A DNA stretch of 20,000 bases from an uncultured Ignavibacteriales bacterium (GCA_964464605.1 CAYXJN010000004.1:304997-324996), one strand, 5' to 3'; counted from the first letter of the stretch, positions 1 through 20,000 are shown. Made by a program: numbers and translations. The notes: generated from the sequence alone by a model not told the origin.

Positions 1-418
1 TGCCGATTCCGGCGTCATTTGATTCGTATTCCTCTTCCAATGAGGTGAAATCCTGAAGTCCGAGTCCGACGTTGATAAACGCGCTGCGCCCTATCGGGCC
101 GAAATAGTGATACCATGATGCGCCGGTGAATCCCTGTGCGACGGCGATATCTTCGAATTCTCCTTCGAACTGATACAATACACCGTCACGCAGAAACACG
201 ATCATGTTCTGATTGTCCCAAGCATATCCGATAAGCAAATTAATGCCGAGGCCGGTGTTGCTTTCATCGAAATCAGTATCTTTCTGTTCTATGGTTGCGA
301 CTGGCGCTAATCCGAGACCGCCGCCCATAACGAAACCTCTCCGTTGTCCGTCAAATCCCCAGCTTGCAGTTGAGCAAACAGCGAGAAGCAACAGAGTGAT
401 ACTTACTATGCGTTTCAT
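1..418 (-). CDS. Exported outer-membrane beta-barrel-like protein (3' end runs off the window)
   Basis: Not in the ORF track; translated by hand. ATG at 418 is preceded by GGAGGAG, and the frame is open to the window edge: MKRIVSITLLLLAVCSTASWG-FDGQRRGFVMGGGLGLAPV...GLGINLLIGYAWD...GASWYHYFG...AFINVGLG. It has a signal peptide and Gly/aromatic alternating beta-strands. Confidence 0.75.
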   Translation of the reverse strand, partial: MKRIVSITLLLLAVCSTASWGFDGQRRGFVMGGGLGLAPVATIEQKDTDFDESNTGLGINLLIGYAWDNQNMIVFLRDGVLYQFEGEFEDIAVAQGFTGASWYHYFGPIGRSAFINVGLGLQDFTSLEEEYESNDAGIG

Positions 419-558
419 GGTATTCTCCTCCAGCAATTAGATGCAAAGCGACATTACAAACTTCACAGTCTATTGAACAATCGAAGGACTATTCTCGCCC
501 AAAAAAAATGATGGTAATTATTCTGATGATTTGTATGAACAACAGGCGGATAGCGAAA

Positions 559-1869
559 CTACCGTGCGATTCGTGCAACGAAACGTAAGGTACGTTCACG
601 CGTTATGCGGCGAATTGAGCGGGCAATGTCACCGACATTCCGATTGCCGTTCGTAGACAGCCAGTTGATTACTCTATCGAATAATGACGGTCTGAAATTA
701 CGAATCGGTGACAAACGAGTGTGTGCGCCAATAGCGAACCGATGTCCGCGCCATTCGATCGTACGCTTGAAGAAAGGGATGATCCAGATACCGAACATGA
801 TACACTCTTTCAGTGGCGTCAGTAGGTAGCTGTACCAGGGTAAATCCGATGCCATGACTCTACCCGTTAAAACGCTGAAGAGAGTTTGCGTGAAAATTGT
901 CGCAACGAGAAAAGAGGTGGTCAATTCATTCGGTTGTATCAAAAATAACAGCGCTGACAAAATGATAGGGTGTGAGAACACTTCAGCAACATAATCCCGC
1001 AGGCTGAAATTACGACGCATCAGTCCCCAGCGAATGTGGTGGTTGGCAAAACGGCCAGGCGGCCAGGTTTCGTTGATGCTGTCAATTATCCAAGGGGAAA
1101 TCTTTACTACCAATCCAAGTTTCTTGATTGAAAGGCCGAGCATATGGTCTTCGGCGAGTACATTAGCAAATCGCTCGAAACCGCCGAGCTGGTGTAAGGT
1201 AGCTTTACGGAACAGCATCGATTTGCCGATGCTGATTGAAACGCCGAATAATTTCTTAACCGCGAAAATCGATCCGGCGACGAACGTATTCAAATGTACA
1301 TTCTCGAGCATCGCGCCGAATCCTTTAGCGCCGATGCCGCGAATCGATGACGTTACCAGGCCGACGTTCGGTGAACCCATTTCGGTCATCATGGCGCGCA
1401 GGTATTCAGGTCGAACCCGAACGTTGCTGTCACTGATAACTAAATACTCATGTTCTGCATGTACGACGATATTGGCAAGGTTGTTGATCTTCGGGTTTAA
1501 GCCGATTCGACGGTCAGAGACAATTACCTGTGCCGGAATATGCGGGTATCGGCGGCAGAGGGAATCGACAATCGGAATGACCTGGTCGCTGCTTTCGGCA
1601 ACGCCGAAGAGCAACTGATATTCCGGATAATCTAATTGAAAAAAGGATTCGAGATTTTTTTCGATCTGGTCATCAAGCCCTTTTAACGGCTTGAGTACCG
1701 TTATCGGCGGCAAGTATGCAGCGGAAGCGGCGCCTTTTGGTTTGCGGGTTTGTTTCCACAGCTGAAACAACGAAATGAAGCTGTAGAACAATCCGAACAG
1801 GATCGCGCCTGAAAACAGTATGAGTATTGCGGAATTCATGGCCATATTCTTTCTCTTTATAACGGCCAT
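559..1869 (-). CDS. Ceramide glucosyltransferase / HpnI-like glycosyltransferase (GT21/GT2 fold)
   Basis: N-terminal TM helix; motifs KPLKG, NPKINNL, ISDSNV, GKSM, LAEDH and HHIRW (R/HxxRW); C-terminal TMs followed by WRG. The true start may be ATG 1845 or 1839, after an AAAGAGAAAG tract. Confidence 0.85.
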   Translation of the reverse strand: MAVIKRKNMAMNSAILILFSGAILFGLFYSFISLFQLWKQTRKPKGAASAAYLPPITVLKPLKGLDDQIEKNLESFFQLDYPEYQLLFGVAESSDQVIPIVDSLCRRYPHIPAQVIVSDRRIGLNPKINNLANIVVHAEHEYLVISDSNVRVRPEYLRAMMTEMGSPNVGLVTSSIRGIGAKGFGAMLENVHLNTFVAGSIFAVKKLFGVSISIGKSMLFRKATLHQLGGFERFANVLAEDHMLGLSIKKLGLVVKISPWIIDSINETWPPGRFANHHIRWGLMRRNFSLRDYVAEVFSHPIILSALLFLIQPNELTTSFLVATIFTQTLFSVLTGRVMASDLPWYSYLLTPLKECIMFGIWIIPFFKRTIEWRGHRFAIGAHTRLSPIRNFRPSLFDRVINWLSTNGNRNVGDIARSIRRITRERTLRFVARIAR

Positions 1870-1934
1870 AACAACAACAAAGATTATTAGTTGTTAACGA
1901 GATGCTCGTTAGGGAATTGTTAGACGGAAAGTGT

Positions 1935-3218
1935 TTAGTCTGAAAGCAGTTGGCGGTTTTGAATGTAGGTGCGATAAAACTCGCCACTCGGTTTTATGTT
2001 CCGATGCAGCCCGTTTGAAAAGTCGACGGCAATCAATCCGAATTTCGCCGAGGTACCGATCAGCCATTCGTAATTGTCTAAGAAGCTCCAGTGGTAATAG
2101 CCGGTAATCGGCCGTCCTTCGGCAATCAGTTTTTGTACCGTTCCTAAATGCAGCTGCAAGTAGCGAATTCGCTGGGTGTCATCGGCAACGGCGATGCCGT
2201 TTTCTGTAACAATCAACGGTTTGCCGGTCGGAGCGAGCCACTTACAGACTTTCTCCAACCCGCGCGGATAAATTTCCCAGCCTAAATCCGAGACTCCTTT
2301 TTTCGGGTTAGCCTTGAAAAAGAAATCGAAGGGACGTCGGACATTGAAACGAAAACGGACACGCATCCGGTAGTAATAGTTTATCCCCCAGAAATCGATT
2401 TTGTCATCGAGTGAAATCGGGGAGTCATACCGGATCAAAAAAGGAAATCGAAACTGAAGGCGATTTGATTTGAATGCTTGCGGCAACATCATGTTGTAAA
2501 AATAATGGACTTTCCGTTTCGCCGCCTCATCCATGACGTTTCCTTTTCTGTCCACGCGAAAAGAAATGAAGTTGTGGGCAATACCGATATTGGTATTCGG
2601 GTATTTGCTTTTGATATAATCATACGCTTCCCGGTGCGCCATCAGCATGTTGTGCAAAGCCTGCATTAGATGGTCTAAATTCTTTTCTCCGGGCGGAAAT
2701 TTTGCATCTCCGTATCCGGCCAATAACCATACGAGCGGTTCATTGATTGTTACGATATAGGGGACACGATCAAGCAGACGGTTGGTGACTAATTCGACAT
2801 ACTTCATGAACTGCCCAACGGAACTCGGCCGGTGCCAGGGAGTTCGTTCGATGAACCAGTGGGGATGAGTAAAATGATGCAGCGTGACCATCGGCGTAAT
2901 ACCCAAAGCCAAAAGCCGGTCGATCATATGGCTGTATTGATCGAGTGCCGCCTGATTGATTACTCCCGGCTCCGGTTCGATGCGTGCCCACTCGATAGAA
3001 AAGCGGTAGCTGTTTACGCCGAGCTGCGGGAGCATTGAGAAATCGGATTCCCAACGTTTCCAGTGATCGGCTGCAGCGCCGACTGAATAATCATGTCCGT
3101 TATCTTTGTTGCGGTCTAACCGGGACCAAACGGCATGATCGTTTTCAATATCCCCTTCGATTTGGTACGAGGAGGTAGCAACGCCCCACAGGAAATTGTG
3201 TTCGCCATTTTCAGTCAT
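1935..3218 (-). CDS. Glycoside hydrolase family 1 beta-glucosidase
   Basis: Motifs FLWGVATSSYQIEG, YRFSIEWARIEP, TLHHF, acid/base TINEP, nucleophile VTENG and WSFLDNYEW; no signal peptide. Confidence 0.93.
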   Translation of the reverse strand: MTENGEHNFLWGVATSSYQIEGDIENDHAVWSRLDRNKDNGHDYSVGAAADHWKRWESDFSMLPQLGVNSYRFSIEWARIEPEPGVINQAALDQYSHMIDRLLALGITPMVTLHHFTHPHWFIERTPWHRPSSVGQFMKYVELVTNRLLDRVPYIVTINEPLVWLLAGYGDAKFPPGEKNLDHLMQALHNMLMAHREAYDYIKSKYPNTNIGIAHNFISFRVDRKGNVMDEAAKRKVHYFYNMMLPQAFKSNRLQFRFPFLIRYDSPISLDDKIDFWGINYYYRMRVRFRFNVRRPFDFFFKANPKKGVSDLGWEIYPRGLEKVCKWLAPTGKPLIVTENGIAVADDTQRIRYLQLHLGTVQKLIAEGRPITGYYHWSFLDNYEWLIGTSAKFGLIAVDFSNGLHRNIKPSGEFYRTYIQNRQLLSD

Positions 3219-3223
3219 AGTGA

Positions 3224-3252
3224 AAAGTAAAATGAGTCGACAAAACGGTCAA
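3224..3252 (-). promoter_or_regulatory. Sigma70-type promoter of the GH1 gene (probably leaderless)
   Basis: Minus strand TTGACC-N17-TACTTT, followed by only 5 nt before the ATG at 3218; no SD. Confidence 0.55.
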
Positions 3253-3283
3253 CCAAAGAGATTTTGCACAGTTGAAGTGCTGG

Positions 3284-3311
3284 TTGACTTCCGCTGGTAA
3301 CTGTCTATCTT
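3284..3311 (+). promoter_or_regulatory. Sigma70-type promoter, divergent from the GH1 promoter
   Basis: TTGACT(3284-3289)-N16-TATCTT(3306-3311); the ATG at 3322 follows after 10 nt. Confidence 0.5.
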
Positions 3312-3321
3312 GTCGCCACCT

Positions 3322-4845
3322 ATGCTGCCAATTCGATTGCTTGTTATCTGTTGTATTATCGTCATCGCCGGTGTCTCGCATGCCCAGCGAGCAATTGAGC
3401 CGGTACAAAAAATTACCGACTTTCGTCCGGTTGGCCAGCTTCGACTCTGGACATTTATTCAGCGGGATACGGTAATCGGTCGTTTGACTTCGACCATCAA
3501 AGATACGGATACAAAAGGGGACTCATCGGCGGTTGTCATCGCGCAGACCCTGACTTTAGACTACACCAAAATCGGCCAGACACTGCAATTGACCACGTCC
3601 GGCGAGCGGTTCCTTTCCGAACGGGGAACATATCTCGGTGATGAGTTAACTATTACTATTAATGGAGAGCTCGGCCACCTTAATCTTGAGCGTAAGGGGT
3701 CGGAAGTTACTGGTGAGCAATTACACGCAGGCGGGGAAGAGGCAATCACCCGTTCCGTGGGCGTCAACCAGCAAGCATTCGATGCTGATTTTTACGACCA
3801 ACTTGAAATCTATTTAGCGCTACGCGGAATGAAAGTCGGAGATGGATTTACCGACACGCTTTTCTCTCCGCAGATTCAGCTGCCGACAATCGTGGAAATG
3901 CGTGTCGAAGAATTCAAGCCGATGCGGATTTACAACCAGTTGATCGAATCGACATTTGTTATTCAGATGACTCAACCACAGCGGGGAACGCTGTTGTTTA
4001 CGCCGGACAGGCGGTTGATAAAAATCGATATCCCTGATTTGAAACGAAAAGTGTATCTGGATCAAGTGAGCGGTGCGAAAGCCGAACTGAAAGATACTAC
4101 CGGAGCAGCACCCCAAATTCCCAAGCTGCCGGAAATACCGCTACGGGTAAGACTTTTGGCGACGTTACCGCATGCTATCACTTACTCACTATTTGCGCTT
4201 GTTGCGATGCTGTTGTTCGTGACTTCGCATATTCGCAAAGGGTTTGTCTGGATCGCTGCACTAACCGGGATTGCCGCTTTTATTCCGCTGCATTATCTGC
4301 AAACACCGGTTCAGGGTTGGATTGTCGAGTCGATTTTCATTCCGCAATTGAAAGCGGGCGGTTCTCCGTTCTTTTGGGCAGTGTTGCCGGCGGTTGTTGT
4401 CGGATTCATGCAGGAGATAGTCAAATTTGGCGCGCTTTCGATGTTTACTTCGACTCGTAAGTCACGACCGTATGTTTTTGCGGTTATCGGTGCTGCTATA
4501 GGGGCAGGGTTCGGATTGGTCGAAGCAATCATGATGACCGCCAGCTTCGGTGTCATGCCGCTTTTCACCGCGTCGCTGTCTGAACGTGGATTTCTTATCT
4601 TGTTTCACGCCGCTGCCGGAGCATTGGTCGGCAGGGGACTATCGCAGGATCGCCAATCGGCCGTTATTGCATTGGTCATTACAACTTTGATTAACAGCCT
4701 GTTGCGCTATCTGCCGGTCTTTGCGCAAGCGAAGATGGCGGATGTTACCCTGCTCTATATTATCTACGGTCTAATTGTCTTGGTGCTCGTTGCAATTACC
4801 TGGATACAGTCGAAAAAACCGCTTCATTCCCCTGACAAGCTCTAA
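3322..4845 (+). CDS. Membrane protein: exported beta-rich N-domain fused to a YhfC/PrsW-like intramembrane protease domain with degenerate motifs
   Basis: Signal peptide ending VSHA-Q, a ~250-aa soluble domain, then ~7-8 TMs with QEIVK, GAGFGLVE and ERGFLILFH. ATG 3322 is preferred over the track's TTG 3310, which overlaps the -10 box. Confidence 0.7.
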   Translation: MLPIRLLVICCIIVIAGVSHAQRAIEPVQKITDFRPVGQLRLWTFIQRDTVIGRLTSTIKDTDTKGDSSAVVIAQTLTLDYTKIGQTLQLTTSGERFLSERGTYLGDELTITINGELGHLNLERKGSEVTGEQLHAGGEEAITRSVGVNQQAFDADFYDQLEIYLALRGMKVGDGFTDTLFSPQIQLPTIVEMRVEEFKPMRIYNQLIESTFVIQMTQPQRGTLLFTPDRRLIKIDIPDLKRKVYLDQVSGAKAELKDTTGAAPQIPKLPEIPLRVRLLATLPHAITYSLFALVAMLLFVTSHIRKGFVWIAALTGIAAFIPLHYLQTPVQGWIVESIFIPQLKAGGSPFFWAVLPAVVVGFMQEIVKFGALSMFTSTRKSRPYVFAVIGAAIGAGFGLVEAIMMTASFGVMPLFTASLSERGFLILFHAAAGALVGRGLSQDRQSAVIALVITTLINSLLRYLPVFAQAKMADVTLLYIIYGLIVLVLVAITWIQSKKPLHSPDKL

Positions 4846-4871
4846 AAAAGAAACAAAAAAACTGCCGATAA
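4843..4871 (+). promoter_or_regulatory. Possible sigma28 (FliA/WhiG)-type promoter
   Basis: Perfect GCCGATAA -10 box at 4864-4871. TAAA lies at 4843-4846 in an A-tract, a spacing of 17 versus the canonical 15. Confidence 0.3.
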
Positions 4872-4880
4872 TAATAGAAC

Positions 4881-6143
4881 ATGCACATCTGTTTATTCGA
4901 AGATAACAAATACCGGGATTTTAATCCGATTGCTCTGACCCGTCCGGTCTATTTGTTGCGTAATGGAATTTTGCCGTTGTATCAGCGTATCAACCGTTGG
5001 TTCGCACCGGATACGCTTTCCTTCGCCATGCGTAATGACATCGCTCCCTTGATTGCCGAAACATTTCCTGCCATACCGGTGAATATCATCAAGCATGGCG
5101 GGCAGCCGGTATTGTTTCTCAACGGGCGTTTACGAAATCCCGGCAATCTGCAGTCACTATTGAAAGAAACAAAGTTTGTTACGGTGCTGAAATCCGAGGT
5201 CAGTACTGTCGGTGTCTGGTTTCCAAGCGGAGTCATTACCGATTTACCACCGGTAACTACTCCTGATACCTACTCTGCATATGTCGATGCGCATAAAGAT
5301 TCTGTTCTCGAAGTTGAAACGACGGCGACGTTGTACAATTATCTGTGGGATTTCGTGAATGATATCGATGCGGAAATCATCGCTGATTTTACGCATTTGA
5401 AACCATCCACCGGTAAAGGAAATGCCACAATTCACCCCGGTGCATATATCCTGAATGAATCGCAGGTTCATCTTTCTGATGGCGTAGTGATTTTTCCGGC
5501 TTCAGTCATCGATGCCACCAAAGGGCCGGTCTATATCGGCAACAATGTTCGTATCGAATCACACGCCGCGATTGTCGGTCCCTGTTATATCGGTGACGAC
5601 ACAATTGTACTGGCGGGCAAAATTGTCGGGTCATCGATCGGTCCGGTCTGCCGGGTCGGTGGTGAAGTAGAGGAGTCGATCTTCTTCGGCTATGTGAATA
5701 AATACCATGCCGGATTTATCGGACATTCGGTTGTCGGCGCGTGGGTGAACTTCGGCGCAATGACAACAAATTCTGATTTGAAGAATAATTATTCCGCTAT
5801 TCGTGTTTCGGTGAATGGCTCGATGGTCGACACCGGTTCAATCAAAGTCGGTTCCTTTATCGGCGACCATACAAAGTTTGGCATCGGCACGCTTTTGAAT
5901 ACCGGCATTTCAATCGGTATCGCCTGTAATCTGTTTGGCGGCGTTTTGGTGACCGACAAAGAAATCAAATCATTCAGTTGGGGTCCGGTGAAAGACTGGA
6001 AACGGTATGATATCGAAAAGGCAATCGAAACCGCCGCACTGACAATGGGGCGCCGGAAGCGGACACTCAGTGAACGGGAAAGCAATATCCTTCGTGCAAT
6101 TTTCAACAAAACCGAATCCGAAACCGGCGTGTTGACTTGGTGA
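4881..6143 (+). CDS. GlmU-like putative sugar nucleotidyltransferase with left-handed beta-helix (NTP_transf_4-type N-terminus)
   Basis: N-terminus ICLFED...FNPIALTRPVYLLRNGIL; hexapeptide repeats; C-terminal GGEVEES, NKYHAGFIGHS and GAMTTNSDLKNNY. Confidence 0.8.
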   Translation: MHICLFEDNKYRDFNPIALTRPVYLLRNGILPLYQRINRWFAPDTLSFAMRNDIAPLIAETFPAIPVNIIKHGGQPVLFLNGRLRNPGNLQSLLKETKFVTVLKSEVSTVGVWFPSGVITDLPPVTTPDTYSAYVDAHKDSVLEVETTATLYNYLWDFVNDIDAEIIADFTHLKPSTGKGNATIHPGAYILNESQVHLSDGVVIFPASVIDATKGPVYIGNNVRIESHAAIVGPCYIGDDTIVLAGKIVGSSIGPVCRVGGEVEESIFFGYVNKYHAGFIGHSVVGAWVNFGAMTTNSDLKNNYSAIRVSVNGSMVDTGSIKVGSFIGDHTKFGIGTLLNTGISIGIACNLFGGVLVTDKEIKSFSWGPVKDWKRYDIEKAIETAALTMGRRKRTLSERESNILRAIFNKTESETGVLTW

Positions 6144-6185
6144 TACGCAAACCAATATCTTTCGGTATGACACCACGAGATTCAA

Positions 6186-7232
6186 ATGCCTGAACTTCGC
6201 AAAGACCCGATTACCGGGCGGTGGGTTATTATTGCAACCGAGCGGGGAAGACGTCCCTCTTCGTATAGCTCAGTATCCAAACGAATGCATGCTTCCATGT
6301 GTCCGTTTTGTCCCGGTCAGGAAAACCAGACTCCGCCGGAAACATTAGCCTATCGCGGAAACGGCTCTCACCCGAATCAACCCGGTTGGACATTACGCGT
6401 TATTTCAAACAAATATCCAGCCTTGCGCGTGGAAGGGACACTTAATCGTTCGCCACACGGTTTGTATGACATGATGACCGGTATCGGCGCGCATGAGGTG
6501 ATAATTGAAACACCGGATCATGCGCATGATATTGTCGATATGTCGGATACGGCGGTGCGGGATATTTTCTTCGCCTACCGTGACCGGATGATCGATTTGG
6601 AAAAAGACAGCCGTTTCAAATACATTCTTATTTTCAAAAATCATGGGGAAGCAGCCGGTGCTTCGCTTGAACATTCCCACAGCCAGCTTATCGCTACTCC
6701 GATTATTCCAAAGTTAGTATTGGAAGAACTCGACGGCTCCAAGAAATATTATGATTTCAAAGAGCGGTGTGTTTTCTGCGACATAATTCGTCAGGAGTTG
6801 ACCTCCCGCGAACGGATGGTGCGGGATTATGATTCCTTCATCGGTATTCAACCGTATGCGCCACGCTTTCCGTTTGAAACTTGGATTTTGCCGAAAGAGC
6901 ATCAGTCCAGTTTTCTGGAAATGAGTGATGGTGATTATCTGACCTTGGCCAGATGTTTCAAAGATGTTCTGGCTCGTTTGAAAGTCGCGCTCAACGACCC
7001 GCCTTTCAATTACATTTTGCATACCCGACCGATAGCAAAAGACCATCAGGTCTATTATCACTGGCACTTTGAAGTTTTTCCGAAATTGACCAAAGTAGCC
7101 GGGTTCGAGTGGGGTTCCGGTTTTTATATCAATTCGACCACACCGGAAGAATCCGCCTCGTATCTGCGGGAAGTTGATATCTCGCAGGCTGCATCTGTTT
7201 CCGCCACCGAGACACGCCCGACCTCCAGTTGA
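6186..7232 (+). CDS. galT: GalT-family nucleotidyltransferase (galactose-1-P uridylyltransferase / ADP-glucose phosphorylase-like)
   Basis: Motifs ELRKDPITGRWVIIATER, CPFCPG, NKYPAL, HEVIIE, FKNHG..AGASLEHSHSQ (HxHxQ), CVFC and AGFEWGSG. Confidence 0.9.
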   Translation: MPELRKDPITGRWVIIATERGRRPSSYSSVSKRMHASMCPFCPGQENQTPPETLAYRGNGSHPNQPGWTLRVISNKYPALRVEGTLNRSPHGLYDMMTGIGAHEVIIETPDHAHDIVDMSDTAVRDIFFAYRDRMIDLEKDSRFKYILIFKNHGEAAGASLEHSHSQLIATPIIPKLVLEELDGSKKYYDFKERCVFCDIIRQELTSRERMVRDYDSFIGIQPYAPRFPFETWILPKEHQSSFLEMSDGDYLTLARCFKDVLARLKVALNDPPFNYILHTRPIAKDHQVYYHWHFEVFPKLTKVAGFEWGSGFYINSTTPEESASYLREVDISQAASVSATETRPTSS

Positions 7233-7241
7233 TTTTCCCGT

Positions 7242-8705
7242 ATGACCATCGTTGAAGTTGCCTCCGAAGCGGCGCCATTTTCCAAAACCGGCGGGCTTGG
7301 CGATGTATTAGGTGCGCTCCCGCGTGAGCTGGCTAAACAGGGGGAGCGGGTTTTGCTGTTTCTACCGCGTTACAGCGATATGGATGCCTCATCACTTGCT
7401 ATGCAGCGTGTCAGTTTGCAGAGCACTGTGCAAATAGGGAAAAAGAGCCTTCCGATTATTCTCGATATCGCCAAAGATAAACGCACCAAACTCGAATATT
7501 ACTTTGTTTACCATGATGATTATTTCACCCGCCCCGGTATATACCAAAATCCGAATACGGGAGAAGATTTTCCGGACAATGTCGAACGGTTTGTGTTTTT
7601 CGTTCAAGCCGTGCTTGCTGCCGTTAAGGAATTAGGCGTACAGCCGGATGTTTTTCATGTGCATGACTGGCAGGCGGCGATGCTTCCGGTCTATCTGAAA
7701 ACAAATTATTCGCATGATCCTGTTCTCTCACGCGCACGCTCGGTATTGACGATTCACAACATGGCGTATCAGGGGAATTTTGCGGCTGAAACATTTCCAG
7801 CGCTCGGCCTGCCGGAATCCTATTTTTATGCCACCGGCCCGCTTGAGTATTACAATCGCGTCAATTTCTTGAAAGCGGGAATTCTGTTTGCCGACCGGAT
7901 TACGACAGTTTCCAAAACCTACGCTCAGGAGATTCAATCTTCCCCTGAGTTAGGCGCCGGACTGGATGGAGTGCTTCGTCAGCGTACGCAGGATCTCACC
8001 GGTATTTTAAACGGCGTTGATTACACAATCTGGTCACCATCGCGGGATAAACTGATTCCGTATACCTATTATCCGGCTAATTTATCGGGGAAGCAGAAGG
8101 ATAAAATAGAACTTTTGCATACACTCAAGCTGCCGCACCGTAGTAAAGCGCCGCTCATCGGCATTATCTCACGCTTAGTCGAGCAAAAAGGGCTGGATCT
8201 GATCGCAAACGGCGCTGACCAATTGCTGTCGCGTGATATTCAATTACTTGTGCTCGGTTCAGGCGAGGAGCGATACCAAAAACTCTTTTTGGATTTACAG
8301 GAACGCTACCCGGATAAAGTGAGAGTCTTTATCGCCTTTGATACTATATTGTCGCATCGTATCGAGGCGGCAGCCGATCTGTTTTTAATGCCCTCCCGGT
8401 TTGAACCGTGCGGGCTAAATCAGTTGTATTCCCTCAAGTACGGAACGATTCCGATTGTTCACAAAGTAGGGGGGCTTGCTGATACGGTGATTGACTATAC
8501 CGAATCGACCGGTAAAGGAACTGGCTTTGTTTTTTCCGCGTATACTGCTGAGGCGATGCTTACCGCTGTTGACCGGGCGATTGCCGCTTTTCAGCGTCGC
8601 AAGCAATGGATTACACTGATGAAACAGGGGATGAAGCAGAATTTTTCCTGGGACAGCAGTTCACGGCAATATGTTCAGTTGTTTACCGACCTCAAAAAGA
8701 GTTAG
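7242..8705 (+). CDS. glgA: Glycogen synthase (GT5)
   Basis: Motifs KTGGLGDV, HDWQ, TIHNMAYQG, GILNGVD, SRLVEQKG, PSRFEPCGLNQ and GGLADTV. Confidence 0.95.
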   Translation: MTIVEVASEAAPFSKTGGLGDVLGALPRELAKQGERVLLFLPRYSDMDASSLAMQRVSLQSTVQIGKKSLPIILDIAKDKRTKLEYYFVYHDDYFTRPGIYQNPNTGEDFPDNVERFVFFVQAVLAAVKELGVQPDVFHVHDWQAAMLPVYLKTNYSHDPVLSRARSVLTIHNMAYQGNFAAETFPALGLPESYFYATGPLEYYNRVNFLKAGILFADRITTVSKTYAQEIQSSPELGAGLDGVLRQRTQDLTGILNGVDYTIWSPSRDKLIPYTYYPANLSGKQKDKIELLHTLKLPHRSKAPLIGIISRLVEQKGLDLIANGADQLLSRDIQLLVLGSGEERYQKLFLDLQERYPDKVRVFIAFDTILSHRIEAAADLFLMPSRFEPCGLNQLYSLKYGTIPIVHKVGGLADTVIDYTESTGKGTGFVFSAYTAEAMLTAVDRAIAAFQRRKQWITLMKQGMKQNFSWDSSSRQYVQLFTDLKKS

Positions 8706-8713
8706 ATTAGCGC

Positions 8714-10624
8714 ATGTTCAGTAAAGTCATAAAGCAAGGCTGGCCGGTTATTCCGGCACTTATCGCCTTTGCTATTATCTGCAATATCCTCTGGTTTATT
8801 CAGGATGATGCCTACATCTCCTATCGTTATGTCGCCAATTTTCTCAATGGTAACGGGCTGGTGTTTAATATCGGCGAGCATGTCGAGGGGATAACCAATC
8901 ATGGATGGACGATCTTCATGATTTTCCTCGGTTCGATTGGTCTGCCGTACATCGTGCTTTCACAAATTATCGGTGCACTGTGCGGCGCCGGAACTATTGT
9001 GGTCGCCTATCTGACCGGTCTTCGTTTATTCGGAGAAAAAGCATATGCCTATGCCGCACTTGCCGCCTGTTTAGTCGGATTCAATTTATCTTTAGGCTAC
9101 TGGTCTGTAGCCGGACTTGAAACGGGGACGTTCGCATTAGCGGCATCTTTATGCTTGTATTGGTATCTCGCCGGCAGCCGCTGGCTTGTTGCCGGTTTTT
9201 TCTGGGCGGTGTGGCTCCGACCCGAAGGGGCATTAGTTACCGGATTGATTATTATCATCGATGCTATCGTGCGTCGTCGTATTCCGTATGTTGTCATGGC
9301 GCATGCGGCGCTGGCCTTTGTGCTTTCGCTCCCCTTTGTCATATTCAAGATCGGATATTACGGATCGGTTCTGCCGAATCCCCTTCACGCCAAAACAAGC
9401 TGGAGTCCGAGCGATCCGTTCAATTTTACCAGTTTGCTAAGCCAGTTGCAAAACGGGCTTGAATACTCAGGCATATTTTTTAAAGACTATGCGTTTTTTG
9501 GAATAGGCTTCGCATTGCCGTTACTTTTTTACAAGAAGATGACCCGTCCGTTCTGGGTTGTCTATCTGTTTGTCCTGTTTTACACGATCTATATCACACT
9601 GATGGGGGGAGATGTACTGAAAGTTCACCGTTTCTTCCTGCCGGTGTTCGGGGCGTCGGCATTGTTGATTGCCGGATCCCTTTGGTTGATTTTCAATCAT
9701 ACGAAACTGAAAACACAGACGATGATAATCGTACTCGCGTTGCTCCCGCTTTTGCCCTTAACACTCTACATGCCGTATGATTTCGTGACGTTTTATAACA
9801 CGAATGAAAAACAGTTTACTGCAAAAATGAAATTTCAGGCGGAACAGCTGCTGAAGACTGATCCGAATAATTTCTCGGTGGCTTTGCCGACTATCGGTAT
9901 TTTCGGTTTCACGCTCGTTGGGCATACGATTATCGATATGCTTGGCCTGACCGATTCGACGATCGCCAAATATTCCGAAGATCCTATTCCCGGTATGGTC
10001 ACTACCTGGAAAGAGCAGAAACATAACTCGAAATATCTGCTCACCCGCGGACCGGATTATATCGTGTTTTCAACCGGTATAAAACCGTCTGCTCCAGCTG
10101 AACGCGCGTTGTTATTGTATCCGCAGTTTATCGAAAGCTATCGCACCCGCGGCTGGTACTACAATCCGGATTCCACTATTTACCGGCCGGTAGTTTTACA
10201 GACATTCAAAAAGATCCGTCCGTTGGCTCCTCCCTTTGTTCCGACCTACCCGGTTGCTTATGTCGAGAACTATAAGGTAGGGCTCGATTATTACATGCGA
10301 GGGAAGTGGAACGAGGCGATCGGCTATTTCAATAAGGGAATTGCTGTTTCCCCCAAACCGTACTTTCCGTATTTGCTCTATCAGAAAGGCTTTTGTCTGA
10401 TGAGCAAAGGGGAACATGACTCGGCCATGGCCATTTATAATGAGATAATCGCTACTGATTCGACAGTATGGGAAGCTCACCGGGATATGTATGTCTATTG
10501 CAGATTGCTTGGCCTTGAACATCAGGCTGCTATCCATCAGCGCTGGTTGGAGGAAACTGTTCCCTGGTATTGGCCCAGAATCAAGTCGACCGCCGAGGCC
10601 GAATTAGGTCAGCAAAAACGTTGA
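8714..10624 (+). CDS. Polytopic GT-C-fold glycosyltransferase-like membrane protein with a periplasmic domain and C-terminal TPR repeats
   Basis: DDAYISYRY after TM1, GEHVEGIT, GLET, RPEG, YYGSVLPN and GGD..RFFLP; ~11 TMs. TPR-like helices YKVGLDYYMRGKWNEAIGYFNKGI and YQKGFCLMSKGEHDSAMAIYNEII. Confidence 0.7.
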   Translation: MFSKVIKQGWPVIPALIAFAIICNILWFIQDDAYISYRYVANFLNGNGLVFNIGEHVEGITNHGWTIFMIFLGSIGLPYIVLSQIIGALCGAGTIVVAYLTGLRLFGEKAYAYAALAACLVGFNLSLGYWSVAGLETGTFALAASLCLYWYLAGSRWLVAGFFWAVWLRPEGALVTGLIIIIDAIVRRRIPYVVMAHAALAFVLSLPFVIFKIGYYGSVLPNPLHAKTSWSPSDPFNFTSLLSQLQNGLEYSGIFFKDYAFFGIGFALPLLFYKKMTRPFWVVYLFVLFYTIYITLMGGDVLKVHRFFLPVFGASALLIAGSLWLIFNHTKLKTQTMIIVLALLPLLPLTLYMPYDFVTFYNTNEKQFTAKMKFQAEQLLKTDPNNFSVALPTIGIFGFTLVGHTIIDMLGLTDSTIAKYSEDPIPGMVTTWKEQKHNSKYLLTRGPDYIVFSTGIKPSAPAERALLLYPQFIESYRTRGWYYNPDSTIYRPVVLQTFKKIRPLAPPFVPTYPVAYVENYKVGLDYYMRGKWNEAIGYFNKGIAVSPKPYFPYLLYQKGFCLMSKGEHDSAMAIYNEIIATDSTVWEAHRDMYVYCRLLGLEHQAAIHQRWLEETVPWYWPRIKSTAEAELGQQKR

Positions 10625-10646
10625 TAAATAATAAAATAGCCGAGGC

Positions 10647-10674
10647 TTGACAGCCCTGTTTGCCGATATATATT
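10647..10674 (+). promoter_or_regulatory. Sigma70 promoter of the tRNA-Gly/tRNA-Cys pair
   Basis: TTGACA-N16-TATATT ending 18 nt upstream of tRNA-Gly. Confidence 0.7.
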
Positions 10675-10692
10675 ACCAGTCGCGTTAAAAAT

Positions 10693-10765
<73 letters not shown>

Positions 10766-10786
10766 TTTTTTCATTCAGGTCAAAGC

Positions 10787-10858
<72 letters not shown>

Positions 10859-10984
10859 TAAATAGCTTCCTCGAAAATTTCAATTCATTCATCACAGCAT
10901 TAACGAATGGTTTTGTTGCACACATACGGTAGCTATGTGTAAGAAAACAATAAGTTCAATTTTGTTGATGCTTACAGTAGCGAG

Positions 10985-11082
10985 AAGAAAATAAGAGGGC
11001 ACTGCTCCGTGTGGTTAGAGGGGGCTAGGAAACTAACCGGGTCAGCAGAGAGTTACCCTCGTCATTGTTGTCAGTAAGTAAT
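10985..11082 (-). ncRNA. Candidate unannotated small RNA (interrupted hairpin with C/U-rich loop)
   Basis: Lies downstream of a near-consensus promoter with no substantial ORF. Nested helices GAGGGUA/UGCCCUC, CUGCU/AGCAG and GGUUAG/CUAACC, loop UUUCCUAGCCCCCU, followed by UUAUUUUCUU. Ends are approximate. Confidence 0.55.
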
Positions 11083-11166
11083 GCGATCAATATAGATTTA
11101 GAGAAATGACTGTCAACCGCTTTTTGACAGAATCTGTCAGTAATGTGATGGTGTCAAAATCTGACA
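11069..11166. repeat. Array of six TGACA/TGTCA pentamers forming overlapping palindromes (putative operator array)
   Basis: TGTCA at 11069, 11111, 11135 and 11152; TGACA at 11125 and 11162. Perfect TGACAGA-a-TCTGTCA at 11125-11139. Confidence 0.6.
11089..11116 (-). promoter_or_regulatory. Sigma70 promoter for the candidate sRNA
   Basis: Minus strand TTGACA(11116-11111)-N16-TATATT(11094-11089), with the same hexamers and spacing as the tRNA-Gly promoter. Confidence 0.7.
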
Positions 11167-11185
11167 TCGCATCGTACGCGATGTC
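11156..11185 (-). terminator. Possible terminator hairpin after the DUF1573 gene
   Basis: GACATCGC-N7-GCGATGTC (11163-11185) followed on the minus strand by AGAUUUU, a weak U-tract. Confidence 0.4.
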
Positions 11186-11197
11186 CGCGCAATGCGA

Positions 11198-11908
11198 TCA
11201 GAAGCGAACGATTTTCACCGGTGTCGTCAGGATCGTCGGCTCAGCCGCTTCGTCGCGATCGAGACGAATGTAAACGGTGAAACTGCCGTGAAATGTTCCT
11301 TTGCCGAGATTCGGATTCGGAGAAACTTCAAACAGGAACTTTTCATTCTTGTTGGCGGTGGGTTTAATTGATTTGACGGTGAACAGCGTATCTCCGATGC
11401 GTATGCTGTCGACTTCGGCGTAATCATGTACGGCACTGATGATTTCAAACTGTTTCGACGCTGCGCCCGGCAGGAAAAACAAGCTGAAGGGAACCGGTTT
11501 CAGTCCTTCATACCATTGTCCCACGATCGAGACATAGTACAATTCAAACATCGGCGATTCCGGGTTATCCGTGTAGACTTTGAATGATTTGTTCGTCGGG
11601 CCGTAATAATCTTTCGTGTCGAAATTCACGACAATGCGGCCGGTATCTCCGGGGGCTATAAGAGAATCGATAATGCGTCCGGTTGTGCACTCGCAATTGA
11701 TTTCGAGTTTCGTGAGTTTGACCGCCGTTTTTCCGGTATTCGGAATTCGAAAGGTATGTTGTACGGCAAAACCGATACCGACATGGCCGAAATTATGCAC
11801 CTGCTCATTGTAGCTCAGTTGAATTTGGGCAATAGCAGGAATACTGCAAAGGAGCGTAACGGTAAATACTGTGGTTGTAAACAAGCGGGGAAGTGAGCGA
11901 CGTTTCAT
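11198..11908 (-). CDS. Exported DUF1573-domain (Ig-like) protein
   Basis: Signal peptide ending AIA-Q; HNFGHV...HTFRIPNTG...NCECT...IAPGDTGRIVVNFDT...NKSFKVYTD matches the DUF1573 pattern (CxCT). Confidence 0.75.
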   Translation of the reverse strand: MKRRSLPRLFTTTVFTVTLLCSIPAIAQIQLSYNEQVHNFGHVGIGFAVQHTFRIPNTGKTAVKLTKLEINCECTTGRIIDSLIAPGDTGRIVVNFDTKDYYGPTNKSFKVYTDNPESPMFELYYVSIVGQWYEGLKPVPFSLFFLPGAASKQFEIISAVHDYAEVDSIRIGDTLFTVKSIKPTANKNEKFLFEVSPNPNLGKGTFHGSFTVYIRLDRDEAAEPTILTTPVKIVRF

Positions 11909-11920
11909 TCAATATCCAGG

Positions 11921-12913
11921 TTACAAGGTTATCTTTTCTTTACTGGGCAAAAAACCGTTATCAGACATCCATTCATCATTATAACACTTAGTCAGGTACC
12001 GGATCCCGCCGTCGGCAAAAATTCCGACTATCAAGTGTTCCGGCTTTAGCGTCTGAGCAAGCTTGGCCATAGCGATAGCTACTGCTCCCGATGATCCCCC
12101 GGCGGAGATGCCTTCACTACGGGCGATTTCCCGTGCACGGTGGAAGGAGTCTTTGTCGGCAACGGTTATAACATCATCGATGTATTCTACTAGTAATGAT
12201 TTGGTGATAACTTCAGAACCGATCCCCTCGACTTTGTACGTGCCGGGTGTTACAATCCGTTTGTCTTTGATATACGGGGTGAAAATCGAGCCTTCCGGGT
12301 CGACGGCGATCGTCTGTATGTTGGGATTTATTTCTTTTAGATATTTCGCTGTTCCCGAAAGGGTACCTCCGGTGCCGATTCCGGCAACAAAGTGGGTAAT
12401 CTTCCCTTGGGTATCATTCCATATTTCCGGGCCGGTCAGTTTGTAATGAGCTTCGACATTATCAGGATTGTCGTACTGATTCAAATGAAAATAGCCGTGC
12501 TCTTGGGCTAATGCCACGGCAACCGAATGGGAACTGTTTGGATCGTTGTATTTGGCGTCGGTTGGCGTAATAATAACTTCAGCGCCAAACGAGCGCATCA
12601 AATTGACTTTTTCTTTGCTTGTTTTTTCCGGCGTCGTCAGAATTGCATGCAAACCGAGTACTGAAGCTGCCATGGCGACGGCTGTTCCGGTGTTGCCGGA
12701 AGTATGGTCAATGACCGTATCACCCTTTTTCAGTCTTCCTTGTGCAATCGCTTTTTGTAGTATGTACAATGCCATCCGGTCTTTGACTGATCCGGTGGGG
12801 TTGTGAAATTCGAGTTTTGCGTATACCCGCGGTCCGTTTGCGGGAATTCCGGTCCGAAGGCGCACCATCGGGGTCCGGCCGACCATTTCCATGATATTGT
12901 CGTGAATACTCAC
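11921..12913 (-). CDS. PLP-dependent cysteine synthase / cystathionine beta-synthase family enzyme
   Basis: Motifs GRTPMV, KLEFHNPTGSVKDR (PLP Lys), TSGNTG, GIGTGGT, VEGIG and GGSSG; CBS-like tail RYLTKCYNDEWM. GTG at 12913, after an AAGGAAAGGA SD, is preferred over the track's TTG 12964, which coincides with the -35 box. Confidence 0.9.
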   Translation of the reverse strand: MSIHDNIMEMVGRTPMVRLRTGIPANGPRVYAKLEFHNPTGSVKDRMALYILQKAIAQGRLKKGDTVIDHTSGNTGTAVAMAASVLGLHAILTTPEKTSKEKVNLMRSFGAEVIITPTDAKYNDPNSSHSVAVALAQEHGYFHLNQYDNPDNVEAHYKLTGPEIWNDTQGKITHFVAGIGTGGTLSGTAKYLKEINPNIQTIAVDPEGSIFTPYIKDKRIVTPGTYKVEGIGSEVITKSLLVEYIDDVITVADKDSFHRAREIARSEGISAGGSSGAVAIAMAKLAQTLKPEHLIVGIFADGGIRYLTKCYNDEWMSDNGFLPSKEKITL

Positions 12914-12935
12914 ACCAATCCTTTCCTTTCCATCT

Positions 12936-12964
12936 ATTGTACACATGAGTTTACGGAAATTCAA
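12936..12964 (-). promoter_or_regulatory. Sigma70 promoter of the cysteine synthase/DUF1573 pair
   Basis: Minus strand TTGAAT-N17-TACAAT. Confidence 0.55.
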
Positions 12965-13034
12965 GATTTGAACCTTCTATCTGCGGATTTTTTATTGACT
13001 TGTCCGGCTGGGAGGGGCAAGTTTGGCACTTGCT

Positions 13035-13721
13035 ATGGAACTAAACCGGAACGTCACGGATCGACTGGGAGCGAAGGCGCTCTTTTGCACAGTGCTTTCT
13101 GTTCTTTTTTTGCTTTCCTGTGCACAAAAACAGGCGGAAGTAGAAAAGTTAGAGATGGAGATGCTCGCGGAGTCGATGAGCGATTCCCTTTCCAAACCGC
13201 TCGATAACGTAACCCAGCAAAATACGCAGACAGCGGAAGCGCAATCGACCGATCTTGACCAGCAAACCGCCTCTACCGGTGAAGAACATCAGATTCCGCT
13301 TGATACCGCCACCATGGTTTCAAACATAACCTATCACGCCGATAGTTTGGTCAACTCAGCCGCCGATTCGGCTCTGCCGCAGAATCTGGATTCCGAAAAT
13401 CATTTTGATCCGGATCAGGTGCCGAGTGATGAGGTGGAAGAAGAGGAACCGCCATATGTGCGTCCTCCCGGCGAATATTCCGGCGGCGGCGGGTATACGC
13501 TGCAAATAGCCTCGACCGATTCCCGTACCTATGCGGAAGAACTTGTCAGGACATTCAAAGAACGGGGATATCAGCCATATATCACCGAGATTGCTGTTGA
13601 TGGCCGGACACATTATCGTGTTCGGGTCGGGCAATATGCCAATTCGACGTTAGCCAAGCTGGCGCTGGAAGAGTTACAGCAGCAGTATGGCGTTGTCGGT
13701 TGGGTTGATGTGGTTCGTTAG
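13035..13721 (+). CDS. SPOR-domain (peptidoglycan-binding) lipoprotein with an acidic disordered linker
   Basis: Lipobox FLLS-C; acidic linker (DEVEEEEPP); C-terminal YTLQIAS...[13 protein letters not shown] motif. The start codon is uncertain (13023 or 13035). Confidence 0.8.
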
Positions 13722-13741
13722 GAATCACTCTAAAAAACGCC

Positions 13742-14155
13742 ATGAAAAGCGTTACTGAATATCTGACTTTCAATACCAAAAAGCGCCGGGATTATATCAA
13801 TATCACCGGCGATATCCAGCGTATTCTCGAAGCAAGCGGAATCAAAGAAGGGCTGATGCTCGTATCGGCGATGCATATTACCGCCGGTGTCTACGTCAAC
13901 GATGCCGAATCCGGATTGATCGGCGATATTGATGAATGGCTTGAAAAACTCGCTCCGTTTAATGCCAATTACCGGCATCATCATACCGGTGAAGACAACG
14001 GCGATGCGCATTTGAAAAATCTGCTGATCGGACATCAGGTTGTCGTTCCTGTTACGAACGGGCGGCTTGATTTTGGCCCGTGGCAGCAAGTCTATTATGC
14101 GGAGTTTGACGGACAGCGGCAAAAACGTGTTGTCGTGAAGCTTATTGGGGAATAA
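13742..14155 (+). CDS. yjbQ: YjbQ / UPF0047 family protein
   Basis: Motifs [26 protein letters not shown] and [13 protein letters not shown]. Confidence 0.92.
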
Positions 14156-14287
14156 GCGATTAGACTAACTGTCAGTCAGCGTTTCGCTGAAAAATGCTTG
14201 CCTAATCCTTTTCGCTTTTACAATTTTCCTGTTAGGTAATGGATTAATCATTTCATTTTAATGAGTACTTCTGGGAGGAAGGCTGGT

Positions 14288-14860
14288 ATGAAATCAATGC
14301 TCAAATTAGTTATCGTTCTGTCACTCGGCATGGTCTGGACAGCAGCTCAGGCAGAAGAGCCAATAGCCGGCGCTGAACAACAGCAGATGCCGCCTATGGG
14401 AAAGCCGGCCGAAATGGATAAACTGCTGAAATTAGTCGGCACCTGGACGTCTGAATTGCATTCACGTATGGATACCACCTCTGCGTATACCACCGCCCCC
14501 TGCACCATGGTGTATGAATCACTTTTAGATGGCTGCGCGCTTATGACCACCGTCAACACAACATTCATAGGCATACCGTACAAAGGTGTTGCCGTAACCA
14601 CTTACGATCGGGAAAAGAAAAAATGGACGCAGAGCTGGACTGATAACCTAAGTGCAGCGCAGGTTCTCGCGGAAGGCACATGGCAAGGAGACACCCTTAC
14701 CTTGATAGCTTCAGCGGTAACGATGCAGATCCCCTATATGACCAGAGACATCACCGTTTTTGTTGGTGAAAACGAAATGATTTGGACGATGGACTTATCA
14801 TATGACGGTGGAAAAACATGGGGAAACATTTCAAAAGCAGTTCACAAGAGAAAAATGTAA
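14288..14860 (+). CDS. Exported DUF1579-like beta-barrel protein, paralog 1
   Basis: SD GGAGG before ATG 14288; signal peptide ending AQA; LVGTW, LDG, YD..KKKW..SWTDN and SYDGGKTW. Confidence 0.75.
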   Translation: MKSMLKLVIVLSLGMVWTAAQAEEPIAGAEQQQMPPMGKPAEMDKLLKLVGTWTSELHSRMDTTSAYTTAPCTMVYESLLDGCALMTTVNTTFIGIPYKGVAVTTYDREKKKWTQSWTDNLSAAQVLAEGTWQGDTLTLIASAVTMQIPYMTRDITVFVGENEMIWTMDLSYDGGKTWGNISKAVHKRKM

Positions 14861-14886
14861 TAGGTGCTAAAACGGAAAGGGAAATC

Positions 14887-15456
14887 ATGAAAGCATTAAA
14901 GAAAGTATTGATCGCCGTGTCACTCTGTATGCTGTGTACAGCCGTGCAGGCGGATGAGCAAAAAGCAGATGCAGCACAGCAGATGCCCCCGATGGGGAAA
15001 CCGGCCGAAATGGACCATGCGCTGAAATCAGCCGGTACCTGGGAAGGAACGTTTCAGGCGAAAATGGACCCCAGTGCTGACTTTACCACGACCCCATGCA
15101 CGGCGATTATGGAACCGGTACTCGACGGTTGTGCTTTGGTGACTAATTTCTCGACCACTTTCATGAACATGCCGTTCAAGGGAATGGGTATTCTGACGTA
15201 TGATCGTGAAAAGAAAAAATGGACACAGACGTGGATCGACAACATGGGAGCATCACAGTATCAATCCGAAGGTACCTGGGCAGATAATAAGCTGACTATG
15301 GAAGGTTCCGGTATGATGGATGGTATGCCGTACATGATGAAAGAAGTGACCACGTATGTTGATGCTTCAACCATGACGTGGGTTGCCGATATGTCCTACG
15401 ATGGCGGTAAGACCTGGTCTACTATGATGAAAGCCGAATACAAGAAAAAAGCATAG
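14887..15456 (+). CDS. Exported DUF1579-like beta-barrel protein, paralog 2 (Met-rich)
   Basis: Purine-rich SD (GAAAGGG) before ATG 14887; signal peptide ending VQA; AGTW, FKGMGILTYD..KKKW..TWIDNMG and SYDGGKTW. Confidence 0.78.
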   Translation: MKALKKVLIAVSLCMLCTAVQADEQKADAAQQMPPMGKPAEMDHALKSAGTWEGTFQAKMDPSADFTTTPCTAIMEPVLDGCALVTNFSTTFMNMPFKGMGILTYDREKKKWTQTWIDNMGASQYQSEGTWADNKLTMEGSGMMDGMPYMMKEVTTYVDASTMTWVADMSYDGGKTWSTMMKAEYKKKA

Positions 15457-15474
15457 GCGTTATTGTTGATTATC

Positions 15475-15504
15475 AAATGCCCCGCCTTTCGGGGCATTTT
15501 TTTT
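15475..15504 (+). terminator. Rho-independent terminator
   Basis: AAATGCCCCG-cctTT-CGGGGCATTT followed by a T-run. Confidence 0.9.
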
Positions 15505-15537
15505 GACCGGTTTTAACAGATAAAATCGGCAATTCGC

Positions 15538-15566
15538 TTGCCTTGCGGACTAACCGGCTTTATAGT
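15538..15566 (+). promoter_or_regulatory. Sigma70-type promoter
   Basis: TTGCCT-N17-TATAGT just downstream of the terminator. Confidence 0.5.
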
Positions 15567-15610
15567 TTTGCCGGTTATAGTGAATGTCCGACATAGGAAT
15601 GTGAGGAAAC

Positions 15611-16093
15611 ATGGAAGCAGAAGTTAAAGAACGCGGGATGTCAAAAGGATGTGTCGTCGGTCTTATCGTTGCCGGGGTAATTTTAGTATTAATCATCGCT
15701 TTCGCTGTCACCTGCTGGATTTATCGTGATGATGCGATGCATTTCGCGCTTAACACGATGCTCAACGGAGCTAAAACCGAACTGACCAAAGAAAGCTACG
15801 GTATGGACACCGTTGCCGTGAATAAATTCATCGACACGTTTGCCGAACGGATCGATTCAGTCAAAATCGATGATCCCGCGACGCAGGATCTTTTCCAGAC
15901 ACTTTCACAAGTTGCCAGTGACGGAAAGCTTGAAGAGGCGGAACTGCAAAAGATGATGGAAGCAATGGCAAATTACTATCCGGATATGCGTCCCTTAATA
16001 CCGGTGAAGCCGGTTATTGACTCGGTTGCTCATGAACCGCAGCCGTTCGATAGTTTGATCGATACGACTGTCACAGTCGATACGATAAAGTAA
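15611..16093 (+). CDS. Hypothetical membrane-anchored protein
   Basis: SD GAGG; MSKGCVVGLIVAGVILVLIIAFAVTC single TM followed by an acidic helical domain. Confidence 0.75.
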   Translation: MEAEVKERGMSKGCVVGLIVAGVILVLIIAFAVTCWIYRDDAMHFALNTMLNGAKTELTKESYGMDTVAVNKFIDTFAERIDSVKIDDPATQDLFQTLSQVASDGKLEEAELQKMMEAMANYYPDMRPLIPVKPVIDSVAHEPQPFDSLIDTTVTVDTIK

Positions 16094-16101
16094 GTAATCA
16101 G

Positions 16102-16137
16102 GCATCCGCTGCTATTCGCAGCGGATGCTTTCTATTT
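16102..16137 (+). terminator. Strong hairpin/terminator immediately upstream of plsY
   Basis: GCATCCGCTGC-TATTC-GCAGCGGATGC followed by TTTCTATTT. Confidence 0.65.
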
Positions 16138-16142
16138 AAGAT

Positions 16143-16799
16143 ATGGAAATAGTAATCGTGGTTCTTGGCGCCTATGTGTTAGGTACAATCCCGTTCGGGT
16201 TGCTGGTTCCAAAACTGTTCGGTGTTTCAGATATACGGCAGCATGGTTCCGGAAATATCGGCGCTACCAATGTATGGCGTACGCTCGGTTTCAAGGTCGC
16301 TATCTGGGTATTTATCGGTGATATCGGCAAAGGGGTACTGGCGGTGCTACTGGCATCATGGGTTGCATTATCATGGGCGAATCTTACGATACCGGTTGAA
16401 AGTTTATTGGTAATAGCCGGAGTTGCAGCGATTATTGGCCACATTTTCCCATTCTATCTCCATTTTAAGGGCGGCAAAGGAGTGAATACCGCGCTCGGCG
16501 TGATGGTAACGCTGCTGCCGGTGTATGCGGTAATCGCATTGCTGGTTTTCCTGGGCATTCTCGGCATATTTCGGTTCGTTTCATTGGCTTCGATGATCGC
16601 CGCTGTCTCATTGTTTGTATCGGTACTTTGCGGTCGGTTTCTGTTTCATCAGACGGTCCCGCTTTTGTATATCATAGTTGCTTTCTTTGTCGCGGGAGTG
16701 GTGATTTACGCGCATCGTGCGAATATCAGCCGGTTATTGCAGGGAACCGAATACCGTGTTTCATTTGCCGGAAAGAATAAAGGAAAAGGGAACACATGA
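16143..16799 (+). CDS. plsY: Acyl-phosphate:glycerol-3-phosphate acyltransferase
   Basis: Motifs YVLGTIPFG, DIRQHGSGNIGATN, DIGKG, GHIFP..FKGGKGV and HRANISRL. Confidence 0.95.
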   Translation: MEIVIVVLGAYVLGTIPFGLLVPKLFGVSDIRQHGSGNIGATNVWRTLGFKVAIWVFIGDIGKGVLAVLLASWVALSWANLTIPVESLLVIAGVAAIIGHIFPFYLHFKGGKGVNTALGVMVTLLPVYAVIALLVFLGILGIFRFVSLASMIAAVSLFVSVLCGRFLFHQTVPLLYIIVAFFVAGVVIYAHRANISRLLQGTEYRVSFAGKNKGKGNT

Positions 16800-17803
16800 G
16801 CGAACAGATTGCGATCATCGGCGCTGGTTCCTGGGGAATGGCTATTGCGCGTTTACTTGCCAACAATGGCTATAACGTAACGATCTGGGAAAAACTTCCG
16901 GAACAATATCGCACCATCAAACAACATCGCGGCAACCCGACGAAACTTCCCGGGTTCACGCTACCGACTGATATCACGATCACCGATGATGTTGCTCAGG
17001 CAGTTTCATCCAGCGCGCTTTTAGTTTTTGCCGTTCCCGCTCAGTTTTTGCGTGAGGTATTGAAAGATGTTAAAAATTATTATCCGCCCGATGCCGGTAT
17101 TGTCAACCTCGCTAAAGGGGTAGAGGTCGGAACGCTGTTGCGAATGTCTCAGGTAATTCAGGAAGTGCTCGTTCCATATCATGGACGGATCGTTACCCTG
17201 TCCGGGCCTTCGCATGCCGAGGAGGTGGCGGTTGATATGCCGACTGCCGTTGTGGCGGCGGGACCGACATTGGATTTTGTTTCCGAAGTACAGCAGATAT
17301 TCAGTTCGGCAGCATTCAGAGTTTACCAAAGCAATGACTTAACAGGAGTTGAGCTGGGTGGGTCACTCAAAAACGTCATCGCATTGGCTGCCGGTATTAC
17401 CGATGGCTTAGGTATGGGGGACAATACCAAAGGTGCGTTGATTACCCGTGGCCTGGCAGAAATGGTGCGCCTGGGAACGGCAATGGGCGCTAAGGCTGAA
17501 ACATTTGCCGGACTTTCCGGTCTGGGAGATTTGGTGGCAACCTGCACCTCCCGCCACAGCCGGAACAGATTTGTTGGCGAAAAGATTGGACGCGGCGAGA
17601 CCTTGCGCGATATATTGGCCCAGATGACCATGGTTGCCGAAGGAGTAGAGACAACACGTTCCGCATACGCCCTGGCGAGATCTGCGGGAGTGGAAATGCC
17701 GATTACTGAACAGGTGTATGCTGTGTTGTATGAAGAAAAATCTGCGAAGGCTGCGGTAGCGGAATTGATGGAACGAAGTTTGAAAGCGGAAGTGTGGGCC
17801 TGA
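16796..17803 (+). CDS. gpsA: NAD(P)H-dependent glycerol-3-phosphate dehydrogenase
   Basis: Motifs GAGSWG, AKG, SGPSHAEEV, GVELGGSLKNVIA, GLSGLGDL and SRN; 4-nt ATGA overlap with plsY. Confidence 0.96.
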   Translation: MSEQIAIIGAGSWGMAIARLLANNGYNVTIWEKLPEQYRTIKQHRGNPTKLPGFTLPTDITITDDVAQAVSSSALLVFAVPAQFLREVLKDVKNYYPPDAGIVNLAKGVEVGTLLRMSQVIQEVLVPYHGRIVTLSGPSHAEEVAVDMPTAVVAAGPTLDFVSEVQQIFSSAAFRVYQSNDLTGVELGGSLKNVIALAAGITDGLGMGDNTKGALITRGLAEMVRLGTAMGAKAETFAGLSGLGDLVATCTSRHSRNRFVGEKIGRGETLRDILAQMTMVAEGVETTRSAYALARSAGVEMPITEQVYAVLYEEKSAKAAVAELMERSLKAEVWA

Positions 17804-17817
17804 GGAGGAATACCACG

Positions 17818-18183
17818 ATGAGCCTGAAAACAGATGCAATCGACAAGCTGTATTATTCGATAAGCGAAGCGGCGCGAATAACCGGACTCGAGCCGTATGT
17901 GCTTCGGTATTGGGAAAAAGAATTCCCGACCTTGCGTCCGCGTAAAACCGGCGGCGGAAACCGGATGTACACGCAAAAAGATATCGAGCTTATCAATCAT
18001 ATTAAACATCTCCGTTCTCAGGAAAAACTGACTATCGCCGGCGCCCGAAACAAATTGACCCTGCACCGACAAGGGGAACAGGAAAAAGGCTCAGCGGCTT
18101 CAACCGCAACAGCGGCAAAAGCAAAAACGCTTATCGGGCGTATCCGCGCCGAAGTTGAAGATCTCTTAAAACTTTTCCCTTGA
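17818..18183 (+). CDS. MerR-family HTH transcriptional regulator
   Basis: SD GAGGAGG before ATG 17818; KLYYSISEAARITGLEPYVLRYWEKEF..LRPRKTGGGNRMY...LTIAGAR. Confidence 0.9.
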   Translation: MSLKTDAIDKLYYSISEAARITGLEPYVLRYWEKEFPTLRPRKTGGGNRMYTQKDIELINHIKHLRSQEKLTIAGARNKLTLHRQGEQEKGSAASTATAAKAKTLIGRIRAEVEDLLKLFP

Positions 18184-18207
18184 ACGATTGCCCAGGACTC
18201 GTACATT
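18180..18207 (+). promoter_or_regulatory. Sigma70 promoter for tRNA-Pro(GGG)
   Basis: TTGAAC-N16-TACATT overlapping the MerR stop codon. Confidence 0.5.
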
Positions 18208-18264
18208 GTCCAAACCCTTTTGTGTCAGGTAACGTAAATGAAGCCTGATTCATGCAGTTATGTT

Positions 18265-18342
18265 CGGAGCGTAGCGCAGTCTGGTTAGCGCACTCGCTTG
18301 GGGTGCGAGAGGTCGGCCGTTCGAATCGGCTCGCTCCGACCA
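18265..18342 (+). tRNA. tRNA-Pro(GGG), CCA encoded
   Basis: Acceptor CGGAGCG/CGCTCCG-ACCA, anticodon arm CTCGC-TTGGGGT-GCGAG and GTTCGAATC. Confidence 0.97.
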
Positions 18343-18364
18343 AATATCGTTTAGCTGATCTTTT

Positions 18365-19054
18365 GTGACGCAAGAACCAACCCAGCCCCAGATTTCATCC
18401 CTCGTTCTTATTCCTGCCTATAATGCCGCGGTTTATTTACCGGAACTCATTTGTCGCGTAAAACAGTTTGTCTGCGATAGCAATCTGTTGGTTGTGAATG
18501 ATGGCTCGACAGACGACACAAAAAAGATTTTGGCTGACCTGCAGGTAACGAATATTTCACTCCCCGAAAATTTCGGCAAGGGGGCAGCGCTGAAAGCCGG
18601 ATTTCGATACGCGATCGAGCATGAATACCGTTCGGTGCTTACGCTTGATGCCGACATGCAGCACTTACCTGAGGAAATCCCCAATTTCTTTGCACACGAC
18701 AACGGACAGCGGCTGCTTTTGGGGGCGCGAACAATTTCACTCAAAACTATGCCGCCGCACAGATGGTTAAGCAATACGCTGACATCTTTGTTCATTTCTC
18801 TATACGGACATCGCCGTGTACGCGATTCGCAGTGTGGGTTTCGCCTGATTCCGGTTTCATTGCTGAAGCGTGTACCATTGGAAGCAGAAGGGTATGATCT
18901 CGAATCGGAATTGCTCTTCAAAGTCATCAAGCTGCCGATTGAGATTCAGGAAATACCGGTGACCACAAAATACGGAAATGAGAAATCCTTCATTCGTCCC
19001 GTTCGTGATACCGGAAAATTTATTTATCATATGTGGAAATCAGTCTGGAGATAA
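18365..19054 (+). CDS. GT2 glycosyltransferase, DPM1-like (polyprenol-phosphate sugar synthase family)
   Basis: Motifs LIPAYN, VNDGSTD, NFGKGAA, LDADMQH, DSQCGFR and ESELL. Confidence 0.88.
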   Translation: MTQEPTQPQISSLVLIPAYNAAVYLPELICRVKQFVCDSNLLVVNDGSTDDTKKILADLQVTNISLPENFGKGAALKAGFRYAIEHEYRSVLTLDADMQHLPEEIPNFFAHDNGQRLLLGARTISLKTMPPHRWLSNTLTSLFISLYGHRRVRDSQCGFRLIPVSLLKRVPLEAEGYDLESELLFKVIKLPIEIQEIPVTTKYGNEKSFIRPVRDTGKFIYHMWKSVWR

Positions 19055-19070
19055 CGGGCTTATCTTCCGC

Positions 19071-19099
19071 TTGCCCCGTACGGAGGTGAGTGTTACTAT
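19071..19099 (+). promoter_or_regulatory. Sigma70 extended -10 promoter of surE (leaderless geometry)
   Basis: TTGCCC-N17-TACTAT with TGn extension; the ATG starts at the 7th nt after the -10 box. Confidence 0.55.
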
Positions 19100-19105
19100 C
19101 AAACC

Positions 19106-19873
19106 ATGGCAGCAAAACGAAAAAAACGGATTTTGATAACCAACGACGACGGTTATTACAGCGACGGAATCGCCGCGTTGTATGCCGAGTTGGGAAAACA
19201 GCATGATGTCGTTTTGGTTGCGCCGGACAGAGAGCAATCAGCCAGTTCACATTCATTGACGGTCAATCATCCGTTGCGCGTAAACAAACTGGATAGTCGG
19301 CGATACGCTATCGACGGTACGCCGACCGATTGCGTCATGCTTGCGATTCATCTGCTTTTTCCGAAAAAGTATCCTGATCTGATTATCTCCGGCATCAATC
19401 ATGGCGCAAATATGGGGGATGATGTTACTTATTCCGGAACTGTTGCTGCCGCAATCGAGGGGTCAATTTTAGGTGTTCGCTCGATCGCCGTTTCGATGGC
19501 CGGCTATGAGCCGGGAGCATCGATGAAGCAGGCAGCGGGTTTCGTTCGCCGGTTAGTCGGTGCGCTGGATGATTTTCAGTTACCCCGGTCGACGTTTTTG
19601 AACGTGAATATTCCCAACCTCGGTACAAAAGCATTGCGTTCGTATGAGTTTACTAATTTGGGGTTCAGGCAGTATAACGATGTCGTTATTCATAAGACTG
19701 ATCCGCGCGGTGTTCCGTACTATTGGATCGGGGGAAAACCGAAATGGAGCAGACGCCCAGGATCGGATTTTGATGCTGTTCGCCGCGGCGTGGTCTCTAT
19801 TACACCGCTGAAACTGCAGTTTACCGATTTGGAGATATTGGATAATCTCAAGCAATCAGTTCCCAAATTTTAG
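19106..19873 (+). CDS. surE: 5'/3'-nucleotidase SurE
   Basis: Motifs ILITNDDG, APDREQSASSHS, GTPTDCV, SGINHGANMG, YSGTVAAA and LNVNIP. Confidence 0.96.
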   Translation: MAAKRKKRILITNDDGYYSDGIAALYAELGKQHDVVLVAPDREQSASSHSLTVNHPLRVNKLDSRRYAIDGTPTDCVMLAIHLLFPKKYPDLIISGINHGANMGDDVTYSGTVAAAIEGSILGVRSIAVSMAGYEPGASMKQAAGFVRRLVGALDDFQLPRSTFLNVNIPNLGTKALRSYEFTNLGFRQYNDVVIHKTDPRGVPYYWIGGKPKWSRRPGSDFDAVRRGVVSITPLKLQFTDLEILDNLKQSVPKF

Positions 19874-19899
19874 GGCTATCTGTATGGCGTACAAATCAG

Positions 19900-19927
19900 T
19901 TGACTTCCCGTGTAAATCGGCTATCAT
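19900..19927 (+). promoter_or_regulatory. Sigma70 promoter for tRNA-Pro(CGG)
   Basis: TTGACT-N16-TATCAT ending 18 nt before the tRNA. Confidence 0.65.
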
Positions 19928-19945
19928 AGTCCCCCTGTTACGTTT

Positions 19946-20000
19946 CGGGGCGTAGCGCAGTTGGTAGCGCGCTTGGTTCGGGACTAAGAGGTCGCTGGTT
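19946..20000 (+). tRNA. tRNA-Pro(CGG), truncated by the window edge
   Basis: CGGGGCGTAGCGCAGTTGGTAGCGCG, anticodon arm CTTGG-TTCGGGA-CTAAG, then the start of the T-arm. Confidence 0.92.

Follow-up and report, generated by a model that had tools for sequence, protein, structure and literature searches.

Yfr1 of cyanobacteria is a short, phylum-wide sRNA with an invariant, unpaired C/U-rich motif placed between two stem-loops, and RepG of Helicobacter pylori works without Hfq. In the published account of RepG, the C/U-rich loop of its terminator base-pairs to a G-repeat lying within a 5' UTR (PMC8295292). RoxS/RsaE of Firmicutes is presented as a trans-acting sRNA of about 100 nt with a wide taxonomic range, whose C-rich regions pair with G-rich sites (PMC5419742). 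The cuckoo/CcsR (RSs0680) RNAs of Alphaproteobacteria are reported to carry the motif CCUCCUCCC on compensatorily varying stems and to occur in several copies per genome. The same report describes binding of the founding cuckoo RNA by Hfq and proposes C-rich loops as a signature of sRNAs that pair with ribosome-binding sites (PMC4615179).

In this study, we found that the minus strand of the window, the whole stretch of 20,000 nt that was analysed, very probably carries a real, conserved small RNA gene at 11116-10985, as judged from its sequence and that of its relatives. The first-pass annotation had proposed an unannotated minus-strand small RNA gene here, and the proposal was borne out: the locus has a predicted promoter and terminator, is without an Rfam match, is conserved and covaries. 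The RNA appears to represent a family that has not been described before and that occurs in most of the candidate phylum Zixibacteria, and the gene would be transcribed independently, from its own predicted sigma-70-type promoter to a predicted intrinsic terminator. To our knowledge, Zixibacteria are known only from metagenomes, and a full-text literature search for small RNAs in Zixibacteria found no relevant report.

The gene occupies the minus strand of a 340-nt gap between the stop codon of a DUF1573 gene and a convergent tRNA-Cys/tRNA-Gly pair. The DUF1573 gene (11198-11908, minus strand; 236 aa) is the upstream same-strand neighbour, a relation of conserved adjacency only. The tRNA-Gly(GCC) and tRNA-Cys(GCA) genes lie at 10693-10858 on the plus strand, convergent with the small RNA, and have their promoter at 10647-10674. 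Read along the minus strand, the gap contains TTGACA, a 16-nt spacer, TATATT, a leader of about 21 nt, the hairpin (11060-10995) and the tail UUAUUUUCUU. The -35 box (11111-11116) and the -10 box (11089-11094), both on the minus strand, match the consensus at 11 of 12 positions. Their hexamers and spacing (11116-11089) are identical to those of the tRNA-Gly site at 10647-10674 on the plus strand, exactly as had been described. Four promoter-like sites were seen across the region and 3.1 were expected from shuffles; since there is no excess, the promoter match in the window alone is no proof. Transcription is predicted to begin near 11082, judging from the position of the -10 box, which would give a 5' leader at 11062-11082 (minus strand) that is unconserved in relatives. 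The U-rich tail (10985-10994, minus strand) is the predicted 3' end and would form an intrinsic terminator together with the hairpin. The small RNA of the window is thus predicted to be about 98 nt long, starting near 11082 and ending within 10985-10994. None of the 24 entries listed for public sequencing runs that contain the stretch is recorded as RNA.

An ORF scan of 10933-11105 found nothing of at least 40 aa on the minus strand, in agreement with the earlier statement that the region has no real ORF. A 7-codon ORF (ATG ACG AGG GTA ACT CTC TGC TGA) is present, and its ATG is lost in relatives. A small-ORF reading of the locus was rejected, as this frame is not conserved and stop codons occur in all three frames of the core.

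The minus strand from 11082 to 10985 folded with a minimum free energy (MFE) of -25.6 kcal/mol and a z score of -3.08, and 2 of 200 shuffles folded equally well; chance is excluded because the hairpin is conserved in relatives. All elements of the hairpin are given on the minus strand. The outer helix joins GAGGGUA (11054-11060) to UGCCCUC (10995-11001); it is present in the MFE fold and in the family consensus, and all seven of its pairs show compensatory changes in an alignment of 89 sequences. The apical stem, which is likewise found in both folds, pairs GGUUAG (11033-11038) with CUAACC (11013-11018), and four of its six pairs show compensatory changes; in the window, a G-C pair of most relatives is replaced by a compensated U-A. 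Between them, the middle helix has the 5' strand CUCUCUG (11046-11052), which is supported by the MFE fold and by the family consensus (in its UCUG part), and the 3' strand CACGGAGCAG (11002-11011), which has its bulged C at 11004 and varies more within the family than any other part of the RNA. The bulge shifts between relatives, and compensatory changes were found at four of the four consensus pairs. Three stacked helices had been predicted, and the outer and apical ones stood; the CUGCU/AGCAG register given for the middle helix did not, as the consensus pairs UCUG (11049-11046) with CGGA (11009-11006), which the MFE fold extends further.

The middle helix and the apical stem are separated by a C-rich internal loop, with CUGACCC on its 5' side (11039-11045; CUGUCCCU in most relatives), which is unpaired in both the MFE fold and the consensus. 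This conserved loop is asymmetric, 8 by 3 nt, and it is strongly conserved among orthologues and lost in paralogues. The apical stem is capped by a 14-nt loop, UUUCCUAGCCCCCU (11032-11019), the presumed interaction surface, in which five C are kept in 88-89 of the 89 aligned sequences. Both this loop and the tail (10994-10985) were as originally described.

Three observations fix the strand of the gene: the U-G wobbles, the U-run and the much lower scores of the family model on the reverse strand, for example 22 vs 62 bits. Of 79 sequences, 36 have U-A and 35 have U-G at pair 7/66 of the alignment, so the strand argument first made from a single wobble in the window holds family-wide. The plus strand of the hairpin region had a z score of +0.58, no better than shuffles.

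Comparison with known RNA families gave nothing on the hairpin, whether permissive or gathering thresholds were applied and whether the window or the region was searched. At the gathering score, Rfam 15 matched only tRNAs in the window; at E <= 10, the region 10850-11210 gave chance-level hits without overlap with the hairpin; and at E <= 1, the majority form of the family and three paralogues gave nothing on the RNA. A match to the AilA thermometer was rejected as chance level, with 22.5 bits against a gathering score of 81 and a position upstream, at 11099-11183. The SRP RNA (4.5S) was also considered and set aside, RF00169 matching elsewhere in the genome (contig 9, 120941-121039; 72.4 bits) and not at the hairpin. 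CsrA is present in the genome; the RNA is nevertheless not a CsrA sponge of the CsrB/RsmZ kind, because it has a single hairpin loop and this loop has no GGA.

The conservation of the RNA was examined by blastn with the intergenic region as query, and a core of 75 nt was matched in 59 of 61 relatives. The matches always corresponded to the hairpin and U-run (query 140-213, window 11061-10988) and to no other part of the spacer. Over the phylum, the core was matched by blastn in 167 of 285 genomes. A covariance model built from 79 distinct cores, searched against 151 genomes of the phylum with a threshold of E <= 0.01, matched 134 of them, and the matches spanned 17 of the 19 families searched. 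The two remaining families, f20 (0/11 genomes) and f8 (0/2), had no covariance-model match; a relaxed model search in five of their genomes gave chance-level scores only (at most 21.6 bits), and the two best, on inspection, were not homologues. The RNA had been called lineage-specific, and this is true only at the scale of the phylum. An exact scan of all species for the apical pattern gave at least 119 loci. Among the matches listed, public records with the pattern were titled Candidatus Zixiibacteriota, with some titled Ignavibacteria or Calditrichota; two matches with the latter labels are, by their coordinates, genomes of the window's own GTDB order. Viral contigs had no exact match to the apical pattern.

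The borders of the conserved unit are sharp. Conservation starts at CGAGGG and stops in the U-run, which follows the hairpin in nearly all relatives, and the flanks are unrelated apart from a cTTGACA box. An exact TTGACA was present within 80 nt upstream of the core at 114 of 132 distinct loci, compared with 2 of 132 shuffled upstream regions. In relatives, the -35 box mostly lies 37-39 nt before the core, and the -10 box, which is A/T-rich and less uniform, mostly ends 9-11 nt before it. From this position of the -35 box, most relatives' transcripts would start at the hairpin, with a leader of 0-5 nt. The RNA should therefore be about 75-80 nt long in most relatives, compared with about 98 nt in the window.

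A MAFFT alignment of the 79 cores, analysed with RNAalifold, gave three helices with 17 pairs, five of which had compensatory changes. When divergent homologues and paralogues were added to give 89 sequences, 97.2% of cells were paired and 15 of the 17 pairs had compensatory changes; this alignment was fitted to the model structure, which inflates the apparent conservation, and its members are not independent. The covariation values of the 89 sequences were reached by 0 of 500 shuffles, and sliding the partners by 1-3 columns left 48-59% paired and 3-7 pairs with compensatory changes. Conservation and covariation in relatives, on which the first-pass annotation had made its proposal depend, were thus both found (59/61 by blastn, 134/151 by the model, 15/17 pairs compensated).

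At the level of sequence, the 68-nt core of the window is 75-87% identical to those of relatives (about 85%), and with 83 bits, compared with about 105, the window copy is one of the more divergent orthologues. Among the relatives found by blastn (n=69), the median identity of the core to the majority sequence was 98.5%. The adjoining DUF1573 protein is 23-43% identical, with a median of 34.8%. Changes are rare across the 79 orthologue cores even where the apical stem is paired.

The covariance model gave a single match in 92 of the 134 positive genomes and at least two in the other 42, a few of which are duplicates at contig ends. In the weaker matches that were examined, the outer and middle helices were of unrelated sequence and the apical loop UU(U)CCUAGCCCCC(C)UCU was kept. 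Such paralogues retain only the region of the loop UUUCCUAGCCCCCU and its closing stem. The genome of the window also has a second, longer family member on contig 8, with a TTGACT promoter; its 3' module reads GGGAGGAC...UGGUAG[UUUCUGCCCCCU]CUACCA...GUCCUCCC, followed by a U-run. The core of the loop, CCCCC-U-C, is fixed most strongly, and its run of five C is invariant in 88-89 of 89 sequences, paralogues included; part of this set was gathered with a pattern that contains the loop, which inflates the apparent conservation of the loop. As the loop is fixed while the stems covary, or are unrelated in paralogues, it suggested that the loop is the working surface, and we consider it likely that the RNA acts through these 14 nt.

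We propose that the predicted sigma-70-type promoter drives one long three-helix hairpin, which would also serve as the intrinsic terminator. In the mechanism that we favour, the RNA would act in trans, with the exposed C/U-rich loop of the terminator pairing with G-rich stretches of other RNAs, either at their ribosome-binding regions or at G-runs of their 5' leaders, and the pairing would change the translation or the stability of the target RNAs. In the orthologues, a second exposed C-rich stretch, UCCCU in the internal loop, may add contacts. A stand-alone trans-acting C-rich-loop sRNA gene of Zixibacteria is our best explanation overall, and we judge the chances that it is correct to be about even. 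That the loop base-pairs with G-rich RNA rather than binding a protein, a view that comes from analogy with described sRNAs, has a chance that is even at best and perhaps slightly lower. Neither Hfq nor ProQ was found in the genome of the window, which is 100% complete, and this is compatible with a structured C-rich loop that pairs without a chaperone.

The genome uses Shine-Dalgarno sites, with AAGGA, AGGAG and GGAGG enriched upstream of starts. The loop was predicted to pair better around -12 to -9 of start codons, and shuffled loops of the same composition equalled it, so that the affinity of the loop for these sites reflects its base composition. At 2245 translation-start regions the predicted loop pairing averaged -8.44 kcal/mol, compared with -8.53 kcal/mol inside genes, and sites at -14 kcal/mol or below numbered 150 at start regions and 154 in genes; these target scans, made in one genome with rough ORF calls, are weak negatives. 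The earlier designation of the loop as anti-SD-like is therefore not specifically supported, as shuffled loops do as well and starts do no better than in-gene sites. Scans of the genome for the motif and for near-complements gave no extended complementary site beyond the antisense strand of the gene itself, and pairing with 16S rRNA was within the background, being equalled by 20% and 37% of random segments. The start region of the DUF1573 gene was tried as a target at 53 loci and rejected as evidence; pairing averaged -10.3 kcal/mol compared with -8.8 kcal/mol in gene bodies, the value in the window was -4.8, and there was no conserved site. A G-repeat target of the RepG type was rejected as well, because G-runs are too common in the genome to single one out; there are 1776 of at least five G, and the long ones are mostly inside ORFs.

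The genomic context would also be consistent with a hairpin that is mainly a cis element, i.e., the terminator or 3' UTR of a DUF1573 operon; the small transcript would then arise as a side product or be derived from the 3' UTR. The upstream ORF on the same strand carried PF07610 (DUF1573) in 39 of the 49 related loci scanned (62 upstream ORFs were found, and near-duplicates were left out); these genes end 64-351 nt before the core, the gene downstream is usually convergent, and a hairpin with a U-run is an intrinsic terminator. The upstream DUF1573 proteins are about 230-280 aa long, and this usual neighbour also matches an Ig-like domain (PF22544) and is expected to be a secreted protein. 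However, at 114 of 132 loci a TTGACA box separates the hairpin from the upstream gene. The other ten upstream ORFs were two LuxR-type response regulators, one each with PALP, PAS, TPR, LysE and HYR, and three without a Pfam match, and the promoter is kept when a response regulator, PALP enzyme, PAS, TPR, LysE or HYR gene lies upstream; such persistence with any neighbour argues against a mere DUF1573 terminator. In addition, paralogues are located elsewhere with their own promoter, as on contig 8, and terminators need no fixed 14-nt loop and normally evolve fast. We therefore regard the cis element as improbable. A longer form of the RNA, closed by a stem of 5' CUUAC and GUAAG (10975-10971), had been suggested to resemble a miniature 6S RNA, which would bind RNA polymerase. 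The hairpin is indeed irregular with an asymmetric internal loop, and RF00013 found nothing in the complete genome, so that the role of 6S may be unfilled, though the same search missed it in 9 of 14 control genomes. Lengths of about 150-200 nt are usual for 6S RNAs; this RNA would have 75-98 nt, about half of the 187-position model, and its conserved unit, 68 nt and the tail, is less than half as long as a 6S RNA. The leader and the DNA past the U-run are unconserved, including the CUUAC/GUAAG closing stem, and most relatives' transcription would begin at the hairpin itself. The internal loop makes no large central bubble and is lost in paralogues, and no Rfam match was obtained. The longer form thus had to be given up, and a 6S-type RNA is very improbable.

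The tightness of the conservation bears on another reading, that of a housekeeping RNA held by a protein, as part of an RNP or as a decoy, in which the loop would be a protein recognition site and not a pairing seed, and the fixed internal loop and 5' strand of the orthologues would also belong to that site. For sRNAs that pair with mRNAs, it is unusual that a hairpin of 68 nt stays nearly identical over its full length across an order; this is typical of RNAs bound by a protein or by the translation machinery. Here, the core is as conserved as rRNA or tRNA (a median of 98.5% compared with about 35% for the neighbouring protein), and the rarity of changes at paired apical-stem positions in the 79 orthologue cores, the single model match in 92 of 134 genomes, the near-consensus promoter and the lack of an mRNA target signal in our target scans all agree with it. 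The genome, in which Hfq and ProQ were not found, encodes four small RRM-domain proteins (RRM_1; open frames of 108-131 aa), and these are, as a speculation, candidate partners of the RNA. A Cas6b-like protein was also considered as a partner and dismissed, neither Cas6b domain being found in the genome. On the other hand, no protein gene is consistently linked to the RNA, 10 of 49 loci having another gene in place of DUF1573; the paralogues retain the loop and closing stem alone, which is the pattern of seed-bearing sRNA families; and the absence of GGA loop motifs leaves no place for a CsrA sponge. A protein-held RNA is a serious rival, if a less likely one, and we place at the same level the wider form of this reading, a phylum-specific housekeeping RNA whose loop would be recognised either by a conserved protein, such as an RRM protein, or by part of the translation machinery, such as the anticodon arm of tRNA-Leu(GAG). 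The particular case in which the loop pairs with this arm, so that the RNA senses or sequesters the tRNA, was given hardly any chance. Within the loop, CUC is the Leu codon that the anticodon GAG reads, the CCCCC run extends the match along the 3' side of the anticodon loop and stem, and tRNA-Leu(GAG) (contig 9, 162959-163042) formed the best duplex of 46 tRNAs, at -23.7 kcal/mol with 15 of 18 positions paired, wobbles included. This energy was reached against any tRNA by 4.5% of 400 shuffled loops, a marginal significance for one of several target classes tried. The pairing also needs a melted anticodon stem in a folded, probably modified tRNA, there is no evident second contact of the T-box type, and both partners are nearly invariant and have no covariation to read.

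Whichever partner the loop has, the RNA family is easily recognised by its promoter, hairpin, fixed loop and U-run. It can enter RNA family databases and be used as a phylum marker for metagenomes and metatranscriptomes, and it offers a first handle on post-transcriptional control in bacteria where Hfq and ProQ appear to be absent. If the housekeeping reading were true, it would explain why the hairpin is kept nearly letter for letter beside neighbouring proteins that are about 35% identical, and the RNA would add a new class to stable RNAs such as 6S, SRP and Y RNAs.

Taken together, the data suggest that the small RNA is of the known C-rich-loop sRNA kind, and its tight conservation leaves room for a less ordinary role. 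Like Yfr1, the Zixibacteria RNA combines phylum-wide conservation with an invariant, unpaired C/U-rich motif. The motif of Yfr1 is placed between stem-loops, whereas that of the Zixibacteria RNA is in the terminator loop, and the two RNAs, which were compared by Rfam alone, gave no match. With RoxS/RsaE it shares exposed C-rich stretches, here UCCCU in the internal loop and CCCCCUC in the apical loop; there is no homology, RsaE and all other Rfam families being unmatched, the architecture is different, and the Zixibacteria RNA is conserved much more tightly. The paralogues resemble the cuckoo RNAs as described in that they likewise keep an invariant C-rich loop on varying stems. In the cuckoo RNAs, however, CCUCCUCCC is reported on 2-4 adjacent hairpins, whereas UUUCCUAGCCCCCU occurs once, on the terminator hairpin, and the founding cuckoo RNA is described as Hfq-bound, whereas no Hfq was found in the genome of the window. 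The likeness to RepG, as far as it is described, is that of a small, highly conserved, stand-alone sRNA with a C/U-rich terminator loop as its interaction site, which is presumed for the Zixibacteria RNA. The two have no relationship at the level of sequence or of Rfam, and a G-repeat target is known for RepG, whereas none was identified for the Zixibacteria RNA in its genome. RepG is described with two stem-loops and from one genus, whereas the Zixibacteria RNA is a single long hairpin that extends phylum-wide.

The genome that carries the window harbors a second member of the small RNA family, which lies outside the window on contig 8 (approximately positions 88742–88900, corresponding to L239:1501-1662, minus strand, in the stretch of that contig that was analyzed) and was matched by R1, the covariance model of the family, at 29.3 bits. 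The predicted RNA of about 165 nt is longer than the window copy. It has a promoter with TTGACT, its 5′ part has two hairpins, and its 3′ terminator module carries the apical hairpin UGGUAG[UUUCUGCCCCCU]CUACCA.

In the window, two additional hairpins are located on the minus strand at 11110-11195, between the stop codon of the DUF1573 gene and the small RNA. The first (GCAUCGC...GCGAUGU) follows immediately 3′ of the stop codon, and the second (CUGUCAA-AAAGCGG-UUGACAG) uses the −35 box of the small RNA itself as its 3′ arm. This second hairpin precedes UCAUUUCUCU, with which it was scored as a terminator-like site. These two hairpins may serve in the termination of the DUF1573 gene, or they may occlude the small RNA promoter.

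The genes for tRNA-Gly and tRNA-Cys in the window (10693-10858) are convergent with the small RNA, unlike the tRNA gene pair that also adjoins the small RNA in a relative (L007:1068-1225, plus strand), which is on the same strand as the small RNA and upstream of it. Elsewhere in the window, ARAGORN called a 78-nt tRNA-Pro(GGG) at 18265-18342 on the plus strand, while the Rfam tRNA model reported nothing there at its gathering score. Rfam in turn placed a tRNA at 19946-20000, truncated by the end of the window, that was absent from the ARAGORN list.

The loop of the small RNA is complementary, wobble included, at 15 of 18 positions to the anticodon arm CUUGAGGGGGUAGCGGAG of tRNA-Leu(GAG), which is encoded outside the window (contig 9, 162959-163042), and a CUC codon in the loop stands opposite the anticodon. 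The significance of this complementarity was marginal. The complement scan also returned, outside the window, a stretch with ATGGCGGGGTCTACGAGACG in three plus-strand copies on contig 8 (near 144129, 151204, and 159031), spaced 7–8 kb apart; either genes that occur repeatedly or a repetitive element may account for them. On contig 1 (minus strand, 383094) and contig 3 (plus strand, 260809), likewise outside the window, promoter-like sites of the near-consensus form TTGACA...TATATT have a run of seven G within the spacer.

Neither Hfq nor ProQ was detected in the whole genome, which is rated 100% complete, and the genome encodes CsrA and four small RRM_1 proteins. Given that Hfq and ProQ were not detected and RRM_1 proteins are present, RNA chaperoning across the phylum may rest on RRM proteins.
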